From contig NC_000964.3 of the NCBI RefSeq assembly GCF_000009045.1, positions 3,162,001 to 3,226,000 on the forward strand: DNA of 64,000 bases, given 5' to 3'. Source of the stretch: Bacillus subtilis subsp. subtilis str. 168. Its GTDB lineage: Bacteria; Bacillota; Bacilli; Bacillales; Bacillaceae. The translations under genes were made by a program, and so were the position numbers. Below the pieces are notes generated by a model. It was given only the letters and a program-made list of their open reading frames with translations. It was not told the DNA's origin and did no database searches. Positions 1-64,000 of this stretch are shown here, one piece after another; the first letter of the stretch is position 1; the number at the start of each line of letters is the position of its first letter.

Positions 1-32
1 ACCAGATTCATCTATTAAATATAGTCAAATAA

Positions 33-1157
<1,125 letters not shown>

Positions 1158-1166
1158 GACCATCAT

Positions 1167-1188
1167 TTCCCCCGCATATCGGGGGTTT
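1167..1188 (+). terminator. cotI terminator-like hairpin
   Basis: CCCCCG-cata-tCGGGGG followed by TTT, 10 nt after the stop. Confidence 0.55.
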
Positions 1189-1211
1189 GATATTTATAAG
1201 ATAAAGGGTAA
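1185..1211 (+). promoter_or_regulatory. sigmaB-type promoter of ytaB
   Basis: GTTT(1185-88)-N17-GGGTAA(1206-11) upstream of ATG 1237. Confidence 0.6.
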
Positions 1212-1236
1212 TTAAATACATGCGGAGGTTGCAAAT

Positions 1237-1704
1237 ATGAAAAAGATTGTCGGCGCTTTAGCCGTTTTTGTGATTACATATGCGCTGTTTTCAGCCGCAG
1301 GCTACCTGTTTCCTGTGGACCAAGAATGGTACAATTCATTGAAAAAACCGGACTGGACGCCAAGCGGAACTGCGATCGGCATCATTTGGGCCATCCTGTT
1401 TGCCCTGATCTCCCTTTCAGCAGCCATTGTATATGCTGCGTTTTCATTTAAAGGTGCGAAAAGCTTTTGGTTTACACTTTTGATAAATTACGTGCTCAAT
1501 CAAGCCTTCAGCTATTTCCAGTTTACGCAAAAAAATCTGCTGGCTGCATCGCTTGACTGCCTGCTTGTCGCCATCACAGCAATCGTATTACTGATCATTG
1601 CCAAAAAATACAGCAGAGCCGCAAGCTATCTTCTTTTGCCTTATTTTTTATGGAGTGCATTTGCGACGTTCTTATCCTTTACAATCAATTCAATGAATCT
1701 GTGA
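1237..1704 (+). CDS. ytaB: TspO/MBR family membrane protein
   Basis: WYNSLKKPDWTP motif, W..FATFL C-terminus, five hydrophobic segments. Confidence 0.9.
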   Translation: MKKIVGALAVFVITYALFSAAGYLFPVDQEWYNSLKKPDWTPSGTAIGIIWAILFALISLSAAIVYAAFSFKGAKSFWFTLLINYVLNQAFSYFQFTQKNLLAASLDCLLVAITAIVLLIIAKKYSRAASYLLLPYFLWSAFATFLSFTINSMNL

Positions 1705-1706
1705 AC

Positions 1707-1735
1707 AAAAAAAGCCGCTTATACAGCGGCTTTTT
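1707..1735. terminator. Bidirectional terminator between ytaB and glgP
   Basis: A7-GCCGCT-tatac-AGCGGC-T5. Confidence 0.85.
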
Positions 1736-4131
1736 CACATCATCGGCTTGATGCCCCAAATGTCCTTCGCATATTCCCGGATCGTGCGGTCGCTGGAGAA
1801 ATATCCAGAATGAGCAATGTTTACAATCGAATGCTCAGACCATTTCCTTCGCTCTCGATAATCAGCTTGAATTCGCTCCTGTGCATCTGCATATGAGCTG
1901 AAATCCTTCAGCACAAAATACTCATCATTATGCGGAAGCAGCGAGTCAAAGATCGATTCAAATTCATCTGCCTCTCCTTCAAAAAAACCATTGATCAACT
2001 GATCCGCTACCTGCCTGATTCTCCTGTCATGCTGATAATATTCCCTCGACCTATAGCCGCCGTTTTCCTGATACGATAGAACCTCATCCGCCTTTAAGCC
2101 GAACGTGTAAATACAGTCAGGGCCCACCCGCTCAAGGATCTCGATATTTGCGCCGTCATGCGTGCCGATCGTCAAAGCCCCGTTCATCATAAACTTCATA
2201 TTCCCTGTACCAGACGCTTCCTTGCTTGCGGTTGAAATTTGCTCACTTACGTCTGATGCCGGAAAAATTCGCTCAGCCATAGAAACTCTATAATTTTCTA
2301 AAAAAACAACTTTGATCAGCTGTTTGACCGCCGGATCATAATTGACTTTTTCTGCGACAGAATGGATCAGCTTAATGATTTTCTTGGCATAATAATAGCT
2401 TGGTGAAGCCTTTGCCCCGAAAATAAAGGTTTGCGGGTAGATTGAAAACCCCGAATCCTCCTTGAGGCGGTTATACAAATACATAATGTGAAGAACATTC
2501 AGCAGCTGCCGTTTATATGCATGAAGCCGTTTCACCTGTACGTCGAATATGCTCTCAGGGTTCACAACCACCCCGGCCGTGCAAAAAATCAAATCGGCAA
2601 GCTCTTGTTTTTTCTTGCTTTTGTTGTTTTGAAACTGTTCAATAAATGCAGGATCAGTGGCGTACGGTTCTAAACGGATCAGTGATTCCGGCTGCTTGAC
2701 CCATTCATCGCCGATCGCCTCTGTAATGATGGCAGACAAGCCTGGATTCGCTTTTAACAGCCAGCGCCTGTGGGCAATTCCATTCGTCTTATTGTTAAAA
2801 CGATTCGGAAACAGCAAGTGAAAGTCGCGCATCTCCCTTTCCTTTAATATATCGGAATGTATTTTTGCAACGCCATTTACACTGTAGCTGCCTACTATGG
2901 CCAGATGAGCCATTTTGACAACACCATGCGCTGTAATCGCCATGTTCTCTATCCTTTTCCAGTCTCCAGGATACTTTTCCCAAACTGCACGGCAAAACCT
3001 CTCATTGATCTCTTCAATAATCATGTACATTCGCGGGAGCAGCGGCTTAAACAAATGAATCGGCCATTTCTCGAGCGCTTCTGACAATGTTGTATGATTT
3101 GTATAAGAAATCGTATGTACAGTGATATGCCAAGCTTCTTCCCAGCTCATGTTCTCTTCATCGAGCAAAATCCGCATTAGCTCAGGCACCGCAAGCGCAG
3201 GGTGAGTGTCATTAATATGAATGCTCACTTTTTTATGCAGGCCGGATAAAGATTTATGTGTTTTACGGTAATTGTTCACAATGCTTTTTAAGCTTGCGCA
3301 TACTAAAAAATACTGCTGCTTCAGCCGTAAAATTTTCCCCTCATCATGGGTGTCATCGGGATATAAGAATTCAGAAACCGCTTCTGTTTCTCGCTTATAA
3401 GACAAAATATTACCGCCGTGATAATGGGCATAGGGCTCGGCGTTCCAAAGCCTTAACGTGTTGACAGTGCCCGTTTCATAGCCGATGATCGGGATATCAT
3501 AAGGAACAGCGGTAACAATTGTCGCTTGTTCATGGCGAAAATGCAGGCGCCCGCTTTTTTCTGTCATATGGACTTCGCCCCAAAACGGCACGTCCACTGC
3601 TTGATCCGCATTCCTTACTTCCCATACGTTCCCGTTTTTCAGCCATTGCTCAGGCAGCTCCACCTGATGTCCGTCTACAATTTTTTGCTCAAACAAACCA
3701 TGCTTATAACGTATGCCCATGCCGTGCCCAGGCAGGTTCAACGAAGCAAGCGAATCTAAAAAGCAAGCGGCCAAGCGCCCAAGTCCGCCATTGCCGAGAC
3801 CTGCATCGTTCTCTATCTGAAGGATCTCCTCTAAATTGATGCCGATTTCCTTTAAACCAGCTTCTACAACATCACGAACACCAAGATTCATTAAGTTTTG
3901 CTCAAGGAGCTGACCGAGCAGAAATTCGATTGATAAATAATATGTCTGCTTCCCGGAATTTGATCTGCTTTTTTCATTCGTTTCGATCCAATCAGCGCTG
4001 ATATACTCTCTGACCATATTGCCCAACGTTTTATATTGATCCAGCTTGGCAGAATCTTTAAAGCTTTTTCCGCACGTCATTTCCAGACGCTTTAAAAATA
4101 AGTCTGCAAAGCGTTCTTTACTCGAGAACAT
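1735..4131 (-). CDS. glgP: Glycogen phosphorylase
   Basis: GLGNGGLGRLAAC motif and PLP-lysine motif EASGTGNMK; start taken at ATG 4131 (MFSSK). Confidence 0.97.
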   Translation of the reverse strand: MFSSKERFADLFLKRLEMTCGKSFKDSAKLDQYKTLGNMVREYISADWIETNEKSRSNSGKQTYYLSIEFLLGQLLEQNLMNLGVRDVVEAGLKEIGINLEEILQIENDAGLGNGGLGRLAACFLDSLASLNLPGHGMGIRYKHGLFEQKIVDGHQVELPEQWLKNGNVWEVRNADQAVDVPFWGEVHMTEKSGRLHFRHEQATIVTAVPYDIPIIGYETGTVNTLRLWNAEPYAHYHGGNILSYKRETEAVSEFLYPDDTHDEGKILRLKQQYFLVCASLKSIVNNYRKTHKSLSGLHKKVSIHINDTHPALAVPELMRILLDEENMSWEEAWHITVHTISYTNHTTLSEALEKWPIHLFKPLLPRMYMIIEEINERFCRAVWEKYPGDWKRIENMAITAHGVVKMAHLAIVGSYSVNGVAKIHSDILKEREMRDFHLLFPNRFNNKTNGIAHRRWLLKANPGLSAIITEAIGDEWVKQPESLIRLEPYATDPAFIEQFQNNKSKKKQELADLIFCTAGVVVNPESIFDVQVKRLHAYKRQLLNVLHIMYLYNRLKEDSGFSIYPQTFIFGAKASPSYYYAKKIIKLIHSVAEKVNYDPAVKQLIKVVFLENYRVSMAERIFPASDVSEQISTASKEASGTGNMKFMMNGALTIGTHDGANIEILERVGPDCIYTFGLKADEVLSYQENGGYRSREYYQHDRRIRQVADQLINGFFEGEADEFESIFDSLLPHNDEYFVLKDFSSYADAQERIQADYRERRKWSEHSIVNIAHSGYFSSDRTIREYAKDIWGIKPMM

Positions 4132-5572
4132 CCCGTCCACTCCTTGTCACCTGCTCGAAAATACGCTGATACTCTTTAGCCGACTTCCCCCAGCTGTAAT
4201 CTGCATTCATAGCGGTCTTCACGATGCTCTTCCATACATCCTGTTGGCAATAAAACGACAGCGCCCTTTCTATCGTAAATTTCAGATCATGCGCATTAAA
4301 GGCGGAAAACGTAAAGCCATTGCCCGTTCCCTCTTCCTCCTGATAGGCACGGACAGTGTCGTAAAGACCGCCCGTTTCCCTGACAATCGGAATGGCGCCA
4401 TATTGAAGAGCAATGAGCTGCCCCAAACCGCACGGCTCAAATTTCGACGGCATCAAAAACATATCAGAGCCCGCATAAATTTGATGGGCTAGCGGCTCAT
4501 CAAACCCGATATAAGCCCGGCACTTCTCATGAAAAGCAAATTCTGCATACCGGAAATAATCTTCAAATTCACGTTCTCCTGTGCCTAGCACAACCAGCTG
4601 TATGTCTTGCTCCTCAAGAAGTTCGTGCATAATTCTGCGGACAAGATCAAGCCCCTTTTGTTTAGTGAGCCTTGTCACCATACTGATCAGCGGAATATCG
4701 TTTTTCTCTGGAAGCCCCATCCGCTGCTGAAGCTTCGTTTTGTTTTCCAGCTTGCATGCAAGATCCCCTGAATCGTATTGCGCCTCTATATAAGGGTCGC
4801 TTTTCGGCTGATAGAACGTATCATCAATGCCATTTAATATGCCGGTTACATCATCTTCCCTATATTGCAAAACCTGTTCCAACTGCTCACCATAATACGG
4901 CGTCATGATTTCATTTCTGTAAGTGGGGCTCACAGTTGTCACATGATCAGCCGCAATGATGCCCGCTTTCATAAAATTAACAAATCCGTTGCATTCTAAC
5001 CTTTCATAATGAAAATGATCCATCTCAAGACCCAGCAAGTCATGTGTGACATCAGGAGGGAATATGCCTTGAAACTGCAGGTTGTGGATCGTGAGCACGC
5101 TTTTCATCCGTTCATAAAAAGGATGTTTTCTGTACTCCTCTTTCAGCAAATAATTGACCATCGCTGTATGCCAATCGTGAGTATGAACAATATCGGCTTG
5201 AACATTCACAACTTTGGCAGCCTCCAGCACAGCTCTTGAAAAAAAGGCAAACCGCTCACCGTCATCATAATGCCCGTACAACGAATCCCTGTTGAAATAG
5301 TACTCATTGTCGATGAAGTAATAATTCACATCATTCTCTGCCATATGTTCAATTCCGCAATATTGCTGCCGCCAGCCGACAGCTACGGTACACTCAGCCT
5401 GTTTTTTCATACGCTTTTTCCACGGTTCAGGTATTTGGCTGTACTTCGGCAGCATCACAGCTACCTCATTGCCTAATCGCGCAAGCGCCTTTGGCAGAGC
5501 ACCTGCTACATCGGCAAGACCTCCTGATTTCACAAATGGGGTGCATTCTGACACAGCAAATAATATCTTCAA
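4118..5572 (-). CDS. glgA: Glycogen synthase
   Basis: KSGGLADV ADP-glucose motif; PSKFEPCGL. Confidence 0.97.
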   Translation of the reverse strand: MKILFAVSECTPFVKSGGLADVAGALPKALARLGNEVAVMLPKYSQIPEPWKKRMKKQAECTVAVGWRQQYCGIEHMAENDVNYYFIDNEYYFNRDSLYGHYDDGERFAFFSRAVLEAAKVVNVQADIVHTHDWHTAMVNYLLKEEYRKHPFYERMKSVLTIHNLQFQGIFPPDVTHDLLGLEMDHFHYERLECNGFVNFMKAGIIAADHVTTVSPTYRNEIMTPYYGEQLEQVLQYREDDVTGILNGIDDTFYQPKSDPYIEAQYDSGDLACKLENKTKLQQRMGLPEKNDIPLISMVTRLTKQKGLDLVRRIMHELLEEQDIQLVVLGTGEREFEDYFRYAEFAFHEKCRAYIGFDEPLAHQIYAGSDMFLMPSKFEPCGLGQLIALQYGAIPIVRETGGLYDTVRAYQEEEGTGNGFTFSAFNAHDLKFTIERALSFYCQQDVWKSIVKTAMNADYSWGKSAKEYQRIFEQVTRSGRDVLE

Positions 5573-6600
5573 GAATTCATCAGCTCTCCTTGCACCAAAC
5601 CTTTTCTTAATACAAGCGGCTGCTCAGCTGTTCCTGCAGCTTCCGTCGCCTTGCCGATTTTAACATCCTTATCCGAAATGACCTGCTCAAGAAGACAATC
5701 CTCTCCAATCTGCGTTTTTTGCATAATAATGCAGTTTTTCAGCTTCGTACCCTTTCCGACATGGACCGCCCTGAACAAAATGCAGTTTTCAACCTCTCCT
5801 TCAAGCACACAGCCGTTTGCCACCAAAGAATTTTTGACAGTGCTGTGCTTTCCGTATTTCGTAGGCGGCTCATCCTTCACTTTTGTATAGATCGGCTGCT
5901 GCGGCAAAAACACCTGCTGCCAAAAACGAGGCTGAATGAGCTCCATACTGTGGGTATAATATTTTTCCACCGAATCAATGACAGCGGCATAACCTGAATA
6001 TTCATAAGGGCAAATGGTCAGGGCGGAAGATTCCTTTTCAACAGCCTCCTGAATGGTTTTATAGCCTTTTTCGCTATGTCCGTAGATCAGATCCTTTAAA
6101 AGCGTTGTTGACATGATATAGATTTGCAGCGACTGGCCGTCCTGAAATACCTCGGTGACGTCGCAGCCAACCTCCTGATGGCGTTTCAGCACATATTGAA
6201 ATTGAATGTTGCATACGGTATGGCTGTTGGAGATTACAGCATATTGCTGAGTGCTTCTGTGGAAGTAATCTAGATGGTCCGAAAACTGGCGAAAGGAACC
6301 GAATTCATCGTATTCGTGATGAAGATGGGGAGACGGGAAAAAAAAGAGGCCGTCCTTTTTCCGGTGCAAATCCCATTCCTTACCCGCCCCAAGGTGATCC
6401 ATGAGCGAACGGTAACGATACTTCGGAAAAATTGCAACACTCCTAATATCCGCATTCACCATGTTGGAAAGCATAAAATCAATCAGTCGGTACCTGCCGG
6501 CAAAAGGGATCGCCCCGAGCGACCGCTGTGCTGTTAAATCCTGAAGAGAATGCTTATATGTGGTTTCATCTATAACACCTAACATTTGATTATTGAACAC
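5569..6600 (-). CDS. glgD: ADP-glucose pyrophosphorylase regulatory subunit GlgD
   Basis: GlgC-like (PFAGRYRLIDF, C-terminal beta-helix) but lacks the GGxGxRL signature. Confidence 0.93.
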   Translation of the reverse strand: MFNNQMLGVIDETTYKHSLQDLTAQRSLGAIPFAGRYRLIDFMLSNMVNADIRSVAIFPKYRYRSLMDHLGAGKEWDLHRKKDGLFFFPSPHLHHEYDEFGSFRQFSDHLDYFHRSTQQYAVISNSHTVCNIQFQYVLKRHQEVGCDVTEVFQDGQSLQIYIMSTTLLKDLIYGHSEKGYKTIQEAVEKESSALTICPYEYSGYAAVIDSVEKYYTHSMELIQPRFWQQVFLPQQPIYTKVKDEPPTKYGKHSTVKNSLVANGCVLEGEVENCILFRAVHVGKGTKLKNCIIMQKTQIGEDCLLEQVISDKDVKIGKATEAAGTAEQPLVLRKGLVQGELMNS

Positions 6601-6623
6601 TGACTCTGCCCCCTCTTCAGTAA

Positions 6624-7766
6624 TTAAATCAATTCTTTTTCTACAAATTCCTCTGAAACGAGCAGCACCTCTTCAATGTCTTTTTCGGAGCGAATCACTG
6701 CGCCATCCGGCAGCACCATCCCATTAGGAACGATGGCATTTTCAATGACTACATGCTCCCCAATCGTCACATCCGGCATTATGACGGATGATGTAACAGT
6801 CGTATGCTTACCAACAGTCACACCTTGAAAAAGAACGGAGTGAGACACATTTCCATATACAACACAACCTTCGTTCACAAGCGAATCTTGAACCTGCGCA
6901 TCAGATGAAATAAATTGCGGAGGCTGATTTGGATTGACGGAGTAAATTTTCCATTTGCGTTCAAACAGCTTCAGCTCCGAGTCCTCTTTTAACAAATCCA
7001 TATTGGCTTCCCACAAGCTCTGCACCGTTCCGACATCCTTCCAATATCCCTTGAACGGATAAGCAGAAAGCTTCTTTTTCTCTTCCAAAAGCAGTGGAAT
7101 AATGTCTTTGCCGAAGTCGTGGCTAGAATAAGGGTTTTGATCGTCCATCTCAAGATACTGTTTCAAAAGCGGCCAATTGAATATATAAATTCCCATTGAG
7201 GCAAGATTGCTCTTAGGGAATTTGGGCTTTTCATCAAAATGTGTGATCGTCCCATCTGGATTGGCCTTCATGATGCCGAACCGGCTTGCTTCCTCCCAGC
7301 CCACTTCGATGACAGAGATGGTCACATCTGCTTTCTTTTCAATGTGATAATCAAGCATTTTGCCGTAGTCCATTTTGTATATGTGATCTCCTGATAAAAT
7401 CAGTACATACTCAGGATCATACTGATTCAAATAATTGAGATTTTCATAAATGGAGCTTGCCGTCCCTTTATACCATTTGACTTCTGATGACTCGGCATAA
7501 GGGGGTAAAACCGTCACGCCGCCATTATATCTATCCAGGTCCCATGCACTGCCGATCCCAATATAGGAATTCAGCTCGAGCGGCTGATATTGCGTTAAAA
7601 TCCCGACTGTGTCTATGCCTGAATTAGAACAGTTGCTTAGGGTAAAATCAATAATCCTGTATTTTCCCCCGAAAGATACAGCCGGTTTGGCCATATTTTT
7701 TGTTAATCCGCTGAGACGGCTGCCCTTCCCGCCGGCAAGGAGCATGGCTACACATTGTTTTTTCAT
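6624..7766 (-). CDS. glgC: Glucose-1-phosphate adenylyltransferase
   Basis: [11 protein letters not shown]...[28 protein letters not shown]. Confidence 0.97.
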
Positions 7767-9646
7767 CTTTTTATCTCTCCTCTTTTTTTAACCGCCCGTA
7801 AAATCGAGATGCCGTAAGGGGGGATGGTCATCGTGATATAACACGGTTTATGATGAAGTGCTCCCTTTTTAGCCGATAACGGCTTTTTGTTGATTTGCCC
7901 TGAGCCTCCATATGTTTCACTGTCACTGTTAAGCACTTCAATGTATTGAGTAAAAAAAGGAACTCCAACATCATATTGATGATAGACCACGGGTGTAAAA
8001 TTACAAATGATGACAAGCGCCTCACCGTGCTTTTGGCCATAACGAATAAAAGAAAAGATTGATTGTTCGTCATTATGGACATCAATCCATTCAAACGATT
8101 GTGCACGATGGTCATGCTCATAAAGGATTTTGCTTTTTTGGTAAAAGCGGAGAAGATCTTGCGTAAAAACGCTGGCTTTCTGATGCATGGGGAAGGAGTC
8201 CAAAAACCAATCAAGCTGTTCTGTATCTTTCCATTCATCAAATTGAGCAAACTCTGATCCCATAAAGATCAATTTCTTTCCGGGATGCACTGTCATATAG
8301 CCCAGCAAAAGCCGATACTGGGCAAATTTCTGCCAGTAGTCGCCAGGCATTTTATTGAGAAGTGATTTTTTTCCGTATACGACTTCATCATGAGAAAACG
8401 GCAATACAAAATGTTCACTAAACGCATATAGTAATGAAAAAGAGATAAGCTGATGACAATGCCGCCTTTCTTCGGGCGGCGTCTCCATGTATTTCAGTAC
8501 GTCATTCATCCATCCCATATTCCATTTATAATGAAAACCAAGCCCCCCTTCCTCAACGGCACCTGTCACTTGAGGCCATTCTGTAGAATCTTCTGCAATC
8601 ATCATCACATGGGGATATGCCTCTCTCATGGTTTGATTGAGTTTTTTTAAAAAATCAACAGCATATGGATTCGTGTGGCGTTCATCCTGATTTGGCCAAT
8701 ACAAGATATTAGCCACTGCATCAACCCTAAATCCATCTATATGATAGAATTCCGCCCAGTACAACGCATTCGAAATTAAAAAACTATGAACTTCCGGTTT
8801 CCCCAGGTCAAAGTTTGCCGTGCCCCATAACCAGTTCTCCCGATCACGTTCTTCTTTGTATTCATAAAGCGGTTCTCCATCAAACATATAAAGGCCATGT
8901 GCATCTTTACAAAAATGTCCGGGGACCCAATCCAAAATGACTCCGATATTTTGTTGATGACATTCATCCACAAACTTCATCAGATCATGCGGCGGGCCAA
9001 ACCTGCTTGTCGGGCTGTAATACCCCGTTCCTTGGTACCCCCATGAACGATCATATGGATGCTCATACACGGGAAGCAGTTCAATATGGGTAAACCCATG
9101 CTTCTTGATATAAGGGATAAGCGTCTGACTTAATTCTTTATAGGAATAATGCCTGCCATCAGAATGCTTCTTCCAAGACCCAAGATGCAGTTCATAAATG
9201 AAAACAGGTTTTTCATACAGCGTCTTAGCCTTCTGTTTCTTTTGCCATTTTTGATCTTGCCAGCTGTATCCTTCCAAATCGTAAGTAAGTGACGCTGTGT
9301 TTGGTCTGACTTCTGAATAAATAGCGTATGGATCTGCCTTCAGCCTGATCTCACCGTTATTCGTCACAATTTCGTATTTATATCGTTCCTTTTCTCCTAT
9401 ACCTGGAATAAATAACGTCCAAATGCCATTATCATTCACTCTGTGCATCACATGCTCTTCTCCAGACCAGCTGTTAAAATCTCCAGCCACTCGTACTTCC
9501 GACGCATGAGGCGCCCACACACAGAATTCATATCCGCTTTTGCCATTCAGCTCGCGGTAATGCGAGCCAAACAGCTGATAGCTTTTAAACAGACTGCCTT
9601 CGTGAAAAAGATAAACATCATGTGCTGTCGGGCTGGCAGCGGCCAT
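7763..9646 (-). CDS. glgB: 1,4-alpha-glucan branching enzyme
   Basis: GH13 motifs [22 protein letters not shown]. Confidence 0.97.
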
Positions 9647-9718
9647 GTAATCATCCTTTCTGACATCATAGTTTTCATTTATAGTATTTATTCGAAGAAA
9701 TAAAAAAAAGCCCTTTCC

Positions 9719-9732
9719 TGAAAGCGCTTATA
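9719..9732. promoter_or_regulatory. cre-like (CcpA) site upstream of glgB
   Basis: TGAAAGCGCTTATA, one mismatch to TGWAARCGYTWNCA, about 75 nt upstream of the start. Confidence 0.55.
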
Positions 9733-9844
9733 CTTATAGACAATTAACTTCATTTTCTGAAGAAAAACGAAATATATGGAGATTTTTGTAGTCTGTTTTT
9801 AAAATAAAGAACAAAATCTAAGACATATCATGATTTATAAAAAC

Positions 9845-9873
9845 AAAAAAACCTTGCAGGATATGCAAGGCTT
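9845..9873 (-). terminator. Terminator of the rRNA-tRNA operon
   Basis: CCTTGCA-n5-TGCAAGG hairpin with a U-tract on the minus strand, just after tRNA-Glu. Confidence 0.8.
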
Positions 9874-9878
9874 CTGGA

Positions 9879-9950
9879 TGACCCGTACGGGATTCGAACC
9901 CGTGTTACCGCCGTGAAAGGGCGGTGTCTTAACCGCTTGACCAACGGGCC
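9879..9950 (-). tRNA. tRNA-Glu(TTC), CCA not encoded in register
   Basis: Cloverleaf GGCCCGTTGGTCAAGCGG...CTTTCAC...GGGTCA. Confidence 0.95.
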
Positions 9951-9975
9951 GATAATTATGATATCTGTAATCATA

Positions 9976-10066
9976 TGGCGGAGAAGGAGGGATTTGAACC
10001 CTCGCGCCGCTTACACGACCTACACCCTTAGCAGGGGCGCCTCTTCAGCCACTTGAGTACTTCTCC
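9976..10066 (-). tRNA. tRNA-Ser(GCT)
   Basis: Long variable arm; anticodon loop CTGCTAA; CCA end. Confidence 0.95.
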
Positions 10067-10069
10067 ATT

Positions 10070-10144
10070 TGGCTCCACAGGCAGGATTCGAACCTGCGAC
10101 CGATCGGTTAACAGCCGATAGCTCTACCACTGAGCTACTGTGGA
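10070..10144 (-). tRNA. tRNA-Asn(GTT)
   Basis: Anticodon loop CTGTTAA; CCA end. Confidence 0.95.
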
Positions 10145-10154
10145 ACAAAAGTCA

Positions 10155-10231
<77 letters not shown>

Positions 10232-10246
10232 ATGACGATATAGAAA

Positions 10247-10320
10247 TGGAGCGGGTGATGGGAATCGAACCCACGACATCAGCTTGGAAGGCTGAGGTTT
10301 TACCACTAAACTACACCCGC
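10247..10320 (-). tRNA. tRNA-Gly(TCC)
   Basis: Anticodon loop CTTCCAA; CCA end. Confidence 0.95.
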
Positions 10321-10330
10321 AATTTTTATT

Positions 10331-10407
10331 TGGGGCGATTGATGGGAATCGAACCCACGAATGCCAGAGCCACAATCTGGTGCGTTAACCACTTCGCCAC
10401 AACCGCC
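10331..10407 (-). tRNA. tRNA-His(GTG)
   Basis: Anticodon loop TTGTGGC; encoded G-1; CCA end. Confidence 0.95.
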
Positions 10408-10423
10408 AAAGCATATTGATAAA

Positions 10424-10499
<76 letters not shown>

Positions 10500-10511
10500 T
10501 AAGTATTTAAA

Positions 10512-10588
10512 TGGCGGTCCGGACGGGACTCGAACCCGCGACCTCCTGCGTGACAGGCAGGCATTCTAACCAACTGAACTACCGGACC
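10512..10588 (-). tRNA. tRNA-Asp(GTC)
   Basis: Anticodon loop CTGTCAC; CCA end. Confidence 0.95.
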
Positions 10589-10598
10589 ATTTTAAAAT

Positions 10599-10676
<78 letters not shown>

Positions 10677-10693
10677 ATGATTAGGAATATGTA

Positions 10694-10786
10694 TGGCGGA
10701 GGAAGAGGGATTCGAACCCCCGCGGGCTTTGACACCCCTGTCGGTTTTCAAGACCGATCCCTTCAGCCAGACTTGGGTATTCCTCC
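10694..10786 (-). tRNA. tRNA-Ser(TGA)
   Basis: Long variable arm; loop CTTGAAA. Confidence 0.95.
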
Positions 10787-10792
10787 GTATAG

Positions 10793-10869
10793 TGGTGGAC
10801 CTTGTAGGACTCGAACCTACGACCGGACGGTTATGAGCCGTCTGCTCTAACCAACTGAGCTAAAGGTCC
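10793..10869 (-). tRNA. tRNA with CAT anticodon, probably Ile2 (lysidine-modified)
   Basis: GGACCTTTAGCTCAG...CTCATAA; the Ile2 identity is from recall of the B. subtilis tRNA set. Confidence 0.85.
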
Positions 10870-10871
10870 AT

Positions 10872-10948
10872 TGGTAGCGGCGGAGGGGATCGAACCCCCG
10901 ACCTCACGGGTATGAACCGTACGCTCTAGCCAGCTGAGCTACACCGCC
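10872..10948 (-). tRNA. Elongator tRNA-Met(CAT)
   Basis: GGCGGTGTAGCTCAG...TTCATAC; CCA end. Confidence 0.9.
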
Positions 10949-10967
10949 AAATATTTTTGAAATCAAG

Positions 10968-11040
10968 TGGAGCCTAGCGGGATCGAACCGCTGACCTCCT
11001 GCGTGCAAAGCAGGCGCTCTCCCAGCTGAGCTAAGGCCCC
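10968..11040 (-). tRNA. tRNA-Ala(TGC), CCA not fully encoded
   Basis: G3:U70 pair; loop TTTGCAC; 3' end reads CTCCA-CTT. Confidence 0.95.
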
Positions 11041-11045
11041 AAGAA

Positions 11046-11122
11046 TGGTCGGGAAGACAGGATTCGAACCTGCGACCCCATGGTCCCAAACCATGTGCTC
11101 TACCAAGCTGAGCTACTTCCCG
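11046..11122 (-). tRNA. tRNA-Pro(TGG)
   Basis: Loop TTTGGGA; CCA end. Confidence 0.95.
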
Positions 11123-11137
11123 ATTTCATATAGATCA

Positions 11138-11214
11138 TGGCGCGCCCGAGAGGAGTCGAACCCCTAACCTTTTGATCCGTAGTCAAACGCTCTATCCAAT
11201 TGAGCTACGGGCGC
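11138..11214 (-). tRNA. tRNA-Arg(ACG)
   Basis: Loop CTACGGA; CCA end. Confidence 0.95.
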
Positions 11215-11223
11215 AAAACTTAA

Positions 11224-11309
11224 TGCCGAGGGCCGGACTTGAACCGGCACGGTAGTCACCTACCGCAGGATTTTAAGTCCTGTGTGTCTGCCAATTCCAC
11301 CACCCCGGC
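11224..11309 (-). tRNA. tRNA-Leu(TAA), CCA not encoded
   Basis: Long variable arm; loop CTTAAAA; 3' end CGGCA-TTA. Confidence 0.95.
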
Positions 11310-11323
11310 GTGGATGGTATAGT

Positions 11324-11398
11324 TGGAGCGGAAGACGGGATTCGAACCCGCGACCCCCACCTTGGCAAGGTGGTGTTCTACCACTGAACTACTTCCGC
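11324..11398 (-). tRNA. tRNA-Gly(GCC)
   Basis: Loop TTGCCAA; CCA end. Confidence 0.95.
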
Positions 11399-11403
11399 AG
11401 AAA

Positions 11404-11490
11404 TGGTGCGGATGAAGGGACTTGAACCCCCACGTCTGTAAAGACACTAGAGCCTGATTCTAGCGCGTCTGCCAATTCCGCCACATCCGC
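11404..11490 (-). tRNA. tRNA-Leu(CAG)
   Basis: CTAGA-ATCAGGC-TCTAG anticodon arm; long variable arm. Confidence 0.95.
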
Positions 11491-11500
11491 AACATGTAAA

Positions 11501-11576
11501 TGGTGAGCCATGAAGGACTCGAACCTTCGACCCTCTGATTAAAAGTCAGATGCTCTACCAACTGAGCTAATGGCTC
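11501..11576 (-). tRNA. tRNA-Lys(TTT)
   Basis: Loop CTTTTAA; CCA end. Confidence 0.95.
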
Positions 11577-11596
11577 TTCTTACAATAGACTTGAAT

Positions 11597-11613
11597 ATTA
11601 TATCATATAAAAG

Positions 11614-11625
<12 letters not shown>
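11597..11625 (-). promoter_or_regulatory. Internal sigmaA promoter within the tRNA cluster
   Basis: TTGCCG(11625-20)-17 nt-TATAAT(11602-597) with extended TG; the -35 lies inside tRNA-Thr. Confidence 0.75.
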
Positions 11626-11689
<64 letters not shown>

Positions 11690-11721
11690 ATATATGTAAA
11701 ACCGATATGTATAATGAAAAA

Positions 11722-11797
11722 TGGTGGAGGATGACGGGCTCGAACCGCCGACCCTCTGCTTGTAAGGCAGATGCTCTCCCAGCTGAGCTAATCCTCC
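11722..11797 (-). tRNA. tRNA-Val(TAC)
   Basis: Loop CTTACAA; CCA end. Confidence 0.95.
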
Positions 11798-11819
11798 ATA
11801 CTTGCACTAACGTGCAATT

Positions 11820-11935
11820 GCTTGGCGGCGTCCTACTCTCACAGGGGGAAACCCCCGACTACCATCGGCGCTGAAGAGCTTAACTTCCGTGTTCGGTATG
11901 GGAACGGGTGTGACCTCTTCGCTATCGCCACCAAA
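11820..11935 (-). rRNA. 5S rRNA
   Basis: TTTGGTGGCGATAGCGAAGAGGTCACACCCG...GGACGCCGCCAAGC. Confidence 0.97.
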
Positions 11936-11991
11936 CAAATTGAGAGTGTTCTCTCAAAACTAGATAACAGGTGTGACATCATTCAAAAATA

Positions 11992-14918
<2,927 letters not shown>

Positions 14919-14983
14919 GTTAAAAAGAATCACTATGTGATATCTTGTGTTACTAATTGAATGTGATGTCTACTGTTATCTAG

Positions 14984-14995
14984 TTTTCAAAGAAC
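14984..14995 (-). promoter_or_regulatory. Spacer boxA antitermination element
   Basis: GTTCTTTGAAAA in the tRNA-less 16S-23S spacer. Confidence 0.7.
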
Positions 14996-15078
14996 ACGTT
15001 TCGAAGGAATGATCCTTCAAAACTAAACAAGACAGGGAACGTTCTGTTTATAAGACCTTGGGTCTTATATTCCGTATA

Positions 15079-16639
<1,561 letters not shown>

Positions 16640-16778
16640 TGGATCACAGGTTAAGTTCACCGCATCCTGCGGCGACACCTGTGTGACCTGCGTCGTGCAG
16701 GCCCTAGTTTGACTGACTACGCACATCGCAGTGCGATTTTTAAAAACTGAATTAACAGGTACGTTTTGTCTTGTTTAG

Positions 16779-16790
16779 TTTTCAAAGATC
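16779..16790 (-). promoter_or_regulatory. Leader boxA
   Basis: GATCTTTGAAAA, followed by the processing-stalk strand complementary to the 16S 3' spacer. Confidence 0.7.
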
Positions 16791-16822
16791 ATTTCGTTAC
16801 TTCTCAATGAAGCAGCTTTACT

Positions 16823-16851
16823 AATATAACATTCAGCTTCTTTTTTGTCAA
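16823..16851 (-). promoter_or_regulatory. rrn promoter P2 (sigmaA)
   Basis: TTGACA-17-TATATT. Confidence 0.85.
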
Positions 16852-16915
16852 CAACTTTTTTCAAGTTGTTTTGAAGCATCTAGTTTGTGTCCGCTGTGCA
16901 TCAGCGACGTTTAAT

Positions 16916-16944
16916 AATATAACACCTGTATTTATTTATTGCAA
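16916..16944 (-). promoter_or_regulatory. rrn promoter P1 (sigmaA)
   Basis: TTGCAA-17-TATATT with an upstream A/T-rich UP element. Confidence 0.8.
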
Positions 16945-17107
16945 TAGTTTTTTAAAAAAAATCTATAAAACAAATAAACTATAATCCTCGCCATGATTTC
17001 TAAAGCGTGTGTATCATATAAGTTTCTTAAAAGAACATATACATCAGTCATGTGATCTTGTTGTTTTTTTCGTTTTCTTGTATAGTAGAAACGAACTAAA
17101 TACTGAT

Positions 17108-17196
17108 GACCACAAGGGGAGCATTAAAGCTGAGAGTGAGCGGTTTCGTTCTGACCCTTTGAACCTGTTAGTTAACGCTGGCGTAGGGATGTGGCA
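17108..17196 (+). ncRNA. TPP riboswitch aptamer
   Basis: CCACAAGGGG...GCTGAGA...ACCCTTTGAACCTG...GCGTAGGGATGTGG, upstream of a thiamine transporter. Confidence 0.88.
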
Positions 17197-17220
17197 AAGT
17201 CAAATGAATTGCAGATCGTA

Positions 17221-17266
17221 AAGCAGTGCGTGGAACTTTTCTCATCCTTCCGCGTGCTGCTTTTTT
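17221..17266 (+). terminator. Riboswitch expression-platform terminator
   Basis: AAGCAGTGCGTGGAA...TTCCGCGTGCTGC-T6, 40 nt before the thiT start. Confidence 0.75.
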
Positions 17267-17305
17267 GTTGTCCTTTTGGTTGTCTGTCAATGGAAGGAGA
17301 TAGAT

Positions 17306-17884
17306 ATGAATCAATCTAAGCAACTGGTTCGCCTTATTGAAATTGCCATTATGACAGCGGCAGCCGTTATTTTAGACATTGTCTCAGGAATGTTTCTTAG
17401 CATGCCTCAAGGAGGCTCGGTCTCCATCATGATGATTCCGATCTTTTTAATTTCGTTTCGCTGGGGTGTCAAAGCAGGTCTTACTACAGGTTTGTTGACA
17501 GGTCTAGTACAAATAGCAATCGGAAACTTGTTTGCTCAACATCCTGTACAGCTATTGTTAGATTACATTGTCGCTTTCGCAGCAATCGGCATAAGCGGCT
17601 GTTTCGCTTCTTCTGTCCGTAAAGCCGCTGTATCAAAAACAAAAGGGAAATTGATTGTTTCAGTGGTCAGCGCAGTTTTTATCGGCAGTTTGCTGCGCTA
17701 TGCCGCGCATGTCATTTCAGGAGCTGTGTTTTTCGGCAGCTTTGCTCCAAAAGGAACACCGGTATGGATTTATTCTTTAACTTATAATGCGACTTACATG
17801 GTTCCTTCATTCATTATTTGTGCAATTGTCCTATGTTTATTATTTATGACAGCACCCCGTCTGCTTAAAAGTGACAAAGCGTAA
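17306..17884 (+). CDS. thiT: ECF S-component thiamine transporter ThiT
   Basis: MPQGGSVS, QLLLDY and YNATY motifs; SD GGAAGGAG before ATG 17306; TPP riboswitch upstream. Confidence 0.93.
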   Translation: MNQSKQLVRLIEIAIMTAAAVILDIVSGMFLSMPQGGSVSIMMIPIFLISFRWGVKAGLTTGLLTGLVQIAIGNLFAQHPVQLLLDYIVAFAAIGISGCFASSVRKAAVSKTKGKLIVSVVSAVFIGSLLRYAAHVISGAVFFGSFAPKGTPVWIYSLTYNATYMVPSFIICAIVLCLLFMTAPRLLKSDKA

Positions 17885-17891
17885 AAGTAAC

Positions 17892-17923
17892 AATCCCCCA
17901 GCGAATTCCGCTGGGGGATTTTT
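17892..17923. terminator. Terminator between thiT and yuaI
   Basis: AATCCCCCAGCG-aattc-CGCTGGGGGATT-TTT. Confidence 0.85.
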
Positions 17924-17925
17924 CG

Positions 17926-18447
17926 TTATCTGTTAAGAAGTGTTTTTAAAGCTGAAAGATCCGGCCAGCCAAGACCTACTTCTTTCAGCCTTACTCCGGC
18001 AATTTCAAAGTTGTCCTCCGCTACTCTTTCAGGTGAATAGGCCTGATAAAATATAATCGAGGGATTCTGCTCAATAACCCAAACAAACATACTTGAAAAA
18101 CCATGTTGAAGCAAAAACTCCGCTCCTTTTGCTAAGAGCGCCCTGCCTGCACCTTGCCGCTGGCGCTCTTCCAGAAGATAAATAGCGTATAACTCGCCGT
18201 CATAGCCTTCTTGTTCAGAGCGAATAGGTCCAAATGAAGCAAAGCCGAATACTGAACCCTTTTCGTCCTGAGCAACAAATACTCCCTTTAACGAGCGACT
18301 TTTCCATTTGTCTTCAAATTCCTTATAGTTCAGGCTGTTTAAATAATCAATCGGGATAATTTCGTGGTATGTTGTCCTCCAGCTGTCTACATGCACTTTT
18401 GCAATGTCCTTTATATCCTCTAACTTCGCTTCACGTACAGTTACCAT
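17926..18447 (-). CDS. yuaI: GNAT acetyltransferase
   Basis: ELYAIYL..ERQRQGAGRAL acetyl-CoA motif. Confidence 0.88.
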   Translation of the reverse strand: MVTVREAKLEDIKDIAKVHVDSWRTTYHEIIPIDYLNSLNYKEFEDKWKSRSLKGVFVAQDEKGSVFGFASFGPIRSEQEGYDGELYAIYLLEERQRQGAGRALLAKGAEFLLQHGFSSMFVWVIEQNPSIIFYQAYSPERVAEDNFEIAGVRLKEVGLGWPDLSALKTLLNR

Positions 18448-18464
18448 ACGGTTCTGCCCTTTCC

Positions 18465-19994
18465 TTACTCTGATTTTTGGATCGTTTTGGCTTCTTTGAT
18501 TTCATTTGTTAATTCATTAATGCTTTGTTTTACGTTTCCTTTTCCTGAAAAGTTCTCAAGCATTTCTTTTACATCAATTCCTGAGGATGCTTTTAAACTT
18601 TCTTGCAGACTTGACATTAAGTTCGTCGCATAGCTGGTTACTTTGTTTGCTCCGCTTGATTCACCGCTTCCTCCTGTATCGACAACGGTGATTTTATCAA
18701 TATTTGAAAGAGGTGCCGCTGCTTGTTTCGCGTATTCCGGAAGCATTTTGACAATCATATCGAAAATCGCCGCCTGCCCGTACTGTTCAAAGGCGGCCGC
18801 AATTTTCTCTTTTGCTTCCGCTTCTGCAAGACCTTTCAGGCGGATAACCTCTGCTTCTGTCTCTCCTTTCGCTTTTTCCGCTTCTGCTTTTGCTAGCCCG
18901 TCAATTCTTACTTTTTCCGCCTCAGCCTTTGCCATTGCTTCAATACTGTACTTCTTGGCATCGGCTTCCGCGAGCTGTTTGGCTTTCTCAGCTGCTGCGG
19001 ACTGCTCAACAGAATAACGGTCTGCATCGGCTTTTTTCTTTACCTCTGAGTCGTATTGACGTTCACGGCGAAGAATTTCTTTTTCTTCTAGTTCTATTTG
19101 TTTTTGGCGTTCGATAATTTTAACCTGCATTTCCTGCTCTGTGACTTGCTGGCGCGCTCGGGCAGTCTCTAAATCATATGCTTGGTCGGCATTCGCTTTT
19201 GCCGTATCTTGTTCTCTGCGGAATTCAGCCATTTTGAGCTGATTGATTTTTTCAGCTTCAGCGATTTCCGTCGCCCGTTCAAGTTCTGATTTTTTTGCGT
19301 CTTTATCGGCTTCTGCCCGCTTAATTCGGGTTTCTTTATCAGCCTCTGCTGTTGCGATATCAGCATCGCGTTTTACTTGGGCAATTCTCGGTTTCCCTAA
19401 TGATTCAAGATAACCGTTTTTATCACGAACATCTTTAATGGTAAACGAGACGATTACAAGTCCCATTTTCGCGAGATCCTGTGAAGCGACACGCTGCACC
19501 TCTTGAGAGAATTTTTCTCTGTTTTTATAGATTTCTTCTACTGTCATTGAGCCGAGAATGGAACGAAGGTGGCCTTCTAAAACCTCCCGCGCTTCCTGCT
19601 CACGGTCGTCTTTTGATTTCCCTAAAAATTGTTCGGCCGCTGTAGCGATTTCTCCTATAGAACCGCCGATTTTAATAATCGCAGTTCCATCGGCCATTAC
19701 TGGCACTCCTTGTTCTGTATAGACTTCAGGTGTCGAAACATCGAGTTTGCTTGATAATAGGCTTAGCGGCTCTGCCTGCTGGAAGACGGGAAGGACAAAG
19801 GTTCCTCCGCCGCGGACGATTTTAATACGGTTGCCGCCTTCATCGACATGAACATTTTTATTACCCAGATAGCTCCCTGTTACAATTAACGCTTCATCAG
19901 GCCCTGCTGTACGATACTTCGTAATAAACACAGCTATTAGTGCAATTAATAAAAAGAATACAACTCCGATGATCATTATAATCGGCATTGTCAT
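18465..19994 (-). CDS. floT: Flotillin-like protein FloT
   Basis: N-terminal hydrophobic segment, SPFH domain, AEA-rich coiled coil. Confidence 0.95.
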   Translation of the reverse strand: MTMPIIMIIGVVFFLLIALIAVFITKYRTAGPDEALIVTGSYLGNKNVHVDEGGNRIKIVRGGGTFVLPVFQQAEPLSLLSSKLDVSTPEVYTEQGVPVMADGTAIIKIGGSIGEIATAAEQFLGKSKDDREQEAREVLEGHLRSILGSMTVEEIYKNREKFSQEVQRVASQDLAKMGLVIVSFTIKDVRDKNGYLESLGKPRIAQVKRDADIATAEADKETRIKRAEADKDAKKSELERATEIAEAEKINQLKMAEFRREQDTAKANADQAYDLETARARQQVTEQEMQVKIIERQKQIELEEKEILRRERQYDSEVKKKADADRYSVEQSAAAEKAKQLAEADAKKYSIEAMAKAEAEKVRIDGLAKAEAEKAKGETEAEVIRLKGLAEAEAKEKIAAAFEQYGQAAIFDMIVKMLPEYAKQAAAPLSNIDKITVVDTGGSGESSGANKVTSYATNLMSSLQESLKASSGIDVKEMLENFSGKGNVKQSINELTNEIKEAKTIQKSE

Positions 19995-20014
19995 ATCAAA
20001 TTCCTCCTTTTATG

Positions 20015-20539
20015 TTAAATGGGTTCATGCGGAGTAACCGAAAGAACTCCGTTGTTAATATCTACGACTAACACCGTTGTCCCGTAACTGATCTGCTGAT
20101 TATCAAAACTGACCGCTGACTTTGAAATGGTCCCGCCTATCCCTTCTATGACCACTTCACCAAACCCGTCAACCGGCACAGCTGTAATCACTTTACCGAG
20201 TCTTCCTCTGAGATCATCTTCTCTATATGCCAATGATTCTTCTGCAGATGATAATGGCACCAGTACAAAGATGTGAAGCAATACCACCAGCATGATCGAA
20301 AGGATGCAAGATAAAAGCGCAATCAGCAAGCTTGACAGAGGCAATACAAGTTCACCTATATATCCGCCCGCTGAAAAACATGTAAAAAATGAGAGCACTA
20401 ATGTCGGATTAAGAAACGGAATGCCTTCTGACAGCCCTGAAAATACATCTCCGAAAAACAGGAATAACAGCGTAAGGCTGCCCGCAATAATAAGCGTATA
20501 AAGATACATTGTTTGTATAGGTACTCCAAATAACTCCAA
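20015..20539 (-). CDS. yuaF: NfeD-like membrane protein
   Basis: TTG start at 20539 after SD GGATGAGG; three TM segments plus an NfeD C-terminal OB-like domain. Confidence 0.88.
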   Translation of the reverse strand: MELFGVPIQTMYLYTLIIAGSLTLLFLFFGDVFSGLSEGIPFLNPTLVLSFFTCFSAGGYIGELVLPLSSLLIALLSCILSIMLVVLLHIFVLVPLSSAEESLAYREDDLRGRLGKVITAVPVDGFGEVVIEGIGGTISKSAVSFDNQQISYGTTVLVVDINNGVLSVTPHEPI

Positions 20540-20592
20540 CTTCCTCATCCTTTCTTCATCAATGCATTGATGAACGGCTGCCGTTACCATTT

Positions 20593-20619
20593 ATACGAGA
20601 CACCTCGGGAAAAGTTTCA
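20593..20619 (-). promoter_or_regulatory. sigmaW (ECF) promoter of yuaF-floT-yuaI
   Basis: TGAAAC(20619-14)-N16-CGTAT(20597-93). Confidence 0.88.
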
Positions 20620-20706
20620 AAATTTTAAGACAAATAACCCATTTGAAGTGCTTTATAAATGATAATTGCTTATATATATGGTAATGTCATTTTAGGAGGA
20701 GATATG

Positions 20707-21195
20707 ATGAGTATCTTTAATGAAGCCAGATTAGAAACGTGGAACGAATTGAAAGGACTTTCTGACGAAAAGCTGAATCAAAAGCCTTCTGCTGAAGAAT
20801 GGAGCATACGGGAAGTTCTTGACCATTTGAAAAAAATCGATATGACCGCACAAAAAATGTTGAAGGAACGTGTAAAGGACGCTCCGATTAAAGAAATTGA
20901 AGAAAAACCGCTTGAAGTAGCACAGGACAGAAATAATAAACGGAAAGCCCCGAGTCATCTTGAGCCTGCGCATGATTTTATTTCAGGCAGCCAAATGAAA
21001 CGTGAGCTTGATGTGGTAAGAGAGCAGCTGACTGCTGCGATTGCCTCTCTGAAAGAAGAAGATTTTGAAAGAGTGCTTCCGCATCCTGTGTTTCAAGAGC
21101 TGACTGTCAGACAGTGGATCGATTTTATCGGCCATCATGAAAAACGGCACCTCAGCCAAATGAAAGAAATTAAAGAAAAGATAGAAAGGGCCTGA
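20707..21195 (+). CDS. yuaE: DinB/YfiT-family protein (putative bacillithiol transferase)
   Basis: WSIREVLDHL and GHHEKRHL metal-His motifs; SD AGGAGG at 20694-99. Confidence 0.85.
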   Translation: MSIFNEARLETWNELKGLSDEKLNQKPSAEEWSIREVLDHLKKIDMTAQKMLKERVKDAPIKEIEEKPLEVAQDRNNKRKAPSHLEPAHDFISGSQMKRELDVVREQLTAAIASLKEEDFERVLPHPVFQELTVRQWIDFIGHHEKRHLSQMKEIKEKIERA

Positions 21196-21200
21196 TTTAA

Positions 21201-21779
21201 TCAGACCCTTTCTGCTTTTCGTTTGACTTTTCGCTGATAGGAATGAACTTCTATTTCATCACCTGTGTAAACAGCACCAGGTCTCTCCACAATACAGACA
21301 ATCCCTCTAATGCCCAGTGCGTGGCGGACGAAAGCCGACGCCAGCTTCGGTTGGTCCGGATAATAAGACTGAATGACTTCTCCCGGCTGGATACACGGAT
21401 CATTTTCGCCCTCACACAGCAGAGCCGCTCCGCTCGGAAAAATAATCCGGCTTCCTTCTTTTAATGAAGTAAGATCTGGCATACCGCTGACTGCCACATT
21501 CGCCCCGAGCCATTCCGGCAAAATTCTCGGCACTCCCATTTTTAAAGCGATTTCGTTGCATTCCTCTATTGAAACAATTGAAATTTGTCTGCGGTTGAAA
21601 ATTTCAGTCCCTCTTGAAAACATTGGTTCTCTGGCTCCCGCTTTTTTGGTCAGGCCAAAATGCAAGTCGCCGGGGATGCCGCCATAATCAAAATCAAGCT
21701 TGTCCATTTGCTTTGTTACGAAGCTTTTTGTATCTGCGATATATAAGCCTTCCGCTTTTGCAGTCATACGCTTCCACAT
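21201..21779 (-). CDS. yuaD: MOSC-domain protein
   Basis: GIPGDLH, NRRQISIV, PCIQPG, RGIVCIVERPG. Confidence 0.85.
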   Translation of the reverse strand: MWKRMTAKAEGLYIADTKSFVTKQMDKLDFDYGGIPGDLHFGLTKKAGAREPMFSRGTEIFNRRQISIVSIEECNEIALKMGVPRILPEWLGANVAVSGMPDLTSLKEGSRIIFPSGAALLCEGENDPCIQPGEVIQSYYPDQPKLASAFVRHALGIRGIVCIVERPGAVYTGDEIEVHSYQRKVKRKAERV

Positions 21780-21831
21780 CAGCTGGCACCTTCCTTCTTA
21801 TCTAAAATTTCCACCTATGCTTCATTATCCC

Positions 21832-21864
21832 AAAAAATCCCGCTCTGTAAAGGAGCGGGATTTT
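21832..21864 (-). terminator. gbsAB terminator
   Basis: AATCCCGCTC-n6-GAGCGGGATT with flanking A/T runs. Confidence 0.85.
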
Positions 21865-21866
21865 GA

Positions 21867-23075
21867 TTATACCGTTTTAGGCGTAAGGTTAAAGCAGCGT
21901 TTGTAGATCCAGTTGTATGCTTTTTCATTTAAATCTCTAGGGTTTCCGAAGGTTTGCGGATCTTTCATTGCTTCTTTAGACAAGCGTTCGATCATATCAG
22001 GTGATACTCCCTGCTCTTCTAAAGTCGGCACTTCTAAATCTTCGACCAGATCATACATCCAATTGACAGATGCTTTCGCAGCTTCTTCTGTTGTCATCTT
22101 GCTTGTATCAATACCGAACGCTTTCGCAATACGCGCAAACTTCTCAGGATAGCCCTTCCAGTTGTATTCCATGACAGGGCCCATCATCGCCGCTACACAT
22201 TGGCCGTGAGCGACTGGGATAATACCGCCAAGCGTTTGGCTCATCGCATGAGCAGCGCCCGCTGATTCACTTCCGTAAGAAAGACCGGCAAGCATCGCAG
22301 CCTGCGCCATTCCGTACCTTGCTTCCAGATCCTCTCCATCAGCAAATGCCCTCTTGATGTAATGAGCGGCATACTCAATCGCCATTAAGGCAACCGCATC
22401 CGTGATTGGCTGTGCAAATTTCATTGTATAGCACTCAATGGCATGGGCGAGCGCATCAATTCCCGTCATAGCTGTTACATGCGGAGGCATTGAAACATGA
22501 AGCTCAGGATCAATGATTGTCAAGTGCGCTGCAATCAGCGGACCGCCCGTGTTGAATTTGAATTCTCTTTCTTCATCTGTGATAACCGCCCATTGGGTTA
22601 CTTCTGATCCGGTTCCAGCTGTAGTGGGAATTGTCGTCAGCGGAGGAATGCGGTTTTCCAGCGGTTTTTTCCCATCTGCCGCTTCATAATCAAGCACGCT
22701 TCCTTCGTGAGTCGCTTCTACTCCGATTGCTTTTGCTGTATCCATGGAGCTTCCGCCTCCGACTGCCACCAAACCATTACAGTTCTCTTTTTTGTAAAGC
22801 TCAGATCCTTCATTCACCAGACGGACAGGCGGGTTTGGCTCAACTTTATTAAAGAGTACCACTTCAATGCCTGCTTCTTTAAGTGATTCGATTACGGGAT
22901 CAGCAACACCGGCTTTATAAATCCCAGGGTCTGTGACAAGGAGCGCTTTTGAAACGCCCAGTGCAGCTACTTCCTCACCCGTATGCTTGATGGCTCCGAT
23001 TCCATGCTTAATCACAGTCGGAATTTCAAATGTGTGGAATTTCTGCATGCTTTCTACCTTCATATTTAATGTCAT
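21867..23075 (-). CDS. gbsB: Choline dehydrogenase (iron-containing ADH family)
   Basis: GGGSSMD, PTTAGTGSE and His metal ligands; start MTLNM after SD GAGGGGGAG. Confidence 0.93.
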   Translation of the reverse strand: MTLNMKVESMQKFHTFEIPTVIKHGIGAIKHTGEEVAALGVSKALLVTDPGIYKAGVADPVIESLKEAGIEVVLFNKVEPNPPVRLVNEGSELYKKENCNGLVAVGGGSSMDTAKAIGVEATHEGSVLDYEAADGKKPLENRIPPLTTIPTTAGTGSEVTQWAVITDEEREFKFNTGGPLIAAHLTIIDPELHVSMPPHVTAMTGIDALAHAIECYTMKFAQPITDAVALMAIEYAAHYIKRAFADGEDLEARYGMAQAAMLAGLSYGSESAGAAHAMSQTLGGIIPVAHGQCVAAMMGPVMEYNWKGYPEKFARIAKAFGIDTSKMTTEEAAKASVNWMYDLVEDLEVPTLEEQGVSPDMIERLSKEAMKDPQTFGNPRDLNEKAYNWIYKRCFNLTPKTV

Positions 23076-23091
23076 CATCAATCTCCCCCTC

Positions 23092-24564
23092 TTATGAATT
23101 AAACCAGTTAACCGCTGCCGGTTTTGTATTGCGGTATACATGTTTGACTTCTGTGTATTCTTCAAGGCCTATTTTTCCAAGCTCGCGTCCGAACCCGGAT
23201 TGCTTATATCCGCCCCATGGCGCTTGTGCAAAGTACGGATGAAAATCGTTGATCCAAACGGTTCCCATTCTCAAGCGGGCTGCTACCCGTTCGCACTTTT
23301 CAATGTCTTTTGACCATACCGCTCCAGCCAAGCCATAGATGGTATCATTCGCAAGCTCGATTACCTCTTCTTCAGAGCTGAAGGTTTCGACTGTCAATAC
23401 AGGACCGAAAACCTCTTCCTGAACGATTCTCATGTCAGAATTACAGTTTGAGAAAATAGTAGGTTCATAGAAAAAGCCGTTTTGAAGCTCAGGATCTTCC
23501 GGGCGTTTGCCTCCTGTCTCCAGCTTCGCGCCTTCCTCTATTCCGATCTCTACATATTTTTCTACCTTTGCCCTGTGCTCCGCCGAAATAAGCGGACCGC
23601 TTTCTGTCTCAGCATGAAAACCGTTTCCGAGTTTTATGCGTTTTGCCCGTTTGACCAGCTCCGCCAAAAATTGATCATGAATGGCATCCTCAACAAGCAA
23701 GCGGGAACCTGCAGAGCATACTTGGCCGGCGTGGAAAAATACAGCGTTTAAGGCCTGATCAACCGCAACTTCTAAATCCGCGTCCTTGAAAACAATATTT
23801 GGGTTTTTCCCGCCAAGTTCAAGGGCGATTTTTTTGACGTTTCCGCTTGCCGCCCGCATGATTTTTTTGCCTGTTTCAATTCCGCCCGTAAATGAAATCA
23901 AATCGACGTCTTTGTTTACGGCAAGCTCGTCGCCCACTGTGGCTCCCGGTCCAAGAACAAGATTTGCGACACCTTTTGGAACACCGGCTTCTTCCATCAG
24001 CTTAAAGACTTTGATTGTCGTCAGCGGCGTAATCTCACTCGGCTTCATGACGATTGTGTTTCCTGCGGCCAGTGCAGGGGCGATTTTCCAGCTCGCTTGA
24101 AGGAGCGGATAATTCCATGGAGTGATCTGGCCGCAAACCCCGATTGGCTCCCTAATAATTTTGCTTTCTGAATCAGGAATCGGAGATGAAATGATCTCTC
24201 CGCCATCTTTGTCTGCCAAGCCGGCGTAATATTGAAAAACATTGGCGATATCGTCCATATCGGCCTTGCTTTCTTCGAGTGTTTTTCCTGTATCAAGAGA
24301 TTCAAGCTCAGCCAGCTCCTCAAGATCGCGTCTGATTAATTCCGCAATTTTCAGAACAATTTTTCCGCGTTCAAGCCCGGATAGCGATGACCATTCTCCT
24401 TTGTCAAATGCTCTACGTGCGGCTGCGATTGCTTTGATGGCGTCCTCTCGCCCTCCCTCGCTTACAGTTGCAATTTCTTCTTGATTAAATGGGTTGATAA
24501 TACTGCGGATCTGTTCTTTTTCGGCACTGATCCATTCTCCGTCAATGAATAATGTTTGACTCAT
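23092..24564 (-). CDS. gbsA: Betaine aldehyde dehydrogenase
   Basis: ALDH motifs PWNYP, FTGG, LELGGKNP, GQVCSAG, EEVFGP; start MSQTL. Confidence 0.95.
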   Translation of the reverse strand: MSQTLFIDGEWISAEKEQIRSIINPFNQEEIATVSEGGREDAIKAIAAARRAFDKGEWSSLSGLERGKIVLKIAELIRRDLEELAELESLDTGKTLEESKADMDDIANVFQYYAGLADKDGGEIISSPIPDSESKIIREPIGVCGQITPWNYPLLQASWKIAPALAAGNTIVMKPSEITPLTTIKVFKLMEEAGVPKGVANLVLGPGATVGDELAVNKDVDLISFTGGIETGKKIMRAASGNVKKIALELGGKNPNIVFKDADLEVAVDQALNAVFFHAGQVCSAGSRLLVEDAIHDQFLAELVKRAKRIKLGNGFHAETESGPLISAEHRAKVEKYVEIGIEEGAKLETGGKRPEDPELQNGFFYEPTIFSNCNSDMRIVQEEVFGPVLTVETFSSEEEVIELANDTIYGLAGAVWSKDIEKCERVAARLRMGTVWINDFHPYFAQAPWGGYKQSGFGRELGKIGLEEYTEVKHVYRNTKPAAVNWFNS

Positions 24565-24593
24565 ATAAGCCTCCTTGACGTAAATAAAGTTTG

Positions 24594-24609
24594 TTAAATA
24601 AAAATTTAA
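24594..24609. promoter_or_regulatory. GbsR-type operator
   Basis: Perfect inverted repeat TTAAAT-N4-ATTTAA between the gbsA promoter and its RBS. Confidence 0.75.
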
Positions 24610-24625
24610 TGTTTTTAACAACCTT

Positions 24626-24654
24626 AATCTAACATATGGTTTTTAAACTGTCAA
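24626..24654 (-). promoter_or_regulatory. sigmaA promoter of gbsAB
   Basis: TTGACA-17-TAGATT with extended TG. Confidence 0.75.
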
Positions 24655-24762
24655 AGTCCCATTTTGATTTTTCTTTTTGACTTTTCCTCATGTTTCGTTA
24701 AGATAAAGAACATAAAGAAATAACTTAACGAATTTAATTTTCTAAAGGAAAAGAGGGTCAGT

Positions 24763-25305
24763 ATGGATGAAAATCCAGAATTTGCAGCTATAGAACAGGC
24801 TCGGGATCTTGTTATTGACTCCATTGCTGAAACGATGGATCTTTACGGAATTACCCGCAGTGTCGGGATTTTATATGGGACGATGTATATGAGGGATGAG
24901 ATGACGCTTGACGAAATGCGTGAGGAGTTGCAAATGAGCAAACCAAGCATGAGCACTGGCGTCAAAAAGCTTCAAGACTTAAATGTAGTGAAAAAAACAT
25001 TTCACCGGGGCATCCGCAAGCATACATTTGTGGCTGAGAAGGATTTCTTTAAATTTTTCACAAATTTCTTTCCACCTAAATGGGAGCGGGAGGTTCAAGT
25101 GAATGTAACAGCGATCGAGGAAGCTCAAGCTGATTTACAAAAGGTTTTATGCAAGGAAGATCTCGATGAGGATATCAAAAATGAAGCACTGCAGTTATAT
25201 GATCAGCTGGAAAGCTCTAAAGCTTACTATGACTGGCTGAAACGGCTTGCTGAATCGGTGCAGACCGGAGAAATTTTTAAATTTATACCGGTCGAAACAA
25301 AGTAA
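24763..25305 (+). CDS. gbsR: Choline-sensing MarR-type repressor GbsR
   Basis: wHTH (MTLDEM..ELQMSKPSMSTGVKKL); aromatic-rich linker FFKFFTNFF; divergent from gbsAB. Confidence 0.92.
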   Translation: MDENPEFAAIEQARDLVIDSIAETMDLYGITRSVGILYGTMYMRDEMTLDEMREELQMSKPSMSTGVKKLQDLNVVKKTFHRGIRKHTFVAEKDFFKFFTNFFPPKWEREVQVNVTAIEEAQADLQKVLCKEDLDEDIKNEALQLYDQLESSKAYYDWLKRLAESVQTGEIFKFIPVETK

Positions 25306-25310
25306 AGCAG

Positions 25311-25339
25311 AAAACGCCTGGGAAACTAGGCGTTTTTTT
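25311..25339 (+). terminator. gbsR terminator
   Basis: AAAACGCCT...AGGCGTTTTTTT. Confidence 0.8.
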
Positions 25340-25502
25340 GATGTAACTACTACAAATTTGAAAAATACGGGAAAAACACCCCATTTACTTCCAAAATATT
25401 TGATGGTAATTTTATGTAGGTAAAATTTGTATTTGGCCTTTCAGAGGAGGTGAAAAGCGGGCAGGCCTGTTTAATTTATCATTTTTTAGGGGGAATTTTG
25501 TT

Positions 25503-26048
25503 ATGAAACGCAAATTATTATCTTCTTTGGCAATTAGTGCATTAAGTCTCGGGTTACTCGTTTCTGCACCTACAGCTTCTTTCGCGGCTGAATCTACATC
25601 AACTAAAGCTCATACTGAATCCACTATGAGAACACAGTCTACAGCTTCATTGTTCGCAACAATCACTGGCGCCAGCAAAACGGAATGGTCTTTCTCAGAT
25701 ATCGAATTGACTTACCGTCCAAACACGCTTCTCAGCCTTGGCGTTATGGAGTTTACATTGCCAAGCGGATTTACTGCAAACACGAAAGACACATTGAACG
25801 GAAATGCCTTGCGTACAACACAGATCCTCAATAACGGGAAAACAGTAAGAGTTCCTTTGGCACTTGATTTGTTAGGAGCTGGCGAATTCAAATTAAAACT
25901 GAATAACAAAACACTTCCTGCCGCTGGTACATATACTTTCCGTGCGGAGAATAAATCATTAAGCATCGGAAATAAATTTTACGCAGAAGCCAGCATTGAC
26001 GTGGCTAAGCGCAGCACTCCTCCGACTCAGCCTTGCGGTTGCAACTAA
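25503..26048 (+). CDS. bslA: Biofilm surface-layer hydrophobin BslA
   Basis: Signal peptide ending ASFA; LLSLG cap sequence; C-terminal CGC; protein recognised. Confidence 0.95.
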   Translation: MKRKLLSSLAISALSLGLLVSAPTASFAAESTSTKAHTESTMRTQSTASLFATITGASKTEWSFSDIELTYRPNTLLSLGVMEFTLPSGFTANTKDTLNGNALRTTQILNNGKTVRVPLALDLLGAGEFKLKLNNKTLPAAGTYTFRAENKSLSIGNKFYAEASIDVAKRSTPPTQPCGCN

Positions 26049-26051
26049 TGT

Positions 26052-26079
26052 AAAAGACCGGTTAACGCCGGTCTTTTTT
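26052..26079 (+). terminator. bslA terminator
   Basis: AAAAGACCGG-n6-CCGGTC-T6. Confidence 0.85.
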
Positions 26080-26140
26080 GCGTTTTACCCTCCCCTTTTT
26101 CTCTAATCCCCGTTATCTTTTTTCTGGTTTAAAATTTAAA

Positions 26141-26169
26141 TTGACAAACACTAGAAACAGGAGTAAATT
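26141..26169 (+). promoter_or_regulatory. sigmaA promoter of ktrAB
   Basis: TTGACA-17-TAAATT. Confidence 0.75.
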
Positions 26170-26194
26170 CTTGAGTGTTCAATTTCATACAGTC

Positions 26195-26337
26195 TCTTTT
26201 ACCGCTTAATCAAACACGAACGGGGGAACCAACGATTGGCTGTTTTATTAACAGCCTTGGGGTGAATCTTACTAAGTAAGAGGGGGTACTCTGAATCCCT
26301 AATCCGACAGCTAACCTCGTAGGCGTATACAGAGAGG
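26195..26337 (+). ncRNA. c-di-AMP (ydaO/yuaA) riboswitch
   Basis: CGCTTAATC...GGGGGAACC...GGGGTGAATC...CCGACAGCTAACCTCGTAGGCG, upstream of K+ uptake genes. Confidence 0.88.
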
Positions 26338-26350
26338 AGGTCTATTATCG

Positions 26351-26375
26351 GCCATTCTTTGCAATGGTCTTTTTT
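26351..26375 (+). terminator. ktrA leader terminator
   Basis: GGCCATT-ctttgc-AATGGTC-T6. Confidence 0.6.
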
Positions 26376-26413
26376 GTTTCAAAAACGTTAATTCACTAAG
26401 GGAGATATGAACA

Positions 26414-27082
26414 TTGGGAAGAATTAAAAATAAGCAATTTGCCGTGATCGGGCTGGGCCGGTTTGGCGGCAGCATTTGTAAAGAACTTCATAGAATGGGG
26501 CATGAGGTCCTTGCGGTTGATATCAACGAAGAAAAGGTCAATGCATATGCTTCTTACGCCACTCATGCGGTAATTGCCAACGCCACCGAAGAAAACGAAT
26601 TGCTTTCATTAGGAATACGCAATTTTGAATATGTGATTGTTGCCATCGGAGCAAATATTCAAGCGAGTACGCTGACCACCCTATTATTAAAGGAGCTTGA
26701 TATTCCAAATATTTGGGTGAAGGCTCAAAACTATTATCATCACAAGGTGCTTGAAAAAATAGGCGCTGACCGCATTATTCATCCTGAAAAAGATATGGGG
26801 GTTAAAATCGCACAAAGCCTTTCAGACGAAAATGTTTTGAATTACATTGATCTATCTGATGAATACAGTATTGTCGAGCTGCTGGCTACGCGCAAGCTTG
26901 ATTCAAAATCGATTATTGACCTGAATGTAAGAGCAAAGTACGGCTGCACGATCCTGGCCATTAAACATCATGGAGATATCTGTCTTTCCCCCGCGCCTGA
27001 AGACATCATTCGCGAGCAAGATTGCCTGGTGATCATGGGCCACAAAAAGGATATTAAACGTTTTGAAAACGAAGGGATGTAG
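26414..27082 (+). CDS. ktrA: K+ uptake RCK regulatory subunit KtrA
   Basis: GLGRFGG Rossmann motif; RCK_N and RCK_C; TTG start. Confidence 0.95.
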   Translation: MGRIKNKQFAVIGLGRFGGSICKELHRMGHEVLAVDINEEKVNAYASYATHAVIANATEENELLSLGIRNFEYVIVAIGANIQASTLTTLLLKELDIPNIWVKAQNYYHHKVLEKIGADRIIHPEKDMGVKIAQSLSDENVLNYIDLSDEYSIVELLATRKLDSKSIIDLNVRAKYGCTILAIKHHGDICLSPAPEDIIREQDCLVIMGHKKDIKRFENEGM

Positions 27083-27088
27083 ACAAAG

Positions 27089-28426
27089 GTGACACTTCAA
27101 AAGGATAAAGTGATCAAATGGGTTCGGTTTACACCGCCTCAAGTGCTTGCCATTGGTTTTTTCCTTACCATTATCATCGGGGCTGTCCTATTAATGCTTC
27201 CGATTTCCACTACGAAGCCATTGTCATGGATAGATGCCCTTTTTACTGCGGCTTCCGCTACAACTGTTACAGGGCTTGCTGTTGTCGATACCGGCACTCA
27301 ATTTACGGTATTCGGGCAAACAGTAATTATGGGGCTGATTCAGATTGGCGGGCTTGGATTTATGACATTTGCGGTCTTGATCGTCATGATATTAGGAAAA
27401 AAAATCGGCTTAAAAGAACGAATGCTCGTCCAGGAAGCCTTAAACCAGCCGACAATCGGCGGTGTCATTGGCCTTGTCAAAGTCCTGTTTCTGTTTTCGA
27501 TCAGTATTGAATTGATAGCAGCACTCATTTTATCCATCCGGCTTGTACCTCAATACGGCTGGTCATCCGGCTTGTTTGCAAGTTTGTTTCACGCAATATC
27601 TGCTTTTAACAATGCCGGGTTTTCGTTGTGGCCTGATAATTTGATGAGCTACGTTGGCGATCCTACAGTGAACCTCGTGATTACTTTCTTATTTATTACA
27701 GGAGGGATCGGATTTACGGTTCTGTTTGATGTGATGAAAAATCGGCGTTTTAAAACTTTTTCTTTACATACAAAGCTCATGCTTACAGGAACGCTGATGT
27801 TGAATGCGATCGCTATGCTTACGGTCTTTATTTTAGAATACAGCAACCCCGGCACGCTCGGCCACCTGCATATAGTGGATAAACTGTGGGCCTCCTATTT
27901 TCAGGCAGTGACGCCGAGAACCGCAGGGTTCAATTCTCTAGATTTTGGAAGCATGAGAGAAGGAACAATTGTATTTACTTTATTATTGATGTTTATCGGA
28001 GCAGGAAGCGCATCAACGGCGAGCGGCATTAAGCTGACTACGTTCATCGTGATTTTAACATCTGTTATTGCTTACTTGAGAGGTAAAAAAGAAACGGTTA
28101 TTTTCCGCCGTTCCATCAAATATCCGATTATCATTAAAGCTTTAGCTGTGAGCGTCACCAGTTTGTTCATCGTGTTTTTAGGGATTTTCGCCCTGACGAT
28201 CACAGAACAAGCGCCATTTCTTCAAATTGTGTTTGAAACCTTTTCCGCATTCGGAACTGTCGGCCTTACGATGGGGCTTACTCCTGAACTGACAACAGCT
28301 GGCAAGTGTATCATCATTGTCATCATGTTTATCGGAAGAATTGGTCCTTTAACGTTCGTGTTTTCATTCGCAAAAACAGAGCAATCAAATATCCGTTATC
28401 CTGATGGCGAAGTGTTTACAGGGTGA
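27089..28426 (+). CDS. ktrB: K+ uptake membrane subunit KtrB
   Basis: Four pore Gly motifs (TVTGL, NNAGF, RTAGF, GTVGL); GTG start. Confidence 0.95.
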   Translation: MTLQKDKVIKWVRFTPPQVLAIGFFLTIIIGAVLLMLPISTTKPLSWIDALFTAASATTVTGLAVVDTGTQFTVFGQTVIMGLIQIGGLGFMTFAVLIVMILGKKIGLKERMLVQEALNQPTIGGVIGLVKVLFLFSISIELIAALILSIRLVPQYGWSSGLFASLFHAISAFNNAGFSLWPDNLMSYVGDPTVNLVITFLFITGGIGFTVLFDVMKNRRFKTFSLHTKLMLTGTLMLNAIAMLTVFILEYSNPGTLGHLHIVDKLWASYFQAVTPRTAGFNSLDFGSMREGTIVFTLLLMFIGAGSASTASGIKLTTFIVILTSVIAYLRGKKETVIFRRSIKYPIIIKALAVSVTSLFIVFLGIFALTITEQAPFLQIVFETFSAFGTVGLTMGLTPELTTAGKCIIIVIMFIGRIGPLTFVFSFAKTEQSNIRYPDGEVFTG

Positions 28427-28430
28427 TATC

Positions 28431-28463
28431 AAAAAAATCCGGCGTGCAGTCGCCGGATTTTTT
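28431..28463. terminator. Bidirectional terminator ktrB/yubF
   Basis: A7-TCCGGCG-n5-CGCCGGA-T6. Confidence 0.85.
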
Positions 28464-28725
28464 ATGATTCGATATGAGATTGATTTTGTCTTTTTTCCTG
28501 TTCCGCGATGATTTCGTTATCCTCCGCGTTATCACGGGTCACTTTTTGCGTAAGAATCGCACCAACTGCTACAAGTATCATAACAGCGATGTAATAACCT
28601 TTTTCATTGAGTTCCAGATTATCAGCATTATAGAGTCCGATACTAAACAAAAATACTCCCGCAAAAAAAGTAAAATAAGCTAGTACTGTAAAGGCAACCG
28701 TGTTTCTGCGTCTATATTTCTGCAC
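28462..28725 (-). CDS. yubF: Small two-TM YiaA/B-like membrane protein
   Basis: 87 aa; NEKGYY and K.TRD motifs; SD GGGAGG. Confidence 0.8.
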   Translation of the reverse strand: MQKYRRRNTVAFTVLAYFTFFAGVFLFSIGLYNADNLELNEKGYYIAVMILVAVGAILTQKVTRDNAEDNEIIAEQEKRQNQSHIES

Positions 28726-28833
28726 CTTTGTTCCCTCCCGAAAGCATAGTTAAAAAGTGATAACTTCCGTGGAATATTATACCTCAAATTCCCCGGAATG
28801 GAACAAAGAATTAAAAATACCAGTAAAAAGGGC

Positions 28834-29682
28834 TTAGGTTGCCTCCTTTATTTCAACAGCTGAATCATCAATCCAGCCGATAAGTTTATCATTGATTTGG
28901 AATTGGTACCATACAGACTGGCCTTTCTGTTTTTTAGACACAACCTTTATGTCTTTGCCGACGTAAGATTGGGCAGAGGTAAGCCTTATGGACCGATCAT
29001 CAGTAGAAGGCTTGGACCATACGTCTTGAACGGCACTGTCTTTAATAGAGGCGTTTAAATCCACAGATTTGAGGGATGGATTTACCTCATCGTACTCATC
29101 TAAATCGTATTTTTCCACAATAGCGCTGATTTTGTCAGCGTAGTCAGGGTCTGTAGCATATCCTGATGTTTGCAGGGCGGTTGCCGCTTCCTTATAATTC
29201 CCTGCCTCAAGCACCGGTTTATACTTCTTTTTATTCCACGATGTGCCACGGACGAACAATTGGGCGTGATCATCCATAGATTCAAAAAACGTGCTGTATT
29301 TTCGAAACTTCGCGCGAATGGTTTTTCTTTTCCCTTTTTCAACTTCGTCCGTTTCCATCGTGACATGATGGCCTTTATAATTCCCTTTTACGCCAAAAAG
29401 GTTGTTGGCCTTAGCAGCCAGTTCACTGTTCCCCCAGTCCGATTCGAGAATGGCCTGAGCAATTGTGATGCTGGGGAGAACATGGTATTTTTCATACAAA
29501 ATTTGGGCATGTCCGGACAGACTGTCTATAAATACTTGCTGTTCATCGATTTCTTCAGTTTCTTTGGATATTTCAATCGGTTTTGATAAAGTTGTCGCTA
29601 AAACAAACAGAGCTAGCGGAATCGATACAAGGAAAAATAGTGAAATCAAGAGTTTACGTTTTTTAAGTTTTTTACGGGCCAT
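28834..29682 (-). CDS. lytG: GH73 N-acetylglucosaminidase LytG
   Basis: AQAILES.WG, NNLFGVKG, GYATDPDY; C-terminal GW repeat; start MARKK. Confidence 0.93.
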   Translation of the reverse strand: MARKKLKKRKLLISLFFLVSIPLALFVLATTLSKPIEISKETEEIDEQQVFIDSLSGHAQILYEKYHVLPSITIAQAILESDWGNSELAAKANNLFGVKGNYKGHHVTMETDEVEKGKRKTIRAKFRKYSTFFESMDDHAQLFVRGTSWNKKKYKPVLEAGNYKEAATALQTSGYATDPDYADKISAIVEKYDLDEYDEVNPSLKSVDLNASIKDSAVQDVWSKPSTDDRSIRLTSAQSYVGKDIKVVSKKQKGQSVWYQFQINDKLIGWIDDSAVEIKEAT

Positions 29683-29842
29683 GAAAACCTTCCTTCGAAT
29701 TAAAAGATTACGAATGTAAAAGAATCTACCTTTTAGAATTTTACTTGCACTTCTAATATTTTTCAATTCTTTAGGGATAAAGTTGGGAAAAGATTGCAAA
29801 ATAAAAACCTTTTCGCTCAATGAAAAGGTTTTTACCATGTTT

Positions 29843-31378
29843 CTATTTTTGTAAATTTCTGAGTGCATTCCGATATTCCGTATCATTTATTACTTTATAT
29901 GATTTGACAGTTGCCTTCGACAAACCTTGTGCTGAGACGGCCGGTTTTTCCGGAGCTGTTTTCGCTTTATCATGTGGTTTATGTGCCAGCTTGTGCCCCA
30001 TTCCAGTGGCATTCATACAAAATGACAGGCAGACGAGCAGCACGCTAAGGATAAAAGAAATGAAGAAGAGATCATGATAAGCAGTCATCATAGAATCCTG
30101 TACCGAACCGCTTTGTCTGGCAGCATCTTTTTTCGTGAAAAAGCCGATGAGAATGGGAACTCCCATATAGACAAACAATCTTAAAAACTGAACAGCTGTC
30201 ATTCTCTTGACCAAATCAGGCAGCGGGCCTCCCATGGCAGCTCCCATCAGCCCTGCGGCGACTGTCAGGCCTGTTCCCGCTGCAAGCATGATAAACAGTG
30301 CCGCGAACATATAAAGAGATGATCGATCCTGTATATGCAGCCATTGAAAATTCACAAAAACGAGAATGAGTCCGCCGATAATACCGAGCATCCCTGGTCC
30401 GACTTTATCGTATAACAGAGCGCTCAAAATGGCCGCGATCGCCACTCCGATTAAAAGAGTCAAGCTTAAAAGAATGAGATGCTCCTGAGAAATATCATAC
30501 ATTTGACGGAGCAAGCCTTGAAAAGCAGAAAGGCTGACAGCTACCGTTATCGTCCCTGCAGCTATGATCAATAAGCCGAGCACCGGTTTTGGCAGCAGCA
30601 TCAGTTTAATAGATATGAAGGGGTTTTTCACTTTATATTCCACAATCAATAGACCAATGAGCAAACATAACGTCACCCCGAAACCAATCCATACATAACC
30701 CGATGACAGCCCCCATTTTTGCAGAAAAATGAATGAAACCGCTGAGGCTGCGGCAAGGAAGACAGATAAAAGAATTCCCGCACGATCAAGCGGCTGTTCT
30801 TGATCCGCCGCTCCGTGATGCTCATCATGAAGAAAGAAATAGCTCACCGCGACACCGATCAGGGACAAGGTGCCAAAGATGAAAAACAGCCATCTCCAAT
30901 GCCCGCAGCTTGTTGCAATGGTTCCCAGGATTGTACCGATGATAACAGAACCATAGAATCCCCCGATCAGCACAAGCAGTGCATAGTTCCTGCGTTCAAT
31001 CGGGAATGACAGTACAAGCATTGGAATCATAATCATCAGCATGACGCCTGTTGCCGCCCCTTGTAAAAAGCGCCCTGCCGCCATCAATGCAATATCGCCT
31101 GAACATGCGATGAGCAGTGAGCCTAGTATAAAGACAGGTAATGAAGCCAGATAGACGGGACGAGCACCGAATTTTTTCCTCAGCAGCGGTCCTGCCGGAA
31201 CTAACAAGGCAAAGGCCATATTGCCGATCAATATCGGATTTACTGATGTAAAGACACTTGTTCCAACCGTTTTCTGAACAAGGCCTTGAACTGACGACAA
31301 TGCCGTGTTAGACATCAATCCCGGCCCGACCGCTAAGACGGCGAGCAAAGAAATCACCCAATAGTGTTTTGTCTTCAT
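29843..31378 (-). CDS. yubD: MFS (DHA2-like) transporter
   Basis: About 14 hydrophobic segments; GRFLQG motif B; WRWLF; SD GGAAGGG before ATG 31378 (frame also open from 31420). Confidence 0.85.
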   Translation of the reverse strand: MKTKHYWVISLLAVLAVGPGLMSNTALSSVQGLVQKTVGTSVFTSVNPILIGNMAFALLVPAGPLLRKKFGARPVYLASLPVFILGSLLIACSGDIALMAAGRFLQGAATGVMLMIMIPMLVLSFPIERRNYALLVLIGGFYGSVIIGTILGTIATSCGHWRWLFFIFGTLSLIGVAVSYFFLHDEHHGAADQEQPLDRAGILLSVFLAAASAVSFIFLQKWGLSSGYVWIGFGVTLCLLIGLLIVEYKVKNPFISIKLMLLPKPVLGLLIIAAGTITVAVSLSAFQGLLRQMYDISQEHLILLSLTLLIGVAIAAILSALLYDKVGPGMLGIIGGLILVFVNFQWLHIQDRSSLYMFAALFIMLAAGTGLTVAAGLMGAAMGGPLPDLVKRMTAVQFLRLFVYMGVPILIGFFTKKDAARQSGSVQDSMMTAYHDLFFISFILSVLLVCLSFCMNATGMGHKLAHKPHDKAKTAPEKPAVSAQGLSKATVKSYKVINDTEYRNALRNLQK

Positions 31379-31416
31379 GTTGTCATCCCTTCCTATATGA
31401 ATACATGCGAAACACA

Positions 31417-31470
31417 TCATTTTTTGAAAACAAAAGAAGCTAATAGATTTTGCATACCATTAGCTTTCAT
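31417..31470 (-). CDS. Putative 17-aa leader peptide MKANGMQNLLASFVFKK
   Basis: SD AAAGGGAG 9 nt before ATG 31470; the TGA overlaps ATG 31420 of the yubD frame; translated by eye. Confidence 0.4.
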   Translation of the reverse strand: MKANGMQNLLASFVFKK

Positions 31471-31847
31471 TCTAATATTCTCCCTTTCAGGGGAAATGAT
31501 ATTATTTTATTATAATTATGTGAATGAATGAGCATATAATCAAATATTATTTCAAATCGATTGTGTTTTGTCAATGGAGTAAATTTCAAGCACAACATAG
31601 AAAGCTTGAAAGCTTTTCCCCGATATTGTGTCTAGAACTGCACTTATGAATCCCTGCTCGTTCCCTCAAGCGAATTAAAGCAGGCCGTTTTAATCCTTTC
31701 AATCCACTATTCCAACTAATAAACTCAAATAAGTTGGTGATAAGACAACATTTTACCCCCACATTTTTTTGTGTTCACTGGGCGTTTGCCGCCTCTAAAT
31801 TGTATATGGGTAAATACCATGAATTAACCTATGAAATACCAATGTAA

Positions 31848-32348
<501 letters not shown>

Positions 32349-32420
32349 TTGACAGATAAACTGCTCACTTTGACTTCACTCAACTGGAGGATTCAGAGAA
32401 TGAAACCTTTTCCTCAAAAC

Positions 32421-32447
32421 AAAAAAACCCTTATCGAATAAGGGTTT
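32421..32447. terminator. Terminator downstream of tRNA-Ala and cdoA
   Basis: A7-CCCTTAT-cga-ATAAGGG-TTT. Confidence 0.8.
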
Positions 32448-32454
32448 AAAGGTA

Positions 32455-32527
32455 TGGAGCCAAGGGGGCTCGAACCCCTGACCTCTACGCTGCCAGCGTA
32501 GCGCTCTCCCAGCTGAGCTATGGCCCC
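32455..32527 (-). tRNA. Stand-alone tRNA-Ala(GGC), CCA not encoded
   Basis: GGGGCCATAGCTCAG...CTACG-CTGGCAG-CGTAG...GGCTCCA; G3:U70. Confidence 0.95.
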
Positions 32528-32597
32528 GTATGTAACGTCATGTTTATTATAGATGATTTTATTTTGAAAAACAAGCTGTTTCCTCTTGAATTGACAG

Positions 32598-32630
32598 AAA
32601 AAATAAGGCTCGGAAAAGAGCCTTATTTTT
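32598..32630 (-). terminator. uppP terminator
   Basis: AAAAATAAGGCTC-ggaaaa-GAGCCTTATTTTT. Confidence 0.85.
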
Positions 32631-32634
32631 CGAC

Positions 32635-33465
32635 TTACATCATGATCAAAAGTAAAATCACACCGAGAATAATTCGATAGATTGCAAATGGGACAAGTTT
32701 GATTTTGTTAATCAGCCTTAAGAAGAAACGGACGACAAACAGTGCGACCACAAAGGCACAGATAAAGCCGACGATGAAAAACGGCATCAGATCCGAACTT
32801 AAGCTGTCCCAATGCTTCACGAGGCTTAGAAAGCTGGCTCCCATCATGATCGGCATCGCCATAATAAACGTAAAGTCGGCTGCAGCTCGGTGGTTTAATC
32901 CGAGAATAACACCGCCGGAAATGGTTGAACCCGAACGCGAGAAACCAGGCCAAAGGGAAAGACATTGGAATAAGCCGACGGCTATCGCCTGTTTATAGGA
33001 AATGCGGTCGAGTGTGTCTGTCGCTGTTTTCCGTTTATTGACCCAGTCAGCAAAAAGCATGAGGATTGCCCCGGCAATTAAACCGATGGCCACAGTTTTA
33101 ACGGAAAATAAATATTCATCAATGTAATCTTCAAACAAAAAGCCGAGAACAGCTGCAGGCACGAGTCCGACGGCAATTTGGGCAATGCTTAATTTATGTC
33201 CCTGCTCCTGGTCGCTTGTAATATTTTTTTTCAAGCCCAGTAAATTTAAAATTCGGTCTTTAAACACGATAGCTACTGCTAAAATGGAGCCTAGCTGAAT
33301 AACCACCTTGAATGAGTTAGCAGCTTCTTCTGACATCAGATTACTTGATTTTAGCCAGATGTCGTCTACTATGATCATATGTCCTGTCGAAGAAACCGGC
33401 GCGTACTCTGTTAATCCTTCTACGATTCCTAAAATGGCGGCTACAAACAATTCCCATAGAGTCAT
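32635..33465 (-). CDS. uppP: Undecaprenyl-diphosphatase (BacA family)
   Basis: GIVEGLTEYAPVSSTGH and PGFSRSGSTI; start MTLWE. Confidence 0.95.
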   Translation of the reverse strand: MTLWELFVAAILGIVEGLTEYAPVSSTGHMIIVDDIWLKSSNLMSEEAANSFKVVIQLGSILAVAIVFKDRILNLLGLKKNITSDQEQGHKLSIAQIAVGLVPAAVLGFLFEDYIDEYLFSVKTVAIGLIAGAILMLFADWVNKRKTATDTLDRISYKQAIAVGLFQCLSLWPGFSRSGSTISGGVILGLNHRAAADFTFIMAMPIMMGASFLSLVKHWDSLSSDLMPFFIVGFICAFVVALFVVRFFLRLINKIKLVPFAIYRIILGVILLLIMM

Positions 33466-33557
33466 GATTTTGATTCTCCCCATTAGACATTTATTTTTTT
33501 ACATAACGGGAGCTTCCCATAAATGGAAAGCCCGTCTTATATAACTATAAACGAAAA

Positions 33558-34724
33558 TCACACTTTATGCCCCGGCGTATTTTCATTTTTTTCTTCATCG
33601 TATAAATGTGACTGCATTTTAAACCAGTCAAATAAATGTGTCGTAATGACTTTGGCAACCGCATAGCCGGGAATCGCAAGAATGATTCCAACAACGCCAA
33701 ACAGCTTGCCGGCTGTTAACAGCAGAAAAATAATCGTAATCGGATGGATGTGAAGGTTTTTTCCCATAATTTGCGGAGAGATCAGCTTCCCTTCAATCAG
33801 CTGAACAATCGTCCAAACGATCACCAGCTTAAGCAGCATGAGCGGCGATGTCACTATGGCAATGATAATCGCAGGCGTAATGGCAATCGTTGGCCCTAAA
33901 TATGGAACGATGCTTGTGCAAGCCGCAATGACTGCAAGCAATGAAGCATAATCCAGCCCGATAATCAAATAACCGATAAACAGCAAAAACCCGATACAGA
34001 AGCTGACAATGATCTGGCCTCTGATATAAGAGCTTAACCGATGATTCATTTCGCTTAAGACTGTATATGTCTGTTCTTTCAATCGAGTCGGCACAAACTT
34101 CAGTATGTAGACCGGTAATTTTCTTCCGTCTTTTAGCAAATAAAATAGAATAAACGGAACCGTGACGATCGAAATGATAATCTCAGTCAGTGCGCCGATA
34201 AAATTCCCAACACCGGTAAAGGTGCTGTTCACGATCGTCGCTGCCTGATCCGAAACCTTTGTAGCAAGATCAGATATATTAATGTTCATCGTTTGCTGGG
34301 CCTGATTGACGAAGTTGCTGCCAATCAGCTGTTTCGTCTGATTTTCTACGACGTCCACATATCTCGGGATATTGTCAATCAAACTCATAATTTGTTCTTT
34401 TAAGAAGGGAATGATCGACACGATCGTGATCGTGATCAGCCCGATAACCAATAGGTATAGCAGCAATATAGAATAGATTCTTCTTATTCTTCTTCTCTCC
34501 AGAAAATCGACGACTGGGTTTAACAGATAAAAAACAATGCCTGTCAAAATAATCGGAAGTGATATCGTTTTGAGCAGAACAATAATCGGGGTGAAAATAA
34601 ATGATGTTTTTGTAAATACTAGAATATTTAAACCAATCAGCAGCAGCACAAGCAAAAATAAAACAAACTTATTATCCAAGAAGAATCGCTTGAATCTGCC
34701 GCTCCATGTTTGCAACGTCTCCAC
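33558..34724 (-). CDS. yubA: AI-2E (UPF0118) family membrane protein
   Basis: [20 protein letters not shown]...HP motifs; GTG start after GGAGG. Confidence 0.88.
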
Positions 34725-34905
34725 TATCGTTCCTCCGTCATACATAGTTTAATTAAATTGTACACTATCGTCCCTATAATGAAAAATAAAAACCGTTAAT
34801 TGCTGGAAAAGCTTTCTCGGTTTTAACATTCTATTTATATCTATCATGTGATTTTGTTCTTTTTAAGCTATAATTTAGCTATATCATGCAAAAGGAGCGA
34901 TACGA

Positions 34906-35892
34906 GTGATACGTTTTGCAATAATAGGAACCAACTGGATTACAGACCGCTTTCTTGAGTCAGCAGCGGATATCGAAGATTTTCAGCTGACTGCTGTTTA
35001 TTCAAGATCGGCTGAACGCGCTGGCGAGTTTGCTGCTAAACACAACGCTGCGCATGCCTTCTCAGACCTTCAGGAAATGGCGGCGAGCGATTGCTTTGAT
35101 GCCGTATACATAGCGAGCCCGAACGCTCTTCACAAGGAACAAGCCGTTCTCTTTATGAACCATGGCAAGCATGTGCTTTGTGAGAAGCCGTTTGCTTCGA
35201 ATACAAAAGAAACAGAAGAGATGATCTCAGCGGCTAAGGCAAACGGCGTTGTTCTCATGGAAGCAATGAAGACCACTTTCCTGCCGAATTTCAAAGAACT
35301 GAAAAAACACCTGCATAAAATCGGCACTGTCCGCAGATTTACCGCAAGCTACTGCCAGTATTCCTCACGATATGACGCGTTCAGAAGCGGAACTGTTTTG
35401 AATGCGTTTCAGCCTGAGCTTTCCAATGGGTCATTAATGGATATTGGCGTCTATTGTATTTATCCGGCTGTTGTGTTGTTTGGCGCGCCGAAGGATGTAA
35501 AAGCAAACGGATATGCTTTATCCTCCGGAGTGGACGGAGAAGGAACTGTCATTCTGTCTTACGACGGGTTCGAAGCTGTTCTGATGCATTCCAAAATCTC
35601 TACTTCCTATGCCCCGGCTGAAATCCAGGGTGAAGACGGGACGATTGTAATCGATACGATTCACCGGCCTGAACGTGTTGAAATCCGCTACCGGGACGGC
35701 CGCCTTGAAAACATCGCGATCCCTGATCCTAAACCGGCGATGTTCTATGAAGCAGAAGAATTTGTCACGCTTATAAAAGAGAATAAGCTGGAATCTGAAG
35801 AAAATACATTTGAACGGTCTTTGACCACCGCAAAAATTATGGAAGAAGCAAGAAAGCAAATGGGGATTGTATACCCTGCTGATCAAGCTTAA
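34906..35892 (+). CDS. iolU: Gfo/Idh/MocA oxidoreductase (scyllo-inositol dehydrogenase IolU/YulF)
   Basis: GTNWI Rossmann start; HVLCEKP; GSLMDIGVY. Confidence 0.82.
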   Translation: MIRFAIIGTNWITDRFLESAADIEDFQLTAVYSRSAERAGEFAAKHNAAHAFSDLQEMAASDCFDAVYIASPNALHKEQAVLFMNHGKHVLCEKPFASNTKETEEMISAAKANGVVLMEAMKTTFLPNFKELKKHLHKIGTVRRFTASYCQYSSRYDAFRSGTVLNAFQPELSNGSLMDIGVYCIYPAVVLFGAPKDVKANGYALSSGVDGEGTVILSYDGFEAVLMHSKISTSYAPAEIQGEDGTIVIDTIHRPERVEIRYRDGRLENIAIPDPKPAMFYEAEEFVTLIKENKLESEENTFERSLTTAKIMEEARKQMGIVYPADQA

Positions 35893-35931
35893 AAAAATCC
35901 GCCCGCGTGCAAATGCCGCGGCGGATTTTTT
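35891..35931. terminator. Bidirectional terminator iolU/rhaA
   Basis: A7-TCCGCC-CGCG...CGCG-GCGGA-T6. Confidence 0.8.
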
Positions 35932-35932
35932 A

Positions 35933-37207
35933 TTAGACAATCGGAGAAGATGCCTTCCTTTTTAAAAGCACCTGTTGCTCATATTCTTTGATGTCATAAA
36001 GCCATGCCTCTTTTACCGGAACGCCCATTTGCTCACAGTAGGAATCCCAGATGGCTCCGAAAGGATATGTTTTGAATTCCTCCATCAGGGCCAGCCTTTC
36101 TGTATAGCGGCCCTCTTCCTGCAATTGTTTTAAATATCCGTTCGGGAGAAGCAGGGCATACAATAAAGCTTTGATCATATTTCTCGTTCCGATGGTCCAG
36201 GCGGCTACACGGTTAATGCTGGCATCGAAAAAATCCAGACCGATGGCTACCTTCTCAAGAGCATGATTTCGTACAATTTCAAGAGCGATTTCTCTCAATT
36301 CATCATCCAAAACCACTACATGGTCGCTATCCCAACGAACAGGCCGCGATACGTGCAAGGCAAGCTTGTCTGTGTAAAGCAGCATGGACGAGATCTTGTT
36401 TGATACCGTCTCAGTCGGATGGAAATGGCCTGTATCAAGTAAACAAAGCTTATGATTCGTCAAAGCATAAGCTAAATAAAATTCATGAGATCCGACAACA
36501 TATGATTCGGAGCCAAGCCCGAACAGCTTGCTCTCGATTGAATCAAGATTATGTTGTTCACTGATCTCCTCTGAGAAGATCCGATCCAGTGATTCTTTTA
36601 GTCTTTTACGCGGTGTCAGCCTATCACTCGGGATATCCTTATAGCCGTCGGGAATCCAAATATTCGTCAAGCAAGGTGTTCCTAATTCTTTCCCGAAGTA
36701 TTCCCCGATACGGCGGCAAGCGATGCAATGCCTGATCCAAAATTCTCTGATGTCCGGATCAGGGTGTGAAAGGGTGAGTCCGTCAGCCGCTTTCTCATGC
36801 GAAAACAAGGTTGGATTAAAATCTAAACCGAGACCAAGGTTTTTTGCCCATTTCACCCAGTTTTCAAAATGCTGCGGCTTCAATTCGTCACGTTCTACCG
36901 CTTCCCTGTTTGTTTCTGCGTATATCGCATGCAGGTTTACGCGGTGCTTTCCAGGAATGAGAGAAAGAGCCTTCTCCAAATCTCTTCTTAATTCTTCAGG
37001 AGTTTGCGCTTTTCCGGGATAATTGCCGGTCACGTCAATTCCGCCTGAAAGCTCGCCCTTATTTACTTCAAAGCCTTCAATGTCGTCACCCTGCCAGCAG
37101 TGGATCGAAATGGGCACTTGCTCTAATTGCCGAAGCGCCTCTTCAACATCAATTCCCCATTTTTCATATGCCTGTTTTGCACTGTCATAATTGGCTTTTA
37201 TGGTCAT
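35933..37207 (-). CDS. rhaA: L-rhamnose isomerase
   Basis: [30 protein letters not shown]. Confidence 0.96.
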
Positions 37208-37232
37208 ACGGCTCTCTCCCTTTATCAGTTTT

Positions 37233-37547
37233 TCAATCCAAATAAAAAACTTCCTTTAGATCTATCGCAACAGGACTGAAATCCGAATTTGTTTTCATTA
37301 ATGGCGCCATCGATTTCCACCATCTTTGGCAAACTTCCGTGTCCGCCATCTTTCTCCATTTCTCTTCATCCTCTATTTCTAAATATGCAAAAAGCCTGCC
37401 TGTTTCCTCGTCTAGAAAAATGGAATAATGGTGTGCTCCATGAGCTTTGAGTGCTTCTGCCATCTCAGGCCAAATGTCATCATGCCGCTGTTTGTATTCT
37501 TCGTACTTGTCTTGATGGACAAACATGATACTGGCTTTTCTTTTCAA
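37233..37547 (-). CDS. rhaM: L-rhamnose mutarotase
   Basis: [23 protein letters not shown]. Confidence 0.93.
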
Positions 37548-37564
37548 ACCTTTTCACCTCTTCA

Positions 37565-39022
37565 TCATTTAGATAGCGCTTTCAAAACAGTTTGCTGAAA
37601 TGACTGAATGATCGTGCTTCTATCAATGTCTTTAGGTGTAAACACTTTGATCGGAAAGGAATTTCTGACGACTTGCCGGGCTTCTTTTATGTCTTTGACT
37701 TCTTTGGCAGCAATCATTTGCATCAAAAGATTTCCGGTGGCAGTTGCCTCTATCGGCCCTGCATATACCGCTTTTCCACTCATGTCTGCCGTTAATTGAT
37801 TTAAGAAATCATTCCGGGCTCCGCCGCCGATGATATGAAATTGCTCGATCGGTTTTTCTGTGATTGTTTCGAGCTCTTTGATGGCTATCGCATAGATGAT
37901 GGCTAAATTGCTGTAGATGCAGCAGGCAAGTTCGCCTGCAGTACGGGGAATCTTTTGGCGGGTTTGTCTGCAATAATGTTGTATTTCCTTTATCATGTTT
38001 TCTGGATTCAGGAAACGTTTATCATTTAAGTTTATAAATTGCTGGAATGGTTCTGTTTTTTTGGCTTCTTCTGCAAGCTGCTGAAAAGAATAATCTGCTT
38101 GTAGCTGCTGTTTGACTTCTTGTATCACCCACATGCCGATAATGTTTTTGAGAAAGCGAATGGTGTTGTTTGCGCCGCGTTCATTTGTATAGTTGTTTTC
38201 TAAAGCAAGATCAGTTATTATCGGTGTTTTGTTTTCAACCCCGATTAACGACCATGTTCCGCTGCTGATATACGCCCAGCCATCATTTACGCCTGGCGCC
38301 GCAATGACGGCCGAGGCCGTATCATGTGTTGCGACTGTCATCACCTTGCACGCCGGGAGATCATAATCCGGGAACCACTCATTTCTTAGCTTCCCGAGTT
38401 CACACCCCGGTTCAGTGAGCGGCGCAAATTGCTGTTCCAGAACAGACACGGCTTCAAGCAATTCAGGATCAAGATTTCCCGTTGAGACGTTTAAAAGCTG
38501 TGTTGTGGACACGTTTGTGATTTCCGTTACAGCTTTTCCGGTTAAACAATAGCCTAAATAATCAGGAATCATCATAATTTTGTCTGTCTTTTTCAGCAGC
38601 TCACGGTCTTCTTCAAACAATTGATAGATCGTGTTGAAAGGCTGAAATTGTATTCCTGTTTTTTGATAAATTGCGGCTTTTGAGAGGGTATGTTCCAGTT
38701 TGTCTATTGTGTGATCTGTTCTTCTATCACGGTAGGAGATTGCTTCCCGCAACCGATCGCCTTTTTCGTCCAGTAAGACATAATCGACTGCCCATGTATC
38801 AATGCCTACGGTGCAGTGTTCATACCCAAGCGTCTTTACTTTTTGCAGTCCTTGCAGGATTTGTTTTAGCAAATGATCAATATCCCATAAGCAATGCCCG
38901 TCTCTTTGACTGAAACCGTTAGCGAACCTGTGAATCTCTTGTATGTCAAGCTTCCCTTCATTCAGTTCACCTACCATGATTCTCCCGCTTGATGCGCCTA
39001 CATCAATGGCAGTATAAATCAT
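37565..39022 (-). CDS. rhaB: Rhamnulokinase (FGGY family)
   Basis: IDVGASSGR, GIDTWAVDY, ISSGTWSL, GPIEATATGN. Confidence 0.95.
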   Translation of the reverse strand: MIYTAIDVGASSGRIMVGELNEGKLDIQEIHRFANGFSQRDGHCLWDIDHLLKQILQGLQKVKTLGYEHCTVGIDTWAVDYVLLDEKGDRLREAISYRDRRTDHTIDKLEHTLSKAAIYQKTGIQFQPFNTIYQLFEEDRELLKKTDKIMMIPDYLGYCLTGKAVTEITNVSTTQLLNVSTGNLDPELLEAVSVLEQQFAPLTEPGCELGKLRNEWFPDYDLPACKVMTVATHDTASAVIAAPGVNDGWAYISSGTWSLIGVENKTPIITDLALENNYTNERGANNTIRFLKNIIGMWVIQEVKQQLQADYSFQQLAEEAKKTEPFQQFINLNDKRFLNPENMIKEIQHYCRQTRQKIPRTAGELACCIYSNLAIIYAIAIKELETITEKPIEQFHIIGGGARNDFLNQLTADMSGKAVYAGPIEATATGNLLMQMIAAKEVKDIKEARQVVRNSFPIKVFTPKDIDRSTIIQSFQQTVLKALSK

Positions 39023-39026
39023 CCTT

Positions 39027-39803
39027 TCACCCTCTCTTCGAAAGAGGAACAGCTGTCACCTTCACCTTTTTGTCCTCAAGAGCTTTTACCGATGCCGGAT
39101 CAAGTCCAGAATCCGTAATAAGGCGGCTGACATCTTGCAGCGAGGCGATATGTGAAAACTCGCGGTTCCCCCATTTGCTTGAATCGGCCATCAAAATGGT
39201 CTGGTCCGACCTTTCGATCATCCGTTTTTTGAGCAGCGCCTGCCACTCATTTGAATCACTCATCCCGTTGTGTACGTCAAATCCCTTACATGACAGAAAG
39301 GTTTTATTGACATGATAGGTCTCAAGTGAACGCTCTGCTAACGGGCCGGCAAATGATAATGATTTTTCCAGCAAAATGCCGCCTGTTGAAATGACTGATA
39401 TGTTTTCTTTATTGCTGAGTTCAATAGCTGCTTTCATTGAGTTTGTAATCACGGTGAGCTCAATGTCAGGGAGTATTTTTGCCATGTACCAAGCGGTTGT
39501 GCTTGCATCGAGAATGATTCGGTCTCCGCTTTTTACATATTTGGCCGCTTCGTGAGCGATGGCTTTTTTTTCGATGACATTCGTGATTTCCCGTTCAGAA
39601 AAATGAATTTCTGATTCCTTCTGCTGAATACTGACCGCTCCTCCGTGGCTCCGGCTCAGTTTATGTTCTTTTTCAAGCTTTTCAAGATCACGCCGAATGG
39701 TTTCCTCTGTGACTGAAAAAATGTCACTTAATTCGGAAACGCGGATGCTTGAACGCATATTTACTATTTCCACTATTTTTTGCTGCCGTTCTGCTACTAG
39801 CAT
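39027..39803 (-). CDS. rhaR: DeoR-family repressor of the rhamnose operon
   Basis: VTEETIRRDL HTH; LDASTT sensor motif. Confidence 0.92.
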   Translation of the reverse strand: MLVAERQQKIVEIVNMRSSIRVSELSDIFSVTEETIRRDLEKLEKEHKLSRSHGGAVSIQQKESEIHFSEREITNVIEKKAIAHEAAKYVKSGDRIILDASTTAWYMAKILPDIELTVITNSMKAAIELSNKENISVISTGGILLEKSLSFAGPLAERSLETYHVNKTFLSCKGFDVHNGMSDSNEWQALLKKRMIERSDQTILMADSSKWGNREFSHIASLQDVSRLITDSGLDPASVKALEDKKVKVTAVPLSKRG

Positions 39804-39859
39804 CGGTAACGCCCTTCCTCATATCGTAGTCCGTCTTATATTTTTATCATAGCATATAT

Positions 39860-41929
39860 CTAACGCGTAAAAGCAGCAGGGACGCCGCCGTCTACCGTGA
39901 TCATGCAGCCCGTTGTTTTTTCGGCTTTGGAAGAAGCGAAGAATGCAATGGCTTCGGCAATATCCTCCGGGTAAATATTGACGAGCAATGCTGTCCGTTT
40001 CCGGTAATGTTCCTCCAGCTGATCCGGTTCAATCCCGTACGCCGCGGCTCGTTCCTCACGCCAGCTTGAACCCCAGATTGCCGATCCTTGAAGAACTGCA
40101 TCAGGCAAAACGGAGTTGACCCTAATGCCGAATTCTCCGCCTTCTGCTGCGATGCATCTTGCTAAATGGGTTTCAAGCGCCTTAACAGAGCTGTAGGCAG
40201 AGGCGTTTTTTCCCGCATAAACTGAATTTTTCGATCCGACAAATACCATGCTTCCGCCTCTATTTTGATGTTTCATCTGTTTAAACGCTTCACGGGCTAC
40301 AAGGAAATAGCCTGTTCCTAAAACATTCATATTAAGATTCCATTCTTTTAGACTTGTTTCGTCAAATGGGCTTGATGTGGCCAGCCCGGCATTATTGACG
40401 ACGATATCAATGCCGCCGTAAGCAAGCGCCGCTCGTTCAAAAGCTGACTGTACGTCTTCCTCCTTTGTCACATCCATTTTGACAGCCATTGCCCGTCCTT
40501 TTCCGTATGCATCGTTTATTTCCCCGGCAATTTTCTGTGCGCCTTCTATATTCAGATCAGCTACGATCACGTGCCCTCCCTCAGCTGCAAATCGGCGGCA
40601 TGCCGCACTGCCGATTCCGCCGGCTCCTCCAGTTATCAGCGCTACTTTTCGGGAAAATTCTGCTTCCGGCGGGGCCAGCGTGAGTTTATATAGTTCGAGC
40701 GGCCAATATTCGACATGGTAGGACTCATTTTCATGTAAAGAAACAAATTGCCCCAGAGCGGTTGCTCCTTTCATTACGGCGATGGCCCTCCGATATAAAG
40801 CCCCGCTTACTTTAGACATCGCATAACTTTTTCCTGTATTCACCATTCCGATTCCAGGAATCAATATCACCCGCGGGGCGGATTCAAAGATTTGATCCCC
40901 ATCCTGCTGATTGCGTGTAAAGTAAGCCTGATACTCTGATGTAAAGGTCTCGACTCCTGACTTGATCAGATCTGCAAGCTTGTGCACATCTTGAGTTTCC
41001 GGATTCCAATCAATGTACAGCGGAACCCGTTTTGTGTGAACAAGGTGATCCGGGCATGCCGCACCGATTTGCGAAAGTGCTGGCGCTTGGACACTGTTTA
41101 CAAATTCCAAGACATCGTCATGATCATCATAGGAAAGGATCATTTTCTTTTCTTCACTTACTGCTCCTCTGATCACAGGCATGATGCCTGCCAAGATTTG
41201 TTTTCTTTTATCCTCCGGCAGCGGCTGATACCTTTTGCCTCCGAATACCTCATGCTGATTGATACGATCGTTAATATACTGCTCGGCTTCTTGAATGATG
41301 GATATCGTTTTTTGATAACATGTTTCAGACGTCTCTCCCCAAGTGACTAAGCCGTGTTTCTCCATTAATACAAGCTCGGCGTGGGGGTTGTTTGCTACGC
41401 CTTCAGCGATCATTTTAGACAAAGTAAATCCAGGACGGACGTATGGCACCCATACAAACCGATTTCCGTAAATGTCTTCAGCGATTTGTTTTCCATTATC
41501 CGCACAGCATATGCTGATAATCGCATCTGGATGGGTATGGTCAACATGTTTGTATGGCAGAAAAGCGTGTAATAGCGTTTCAATTGAAGGGCGGGGATGT
41601 TTGCTGTCTATCATACAATGAGACAGGTAGTCTACCATTTCTTCATCGGGCATTTGGTCCCTTTTAATCAGCGGGCGGATATCATCTAATTTCAAACCGG
41701 AAAAGTTATGCGCTTTCATTGTTGCCAAATCCGATCCGCTTCCTTTTACCCACATGACTTCTATTTCACGGCCTCTAAAATCCTTTTCCGTTGTTTTCAT
41801 AGATGTATTCCCCCCGCCCCAGTTGCAGACAGTGCGGTCTGACCCGATCAGATTGGACCTGTACACCAATTCCTCTACACCTTTAGGTAGCTGTGCAGCT
41901 CGCTCTGAATCCCATATATGTTTCACCAT
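39860..41929 (-). CDS. rhaEW: Bifunctional rhamnulose-1-P aldolase / SDR dehydrogenase
   Basis: Class II aldolase N-terminus (GGGNTS, HTHPD, KHG) fused to an SDR (TGGAGGIG, NNAG, YSSVK). Confidence 0.92.
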   Translation of the reverse strand: MVKHIWDSERAAQLPKGVEELVYRSNLIGSDRTVCNWGGGNTSMKTTEKDFRGREIEVMWVKGSGSDLATMKAHNFSGLKLDDIRPLIKRDQMPDEEMVDYLSHCMIDSKHPRPSIETLLHAFLPYKHVDHTHPDAIISICCADNGKQIAEDIYGNRFVWVPYVRPGFTLSKMIAEGVANNPHAELVLMEKHGLVTWGETSETCYQKTISIIQEAEQYINDRINQHEVFGGKRYQPLPEDKRKQILAGIMPVIRGAVSEEKKMILSYDDHDDVLEFVNSVQAPALSQIGAACPDHLVHTKRVPLYIDWNPETQDVHKLADLIKSGVETFTSEYQAYFTRNQQDGDQIFESAPRVILIPGIGMVNTGKSYAMSKVSGALYRRAIAVMKGATALGQFVSLHENESYHVEYWPLELYKLTLAPPEAEFSRKVALITGGAGGIGSAACRRFAAEGGHVIVADLNIEGAQKIAGEINDAYGKGRAMAVKMDVTKEEDVQSAFERAALAYGGIDIVVNNAGLATSSPFDETSLKEWNLNMNVLGTGYFLVAREAFKQMKHQNRGGSMVFVGSKNSVYAGKNASAYSSVKALETHLARCIAAEGGEFGIRVNSVLPDAVLQGSAIWGSSWREERAAAYGIEPDQLEEHYRKRTALLVNIYPEDIAEAIAFFASSKAEKTTGCMITVDGGVPAAFTR

Positions 41930-41957
41930 ATTTGATATTCCTCCATACCCTTTTATT

Positions 41958-41971
41958 TGTATCCGTTTTCA
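41958..41971 (-). promoter_or_regulatory. cre site at the rha promoter
   Basis: TGAAAACGGATACA immediately downstream of the -10. Confidence 0.75.
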
Positions 41972-42018
41972 TTATATATGATTTCTGTTTGTTTTTGAAT
42001 CGTTTTTGTTTATTTTTG
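41971..42018 (-). promoter_or_regulatory. sigmaA promoter with tandem direct repeats (probable RhaR operator)
   Basis: TTCAAA-17-TATAAT; CAAAAATAAACA (42018-07) and CAAAAACAAACA (41997-86), 21-bp period. Confidence 0.7.
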
Positions 42019-42027
42019 CTTTTTAAC

Positions 42028-42059
42028 AAAAAAAGAAAGCAGCAGATATGCCGCTTTCT
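42028..42059 (-). terminator. tlpB terminator
   Basis: AGAAAGCGGC-atatct-GCTGCTTTC-T8 on the minus strand. Confidence 0.8.
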
Positions 42060-42066
42060 CGTTTCA

Positions 42067-44055
42067 TTATGATTCTATTTTAAATTTCTTCGTAATGTCC
42101 TGAAGTTCTTCCGCCATGTTTGCCAACGTTTCCGCTGAAGAGCTGATTTCTTCCATGGACGCAAGCTGTTCTTCCGCCGAAGCTGCGATATCCTGAATGC
42201 CTGCTGAGCTTTCTTTCGCCACTGCAGAAATATCTTCAACAGCACTTGACACTTCCTGTGATCCGGCTGACAGTTGTTCAACCGTCGCGTTCAAGTTTTG
42301 CAATTCGCCGGAAATTTGGGTTGTCATCTCATAGATTTGTTTAAAGCTTTCCGCTGTTTGATCCGTAATCTGCAAGCCTTCTTTCACTTCATGATTCACG
42401 GATTGGAACATTGAAAGTGAGGTGCTGATTTCCCTGACAATCTCTTGAATTAATCCTTCAATTTCCTTGGCGGAGTCTGCTGATTGTACAGCAAGTTTTC
42501 TAACCTCTTCCGCAACTACTGAGAAACCTCTTCCGTATTCTCCCGCTCTTGCCGCCTCAATCGCAGCATTTAATGCAAGCAGGTTGGTTTGATCAGCAAT
42601 GCCGTTAATCACATTCAAGATGCTTGTGATGTCTTGCGATTTTGTTTCAAGGCCCTTCACAACCGCTTCCGCTTTTTGAACGGATTGGTCAATTGTTTTC
42701 ATCTGGCCGACTGTATGCTCCACCAGCTTTTCTCCGCTGCCCGCTGCCTCAGAGGACTGAATCGATGATTTCGTAATGGTTGAAGAGGCTTGAGCCACTT
42801 TTGAAATCCCCTCGTTCATTTGAGAAAGATGATTTGAGCTTGTTTCCAGTTTCTCGCTTTGTGCCTCGTTGCCATCTGAGAACTGTTCGATGGCAAGTGT
42901 AATATGTTCAGTTGCCTTGCTTGTTTGGGCTGCGCTTGCTGTCAGCTCCTCAGAAGATGAAGCGACGTTTTCTACAGACGTTTGAATAACGCCTATTACA
43001 GAACGCAATGATGCAGACATTTCATTAAAGCTTTCGCCAAGCTGGCCAAACTCGTTTTTCGAGTGAATGTCAATGACTTCTGTGAGATCTCCGCTGCTGA
43101 TTTTTGCAGACGTTGAGACAAGTTTTCTTAACGGCTTGGTGATGGCACGGATAATATAGAGTATGAGTATGCCGCCGATTACTATTGACACGCATAGAAT
43201 GATAACCGCAGTGTTCAGCACCGGGCTTGAAGCATCTTGCAATTCACTGACAAAATATGTGCCCGCGATTTTCCAGCCAGTCAGTTTATTTGTCGTAAAG
43301 GCCATTTTCTTTTCTTTGCCTTCGAATGTATATTCAAATGAGCCTTCTTTTTTGGAATATACTTGGTTTGTCCAATCGCCGGAACCGGTTGTCCCCGGCT
43401 TAATGGTCGGATGGGCGATATATTTTTTGTTGCCTGTCGTAATAAATGCAAAGCCTTCTTTTCCGATTTTGATTCTTTTTGATGCAGTAAGCACTTCATC
43501 CAGGTTTAAATCTAGCGCTATAACCCCTGAACCGTCTTTTAATTGTTTTGAAATTGTGACAACGATATCTCCTGTCGCTTCATCGGTATACGGTTCTGAG
43601 AAAACAGCTTGTCCTTTTTCCGCAACCGCCTGTTTGTACCAGTCACGTCCTGTCGGATCGAAACCTTTCGGAACACCGCTATCCGGATATTTATAAAGCT
43701 TCTTATCTTCTGAGGCAGCATAGATTGCGCCTACATCGTCGTTAAGTGTCGTGTACTGCTTAAATTTCTCTTTCAGTAATGTTTTGTTTTTGCCTAACAA
43801 TATGTCTTTATCGACTGTCTCACTATAATAATCTATTGCTTTTACTTTATCTTCTAATTTATTTTGCAGCGTACTGTTTAGTTCTTCAACATTTCCCTTC
43901 GCACTGCTTATGAGCTCTCTGTCTAACGCGTTCCAAGCTGATTGATAACTGAAATATGCTAAAACCCCAACCGGCAAAATAAGCACTGCCAGAAACGCAG
44001 CGATTAGCGGTTTGCTGATCGATGGCTGTTTGATCCATTGTATGAATTTTCCCAT
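42067..44055 (-). CDS. tlpB: Methyl-accepting chemotaxis protein TlpB
   Basis: TM-dCache-TM-HAMP-MCP signal ([18 protein letters not shown]). Confidence 0.92.
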
Positions 44056-44086
44056 TCTCGTTGACTCCTCCTTTAAGATAAATCTA

Positions 44087-44114
44087 ATATCGTCAAACTA
44101 GGATAAAAGGTTTA
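44087..44114 (-). promoter_or_regulatory. sigmaD promoter of tlpB
   Basis: TAAA-N16-GACGATAT. Confidence 0.7.
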
Positions 44115-44125
44115 ATAAAAAAACT

Positions 44126-44160
44126 AAAAAAAACACCCAAGCGCAACAAGCTTGGGTGTT
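44126..44160 (-). terminator. mcpA terminator
   Basis: AACACCCAAGC...GCTTGGGTGTT with a minus-strand U-tract. Confidence 0.85.
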
Positions 44161-44168
44161 AAGGCTTA

Positions 44169-46154
44169 TTATTCAATTTTAAATCGTTTGGTCATATCCC
44201 GAAGCTCTTCCGCCATAGAGGAAAGGGTCTCTGCAGACGAGCTGATTTCTTCCATGGAAGCTAGCTGCTCTTCAGCTGACGCCGCGATATCTTGTATATG
44301 CGCTGAGCTTTCTTTTGAAATCGATGCAATGTGCTCAGACGCTCCCGAAACTTCTTCGGAGCTGGCAGAAAGCTGCTGAACCGTCGCACTCATATTTTGC
44401 AGTTCGCCGGCGATTTGGTTCGTCATTTCAGAAATGCGTTTGAAGCTCATTTCTGTTTTATCTGTGATGTCAAGTCCTGTCTGCACCTCTTGATTGACAG
44501 ATTGGAACATGCCGAGTGATGTATTGATTTCCTTCACAATTTCGATGATTAATCCTTCAATCTCTTTTGCTGAATCTGCTGACTGTACTGCCAGTTTTCT
44601 TACTTCTTCCGCTACAACGGAGAAGCCGCGGCCGTACTCGCCTGCGCGCGCTGCTTCAATTGCTGCGTTTAAGGCAAGCAGGTTCGTCTGGTCTGCGATG
44701 CCGTTGATCACACGCAAAATGTTTGTAATATCTTTCGATTTCGTTTCCAATCCGCGTACGACTTGCTCCGCTTCTTTAACGGACTTGTCAATGACATTCA
44801 TTTGGCCGACGGTTTGATGAACAAGCTTGCCGCCTTCACTTGCAATTTCTGTCGATTGAACAGATGAATCAGTGATCACTTCAGAAGCTTGAGCCATATT
44901 CGTCAACCCGTCATTCATTTGATAAATGTGCTCTGCTGCCGTTTCAATGTTTTCGTTTTGTTTTTCATTGCCGTTAGAAAATTGTTCAATCGCCAATGTA
45001 ATGTGCTCTGTTGCCTTGCTCGTTTGCGCAGCTGATGCAGTCAGCTCCTCAGAGGAAGCGGCAACATTGTCTACCGAATCCTGGATGGCGTGTATGAGAG
45101 AACGAAGTGACGACGCCATATTGTTAAAGCTTTTGCCGAGCTCGCCCAATTCATCTTTTGAACGGATATCAATGGTTTCCGTCAAATCTCCCTCGCTGAT
45201 CCGCTTAGAGGAACCGACAAGCTGTTTCAGCGGTGTTGTAATCGACCGAATGATCAATGTCATGACGATAATCCCTATGATAATAGCTGCGGCCAAGACA
45301 ATTAAAGCAAGGTGAAGGACAGGCTGGGCTGCCTCATGGATTTCATCCAAATACATGGTGCCGCCGATCTTCCATCCCGTCAACTTGTTTGTGTCAAAGG
45401 CCATTTTTTTCTTATCGCCATCCATGGTGTATTGAAAATCGCCTTTATCAGCACTCAACATCTTATCGAGCCAGTCGCCTTTTAATTCAGTTCCTGATTG
45501 TTCATTAGGGTGTGCGACAACTTTTTTGTCCTTCGTCATGATAAATGCGTAGCCTTGTGTGCCGATGTTGACTTTTTTGGTTGTTTTCAGCAGATTTTCA
45601 ATCGTCATGTTGATTGCGATAACGCCTGAACCATCTTTTGTCTGCTGGGCGATTGTCACAACCATCGTATTTGTCGACGCGGTTTTATAAGGGTCTGTGA
45701 TCACGACTTTCCCTTTATTTGCAACCGCTTTTTTGTACCAGTCGCGTTCAACCGGATTATAGCCGCTTGGCATCGGAAGATCCGGATAGCGGGTAAAGTG
45801 CCCTTTTGTGTCACTTGTATAAATGGATTCTACATCCTTGTTAATGCTGATATATTGTGAGAATTTCTCTGCAATGCTTGCATTGCTTTTTGCATTGTAT
45901 TTCTCTTTTGTCAGCCATTCGCTGAAATAATCAGCACTGTTTTCTTTTTCGCCGATGCTGGTGTTAATGATTTCGTTTAATTGCTGTACATTTTCCAATG
46001 CGCTCCCCATCATCTGTCTGTCGAGTGAGCTGCTAGCCGATTGATACGCAAAGATCGCCAATATGACAACCGGTATGATGAGGATCGACAGAAAGGAAAC
46101 GAGAAGCTTCCGTGTAATTGATCTTTGTTTTATGAGTTGGAGTATTTTTTTCAT
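44169..46154 (-). CDS. mcpA: Methyl-accepting chemotaxis protein McpA
   Basis: Same architecture; start is one of two adjacent ATGs (46157 or 46154). Confidence 0.92.
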
Positions 46155-46185
46155 CATTCATTTCTCCTTTTTTATGCTACCCTTC

Positions 46186-46193
46186 ATATCGGC
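46186..46193 (-). promoter_or_regulatory. sigmaD -10 of mcpA
   Basis: Exact GCCGATAT. Confidence 0.75.
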
Positions 46194-46279
46194 TGGAAAT
46201 GGGTAAATATATACAGCAAAAAAGAAGAAATTTAACAAAAGTAACTAATTTCCCATAAATAAATAGTATTTTAGACCTA

Positions 46280-48268
46280 TTATTTGTCTACTTTAAATTG
46301 TTTTGTCAGATCACGGAGTTCTTCAGACATTCTTTCAAGCGTCAGTGCAGATGAACTAATCTCCTCCATGGATGCCAGCTGTTCCTCAGCTGAAGCGGCG
46401 ATATCTTGGATGCCATCCGAGCTTTCCTTAGAAATGGCAGTGATATCATTTGAAGCTGCGGAAATTTCTTGAGCTCCCGCTGACAGCTCCTCAACCGTCG
46501 CATTCATGTTTTGCAGCTCGGAAGCAATTTGATTGGTCATTTGCGATATATGTTTGAAGCTCTGTTTAGTTTCATCCGTCATGACAAGCCCTGTTTCAAC
46601 TTCTTTGTTTACGGACTGAAGCACGTTCAGTGATGTGTGAATTTCTTTTACTATTTCACTGATCAGCGATTCAATTTCTTTTGCTGAGTCAGCCGACTGT
46701 ACCGCGAGCTTTCTCACTTCCTCAGCGACGACTGAGAAGCCCCGGCCGTATTCACCCGCTCTGGCAGCTTCAATGGCGGCATTTAAAGCCAAAAGATTGG
46801 TTTGATCCGCAATGCCGTTGATGACACGCAAAATATTCGTGATATCCTTTGATTTGATCTCCAGCCCTTTCACCACTTGTTCCGCTGCTTTTACGGAATG
46901 GTCAATTGTGTTCATTTGGCCGGCTGTTTTCTGGACGAGTGTCTCCCCTTTGCTTGACACTTCGGTTGAATCTGCGGATGTTTCTGTAATCACTGCTGCA
47001 GCCCGCGCCAGCTCTGCCAATCCGTCATTCATTTCATTAATTTGTTCGGTTGTCGTTTCTATTTTCTCGCTTTGGCTTTCACTGCCGTTTGAAAATTGCT
47101 CGATAGCCATCGTAATGTGCTCAGTGGCTCTGCTTGTCTGGTCTGCCGATGCAGTCAGCTCTTCAGACGAGGAGGCAACGTGTTCTACTGAGTCTTTGAT
47201 CCCGTGAATGAGCGAGCGAAGCGAGTGTGCCATATGATTGAAGCTCTCACTCAGAACGCCGAGTTCATCTTTTGAATTGATTTCAATCGTTTCGGTTAGA
47301 TCGCCTTCACTAATTTTTTCAGCGGATGCGACAATGCGTCTCAATGGCTTTGTGATGGATCGAATCACAAAATAAATCGCCGTCATTCCAGCTCCGATGG
47401 CAATCGCCAGAACGATTGAAGCCATGATCAGAACCCTGCTTGCAGCATCGTGAATCTCGTTTGCATACATCGTGCCGCTGATTTTCCAGCCTGTTGTTTG
47501 GCTTGTTGCAAATGCCATTTTTTTCTTTTTGCCTTTGTACGTATATTCAAAGTCCCCGCTTTTATCCTTGTAGAGCTTATCAACCCAGTCCCCTTTTAGC
47601 TCTGTTCCCGCTTTTTCTCCGGAGTAGGCGATGACTTTCTTGTTTTGGCTCAAAATAAAAGCATAGCCTTCTTTTCCGATATTGATTCCTTTCGCGGTAG
47701 TGACTAAGTCATCAATTTTCATATCAATGGCGACAACGCCTGACCCATCCACCGTTTGACGGGCGATGGTGACGACCATTTTTCCTGATGAAATCGATTC
47801 ATAAGGCTCAGTGACAATTGTTTTGCCTTTATTGGCCATTGCTTCTTTGTACCAATCTCGTTCCAAAGCATTAAAGTCGCTTGGCATGTCAGCGTACGGA
47901 TAACGTGTGAAGTCCCCGTCTTTGCCGCTTGAAAATACCGCAGCGACATTATCATTCATTTGGATAAATTGTTTAAATTCCTGTTTCAGCTCTGTTTTCT
48001 TTTTATCCTGAAATTTTTCTGCTGTAGCCCAATCGCTGAAATATGCGAGGCTTTTTTCAGTAGTGCTGATTTTATCATCAATGATGTGATCTAATATCTG
48101 AACATTTTCCTTTGCGCTTTGCGTCATCTGTACATCAAGTGAGGCAACTGCTGATTGATAAGCGCTAACCGAAAGGGCGGTTATCGGAACAATTAAGATC
48201 AGCAGGAAAGAAATAATAAGTCTCCTTGCAATTGATGATCTGCGAATAGTGGTGAGTGTTTTTTTCAT
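46280..48268 (-). CDS. tlpA: Methyl-accepting chemotaxis protein TlpA
   Basis: Same architecture; 662 aa. Confidence 0.92.
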
Positions 48269-48303
48269 TTCCTTTTGAACCTTCTTTCAATAATTTACAA
48301 ATT

Positions 48304-48311
48304 ATATCGGC
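48304..48311 (-). promoter_or_regulatory. sigmaD -10 of tlpA
   Basis: Exact GCCGATAT; -35 not at canonical spacing. Confidence 0.6.
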
Positions 48312-48407
48312 GGATCTTCCTTTAAATTACATTGAAAATGGAGGAAAAAATGAAAAATAGTTCTAAATTCACCTGTTAAACTAGGACTTTATTATTGTTT
48401 ACCATAT

Positions 48408-48438
48408 AAAAAAACAGCGCTTTGATAGCGCTGTTTTT
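48408..48438 (-). terminator. mcpB terminator
   Basis: A7-CAGCGCT-ttgat-AGCGCTG-T5. Confidence 0.85.
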
Positions 48439-48444
48439 CGGTTT

Positions 48445-50433
48445 TTACTCGATTTTAAATTGTTTCGTCAGATCGCGAAGCTCTTCTGCCATCTGCGCAA
48501 GAGTCGTCGCTGAGGAACTGATTTCTTCCATGGAAGCAAGCTGTTCTTCAGCTGATGCGGCAATGTCCTGGATGCTTGCCGAGCTTTCTTTCGACACGTC
48601 TGCAATGCCGCTGACTGCTGCTGAAACATGCTGTGAACGGTCTGACAGCTGCTCGACGGTGGAATTCATCGTCTGCAGCTTGCCCGCGATTTCGTTTGTC
48701 ATGCTGAAAATGCTCTGGAAGCTTTCTTTTGTATTGTCTGTGACAACAAGTCCGGACTGTACTTCCTGATTGACCTCTTTAAACATGTGAAGAGAGGTGT
48801 CGATTTCTGCGACGATTTCTTGGATCAGCTTTTCGATTTCTTTCGCTGAATCGGCTGATTGGACAGCCAGCTTGCGCACCTCCTCCGCTACGACAGAGAA
48901 GCCGCGTCCTGACTCTCCGGCACGCGCCGCTTCAATGGCTGCATTTAGTGCAAGCAGATTTGTTTGGTCAGCGATTCCGTTGATGACTCTCAAAATGCTT
49001 GTGATGTCTTTTGATTTTCCTTCTAAGCCTTTGACAACAGCTTCAGCCTGCTGAACAGATTGATTAATCGAGTTCATTTGTCCGACTGTCTGCTGCACAA
49101 ACTTCTCACCCGTTCCGGCGATTTCCGTTGATTGGATAGATGCCTTTGTAATATCTGACGATGTTTGTGAGACTTGCTGGAGTCCTTCATTCATTAAGTT
49201 CAGCTGATGAGAGCTGGATTCAACCTTTTCGCTTTGCTCCTCGTTTCCGTTTGAGAACTGCTCAATCGCCATCGTAATATGCTCGGTGGCTTTACTCGTC
49301 TGCCCGGCAGATGCGGTAAGCTGTTCGGAAGATGCGGCCACATTGTTCACCGAGTCCTGAATAGCGCTGATCAGAGAGCGGAGAGATTGTCCCATTTCAT
49401 TGAAGCTTTCCCCAAGCTCTCCAAGCTCATCCTTTGAATGGATTTCGATCGTTTCGGTCAGATCCCCCCTGCTGATCGTTTTCGATGATTGAACAAGACG
49501 TTTTAACGGTTTTGTAATCGAACGAACGATAAACAGAATTAAAATTCCGCCTGCCACAATGGAAGCAATCAGCACAATCATTCCTGTTGTCAGCACAGAC
49601 TTTGAGGCATCCTTAATTTCATCCATATACATTGTGCCGGCTATTTTCCAACCAGTCAGTTCGTTTGTAGTATAGGTCATCTTTTTATCTTCGTTATTAA
49701 GAGTATACTGGAGTTCACCGCTGTCATTCGCATACATTTTGGCTACCCAGTCGCCTGAAAGCTTTTCTCCAGCCTTATGGTTCTTGTGGGCGACATAGGT
49801 TTTGTTTTTTGTTGCAATGAAAGCATAACCTTCTTTTCCGACCTTGATTTGTTTCATTTGTTCTAACAATTTATCAATGGTAATATCCATGGCGACAACG
49901 CCAGATCCGTCCTTCAGCTCCTGTGCAATGGTAATGACCATGCTTCCGTCACTCGCAGCCACGTAAGGATCTGTCACGACAATTTCACCGCCGGCCTTCA
50001 TCGCATCCTGGTACCAAGGCCGTTGTCTCGGGTCGTATCCTTCCGGCAATTTTTCTTTTGGCGCTTGTACATAAGTGCCGTTATCTGCGCCCCCATAAAT
50101 TCTGGCTACTCCTTGATTAATAGATACATATTGTGAAAATTTAGCTTTGATCTCTTCTTGATTTGATTTCCCTTTGAATGCGGATCTTTTAAGAGATTCA
50201 CTGAAAAAGGTGACTGCTTTCGCTTTTTCTCCCAGATCATTTGTAACAGTTGTATTAAATGTATCGACACTGTTTTTCGCATTTCCCATAATTTCCTGAT
50301 CCAGCTTTCCGCTGGCGCTTCGGTAAGAGCTAAATTCTAATATAAGAATAGGGATAATGAGAATCGCAATAAATGAGACGATTAATTTCTTTGAAATAGA
50401 CGGTTTCTTCAGCCAATTGATAAAAGTCTTCAT
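48445..50433 (-). CDS. mcpB: Methyl-accepting chemotaxis protein McpB
   Basis: Same architecture; full amino-acid-binding dCache motif (YDPRQRPWY...PY...AMD). Confidence 0.92.
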
Positions 50434-50464
50434 GTCACTTGCTCCTTCAGGTTTGATACAGTAT

Positions 50465-50472
50465 ATATCGGC
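50465..50472 (-). promoter_or_regulatory. sigmaD -10 of mcpB
   Basis: Exact GCCGATAT with an A/T-rich -35 region. Confidence 0.75.
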
Positions 50473-50559
50473 TGCTTAAAAAAGTTTTAAAATAAAAAAT
50501 GGAAGAAGTTCTTTTTGGCTGTCTTCTGCCTTTTTAACTTTCATTGCCCAAGCTCTTTG

Positions 50560-50568
50560 CATATCTTA
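50560..50568 (+). promoter_or_regulatory. Possible sigmaK -10 for tgl
   Basis: CATA-tct-TA 22 nt before the start; -35 weak. Confidence 0.45.
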
Positions 50569-50590
50569 TAAAAAACAAGGGGGGCTAAAC

Positions 50591-51328
50591 ATGATTATTG
50601 TATCAGGACAATTGCTCCGTCCCCAGGATATTGAAAATTGGCAGATTGATCAAGATCTGAATCCGCTCTTAAAAGAGATGATTGAGACGCCTGTTCAGTT
50701 TGATTATCATTCAATTGCTGAACTGATGTTTGAGCTTAAACTGCGGATGAATATTGTAGCAGCGGCAAAGACGCTGCACAAAAGCGGGGCGAAGTTTGCC
50801 ACTTTTTTAAAAACATACGGGAATACAACGTATTGGAGGGTTTCACCGGAGGGCGCCTTGGAGCTGAAATACAGAATGCCGCCTTCAAAAGCGATTCGGG
50901 ACATTGCAGAGAACGGCCCGTTTTATGCGTTTGAATGCGCAACCGCAATCGTTATCATTTATTACTTGGCCTTAATCGATACAATCGGAGAAGATAAATT
51001 CAATGCCAGCTTTGACAGAATTATTTTATATGACTGGCATTATGAGAAATTGCCGATATATACGGAAACAGGACACCACTTTTTCCTTGGAGATTGTTTG
51101 TATTTTAAGAATCCTGAATTTGATCCGCAAAAGGCGCAATGGAGAGGCGAAAATGTGATACTACTGGGGGAAGATAAATATTTTGCCCATGGTCTTGGAA
51201 TCTTAAACGGAAAGCAAATTATTGATAAGCTGAATTCTTTTAGGAAAAAAGGAGCCTTACAGTCAGCCTACCTTCTGTCTCAGGCGACCAGACTGGATGT
51301 TCCGTCTCTTTTCCGCATCGTCCGCTAA
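50591..51328 (+). CDS. tgl: Spore coat protein-glutamine gamma-glutamyltransferase
   Basis: YAFECATA catalytic Cys; WRGEN; YFAHG; SD AAGGGGGG. Confidence 0.93.
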   Translation: MIIVSGQLLRPQDIENWQIDQDLNPLLKEMIETPVQFDYHSIAELMFELKLRMNIVAAAKTLHKSGAKFATFLKTYGNTTYWRVSPEGALELKYRMPPSKAIRDIAENGPFYAFECATAIVIIYYLALIDTIGEDKFNASFDRIILYDWHYEKLPIYTETGHHFFLGDCLYFKNPEFDPQKAQWRGENVILLGEDKYFAHGLGILNGKQIIDKLNSFRKKGALQSAYLLSQATRLDVPSLFRIVR

Positions 51329-51364
51329 AAAGCCCCATCGCCTATTTTCCGGACGATGGGGTTT
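51327..51364. terminator. Terminator between tgl and yuzH
   Basis: AAAAAGCCCCATCG...CGATGGGGTTT. Confidence 0.8.
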
Positions 51365-51596
51365 CAAATGCCTTTCGTTTTCGATAGAAGGGGGCTGTGC
51401 CAAAATATTGGTTCGCAGCCCACTCCATTTTTTCAAGGTCATTTCTTGTCACGATTGGATCCTGGCTGCTCCATTTGATAAAGCGGACAAAATAGTAGCC
51501 TTTGATAGGAACCATTGTAACTTTTGAGTGAGGCCAGCCTTCAAATACAAACTCAATTTTCCCTCTTTTTTTATAAGAATATTGAAGAATGTTCAT
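51342..51596 (-). CDS. yuzH: Small hypothetical protein
   Basis: 84 aa from ATG 51596 with SD GAGGTG. Confidence 0.65.
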
Positions 51597-51853
51597 ATCT
51601 GTCACCTCAGTTTATCAAGTTACGTTCGGCAAAGCTCGGTACGTTTACATCCATTGATTAACTATCCCTCATGCAGGCTTTCCGGAAAACAAAGGGTGAG
51701 GCGCGTGTCTCTTTCCCTCGCTTTTTATTTCGCATATGGACGAATGCCAAGCACGCCTTCATTCGATAAAGCCGCAGCGTGGGCGGGTGTGACAAGCCCT
51801 CCGGCTATCGGCGCTTGTTCAGCGATCATGCTTTTGTCATAAAAAACAGCCTA

Positions 51854-52252
51854 TTATCCCATCATTTTGATATAGCATGTCCGGGTGCGAGGCCCGTCAA
51901 ATTCGCAGAAATAAATGCCCTGCCACGTTCCAAGAATAAGCCGGCCGTTTTCCACAATGACATGCTGTGAAGCTCCGACCGTACTCGACTTCATGTGTGC
52001 AGCTGTATTGCCCTCCATATGGCGGTCCAGCTCATGTTCCCACGGATATACCTCATCAAACCTTCTGAGCATATCTTTTTTGACGTCCGGATCGGCATTT
52101 TCATTAATTGTAATGCCCGCAGTCGTATGCGGACAGTAAATCAGCGCTGCGCCGCTCGTTATACCTGTTTCTTGAAGAAACGCTTCCACCTCCCGGGTGA
52201 TATCTATCATTTCATCTCGTTTGGTTGTTTTGATTTGCAGTGTTTTCAGCAT
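51854..52252 (-). CDS. yugU: UPF0047/YjbQ family protein
   Basis: [37 protein letters not shown]; SD AAAGGAG. Confidence 0.9.
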
Positions 52253-52308
52253 TTGTTTCTCCTTTCGTTTGTCCGCTCTCATCGCTTAATTCGTTCTGTG
52301 TTCTTTTT

Positions 52309-52334
52309 TTTCCTGTTAAACCGCTCTCATAAAC
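52309..52334 (-). promoter_or_regulatory. Possible sigmaB promoter of yugU
   Basis: GTTT-N16-AGGAAA, between the yugT terminator and yugU. Confidence 0.5.
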
Positions 52335-52344
52335 CCGATAAAAC

Positions 52345-52373
52345 AAAAAAACTCCAGTCTAAGGCTGGAGTTT
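52345..52373 (-). terminator. yugT terminator
   Basis: AAACTCCAG...CTGGAGTTT with a minus-strand U-tract. Confidence 0.8.
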
Positions 52374-54036
52374 AGCACCATAGATATATTCTTGCTTCAT
52401 ACGGCTTTAAGAGTACTGATGTCATATGCTTGTGCGGCTCTGTTTCAATATTTGACAAGACGAGTGCATCTGATGACAATGGCAATCCAGAGTGCCTGAA
52501 CAACGCCGGTGTTCCTGTCAGATTGGCCGCAATCAGTGCAGTATGGCTCTCGTTTTTCCGAAGATATGCAAAGATTTGCTGATCTTCCGGTAAAATGAGC
52601 TCGTATGTCCCGTTAATAAAAACATCATATGTTTGGCGCAGCTTGATCAAGCTTTTGTAAAAATGGTAAACGGATGTTTTATCGTTTTTTTGCGCCTCGG
52701 CATTCAGCCATTTGTAATTCTCATTGATTCCGATCCACGGTTTGGCCTCAGAAAATCCGGCGTATGGACCAGCATTCCATTGCATCGGCGTTCGCGAATT
52801 GTCTCTTCCCTTTTTCCAGACAATCTTCATCACATCCTCGTGTGATGTGCCTTTCGCTGTTTTTGTTTCATACAGGCGTTTCAATGCGACATCATCATAG
52901 TCCTCAATAGATGGAAAAGCCACGTTCGTCATCCCGAGTTCCTGTCCCTGATAAATAAACGGTGTGCCTTTCATGAGAAAATAAACAGCGGAAAGCGCTT
53001 TTGCACTTTCTTTCAGGTACACTCCGTCGTCTCCCCACACAGAAACTGAACGGGGCTGGTCGTGATTCTCCATAAACAAAGCATTCCAGCCGATCCCTTC
53101 CAGACTGTCCTGCCAGTCAGTTAAAATTCGTTTAAATGCAACGATATCAATACTTTCATTGATCTCTACATCCCACAGGCCGAGATGCTCAAATTGAAAA
53201 ATCATGCTGAATATGCCGTTTTTTTCTCCAGCCCAATCAGCTGCTTCTTTTGCAGCGACGCCGTTTGCTTCACCAACTGTCATAATCGGATAGCGGGAAA
53301 ATGTGTTTTCCTTCAGCTCTGTTAACAAATCCATAATGCCGTCAGCATTCATATGATAAGGAAAGGAAGGGACATAGTCCAGTCCCTTTGGATTCGGCAT
53401 GTCAGGAAACCCTTCTTTTTTCTTAATATGCGTAATGGCATCCACCCGAAATCCGTCAATTCCTTTATCAAGCCACCAATTGATCATGTCATAAACGGCA
53501 TTCCTCACCTTTTCATTTTCCCAATTCAAATCAGGCTGTTTTTTATCAAAAAGGTGCAGATAATACTGGCTTGTCTTTTGATCATACTCCCAAGCCGGCC
53601 CGCCGAAAATGCTTTCCCAATTGTTGGGCGTTTTTCCGTTTTTGCCGTCTTTCCAAATATACCAGTCGCGCTTTTCCGAGTGTATGGATGAACGGGATTC
53701 TATGAACCATGGATGTTCGTCGCTTGTGTGGTTCACAACGAGATCCATAATCAGCTTCATATCCAGATCATGAATGTCACCAAGCAGCTCATCAAAATCT
53801 TCCATCGTGCCAAACTCGCTTAATATGTTTTGATAATCCCTGATATCATAGCCATTATCGGCATTCGGTGAATCATACAGCGGGCAAATCCATATGACGT
53901 CAGCGCCCAGCTCTTTTATGTAAGAAAGCTTGGTTCTGATTCCTTGAATATCCCCGATTCCGTCGCCATTTGAATCTTTAAAACTGCGGGGGTAAATTTG
54001 GTAAACTACGGCTTCCTTCCACCAAGCCTTTTTCAT
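52372..54036 (-). CDS. yugT: GH13 oligo-1,6-glucosidase-like enzyme
   Basis: YQIYPRSF, DGFRVDAI, VGEANG, ENHDQPR. Confidence 0.92.
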   Translation of the reverse strand: MKKAWWKEAVVYQIYPRSFKDSNGDGIGDIQGIRTKLSYIKELGADVIWICPLYDSPNADNGYDIRDYQNILSEFGTMEDFDELLGDIHDLDMKLIMDLVVNHTSDEHPWFIESRSSIHSEKRDWYIWKDGKNGKTPNNWESIFGGPAWEYDQKTSQYYLHLFDKKQPDLNWENEKVRNAVYDMINWWLDKGIDGFRVDAITHIKKKEGFPDMPNPKGLDYVPSFPYHMNADGIMDLLTELKENTFSRYPIMTVGEANGVAAKEAADWAGEKNGIFSMIFQFEHLGLWDVEINESIDIVAFKRILTDWQDSLEGIGWNALFMENHDQPRSVSVWGDDGVYLKESAKALSAVYFLMKGTPFIYQGQELGMTNVAFPSIEDYDDVALKRLYETKTAKGTSHEDVMKIVWKKGRDNSRTPMQWNAGPYAGFSEAKPWIGINENYKWLNAEAQKNDKTSVYHFYKSLIKLRQTYDVFINGTYELILPEDQQIFAYLRKNESHTALIAANLTGTPALFRHSGLPLSSDALVLSNIETEPHKHMTSVLLKPYEARIYLWC

Positions 54037-54128
54037 ACAGCCACTCCTTCCCAGTGTACCGTTCTTATATATCCTATGTAGAAAAAGGTCTTTACAGCAT
54101 TGCTTTTTAAGAAATGACTTGATGACAC

Positions 54129-54161
54129 AAAAAACAGCCGTTTGTTCCCCGGCTGTTTTTT
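54129..54161 (-). terminator. yugS terminator
   Basis: A6-CAGCCG...CGGCTG-T6. Confidence 0.8.
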
Positions 54162-54162
54162 A

Positions 54163-55452
54163 TCAAAAATCAGTTTTTTTTATTTCTACAAAACGGATGT
54201 GGTGATCTTCGGCGTCGAGGATTTTAAATTCACAGCCCTCCGCGTGTATCACATCCCCTGCTTTCAGCTCCATTTTTTGCGTTAGAAGCCAGCCTGCAAT
54301 CGTATCAATTTCTTCATTTTCAATCGCAATGTCGAGAAGGTCATTCACTTCGTCTATTAGCGCTTTTCCATCCATCACATAATGGTGCTCGCCCTTTTTC
54401 AGGATGTGCGGTGTTTCATCCTGATCATACTCATCGCGGATTTCCCCGACGATTTCCTCGATAATATCCTCTACAGTGACAAGCCCCGCCGTTCCCCCGT
54501 ATTCATCGACAAGAATCGCCATGTGAATCCGCTCCTTCTGCATGCGGATTAAAAGCTGCTGAACAGGAATGCTTTCAATGACTCTGATAACGGGCCTCAT
54601 GATTTGATTCAGCTTTATCGGCTGGCCGAGAAAATAAGCTTTAAACATATCTTTGCTGTTGATGATCCCTAAAATATGATCCTTGTCATCTTTGATGACA
54701 GGGTAGCGTGTATACCGTTCATTAATGATGTGATGAATTGCCTCTTCAAGCGACTGCTCCAGAGAGATAACCGCAATTTCTGTCCGCGGAATCATAATCT
54801 CTCTCGCTACCCGGTTGTCAAATTCAAAAATCTTATTTACATAGCGGAATTCAGACTGATTGATTTCTCCCTTTTCATAGCTTTCAGAAAGGATCAGCCT
54901 TAGTTCCTCTTCGCTGATGACAACCTGATGCTCCTTTACCGAATGAAAGCCAAACAATTTCACAAGAAAACTTGCAGAGCCGTTTAATGCTTTAATAAAC
55001 GGGTACGTGATTTTATAAAACCAGATCAGCGGCTTTGCAATCCATAAGCTTACAGCTTCAGCTTTTTGAATAGAAACCGTTTTCGGGGCAAGCTCCCCCA
55101 TCACCACATGCAAAAAAGTGACGATGATAAATGCAACTACAAATGTGACAATGTGGTTAAACGGTTCCGGTATGCCTGTCATTGTAAATAAGGGATGAAG
55201 AAAACGTTCAAATGTAGGTTCACCAAGCCACCCAAGGCCGAGGGCTGTAATCGTAATCCCGAGCTGGCAGGCTGATAAATACTCGTCAAGATTGGAGATG
55301 ATTTTATGTGCGGCTAGTGCTCGGCTGTCACCGCTTTCGATGAGCTGATTGATTTTTGAACCTCTGATTTTGACGATCGCAAATTCCGCTGCAACGAAAA
55401 CAGCCGTAATGCCAATCAAAACAAAAATGGCGATCAATTGTAAAATAAGCAA
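54163..55452 (-). CDS. yugS: CNNM/DUF21-CBS-CorC membrane protein (hemolysin-like family, putative Mg2+/cation exporter)
   Basis: FVAAEFA, QLGIT, GELAPK, two CBS domains, VDEYGGTAG.VT.ED; TTG start. Confidence 0.88.
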   Translation of the reverse strand: MLILQLIAIFVLIGITAVFVAAEFAIVKIRGSKINQLIESGDSRALAAHKIISNLDEYLSACQLGITITALGLGWLGEPTFERFLHPLFTMTGIPEPFNHIVTFVVAFIIVTFLHVVMGELAPKTVSIQKAEAVSLWIAKPLIWFYKITYPFIKALNGSASFLVKLFGFHSVKEHQVVISEEELRLILSESYEKGEINQSEFRYVNKIFEFDNRVAREIMIPRTEIAVISLEQSLEEAIHHIINERYTRYPVIKDDKDHILGIINSKDMFKAYFLGQPIKLNQIMRPVIRVIESIPVQQLLIRMQKERIHMAILVDEYGGTAGLVTVEDIIEEIVGEIRDEYDQDETPHILKKGEHHYVMDGKALIDEVNDLLDIAIENEEIDTIAGWLLTQKMELKAGDVIHAEGCEFKILDAEDHHIRFVEIKKTDF

Positions 55453-55482
55453 AAAAAGCCCTTACCATAAATGGTAAGGGGC
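55451..55482 (-). terminator. Terminator-like hairpin between yugP and yugS, lying between the yugS SD and start codon
   Basis: CCCTTACCA-TTTA-TGGTAAGGG-C-T7. Confidence 0.75.
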
Positions 55483-55495
55483 CACCTCCTTAACG

Positions 55496-56173
55496 TTAAT
55501 TCTCATCACGACCGTTTAAGAAAATCATCACAAAACGAAGTAGTTCAAACAGGGAAACCAGGGCGGCGGCCACATACGTTAAGGCAGCAGCACTCAGCAC
55601 TTTATTTACCCCATTTTCTTCATTGTTTCGGATGAATCCTTCTGACACAATAATCTGCTTCGCACGTGAACTTGCATTGAATTCGACAGGCAATGTAATC
55701 AGCTGGAAAAAGACAGCCGCTGAAAACAGTATGATGCCAAGCCCGATCAAATTCAGGCTGCCGAGAAGCATGCCTCCTAAGAAAAGCAAAGGAGCTACAC
55801 CGGATGCAAAATTCACGACTGGGAAGATTTTATGTCTCAGCACAAGCGCACCATATGACTCCTGATGCTGCAAGGCATGTCCGACTTCATGGGAAGCTAC
55901 GGATATGGCGGAAATTGAGCGGCCGTAATAGACCGGCTCAGATAAACGCACCACCCGTCTTGTCGGGTCGTAATGGTCTGTTAAAGTGCCTCTTACCGGT
56001 TCGACCGGCACGTCGTAAAGACCGTTTATATCTAAAATCCGTCTTGCCGTTTCTGCCCCTGTACGTCCGCTTGAGGCTTCCACTTTTGAATATTTTTCAA
56101 AGTTGCTCTTTACTTTAAATTGTGCCCAAAACGACAATCCCAATGCGGCTATTGTTAAAAATATAAACAGCAT
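55496..56173 (-). CDS. yugP: Putative membrane zinc metallopeptidase
   Basis: HEVGH; TDHYDP; LPVEFNAS.RA; LTYVAA. Confidence 0.88.
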   Translation of the reverse strand: MLFIFLTIAALGLSFWAQFKVKSNFEKYSKVEASSGRTGAETARRILDINGLYDVPVEPVRGTLTDHYDPTRRVVRLSEPVYYGRSISAISVASHEVGHALQHQESYGALVLRHKIFPVVNFASGVAPLLFLGGMLLGSLNLIGLGIILFSAAVFFQLITLPVEFNASSRAKQIIVSEGFIRNNEENGVNKVLSAAALTYVAAALVSLFELLRFVMIFLNGRDEN

Positions 56174-56214
56174 TTTTTCATCATCCTTTGTTCATGATCA
56201 TTTCTCTATTACGA

Positions 56215-56487
56215 TTATTTTAATGAGTTTTCTTTCTCGTGTACAGAAATGCGCTTTTTCTTCCGGCTTGGAGCACACAATCCAATCAGCAAAAAGAACA
56301 GGCCTGCTGAAAACAAATAAAAGGCGAAACTGCCGGCCAGTTCTTTCAGAAAATGAAGCCAGGAGAAGCTTCCGGAAAAGTGATTATATGAATTCAAATC
56401 GAAAATAAACAAAATCACCGCGGATGCCGCCAGCTGCGTACCGATTAAAACCACGATCGTTCTTTGAAAGATCGTCATCTTTTTCAT
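56215..56487 (-). CDS. yuzI: Small two-TM membrane protein
   Basis: 90 aa, two hydrophobic segments, basic tail. Confidence 0.65.
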   Translation of the reverse strand: MKKMTIFQRTIVVLIGTQLAASAVILFIFDLNSYNHFSGSFSWLHFLKELAGSFAFYLFSAGLFFLLIGLCAPSRKKKRISVHEKENSLK

Positions 56488-56524
56488 CCTTTTTGTTTTA
56501 GTTTATGGAGAAATCCGGTTTTAT

Positions 56525-56857
56525 ATGTTTTGTACATTTTTTGAAAAACATCACCGGAAGTGGGACATACTGTTAGAAAAAAGCACGGGTGTGATGGAAG
56601 CTATGAAAGTGACGAGTGAGGAAAAGGAACAGCTGAGCACAGCAATCGACCGAATGAATGAAGGACTGGACGCGTTTATCCAGCTGTATAATGAATCGGA
56701 AATTGATGAACCGCTTATTCAGCTTGATGATGATACAGCCGAGTTAATGAAGCAGGCCCGAGATATGTACGGCCAGGAAAAGCTAAATGAGAAATTAAAT
56801 ACAATTATTAAACAGATTTTATCCATCTCAGTATCTGAAGAAGGAGAAAAAGAATGA
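56525..56857 (+). CDS. mstX: Mistic (membrane-integrating protein); probable in vivo start at 56603
   Basis: Recognised sequence MKVTSEEKEQLSTAIDRMNEGLDAFIQLYNESE; ATGA overlap with yugO. Confidence 0.88.
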   Translation: MFCTFFEKHHRKWDILLEKSTGVMEAMKVTSEEKEQLSTAIDRMNEGLDAFIQLYNESEIDEPLIQLDDDTAELMKQARDMYGQEKLNEKLNTIIKQILSISVSEEGEKE

Positions 56858-57840
56858 AATCAAATCGGATATTTATTTCATGGCTCAGGTGGCCGTTATT
56901 TATCCGAATCGGGGTTATTATTTTATGTCTGATTCTTTTGTTCGGCCAAATCATTTATATACTTGAGCCTAAGCAGTTCACTTCGGTATTCGAAGGTATT
57001 TGGTGGGCTGTCGTTACGGTTTCTACAGTCGGTTATGGAGACTATGTGCCGCACACTCCGCTGGGACAGGCAGCCGGAATACTGCTGATTTTGAGCGGAG
57101 CAAGCTTTGTCACAGCGTATTTCGCTACGTTATCAGCGGCCGCATTCAGCAGACAGCATCGCTACATTGAAGGAAAAGTTGCTTACAAAGGCCGGGACCA
57201 CATCATTCTGATCGGGTGGAATGAAAAAACAAACCGGCTTTTGAAGGACCTTCAGCTTGCCGCCCCTTCCAAAACAGTCGTACTAATCGATGAATCCTTA
57301 ACAGAAGGCCCGCTTATTGAAAACGTTCATTTCATACGCGGGCACGCTGCCGATGATGGGACACTGAAACGGGCCAATATTACTGAAGCGGAATCAGTGA
57401 TGATTACTGCCGATCAGTATAAAAGTGAAACTGATGCTGATATGCTGTCAGTGCTGACTCTTTTATCTGTTAAAGGTCTTAATCCCCTTGCTTACTGCAT
57501 CGTCGAGATTTTAACTGACCGTTTTGTCACCAATGCGGAACGGGCAGGCGCAAACCAAATCATCGGAACTTCAGAATTTATCAGCCGGGCGATGCTGCAG
57601 CATTACCAAGTCAAGTTACGGCCGTCTAAACAGCAGAACGGAATCAAGCTGACACTTGATCAGCATGTGGAGCTTCTTGCTGTTCCTGACGAACTAAAGG
57701 GAGCGGCTTACAAAACCTGTGTTCTCTATTTCCTTGATCACAACACAACAATTATAGGCATACAAAAAAAGGAGGGGCCGATGCTTTCCCCTCCTCTTAC
57801 ATACAAGGTGCTCGAAACAGATCAATTCCTTGCCATCTAG
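56854..57840 (+). CDS. yugO: K+ channel with RCK domain
   Basis: TVGYGD selectivity filter between two TMs; IIGWN RCK_N. Confidence 0.93.
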   Translation: MKSNRIFISWLRWPLFIRIGVIILCLILLFGQIIYILEPKQFTSVFEGIWWAVVTVSTVGYGDYVPHTPLGQAAGILLILSGASFVTAYFATLSAAAFSRQHRYIEGKVAYKGRDHIILIGWNEKTNRLLKDLQLAAPSKTVVLIDESLTEGPLIENVHFIRGHAADDGTLKRANITEAESVMITADQYKSETDADMLSVLTLLSVKGLNPLAYCIVEILTDRFVTNAERAGANQIIGTSEFISRAMLQHYQVKLRPSKQQNGIKLTLDQHVELLAVPDELKGAAYKTCVLYFLDHNTTIIGIQKKEGPMLSPPLTYKVLETDQFLAI

Positions 57841-58241
57841 TGTAACAGAACATCCTCCAATTCTTTCACGAGAGAGGCGCCGATATCCAAAAATGCCGGA
57901 TCAATTTCCGCGTCCCGCCTTTCCGGTTCGGAAAATTGATTAAACAGTGATTGGAAAGGCCCTCCCTCGGCGTGATCGTCAACATCCGCCTGAAACACCT
58001 GTCTCAGCATAAATGGCGTTCCGATCCGGACGGCCGCCCCTCGTTCATCGAGACTGCCCTGTACCGCATTGACGGGAATTCTTAAAAATAAATAGCCGTC
58101 TCTATCATCAATTTTATAATCAAAGTAGCCATGATCGTATTCCCAGCCGCCGTTTATCACATAACCGAGCGGCTTCATCACTTGTTCCAGTTCTTGAAGC
58201 AGAAAAGACTGCCCATCTATCGCGGAAGGTATTGGTATCAT
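57837..58241 (-). CDS. yugN: YugN-family hypothetical protein
   Basis: GGWEYDHGYFDYK motif; 134 aa. Confidence 0.8.
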   Translation of the reverse strand: MIPIPSAIDGQSFLLQELEQVMKPLGYVINGGWEYDHGYFDYKIDDRDGYLFLRIPVNAVQGSLDERGAAVRIGTPFMLRQVFQADVDDHAEGGPFQSLFNQFSEPERRDAEIDPAFLDIGASLVKELEDVLLH

Positions 58242-58300
58242 CAGAATGCCCCTTTTTTCACTTATCCTGTCCCGCCGAACAAGACTTCATTCAGAGGCGC

Positions 58301-58672
58301 CTACATGGAAATCGTTGTTTCTTTCGCGCGGCCAACAGGAAAGAAAGCGCATTCAATTAAGAAGTAAACAGCCATTGCCGCTGCAAGCCATACAGCTGAA
58401 TCCCAAGACACATAAACAACCGTTGCATAGAGTCCTAATTTAGTGAAAAGAGTATGGGTTCGTTTTAAATGCAAAATCCGATGTACCGCATCGGTAAAAA
58501 GGGCAAGCGGCAAACCAATGAGAAGAAAGGAGTGGATGAAAAAATGTGACAGCGTGCCGCCAAAGCTTGAAGAAAACCCTGTATACACGGCATCAAAGGA
58601 GATAAGGAAACTTAAAATAGCTGCAGAAAAACCGGCAATGATGAGATGTTTAACCAATTGTTTCATGAACAT
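58301..58672 (-). CDS. yugM: Four-TM hypothetical membrane protein
   Basis: 123 aa from ATG 58672 with SD AAGGTG. Confidence 0.7.
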   Translation of the reverse strand: MFMKQLVKHLIIAGFSAAILSFLISFDAVYTGFSSSFGGTLSHFFIHSFLLIGLPLALFTDAVHRILHLKRTHTLFTKLGLYATVVYVSWDSAVWLAAAMAVYFLIECAFFPVGRAKETTISM

Positions 58673-58692
58673 CAGCACCTTTCTGATTTTAT

Positions 58693-58724
58693 AAAAAGCC
58701 GACCGGCAAATGCCAGTCAGCTTT
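58693..58724 (-). terminator. pgi terminator
   Basis: AAAGCTGACTGGC-attt-GCCGGTCGGC-T5. Confidence 0.85.
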
Positions 58725-58730
58725 CTCACA

Positions 58731-60083
58731 TTAATCTTCCAGACGTTTTTCAAGCTCTGCTTTTTTCTCTTCAAAGCCAGGTTTGCCGAGTAACGCAAAC
58801 ATATTGACTTTATACGCTTCTACACCAGGCTGGTCAAACGGATTGACGCCAAGGAGGTAACCGCTCATCGCGCAGGCTTTTTCGAAGAAATATACAAGGT
58901 ATCCAAAAGTATATGCATTCAGCTCAGGAATGTTAACGATTAAGTTCGGAACATTTCCGTCTGTATGGGCAAGCATTGTACCTTGGAATGCTTTTTTGTT
59001 AACGAAATCAACAGTTTTACCGGCTAAATAGTTCAAGCCGTCAAGATCGTTATCCGCTTCCTCAATTGTCAGTTCATGTTTAGGCTTCTCTACGTTCAGG
59101 ACCGTTTCGAATAAATCTCTGCGGCCTTCTTGTACATACTGGCCTAAAGAATGAAGGTCTGTTGAATAGTTCGCTGAAGAAGGATAAATGCCCTTCTCAT
59201 CTTTCCCTTCGCTTTCTCCGAACAGCTGCTTCCACCATTCCGCAAAGTATTGAAGCGCCGGTTCGTAGTTGATGAGCATTTCAATTGTTTTGCCCTTATT
59301 ATAAAGGACATTGCGAACAACCGCATATTGGTATGCTGGGTTATCTTCCAGTTCAGATGTTGCAAAATCTTTGCTCGCATCCAGGGCGCCTTTCATCATG
59401 TCGTCAATGTTGACGCCGCTGACAGCAATCGGCAAGAGACCTACAGCTGTTAAAACTGAATAACGGCCGCCGACATCGTCAGGAATTACGAATGATTCAA
59501 AGCCTTCTTCGTTAGAAAGCGTTTTTAATGCGCCGCGCTCTTTATCAGTTGTTGCATAAATCCGCGCTTTCGCTTCTTCTTTACCGTATTTCTCTTCAAG
59601 AAGCTTGCGGAAAATACGGAAAGCGATTGCAGGTTCAGTTGTCGTACCTGATTTAGAAATCACATTAATAGAGAAGTCAACATCTTCAAGAAGATCCATG
59701 ACGTCTCTCATATAAGATGAACTGATGTTGTTCCCGATAAAAATGACTTGCGGATTGCCGCGTTTTGCTTTTGGCAAAGTGTTATAAAACGCGTGATTCA
59801 GCGCTTCAATCGCTGCCCGCGCTCCAAGATAAGAACCGCCGATGCCGACAACAAGCAAGACATCAGAGTCAGATTTGATTTTTTCCGCGCTTTTTTTGAT
59901 GCGCGCGAATTCTTCTTTATCATAATGTTCAGGGAGGTCCACCCAGCCTAGAAAATCGCTGCCCGCGCCTGTTTTCTCATGGATATTATGGTGTGCTGTT
60001 TTTACAAAGTCCCGCAGGTATGTAAGTTCATGTTCGTTGAAGAAAGTCAACGCTTTTGAGTAGTCAAAGCGTACATGCGTCAT
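58731..60083 (-). CDS. pgi: Glucose-6-phosphate isomerase
   Basis: [38 protein letters not shown]; SD GGAGGG. Confidence 0.97.
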
Positions 60084-60160
60084 TGCTTGTCCCTCCATAA
60101 CGGTATAATGTTTTCATCTTTCACTTTATATGAACTTATCTGTGAAATCAAGTCAAGAAG

Positions 60161-60190
60161 AAAGGGCGGAATGACTGGATTCCGCCCTTT
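60161..60190 (-). terminator. yugK terminator
   Basis: AAAGGGCGGAAT-gactgg-ATTCCGCCCTTT. Confidence 0.8.
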
Positions 60191-60194
60191 GGGT

Positions 60195-61367
60195 TTATAG
60201 AGACGCGCGAAGGATGGCAAGCACGTCATCTTTGTTCAGTTTTTGGAAGTTGCCGAAGCCGCCGTGTTCCATTTCCTTGGCTGCGATATCAGCAATCAGC
60301 TCAAGCTTTTCTTCTCCAATATTGTAATCAGCAAGACGAGAAGGTGCACCGAGGCTTGTCCAGAACGCAGACAGTTTATCGATTCCTTCAAGCGCAATTT
60401 CTTTATCTGTTTTGCCTTCAGTATCAATGTCAAACATGTTGAGCATAAGGTTTTTAAAACGGCCTACATTTGTATCAAGCGTGTATCTCATCCAATTTGG
60501 GAACAGTATTGCCAAACCGCCCGCGTGCGGAATATCATATACAGCTGAAACAGCGTGTTCCATTGTATGAGAAGCCCAGTCACCGAAGTATCCCATTTGG
60601 AGCGTGCCGTTTAAAGCAATAGTACCAGCATACAAAATCGTTTCACGAAGTTCGTAGTTTTCCAGATCTTCAAGAAGCTTAGGAGCTGTTTCGATGACCG
60701 TCTGCAAAACAGCAAAGCACATTCTATCCTGAAGCGGCGTGTTTTCAACATTATGGAAGTATTGTTCGAATACGTGGCTCATCATGTCAACCATGCCGTA
60801 TACTGTTTGATTTTCTGGAACGGTGAACGTATTTTCAGGGTCTAAAATAGAGAAACGCGGATGAGTGACATTGCTGCCCCATACAAATTTCTCGTTTGTT
60901 TCCCAGTTTGTAATCACGGAATCAGGGTTCATTTCAGACCCTGTTGCAGCAAGAGTTAAAACAGTGCCAAACGGCAGCGCATCCTCCGCTGTTACTTTTT
61001 TGCTGAAAATATCCCAAGCGTCACCGTCATATTTGACGCCAGCTGCGATTGCCTTTGTACAGTCAATCACACTGCCTCCGCCGACAGCAAGCAGAAAATC
61101 AATGTCATGCTCTCTGCAAAGTCCTATGCCTTTTTCCACTGTCGCAAGACGCGGGTTTGGCTCTACACCTGACAGCTCATGAACAACAGCGCCCTCTTCT
61201 TTTAAAATGCCTGTGACTTGATCATAAAGGCCGTTGCGTTTAATGCTGCCGCCCCCGTAAACAAGCAGTACATTCTTGCCGTATCGTTTGAATTCTTTTC
61301 TTAATTGTTCAAGCTGACCTTTTCCAAAAATCAGCTTTGTCGGATTATAATAAGTGAAATTTTCCAT
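60195..61367 (-). CDS. yugK: Iron-containing alcohol (butanol-type) dehydrogenase
   Basis: [15 protein letters not shown], His metal ligands; start MENFT after GGAGG. Confidence 0.9.
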
Positions 61368-61434
61368 AGTAAAACCTCCAAATGATGCTGGTAAAAAACA
61401 GATTTTCCATTGTAACATAAGTTGACAAAAAAGA

Positions 61435-61472
61435 AAAAGGGAAGCAGCCAAACGGCTATTTCCCCTTTTTTT
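61435..61472 (-). terminator. yugJ terminator
   Basis: GGGAA.TAGCC...GGCTGCTTCCC-T5 on the minus strand. Confidence 0.7.
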
Positions 61473-62634
61473 ATAGTGATGCTTTCAAAATTGACAGCAC
61501 ATCTTCTTTGTTGAGTGATTTAAATTGGCCGAATGTACCGTTAGCCATTGCCTTGTCAGCGATTGTGTCAAGCTGCTCATCATTAATATCATAATCAGCA
61601 AGACGGTTCGGAGCGCCAAGACTTGTCCAGAATGCGGACAGCTTATCGATACCTTCAAGGGCAATTTCTTCATCCGTTTTACCTGCTTCTTCAACATCAA
61701 ACACGCGAACTGCAAGCTGTTTCATGCGGGCAGGGTTTTCAGACAATGTGTGTCTCATCCAATTCGGGAACAGAATCGCCAGTCCGCCGGCATGCGGAAT
61801 ATCATAAACGGCTGATACTGCATGTTCAATATTATGAGTAGCCCAATCCCCTCTTGCCCCCATAGAAAGCATGCCGTTTAATGCGATTGTTCCTGTGTAC
61901 AGGATCGTCTCACGCAATTCGTAATTTTCGAGATCATTGATCAGCTTAGGCGCTGTTTCAATGACTGTACGCAAAAGTGATTCACACATGCGGTCCTGAT
62001 ACGGCGTGTTTGATACATGATGGAAGTATTGTTCGAATACGTGGCTCATCATGTCAACCATCCCGTAGATCGTGTGGTTTTTAGGTACGGTGAATGTATT
62101 CACCGGATCAAGAATCGAGAATTTAGGGAATACGAGCGGGCTGCCCCAGCCGTATTTTTCTTTTGTTTCCCAGTTTGTAATAACAGATCCTGAGTTCATT
62201 TCTGAACCAGTTGCAGCGAGAGTCAATACCGTTCCGAATGGCAAAGCATCTTTTGGCTGATGCTTTTTCGTAACGATATCCCACGCATCACCATCATACT
62301 TCGCTCCTGCGGCAATCGCTTTTGTACAGTCGATTACGCTTCCGCCTCCGACAGCCAGCAAGAAATCAATGTTTTGTTCTTTACAGATGGCAACACCTTT
62401 ATTAACAGTCGACACACGAGGATTCGGTTCCACACCTGCTAATTCATGCACGGTCGCTCCGGCTTTATTCAGCTGTTCAATCACTTGATCATACAGGCCG
62501 CTGCGTTTAATGCTGCCGCCTCCGTACACAAGCAATACGTTTTTTCCGTAAGGTTTGAGTTCCTCCGGAAGTCTTTCCACTTCGCCGCGCCCGAAAATTA
62601 ATTTGGTCGGATTCCAGTATGTAAAGTTTTGCAT
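61471..62634 (-). CDS. yugJ: Iron-containing alcohol (butanol-type) dehydrogenase, paralog of yugK
   Basis: Same motifs; collinear with yugK. Confidence 0.9.
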
Positions 62635-62720
62635 GACATCTCCTCCTTAGATTTTTTATTATGCAGAATGTCCTCACCACATGTAAAGCAATCAGCTCTC
62701 ACCGATCAGCATACCAGATG

Positions 62721-62746
62721 GTTTTATTTTGCAAGGTGCTGGGAAA
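62721..62746 (+). promoter_or_regulatory. sigmaB promoter of yuzA
   Basis: GTTT-N16-GGGAAA. Confidence 0.75.
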
Positions 62747-62797
62747 GAAGCTGATATAAGCGAGGGCAGGCCAGCTTCCCTCATATGGAGAATGCAT

Positions 62798-62826
62798 GTA
62801 TAGATTCTCCAATATGTCACAATCTA
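62798..62826 (+). promoter_or_regulatory. sigmaG/sigmaF-type promoter of yuzA
   Basis: GTATA-N17-CAATCTA. Confidence 0.6.
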
Positions 62827-62863
62827 TAACTGTTTTAATAATTCATGGAGGAGGTTGCAAAAC

Positions 62864-63100
62864 ATGAGTACCATTCAAAGAATTTGTCTTGTATTAACCA
62901 TCATTGGCGCCATTAACTGGGGACTGATCGGATTTTTCCAATTTGACTTAGTAGCGGCTATCTTCGGCGGCCAAGGGTCAGCTCTTTCCCGAATCATTTA
63001 CGGACTTGTCGGAATCGCCGGCTTAATCAACCTCGGTCTGCTATTTAAGCCAAACGAGGAAAGATCACGTGAAGAAGCAGCAAATCCTGAAATGCGATAG
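62864..63100 (+). CDS. yuzA: DUF378 small membrane protein
   Basis: IGAINWGLIG.F.FDLV...G....LSRIIY.LVGIAG; SD GGAGGAGG. Confidence 0.88.
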   Translation: MSTIQRICLVLTIIGAINWGLIGFFQFDLVAAIFGGQGSALSRIIYGLVGIAGLINLGLLFKPNEERSREEAANPEMR

Positions 63101-63138
63101 GATATCAATCACGCTGAAATAGGATTTTGCATGAAATC

Positions 63139-63172
63139 AAAAGCACCGAACATTCCTGTCCGGTGCTTTTTT
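63139..63172. terminator. Bidirectional terminator yuzA/yugI
   Basis: AAAAGCACCG...CGGTGC-T6. Confidence 0.8.
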
Positions 63173-63177
63173 CATGC

Positions 63178-63570
63178 TTATTTTTTGATAAGGTCTTTGC
63201 GGTTGGACATTTCGATCCACTCTTCAAGCTTATCTTTTAATGTGTTGAAACCTTGTGGTGTAGAAGCTTCTTCGCTTACTTGAGCAGCTTTAGGTTTTCT
63301 TGGTTTGCTTTCTTTTTTCTCAGGCGCAGCTTGTGTCGCACGAATTGAAAGGCTGATTTTGCCTTTTTCTTCATCAACAGCAAGTACTTTTACTTGTACT
63401 TCGTCGCCAACTGAAAGGTGCTCGTTGATATCTTTTACGAAACCGTGAGTCACTTCAGAAATGTGTACTAAACCTTGAGTTTCTTCATCTAATGCAACAA
63501 ACGCACCATACGCTTGTAATCCTGTAACTTTACCAGTGTAAACACTGCCCACTTCAAATTTTGCTGCCAT
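63178..63570 (-). CDS. yugI: S1-domain general stress protein 13
   Basis: YGAFV, GLVHISE, GDEVQVKVLAVD, ISLS. Confidence 0.92.
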   Translation of the reverse strand: MAAKFEVGSVYTGKVTGLQAYGAFVALDEETQGLVHISEVTHGFVKDINEHLSVGDEVQVKVLAVDEEKGKISLSIRATQAAPEKKESKPRKPKAAQVSEEASTPQGFNTLKDKLEEWIEMSNRKDLIKK

Positions 63571-63620
63571 TCATAACAACTCCTAAGTTAAATTAAATAT
63601 CTGTTTATACGCAATTTAAA

Positions 63621-63649
63621 ATTATATCACACATGTCTTATTTCCGCAA
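63621..63649 (-). promoter_or_regulatory. sigmaA promoter of yugI
   Basis: TTGCGG-17-TATAAT with extended TG. Confidence 0.75.
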
Positions 63650-63771
63650 AGAAAACTTTTTTATAAAAAATCAGGTTTATGCACAGCAAAAAGGGGGTAA
63701 ACTGAAAATACCAAAGGCTTTCTAGTATTCCCCCCTTTTATTGGATGCGAACAAAAGGTTCGTATCTTTTT

Positions 63772-64000
63772 TTATGTTGTTTTGTGCAGGAAGCGTTTCA
63801 TTCTGACTAACGCTTCTTGAAGCTGTTCAATCGAGGTTGCGTATGAACAACGGATATATCCCTCACCGCTCGGACCAAACACACTTCCAGGAACAACTGC
63901 CACTTTTTCCTGCGTCAGTAGCTCCTCGGCAAACTGTTCTGAACTCATTCCCATGCTTTTGATAGATGGAAAAGCATAGAAAGCGCCGCCCGGATGATGA
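63772..64000 (-). CDS. alaT: Class I/II PLP aminotransferase, C-terminal part (runs off the window)
   Basis: PGGAFYAFP, VAVVPGSVFG..GEGYIRCSYA; 5' part lies beyond 64000. Confidence 0.85.
   Translation of the reverse strand, partial: HHPGGAFYAFPSIKSMGMSSEQFAEELLTQEKVAVVPGSVFGPSGEGYIRCSYATSIEQLQEALVRMKRFLHKTT

Follow-up and report, generated by a model that had tools for sequence, protein, structure and literature searches.

What controls transcription of the transporter gene yubD in Bacillus subtilis, and does its leader work as an antibiotic-sensing leader peptide? YubD is an uncharacterised MFS transporter of the 14-TMS type in a model organism. We found no open-access full text for yubD together with subtilis, nor for BSU31130, and current annotation tables enter no regulator for the gene. 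A first-pass annotation of the locus proposed that yubD may be induced by ribosome stalling on a short upstream open reading frame (uORF), or by a ligand that remodels the leader. The leader indeed shares several features with those of bmrB-bmrCD, vmlR, tlrB (yxjB) and ytbDE: a sigma-A promoter, a short leader ORF with a Shine-Dalgarno sequence (SD), and a hairpin with a U-tract ahead of a transporter gene. In strain 168 the ORF also overlaps the hairpin. The established leaders are further characterised by conserved peptides, antiterminator/anti-antiterminator folds and induction by translation inhibitors (PMC13689557, PMC4191407, PMC6851288).

We analysed a stretch of 64,000 nucleotides from B. 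subtilis 168 (the window; genome coordinate = window position + 3,162,000), in which all features discussed here lie on the minus strand. The ORF list and ortholog alignment place the yubD coding sequence at 29843..31378, stop codon included. Its 511-aa product matches MFS_1 in Pfam (E = 1.4e-23). Orthologs from the B. subtilis group share 98-62% identity with it, and those from Priestia, Paenibacillus and B. glycinifermentans 42-47%; the database contained no protein closer to that of B. glycinifermentans from which a second clade of leaders could be drawn. The true start is almost certainly the ATG at 31378-76, since an SD, AGGAAGGGA (31386..31394), lies 7 nt upstream, with AG(G/A)AAGG kept in all orthologs, and since all close orthologs share this start as ATGAAGACA. 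The ATG at 31420-18, which is in frame with yubD and would give a 525-aa ORF, has no SD and is not conserved among orthologs.

The promoter proposed by the first-pass annotation was recovered as described, with TTGACA at 31574-31569, a 17-nt spacer, AATAAT at 31551-31546 and a TG at 31554-53. In a consensus scan it scored 11/12 plus the TG and was the top site in 31000-32400. The -35 hexamer (31569..31574) was invariant in 14/14 orthologous leaders, and so was TTTGRAATAAT, which covers the extended -10 (TGaAATAAT, 31546..31554). Conservation of this sigma-A promoter thus extended over 14 species, down to 62% YubD identity. Transcription is predicted to start near 31541-31538.

The uORF, too, had been read correctly in strain 168. 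Its SD, AAAGGGAG, is located at 31487-31480, 9 nt before ATG 31470; the 17 codons, MKANGMQNLLASFVFKK, occupy 31417..31470 in the ORF list together with the stop, and this TGA (31419-17) overlaps ATG 31420-18. Strain 168 does therefore possess an SD-bearing short ORF (ATG 31470 to TGA 31417) that overlaps a terminator-like stem. The alignment of yubD leaders across Bacillus, which the first-pass annotation had suggested, revealed little conservation of this ORF. Only four of the 14 orthologous leaders carry it intact, with an identical peptide; in one it is extended, in one variant and shorter, in three frameshifted by indels in the loop of the stem, in two deprived of its ATG and in three absent. 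The few differences between the peptides were non-synonymous as often as synonymous, and the peptide appears to be under no purifying selection. The leader alignment contained no conserved antiterminator and no alternative partner for either arm of the stem. The uORF SD had further been placed in a second hairpin (UUUCCC-CUGAAA-GGGAGA, 31479..31496, by folding and alignment). The pairing of UUUCCC with GGGAGA at 31496-31479 was confirmed (-6.8 kcal/mol), but its stability was at chance level (z = -0.87, 41/200 shuffles). This small hairpin was restricted to the subtilis clade, where its changes were one-sided; B. velezensis and B. siamensis lack it, and in B. atrophaeus it is replaced. We propose that an ATG and an SD-like run lying beside the stem give rise to the uORF as a lineage-specific by-product, and that it is not the sensor.

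Published data allowed us to examine the response of yubD and the 3' ends in its leader. Among the genes changed at least 2-fold after 6 h in 1 uM chloramphenicol were bmrC (+2.64 log2), ytbD (+2.56) and vmlR (+2.27), whereas yubD was not in that list (PMC10983992; one drug, 1 uM). At 24 h, yubD showed a non-significant change of -0.44 log2, and its baseMean without inducer was 512-867 (PMC10983992). With this single drug, the postulated induction by ribosome stalling was thus not seen where bmrC, ytbD and vmlR responded. The yubD leader accordingly departs from the bmrB-bmrCD, vmlR, tlrB and ytbDE leaders on three counts: its uORF is unconserved, its alternative fold is unconserved and it lacks a chloramphenicol induction of at least 2-fold.

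Term-seq of the wild type in LB has yielded a catalogue of 1,400 terminators, all those reaching 5% termination or more (Mandell et al. 2021, PMC8060035), which is empty between the yubD 3' terminator at 3191798 and 3194419. It thus holds no leader entry and no 3' end at the leader U-tract, where the first-pass annotation had expected one; since it covers terminators of at least 5%, weaker 3' ends may escape it. The yubD 3' intrinsic terminator (29798..29828), identical in sequence to entry 3191798, served as an internal control. It is listed as lytG+45nt, with 83% termination that depends on NusA and NusG (PMC8060035), and because it was quantifiable in LB, yubD transcripts were present in that sample. 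Given these transcripts, the missing leader entry makes any termination at the hairpin no more than putative, and it may be negligible. Taken together, the lack of a catalogued 3' end and the poor conservation of the uORF count, at least partly, against the first-pass proposal.

The stem-loop itself gave a different picture. It occupies 31437..31466 by folding and alignment, with the arms AAGCUAAUGG and CUAUUAGCUU enclosing a 10-nt loop, and is followed directly by the U-rich tail CUUUUGUUUUC (31426..31436; 8 U in 11 nt). The first-pass annotation had paired 31466-57 with 31446-37, with one G-U, ahead of the tail at 31436-26. This pairing holds, with a slip of one nucleotide in its coordinates: the 11-nt arm should begin at 31447. 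The hairpin folds at -10.6 kcal/mol (z = -2.6, 4/200 shuffles as good), its computed energies ranging from -10.6 to -11.9 kcal/mol; the whole-leader fold reached z = -1.7. A terminator consensus scan missed the hairpin, whose 10-nt loop is longer than the 8 nt that the scan allows. Across the 14 leaders, nine of the ten pairs never vary and one goes from U-A to U-G, so that 100% of the cells are paired. In distant species 19-20/20 arm positions were identical, compared with 28-40% of four-fold sites (P 1e-8 to 5e-10); these sites, our neutral background for both the hairpin and the box described below, are saturated. Covariation supporting RNA pairing, which the first-pass annotation had proposed to look for in the alignment, was absent from the stem, the arms being conserved in sequence instead.

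Indels in the hairpin were confined to the loop, whose length is 6, 7, 9, 10 or 11 nt and whose 3' part (AAAUC) is nearly invariant. The tail was U-rich in every lineage, for example CUUUUGCUUUG in B. atrophaeus and UUUCACUUUGUC in B. velezensis, and the distance from the hairpin to the yubD start codon ranged from 35 to 102 nt. The three most distant species have no uORF and keep the hairpin. The conservation pattern supports the view that the yubD leader contains a genuine cis-element under selection; the hairpin, taken with its U-tract, has the look of a weak intrinsic terminator. It resembles the weak NusA/NusG-dependent terminators of Mandell et al. 2021 (PMC8060035) in its A-U-rich stem, its terminal A-U pairs and its interrupted U-tract, CUUUUGUUUU, and its -10.6 kcal/mol is within the range of the catalogued terminators, where yubD's own is given as -6. 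In contrast to these, it is not among the 1,400 entries, and its arms are frozen where ordinary terminators drift by compensatory change, as the stem of the yubD 3' terminator does in the same set of species. A simple terminator role would leave the frozen sequence of both arms, beyond their structure, unexplained.

Several other readings of the leader were considered and set aside. RNAalifold suggested that the 5' block pairs with the yubD SD/AUG in a long-range helix, but 9-30% of shuffles gave a duplex energy as good. A mini-ORF running from an AUG in the 5' arm to a UAG in the 3' arm (MVCKIY) had no SD and kept its frame in one of five independent loop indels, as expected by chance. The hairpin is also not a dispersed or regulon-wide motif: of 82 matches in a metagenome pattern scan, three were yubD leaders and the rest fit chance.

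A second conserved element, the 18-bp box ATGCTCATTCATTCACAT (31518..31535), lies 10 nt 3' of the -10, is palindrome-like and overlaps the predicted start region of the transcript. Between 15 and 16 of its 18 bases were kept where four-fold sites were only 28-40% identical (P about 1e-5 to 1e-6). We searched 108 loci, including about 700 kb of unrelated control sequence, for the pattern ATGYTCAWTNNTTYACAT, and found it only in yubD leaders and upstream of one Priestia tetR. Each of the tetR orthologs (6/6) had one related box upstream. P. endophytica has another directly ahead of its transporter gene; the inner 13 nt of this second box are those of the subtilis-clade yubD box. The spacing is alike as well, the gap from TTGACA to the box being 33-35 nt in yubD promoters versus 34 nt in Priestia tetR promoters. 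The transporter gene of B. glycinifermentans had no upstream box with three or fewer mismatches, though the repressor is present in that species. From its conservation and its relation to the tetR boxes, the element is probably the operator of a TetR-family (TetR_N + TetR_C_8) repressor. We rejected a leaderless ORF (MLIxSH...) that would begin with the ATG of the box: its variable sites are codon positions 1 and 2 and the third is invariant, the opposite of coding constraint. The first-pass annotation missed the box, which offers a simpler route to yubD induction.

TetR-family repressors control MFS efflux pumps in QacR-qacA, TetR-tetA and, in B. subtilis, LmrA-lmrB. As in these systems, a box of some 18 bp, an imperfect palindrome, overlaps the predicted transcription start of the pump gene, related boxes mark the repressor's own promoter, and the repressor is linked to the pump in Priestia, where at three loci tetR stands immediately before the transporter gene (the yubD ortholog). 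Outside the B. subtilis group, every YubD ortholog comes with a regulator dedicated to it, either TetR or IclR; a putative Paenibacillus IclR operator, AAGTTTMYTAATRGTGAAC, bears a loose likeness to the 5' arm of the hairpin that was too weak to use. Within the B. subtilis group, unlike in the known systems, the repressor gene stands apart from the pump gene. Orthologs with 72-74% identity occur in at least seven species of the group; the repressor was found in B. spizizenii, B. inaquosorum, B. cabrialesii, B. halotolerans, B. mojavensis, B. vallismortis and B. tequilensis, and also in B. glycinifermentans. In most species of the group the gene order is Amidohydro_2 <-> tetR - cotJABC, with tetR divergent from the amidohydrolase gene and away from yubD.

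A further difference from the known pairs is that the repressor is seemingly missing in typical B. subtilis, B. velezensis and B. atrophaeus lineages, leaving a conserved box that is apparently an orphan. The 66 repressor matches included none from B. velezensis, B. siamensis or B. atrophaeus. Only one sequence labelled B. subtilis was found, on three contigs. No repressor gene was found in the 64-kb window or in the flanks of yubD, nor any tetR coding remnant in yubD leaders. These database counts, together with the yesF-cotJA region of strain 168, from which we take the repressor gene to be missing, point to its apparent absence from typical B. subtilis strains, probably including 168. The box is nonetheless kept in B. 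velezensis, B. siamensis and B. atrophaeus, where no repressor ortholog was seen; there it is either used by another regulator or has a second role, for instance as an RNA 5' end.

The relatives, then, keep the promoter, the box and the hairpin and lose the uORF, which points to repressor control combined with an uncharacterised conserved hairpin rather than to an antibiotic-sensing leader peptide. Our preferred explanation, in which we place about even confidence, is repressor control through the operator plus a leader hairpin that acts independently of the uORF, the uORF not being the sensor. The near-consensus sigma-A promoter would drive transcription of yubD, and roughly the first 20 transcribed bp (31535-31518) would form the operator of the TetR-family repressor. 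Where present, the repressor would shut the yubD promoter until a ligand releases it. In strain 168 the box would probably be an orphan, with the promoter largely open, which fits the moderate published yubD mRNA levels. Between the operator and the ribosome-binding site, the 10-bp A+U-rich stem-loop, there with or without an overlapping uORF, most likely acts as an intrinsic attenuator, weak or conditional, and would limit transcription into the transporter gene; a weak attenuator independent of the uORF is our best guess for its role.

In Priestia (-13 to -16 kcal/mol) and in B. glycinifermentans (-14.5 kcal/mol), too, a functionally analogous hairpin with a U-run precedes the transporter gene and separates it from the presumed TetR-controlled promoter. 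The Priestia tetR-transporter intercistronic terminator and the yubD hairpin are both A-U-rich, both end in a U-run and share the stem base AAAGCU...AGCUUU. The two show no significant homology, however (local alignment p = 0.2-0.5), and the Priestia 5' arm lies inside the tetR coding sequence. We also rejected the yubD hairpin as a relic of that terminator, on the same alignment and the lack of a tetR coding remnant.

The strict conservation of the stem-loop could alternatively mean that it is the specific target of a factor acting in trans, namely an RNA-binding protein, a small RNA or a small-molecule ligand, which would switch termination, mRNA stability or translation and make the element a new clade-specific riboregulator. 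This possibility, unlikely as we judge it, draws on the freezing of both arms, unlike those of the yubD 3' terminator in the same species, on the near invariance of the 3' part of the loop, and on the persistence of the hairpin in lineages apparently without the TetR repressor. It also agrees with the lack of a match to any known RNA family, as an Rfam 15 search of the leader returned at best 15-19 bits (E = 2-7), far under gathering scores. Against it, the leader offers no second conserved RNA segment for an aptamer or an alternative fold, and B. velezensis has only about 25 unconserved nt between box and stem. No candidate factor was found, and no copy of the hairpin turned up beyond yubD leaders in the 108 loci or the metagenome scan; a covariance model likewise recovered no further copy, its nearest non-yubD match being an ordinary terminator. 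In its most specific form, which we hold only tentatively and consider improbable, the frozen stem-loop would be an undescribed riboregulator of the B. subtilis group that docks an unknown protein or ligand, gates read-through into yubD or its translation, and took over where the linked TetR was separated or lost.

Rather more doubtful is a post-transcriptional role without termination, in which the hairpin would be a stabiliser, a processing element or a modulator of yubD translation initiation. The missing 3' end at the U-tract despite the presence of yubD mRNA is compatible with this, and in strain 168 the U-tract can pair with yubD codons 2-4 over 11 bp (-10.7 kcal/mol), with none of 42 control gene starts as good. 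We rejected this pairing as functional, as changes that no second change compensates disrupt it in B. mojavensis, B. mexicanus, B. atrophaeus and B. velezensis. The variable distance from hairpin to start codon also argues against such a role, and a stabiliser would not need a fixed sequence.

It is quite improbable that the leader peptide operates as first suggested, with a ribosome stalled or present on uORF codons 2-11 melting the stem and permitting read-through into yubD. The arrangement in strain 168 would suit it: a uORF ribosome would cover the 5' arm, the SD is good and its 9-nt spacing favourable, and four B. subtilis loci operate in this way. The U-tract, moreover, has TTNTTT-like runs, candidates for the NusG-dependent pause sites that such runs reportedly form according to work by Yakhnin and Babitzke. 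Melting of the stem by a ribosome would imply that translation inhibitors induce the pump, yet yubD, unlike bmrC, vmlR and ytbD, is not induced at least 2-fold by chloramphenicol at 6 h. The hairpin is invariant even in the 8/14 leaders whose uORF is frameshifted, lost or absent, the uORF peptide is without purifying selection, and the leader has neither a conserved antiterminator or anti-antiterminator nor a Term-seq terminator call; the SD hairpin is at chance level.

We regard as very improbable a reading of the arms as a DNA palindrome (AAGCTAAT...ATTAGCTT) at which a second transcription factor would form a roadblock downstream of the promoter. Invariance of both arms would be expected of such a site, and the dedicated regulators of orthologs elsewhere would accord with it. 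The spacer between the half-sites, however, measures anything between 6 and 11 bp, a variation seldom tolerated by dimeric DNA-binding proteins, and the sole arm substitution and the fixed asymmetry of the arms are G-U pairs in RNA and mismatches in DNA. In addition, the tail is U-rich on the transcribed strand in every lineage, and the arms are unrelated to the TetR box. Least credible of all is an sRNA gene of about 110 nt from promoter to U-tract, with a 5' seed, the hairpin as terminator and yubD expressed by read-through: conservation of the transcribed region is highest at the 5' end and at the terminal hairpin, as is usual for base-pairing sRNAs, but the Term-seq catalogue has no 3' end at the U-tract, a DNA operator common to tetR promoters accounts better for the 5' block, and in B. 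velezensis the hairpin lies 20 nt from the yubD SD, with no space for another promoter.

With repressor control plus a uORF-independent hairpin as the preferred reading, yubD would leave the set of likely antibiotic-sensing leader-peptide attenuators (bmrCD, vmlR, tlrB, ytbDE), a useful removal because that list is short and actively studied. Current understanding is not overturned by these results. The gene gains a concrete candidate regulator, a TetR_C_8-type repressor encoded beside cotJA in B. spizizenii W23 and many relatives, together with a defined 18-bp operator, and a small stem-loop under unusually strict sequence conservation emerges as a puzzle. Our results suggest that the operator has no repressor to go with it in common laboratory strains of B. 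subtilis, which would be a case of regulon decay and could explain constitutive expression of yubD.

The yubD promoter, on the minus strand like the whole leader, was the top consensus match of its neighbourhood in a promoter scan (11/12 positions plus the extended TG), with a -35 TTGACA (31574-69) separated by 17 nt from an extended -10 TGaAATAAT (31554-46). An 18-nt block, ATGCTCATTCATTCACAT (31535-18), and an A+T-rich stretch follow, then a small hairpin (UUUCCC/GGGAGA, 31496-79) with a Shine-Dalgarno sequence as its 3' arm, and a 17-codon uORF running from ATG 31470 to TGA 31417. The uORF contains a 10-bp stem (31466-57 with 31446-37) with the tail CUUUUGUUUUC (31436-26), and AGGAAGGGA (31394-86) precedes the yubD start codon, ATG 31378, whose equivalent is used in all orthologs. 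The leader features described in the first-pass annotation were thus all present, apart from a 1-nt slip in an arm coordinate and the choice of start codon: ATG 31420 is indeed in frame with yubD, but it has no Shine-Dalgarno sequence and is not conserved. Folding against shuffled sequences gave the leader stem-loop -10.6 kcal/mol (z = -2.6), and the stability of the Shine-Dalgarno hairpin did not exceed chance. We found no description of a yubD leader in open-access text.

Matching Term-seq terminator sequences placed the window on the chromosome at window + 3,162,000 (PMC8060035), anchored by the yubF+29 nt terminator (3190433, window 28433) and the hairpin directly 3' of the yubD stop codon (3191798, window 29798). 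Around yubD lie yubF and lytG (minus), cdoA (plus), and tRNA-Ala, uppP and yubA (minus). The yubD 3' terminator (29798-29828, minus) is named 'lytG+45nt' in the PMC8060035 supplement, although by sequence it belongs to yubD; its termination of 83% falls to 31% when NusA is depleted and to 22% in ΔnusG (PMC8060035). The 350-aa lytG ORF (28834-29886) takes in this hairpin and is over-extended; the true start is probably the methionine of MARKKLKKRK.

The uORF had been proposed to encode a regulatory leader peptide. We fetched 13 orthologous loci of the B. subtilis group and aligned their leaders with that of the window, and a conserved peptide function found no support: the stem-loop occurs in 14/14 leaders, the identical 17-aa peptide in 4/14 (this window, B. 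spizizenii TU-B-10, B. rugosus and B. halotolerans). Elsewhere the uORF lacks its stop (B. inaquosorum, 25 aa), has three substitutions and stops early (B. mexicanus), is frameshifted by loop indels of 1-4 nt (B. stercoris, where it continues into the yubD frame, B. spizizenii DV1-B-1 and Bacillus sp. N13C7), has lost its ATG (B. tequilensis, AGT; B. mojavensis, ATA) or has no comparable counterpart (B. atrophaeus, B. siamensis, B. velezensis). No conserved antiterminator pairing emerged from the alignment, and a long-range helix between the 5' block and the yubD Shine-Dalgarno/AUG (RNAalifold) was no stronger than in shuffled sequence. The strain 168 U-tract UUCUUUUGUUUU (31426-31437) is fully complementary to yubD codons 2-4, AAGACAAAA with its flanks (31365-31376); this 11-bp duplex (-10.7 kcal/mol) is better than at any of the window's 42 other gene starts and is peculiar to strain 168, not being kept in other species.

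Published expression data also spoke against the peptide. At 6 h in 1 uM chloramphenicol, bmrC (+2.64 log2), ytbD (+2.56) and vmlR (+2.27) were induced (Liu et al., PMC10983992); a 2026 paper lists bmrCD, vmlR, tlrB and ytbDE as the B. subtilis uORF attenuators. The predicted induction of yubD by translation inhibitors was not borne out for chloramphenicol, the one drug covered: yubD is missing from the complete 6 h list of changes of at least 2-fold and from the portion of the full 6 h sheet with values below -0.04, and stood at -0.44 log2 (not significant) at 24 h (PMC10983992). Deletion of codY raised yubD by +1.12 log2 (2.2-fold), yubF by +1.63 and cdoA by +1.58 at 6 h (Table S3), and also raised bmrC, ytbD and vmlR (PMC10983992). 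The genes yubF, yubD and cdoA lie within 28462-32348.

The stem-loop was far more constant. Nine pairs are invariant and one changes from U-A to U-G, so that every pair forms in every leader, with loops of 6, 7, 9, 10 or 11 nt. At four-fold sites of yubD, identity to B. subtilis is only 28-30% in B. siamensis and B. velezensis, 40% in B. atrophaeus and 59% in B. halotolerans, so that neutral sites are saturated in the distant comparisons. Against this background, 19-20 of the 20 arm positions (P about 1e-8 to 5e-10) and 15-16 of the 18 block positions (P about 1e-5 to 1e-6) are identical in distant species. The yubD 3' terminator served as an internal control: in the same species its shape is kept through compensatory substitutions (AAAACCUUUUC/GAAAAGGUUUU, GCCUUUCCC/GGGAAAGG, CAAACCCUUUUC/GAAAAGGGUUUG). 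Because that terminator drifts by compensation whereas the leader arms do not, comparative evidence indicates a constraint on the primary sequence of the leader stem, beyond an ordinary terminator's needs. In an ORF-end search, yubD of B. stercoris and B. atrophaeus had anomalous downstream sequence, and B. atrophaeus offered fewer comparable four-fold sites (82 vs about 240), which suggests a frameshift, early stop or different C-terminus in these assemblies.

Motif and covariance-model searches ruled out a dispersed motif, an Rfam search of the leader returned no known family, homology to the Priestia tetR terminator was not detectable, and the hairpin is retained in leaders lacking an intact uORF. 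An RNA element seems likelier to us than a DNA palindrome, since loop length varies, the sole arm asymmetries are those giving G-U pairs, and all lineages have a U-rich tail on the transcribed strand. The hairpin would act as a weak or conditional attenuator, independent of the uORF. The expected 3' end at its U-tract was absent from the 1,400 intrinsic terminators scored at 5% termination or more in LB-grown wild type (Mandell et al. 2021, supplementary file 2, PMC8060035): nothing is scored at about 3193428, between the consecutive entries 3191798 (yubD 3') and 3194419 (after tRNA-Ala), although yubD transcripts were present, as the 83% scored at their 3' terminator shows; weaker ends are possible. 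This missing call, together with the frozen arm sequence, makes a factor-binding or post-transcriptional role a real alternative. In keeping with attenuation as the favoured reading, a hairpin and U-run of unrelated sequence recur before the transporter gene in Priestia (-13 to -16 kcal/mol, downstream of the TetR-controlled promoter) and B. glycinifermentans (U6, -14.5 kcal/mol), which suggests by analogy that these lineages share a need to limit how much transcription enters the pump gene.

The B. glycinifermentans ortholog (L015:2868-2955) has neither the TetR box nor a convincing uORF; its leader combines a 5' hairpin (AGAAGCU/AGUUUCU) with a strong terminator, GGGCGCCUUU/GAAGGCGUCU then U6, that lies 53 nt upstream of the start codon, and may be a separate attenuator. 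In strain 168, tRNA-Ala(GGC) (32455-32527, minus) lies upstream on the same strand as yubD, with a terminator at about 32419 (genome 3194419). Since this terminates only 42.6% of transcripts (Mandell et al. 2021, PMC8060035), more than half may continue, antisense to cdoA (31863-32348, plus), in the direction of the promoter and leader of yubD.

At more distant YubD orthologs (42-47% identity) a dedicated regulator gene is always adjacent: in three Priestia species a TetR_N/TetR_C_8 gene sits immediately upstream, and in four Paenibacillus-type loci an IclR gene sits immediately downstream. No TetR or IclR gene adjoins yubD in the B. subtilis group or B. glycinifermentans. Across 108 fetched loci, the exact block pattern ATGYTCAWTNNTTYACAT occurred only in yubD leaders and once upstream of P. 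aryabhattai tetR; relaxing four positions revealed one box upstream of each tetR, in Priestia (ATGTTCATTAGTTTACAT, GTGTTTATTAATTTACAC, ATGTTTAGTAATGTACAT) and Bacillus (ATGTTCATTAATTTACAC, GTGTTTATTACTTTACAT, ATGTCTAATAGTTTACAT). A second P. endophytica box directly precedes the transporter gene and shares its inner 13 nt, TCATTTGTTCACA, with the subtilis-clade yubD box. A perfect TTGACA lies 34 nt upstream of the box in 3/3 Priestia tetR promoters, and 33-35 nt upstream of it in yubD promoters. From this recurrence and matching spacing we conclude that the block is a putative operator of the TetR repressor, overlapping the predicted transcription start.

An Amidohydro_2 gene is divergent from the TetR_C_8 regulator in Priestia and the B. 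subtilis group (fetched loci L105:2768-4630, L107:2766-4630 and L016:1062-2932) and may share a regulon with the transporter, since the box sits in the amidohydrolase/tetR intergenic region. The Paenibacillus-type homologs share an operator-like (A)AGTTTMYTAATRGTGAAC a short way 5' of the transporter gene (approximately L018:2900-2925, L102:2400-2425, L103:2465-2490 and L104:2460-2485); as these pair with IclR and their own operator-like sequence, one transporter family is coupled, across three genera, to three kinds of regulator.

Orthologs of the Priestia TetR occur at 72-74% identity in B. tequilensis, B. halotolerans, B. vallismortis, B. spizizenii (including W23), B. mojavensis, B. inaquosorum and B. 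cabrialesii, and at 66% in B. glycinifermentans; none of the 66 matches came from B. velezensis, B. siamensis or B. atrophaeus. The Bacillus genes lie just upstream of cotJABC, divergent from the Amidohydro_2 gene; P. endophytica shares this divergent amidohydrolase, although its tetR is followed by the transporter gene. Only one ortholog sequence was labelled B. subtilis, on three contigs, and neither the 64-kb window nor the yubD flanks encode a homolog of this repressor. In strain 168, cotJA presumably follows directly after yesF.

From sequence, the yubD locus is best described as a promoter under a predicted TetR operator, followed by a strictly conserved leader stem-loop, and there is a modest chance that this hairpin is something new. 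If the repressor is absent from strain 168, the operator there would be an orphan and yubD transcription would be expected to be constitutive, a reading that agrees with its moderate read counts (PMC10983992).

Follow-up and report, generated by a model that had tools for sequence, protein, structure and literature searches.

STAB-SD elements, such as that of cryIIIA, are characterized by a perfect Shine-Dalgarno (SD) sequence that has no start codon at the usual spacing. A second arrangement, in which the SD lies far from its start codon and is brought close to it by a hairpin, has been described in phage T4, where split initiation at genes 38 and 25 was demonstrated by mutagenesis (Nivinskas 1999; Malys and Nivinskas 2009; reviewed in PMC3014915). 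A third group of relevance comprises the intrinsic terminators stimulated by NusA and NusG (PMC8060035). The 46-nt junction between yugP and yugS of Bacillus subtilis can be compared with each of these systems. We consider it probable (about 0.65) that this junction works as one RNA element, in which a terminator is at the same time the bridging hairpin of a split ribosome-binding site (RBS). The terminator role is backed by a published Term-seq experiment, while the split RBS of yugS is a prediction that we infer from sequence comparison.

Layout of the yugP-yugS junction

The product of yugP is a candidate protease of the inner spore membrane (PMC13393411). YugS has been named as an MpfA paralog and candidate Mg2+ exporter, whose mutant lags in osmoadaptation (PMC8844918). 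It is 52-60% identical to its four B. subtilis paralogs, and its Pfam domains comprise CNNM (residues 7-201, E 4.7e-52), a CBS pair (1.5e-18) and CorC_HlyC (2.5e-18). The features of the locus are listed below, in coordinates of the window (the whole stretch of DNA analysed, 64,000 nt); they were read from the sequence unless another source is given.

55496..56173, minus strand: yugP coding region, 225 aa, putative zinc metallopeptidase (ORF list; Pfam Zn_peptidase_2, E 1.8e-88)
55498-55496, minus strand: yugP stop codon TAA
between the yugP stop and the SD, minus strand: 4-nt gap CGTT
55491-55483, minus strand: extended SD, AAGGAGGTG
55482-55481, minus strand: GC dinucleotide between the SD and the stem
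55480-55472, minus strand: 5' arm of the hairpin, CCCTTACCA
between the arms, minus strand: hairpin loop TTTA
55468-55466, minus strand: ATG at the loop/stem edge, not a start codon
55467-55459, minus strand: 3' arm of the hairpin, TGGTAAGGG
55464-55462, minus strand: in-frame TAA within the 3' arm
55458, minus strand: single C after the stem
55457-55451, minus strand: U7 tract of the terminator (seven T)
55452 (genome position 3217452), minus strand: mapped RNA 3' end (Term-seq, Mandell et al. 2021)
55452-55450, minus strand: yugS start codon TTG, whose first two bases are the last two U of the U7 tract
54163..55452, minus strand: yugS coding region, 429 aa, CNNM/CorC-type candidate Mg2+ exporter (ORF list, Pfam)

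The coordinates given for the junction in the original prediction hold base for base. The hairpin described there as a perfect 9-bp structure is indeed one (9 pairs, five of them G-C, approx. -14 kcal/mol), and a tenth pair, G55482-C55458, can be added if one C is bulged out. From the yugP stop to the stem there are 15 nt (13 nt with the extra pair), where 14 nt had been given. Folding of an 81-nt segment spanning the junction gave -22.3 kcal/mol (z = -2.8 against shuffled sequences), and the hairpin segment alone gave -14.7 kcal/mol (z = -6.2). Between the end of GGAGG and the UUG lie 32 nt of linear sequence; after folding, the unpaired nucleotides on the two sides of the stem number 4 + 6 (9-pair stem) or 2 + 5 (10-pair stem). 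The computed duplex of this distal SD with the 3' tail of 16S rRNA has an energy of about -14 kcal/mol.

Termination of transcription on the yugS start codon

A terminator scan of the junction identified the hairpin followed by the T-run. In the Term-seq data of Mandell et al. 2021 (PMC8060035, supplementary file 2) the same site appears as terminator 'yugP+44nt' at 3217452(-), with a hairpin dG of -14.3. Its termination efficiency (%T) is 84.85 in the wild type, 51.43 upon NusA depletion, 74.14 in the delta-nusG strain and 28.57 when both factors are affected (PMC8060035). The mapped 3' end lies 7 nt past the stem, inside the U-tract. It coincides with 55452, the first U of the UUG, as anticipated by the claim that transcripts end exactly at the yugS start codon. 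The junction has these features of an intrinsic terminator: a G+C-rich stem-loop, a directly adjoining U-tract and a 3' end formed in vivo. A bidirectional terminator was ruled out, since on the other strand the stem is not followed by a U-run. Entries for yugP or yugS were also looked for in the supplements of the TERMITe re-analysis of Term-seq data, and none were found. A search of Rfam 15 with the junction returned only a match to Spot 42 (E 0.97), placed over the terminator.

An uninterrupted T-run (6-8 T) ending in TTG is present in 48 of the 49 genomes of the genus Bacillus, and in neither the paralogs nor other genera. The hairpins of the paralogs, which have no U-run after the stem, provide a natural control. 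Their leaders are absent from the terminators listed by Mandell et al. 2021, and the only 3' end near any of these hairpins is that of the yhdT leader, with a %T of 0 in the Term-seq table.

The predicted split ribosome-binding site and its alternatives

The comparison of orthologous junctions that had been suggested as a check was carried out, and the succession of GGAGGTG, 2 nt, hairpin, linker and TTG was retained in all 49 species of the genus. The GGAGGTG of the SD is invariant in these genomes, and all 8 core pairs of the stem stay paired, with none broken. Because the stem is almost invariant within the genus, it offers little compensatory evidence there: 2 of 9 pairs have changes in both partners, and the other changes are wobble-preserving.

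Strong support for the split site comes from the paralogs and from other genera, whose loci are related and thus not independent of each other. All five CNNM/MpfA paralogs of B. subtilis have the order SD, hairpin, start codon. Since the layout is kept both in the 49 species and in the five paralogs, it is far beyond what chance would produce. The leaders of yhdP (mpfA) and yrkA consist of GGAGGTG, a short linker, a hairpin with a CCUU-type 5' arm and an AAGG-type 3' arm, 5-6 nt, and TTG. The annotated starts of yhdP and yhdT are confirmed by the Lalanne 2021 supplements. When the whole genome was scanned for this pattern (32 matches), the longest stems were found among the B. subtilis CNNM paralogs.

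In Bacillales at large, about 41 of 51 named CNNM loci show the arrangement, and TTG is the start codon in nearly all of them (automatic classes were corrected by eye where stems held in-frame start codons). It also occurs in Pectinatus, and was found at none of 28 loci from other phyla. CNNM genes adjacent to yugP in other genera keep SD, hairpin and TTG without the U-run; at one of them (L094) the stem is fully covaried. Others carry structured inserts of 69-163 nt, whose base stem leaves flanks of 3-5 nt. The linear distance from SD to start ranges from 23 to 163 nt (approx. 7-fold), while the unpaired flanks stay at a few nucleotides each. Across paralogs and genera the stems differ in sequence; in 47 cases analysed, the median hairpin z was -3.9, the start codon was TTG in 41, and the median energy of the duplex between the distal SD and the anti-SD was -15 kcal/mol.

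When a covariance model of 33 distinct junctions of yugS orthologs was run against its own genome, it retrieved only yugS, followed by ordinary terminators at E > 0.3. The paralog leaders of the same genome were not retrieved, and the family therefore shares an architecture rather than an alignable sequence. In Rfam, nothing was found on the leaders of the four paralogs or on the relatives with long inserts. A literature search for the phrase split Shine-Dalgarno gave no matches, and one combining mpfA with Shine-Dalgarno gave nothing related. The proposal of a discontinuous RBS is supported, as a prediction, by comparison of orthologs, paralogs and many genera. As in T4 genes 25 and 38, the linear SD distance is non-functional, a hairpin lies between SD and start, and the structure is conserved.

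The original prediction had also allowed for tuning by a ribosome terminating on yugP. The distance from the yugP stop to GGAGG varies from 6 to 13 nt within the genus, which rules out fixed coupling to this stop as a conserved design. Paralogs with other upstream genes keep the layout as well, so such coupling lies outside what is conserved.

The junction might instead comprise a plain yugP terminator and a weak proximal SD hidden in the hairpin, with translation occurring only when the hairpin opens, and with the distal SD acting, unbridged, as a standby site or in some other role. We regard this as rather unlikely. In yugS the candidate is UAAGGG in the 3' arm, 6 nt before the UUG (-5.6 kcal/mol with the anti-SD); if it were a masked SD, the hairpin would have an inhibitory effect, and standby would be the role of the distal SD. 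Most members have a purine-rich 3' arm (AAGG, AGGG, GAGGG) 4-8 nt before the start, and a CCUU-like, i.e. anti-SD-like, 5' arm. In about half of the cases the stretch reaches -6 kcal/mol or lower with the anti-SD, and two Planococcus loci have GGAGGG at this position. However, the proximal stretch is weak overall (median -6 kcal/mol in the 47 cases), and it is feeble or missing (-3.5 kcal/mol or above) in about a dozen lineages, namely Metabacillus-type, Cytobacillus oceanisediminis, Sporosarcina, Pallidibacillus, Rossellomorea and Neobacillus drentensis, whereas the distal SD is universal at approx. -15 kcal/mol. In a Metabacillus-like genus the polarity of the arms is reversed, which leaves no proximal SD, but the base of the stem is still bordered by SD and UUG. 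Moreover, flanks kept at 3-7 nt each would be unnecessary for a pure standby site. Nor does the hairpin resemble an RNA thermometer or another SD-masking structure, its stem being perfect (9 pairs, approx. -14 kcal/mol) and the strong SD lying outside it.

Very improbable, in our opinion, is a role of the start-less SD as a STAB-SD-type stabilizer against 5'-to-3' decay, unrelated to yugS initiation. The SD is perfect, it has no start codon at normal spacing, and of the RNAs that bear it, 85% lack the yugS start altogether. A stabilizer, however, protects the RNA downstream of it, of which only about 40 nt are present on the terminated transcripts. It would also have no need for an SD held 1-5 nt from a hairpin abutting the start, an arrangement observed in dozens of genera and in five paralogs whose upstream contexts differ.

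Comparison places the yugS start at TTG 55452-55450, which is the sole in-frame start conserved in all 49 orthologs; the second codon varies (CTT, TAT, AAT, ATC). The expectation that this start gives an N-terminus collinear with the paralogs was correct for all four of them, with FVAAEF ending at residue 24. Upstream of the TTG, the in-frame codons are TGG TAA GGG CTT TTT; the TAA, located in the 3' arm of the hairpin, precludes a longer N-terminus of YugS. No start codon situated 4-13 nt from the yugS SD opens a long frame. A mini-ORF beginning at the GTG inside the SD was rejected (its spacing would be zero, and the frame in which it stands to the main start is not the same in all paralogs). 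The ATG at 55468 precedes the TTG by 16 nt and is, as had been noted, out of frame by one nucleotide. That it is the true start, the reference having one U too many or the polymerase slipping on the U-run, is scarcely credible: six U would bring it into frame, but it is replaced in close relatives (by AAG, ACG, GTG or GCG), indels of 1 and 2 nt are located between it and the TTG (L002, L006), the U-run varies from 6 to 8 among species, the stem holds a TAA in the yugS frame, and the ATG would lie within the stem-loop at a spacing of 16 nt from the SD. The same variation in U-run length gives no indication of slippage as a means of tuning, which had also been proposed.

Proposed working and relation to known systems

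The hairpin and the U7 tract act as an intrinsic terminator stimulated by NusA and NusG, and about 85% of the transcripts coming from yugP end on the first U of the yugS UUG, giving RNAs in which the SD is present and the start codon absent. In the approx. 15% that pass the terminator, this hairpin would, according to the split-site reading, fold and loop out 22-25 nt, cutting the distance between SD and UUG from 32 nt to about 7-10 unpaired nucleotides. With so short a folded spacing, a 30S subunit docked on the SD could reach the UUG. Since no promoter can fit between yugP and yugS, terminator read-through would set the level of yugS mRNA, and the split site with its weak UUG would then set yugS translation. 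The order SD-hairpin-UUG probably represents the ancestral translation start of the MpfA/CNNM family in Bacillales. As the U-run occurs only in yugS of Bacillus, it is the older bridging hairpin that would have turned into a terminator, through conversion of the short linker that follows the hairpin in the yugP-adjacent copy into a U-run.

It is also conceivable, if clearly improbable, that translation of magnesium exporters starts from the SD-hairpin-UUG module in a manner responsive to magnesium. The bridging fold would be stabilized, and the rejection of UUG relaxed, by higher free Mg2+, and exporter synthesis would rise with Mg2+ without a protein or riboswitch sensor. In yugS, NusA/NusG-dependent read-through, which may depend on ionic conditions, would form a second gate. 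Such a response, if true, would explain why the layout and the UUG were kept in five paralogs and dozens of genera.

The split RBS is a textbook curiosity of phage T4. Here its layout is conserved across Bacillales in a cellular family of magnesium exporters (MpfA/CNNM), and in yugS one 46-nt element would set both the amount of the downstream mRNA and its translation. An intergenic terminator does not imply that the downstream gene has its own promoter, and an SD without a nearby start codon need not be orphaned. Programs that call start codons on the condition of normal SD spacing will misjudge the CNNM/MpfA family. Furthermore, the natural variants with and without the U-run could be used to test whether ribosome docking on the nascent SD competes with folding of the terminator, in an organism in which transcription and translation are uncoupled.

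Among known systems, the NusA/NusG-stimulated terminators (PMC8060035) include the yugS site itself, listed with its hairpin, U-tract, 3' end and factor dependence; termination there is partial, with approx. 15% of transcripts passing through. It differs in that the hairpin is preceded not by the usual A-rich stretch but by nine nucleotides forming a perfect SD. Because its 3' end coincides with the start codon of the following gene, the terminator sits inside, not before or after, the predicted RBS of that gene. The yhdP and yrkA leaders have neither a U-run nor a Term-seq terminator entry, and yugS alone would combine both functions. From STAB-SD elements, yugS is distinguished by an SD tied through a hairpin to a conserved start codon.

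The closest likeness is to T4 genes 38 and 25, in which the SD is likewise separated from the start by an excessive distance (22 and 27 nt, compared with 32 nt in yugS), the folded spacing is 5 and 11 nt (predicted in yugS to be about 7-10 nt), and the hairpin is kept in relatives; T4 gene 25, like yugS, is located at an intercistronic junction. The T4 sites have mutational proof, while the split site of yugS is predicted from comparison. Unlike the T4 genes, yugS belongs to a cellular family represented in many Bacillales genera and by five paralogs, with a start that is almost always UUG and a hairpin able to hold inserts of up to about 160 nt. What is new in yugS is that the presumed bridging hairpin is also a working transcription terminator.

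Terminator at the yugP-yugS junction

Only 44 nt separate the yugP stop from the yugS start, and since this gap is taken up by a Shine-Dalgarno (SD)-hairpin-U-run element, any yugS mRNA must derive from read-through. The sequence contains the following elements.

Elements of the junction (window coordinates)
55498-55496, minus strand: yugP stop codon TAA
55491-55483, minus strand: SD AAGGAGGTG, 4 nt past the yugP stop
directly 3' of the SD, minus strand: dinucleotide GC between SD and stem
55480-55459, minus strand: hairpin stem CCCTTACCA / TGGTAAGGG, loop TTTA
55468, minus strand: ATG 16 nt 5' of the TTG, off frame by one
55464-55462, minus strand: in-frame TAA within the hairpin 3' arm
55457-55451, minus strand: T7 run, following a C after the stem
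55452-55450, minus strand: yugS start codon TTG

The SD, stem, U7, TTG and out-of-frame ATG lie where the original prediction had placed them; its stop-to-stem gap of 14 nt is corrected to 15 nt. The stem can be extended by one G-C pair with a bulged C, and a consensus scan scored the hairpin and T-run as terminator-like. An 81-nt fold of the junction reached -22.3 kcal/mol (z = -2.8), and the SD-to-start segment folded alone -14.7 kcal/mol (z = -6.2). A weak Rfam match to Spot 42 over the terminator (55450-55523, minus strand; 20.8 bits, E 0.97, gathering cutoff 80) is regarded as a chance match to the hairpin plus U-run.

The terminator is confirmed by experiment, and its 3' end falls on the yugS start codon. 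Published Term-seq data (Mandell et al. 2021, supplementary file 2, PMC8060035) place a point of termination, 'yugP+44nt', at genome position 3217452 of the minus strand, tabulated with upstream sequence AAGGAGGUG, downstream sequence UUUUUUUGC and a predicted hairpin of 25 nt (dG -14.3). The window spans genome positions 3162001-3226000, which puts this 3' end at window 55452 and hence on the first U of UUG, 7 nt past the last stem pair; it so bears out the claim that termination occurs exactly at the start codon. The %T is 84.85 in wild type, 51.43 with NusA depleted, 74.14 in delta-nusG and 28.57 with both factors removed (PMC8060035). Most yugP RNAs therefore carry the SD and hairpin without the yugS start codon.

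The 225-aa YugP (Pfam Zn_peptidase_2) is listed among putative inner-spore-membrane proteases (PMC13393411). In the 429-aa YugS, Pfam recognizes a CNNM domain beginning at residue 7 together with a CBS pair and CorC_HlyC. The Mg2+ exporter MpfA (YhdP) has four paralogs, YugS among them, each of which is required for normal osmoadaptation (PMC8844918). Directly 5' of yugP, a 90-aa hydrophobic ORF (56218-56487, minus strand) matched nothing in Pfam; its 3' end contains a promoter-like site (56245-56217), about 40 nt ahead of the yugP ATG.

The yugS start codon

Comparison across the genus identifies UUG as the yugS start. The T-run, 6 to 8 nt long, ends in TTG in 49/49 species, and in each an open CNNM frame follows, while the second codon varies (CTT, TAT, AAT, ATC). 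The N-terminus had been predicted to be collinear with CNNM paralogs, and the five B. subtilis paralogs indeed align from residue 1, with residue 24 or 25 as the last of FVAxEF. Conservation does not extend to the TTG at codon 6. The ATG at 55468 was rejected as a start: close relatives have AAG, ACG, GTG or GCG at the same place, and the ATG-TTG stretch is 2 bases shorter in one species and has one base inserted in another.

Conservation and probable role of the SD-hairpin-start layout

In the genus, 49/49 genomes retain GGAGGTG followed by a 2-nt linker, hairpin and linker to TTG; 8/8 core pairs remain paired, with double-sided change in two, any other changes being wobble-preserving. In other genera of the family, the loci 3' of yugP retain SD-hairpin-TTG in three lineages without a proper U-run, in one of which the stem has fully covaried. 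In a Metabacillus-like genus structured inserts stretch the SD-to-UUG distance to 69-163 nt, yet 3-5 unpaired nt remain on each side. The insert loci (L081, L082, L083, L097, also L109) fold down to -49 kcal/mol, conservation being confined to the base stem and short flanks, and their inserts gave no Rfam match. In one species of a sister genus (L095) the hairpin is lost and the CNNM gene next to yugP uses a conventional AGGAGGG-6 nt-ATG site, a natural replacement and possible control; in two genera of the family the CNNM gene after yugP is absent.

All five B. subtilis paralogs have GGAGGTG, 1-5 nt, hairpin, 4-7 nt and start, the latter being TTG in yugS, yhdP, yrkA and yqhB and ATG in yhdT; the yhdP and yhdT starts match annotation. 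Genome-wide pattern scans returned few matches (32 and 26), among which the longest stems belong to CNNM genes; the others are mostly chance matches within a reading frame or genes with a normal SD of their own. Among 80 named CNNM loci of the species collection, about 41 of the 51 from Bacillales have the layout, although the genomes are related and such counts overstate independence. Carriers include Neobacillus, Peribacillus, Cytobacillus, B. mycoides, Lysinibacillus, Sporosarcina, Planococcus, Staphylococcus, Sporolactobacillus and some Paenibacillus; one Pectinatus locus shares it, and none of the 28 loci from other phyla does. Over 47 cases the hairpin z has a median of -3.9 (below -2 in 44), the duplex of the distal SD (5' of the hairpin) with the 16S tail has a median energy of -15 kcal/mol, and 41 start with TTG. 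Unless the fold is under selection, such variety of stem sequences and lengths is difficult to account for.

The predicted discontinuous ribosome-binding site, in which the hairpin would join the distal SD to UUG, is thus favoured by the conserved distal SD, the short flanks and the recurrence of the layout across genus, paralogs and Bacillales (probability about 0.65). Alternatively, the hairpin might hide a weak proximal SD and repress translation, the distal SD acting as a standby site. Such a proximal SD could lie in the purine-rich 3' arm that many of the hairpins have (UAAGGG in yugS, -5.6 kcal/mol), and in two Planococcus loci (L144, L145) the arm has GGAGGG at normal TTG spacing with a distal SD of only GAGGTGA; there the masked site looks the stronger. 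However, about a dozen lineages lack the proximal stretch, the Metabacillus-like group has its arms in reversed polarity, and the invariant features are the distal SD and short flanks, which makes masking unlikely and argues for bridging. The proposed tuning by a ribosome terminating on yugP gained no support: within the genus the stop-to-GGAGG distance varies between 6 and 13 nt, and the layout persists in paralogs located behind other genes, so that the terminating ribosome lies outside the conserved design. No indication of slippage on the U-run was found.

A run of 6-8 U follows the stem only in the yugS copies of Bacillus, against 2-5 in all other family members. Paralog hairpins are not terminators in Term-seq, the yhdP junction having no entry; the sole 3' end in the yhdT leader (genome 1035539, plus strand; %T 0) lies inside the hairpin loop and may be a processing or decay end. 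In the simplest history, a pre-existing bridging hairpin would have acquired a U-run in the genus ancestor, becoming a partial terminator that separates yugP from yugS expression.

Relation to known systems

Two plus-strand leaders on the same contig, outside the window, resemble this layout: a NusG-like gene starting MEKNWYVVHTYSGYENKV (~117855-117892; GGGAGGG, 6-pair hairpin, 7 nt, ATG), possibly a further split site, and a candidate at an LrgA/CidA-like membrane protein gene (~4109800-4109845; GGAGG, 8-pair hairpin, GTG). No description of the CNNM leader was found in Rfam or the searchable literature. What is new is that a terminator, its 3' end mapped by experiment, separates an SD from its start codon. 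The transcription half of the yugS element is a common NusA/NusG-stimulated terminator, save that the A-rich stretch normally present upstream of the hairpin gives way to a perfect SD. The predicted translation half resembles the split initiation regions of T4 genes 38 and 25, in which a hairpin shortens 22 and 27 nt to 5 and 11 nt, as confirmed by mutation (PMC3014915).
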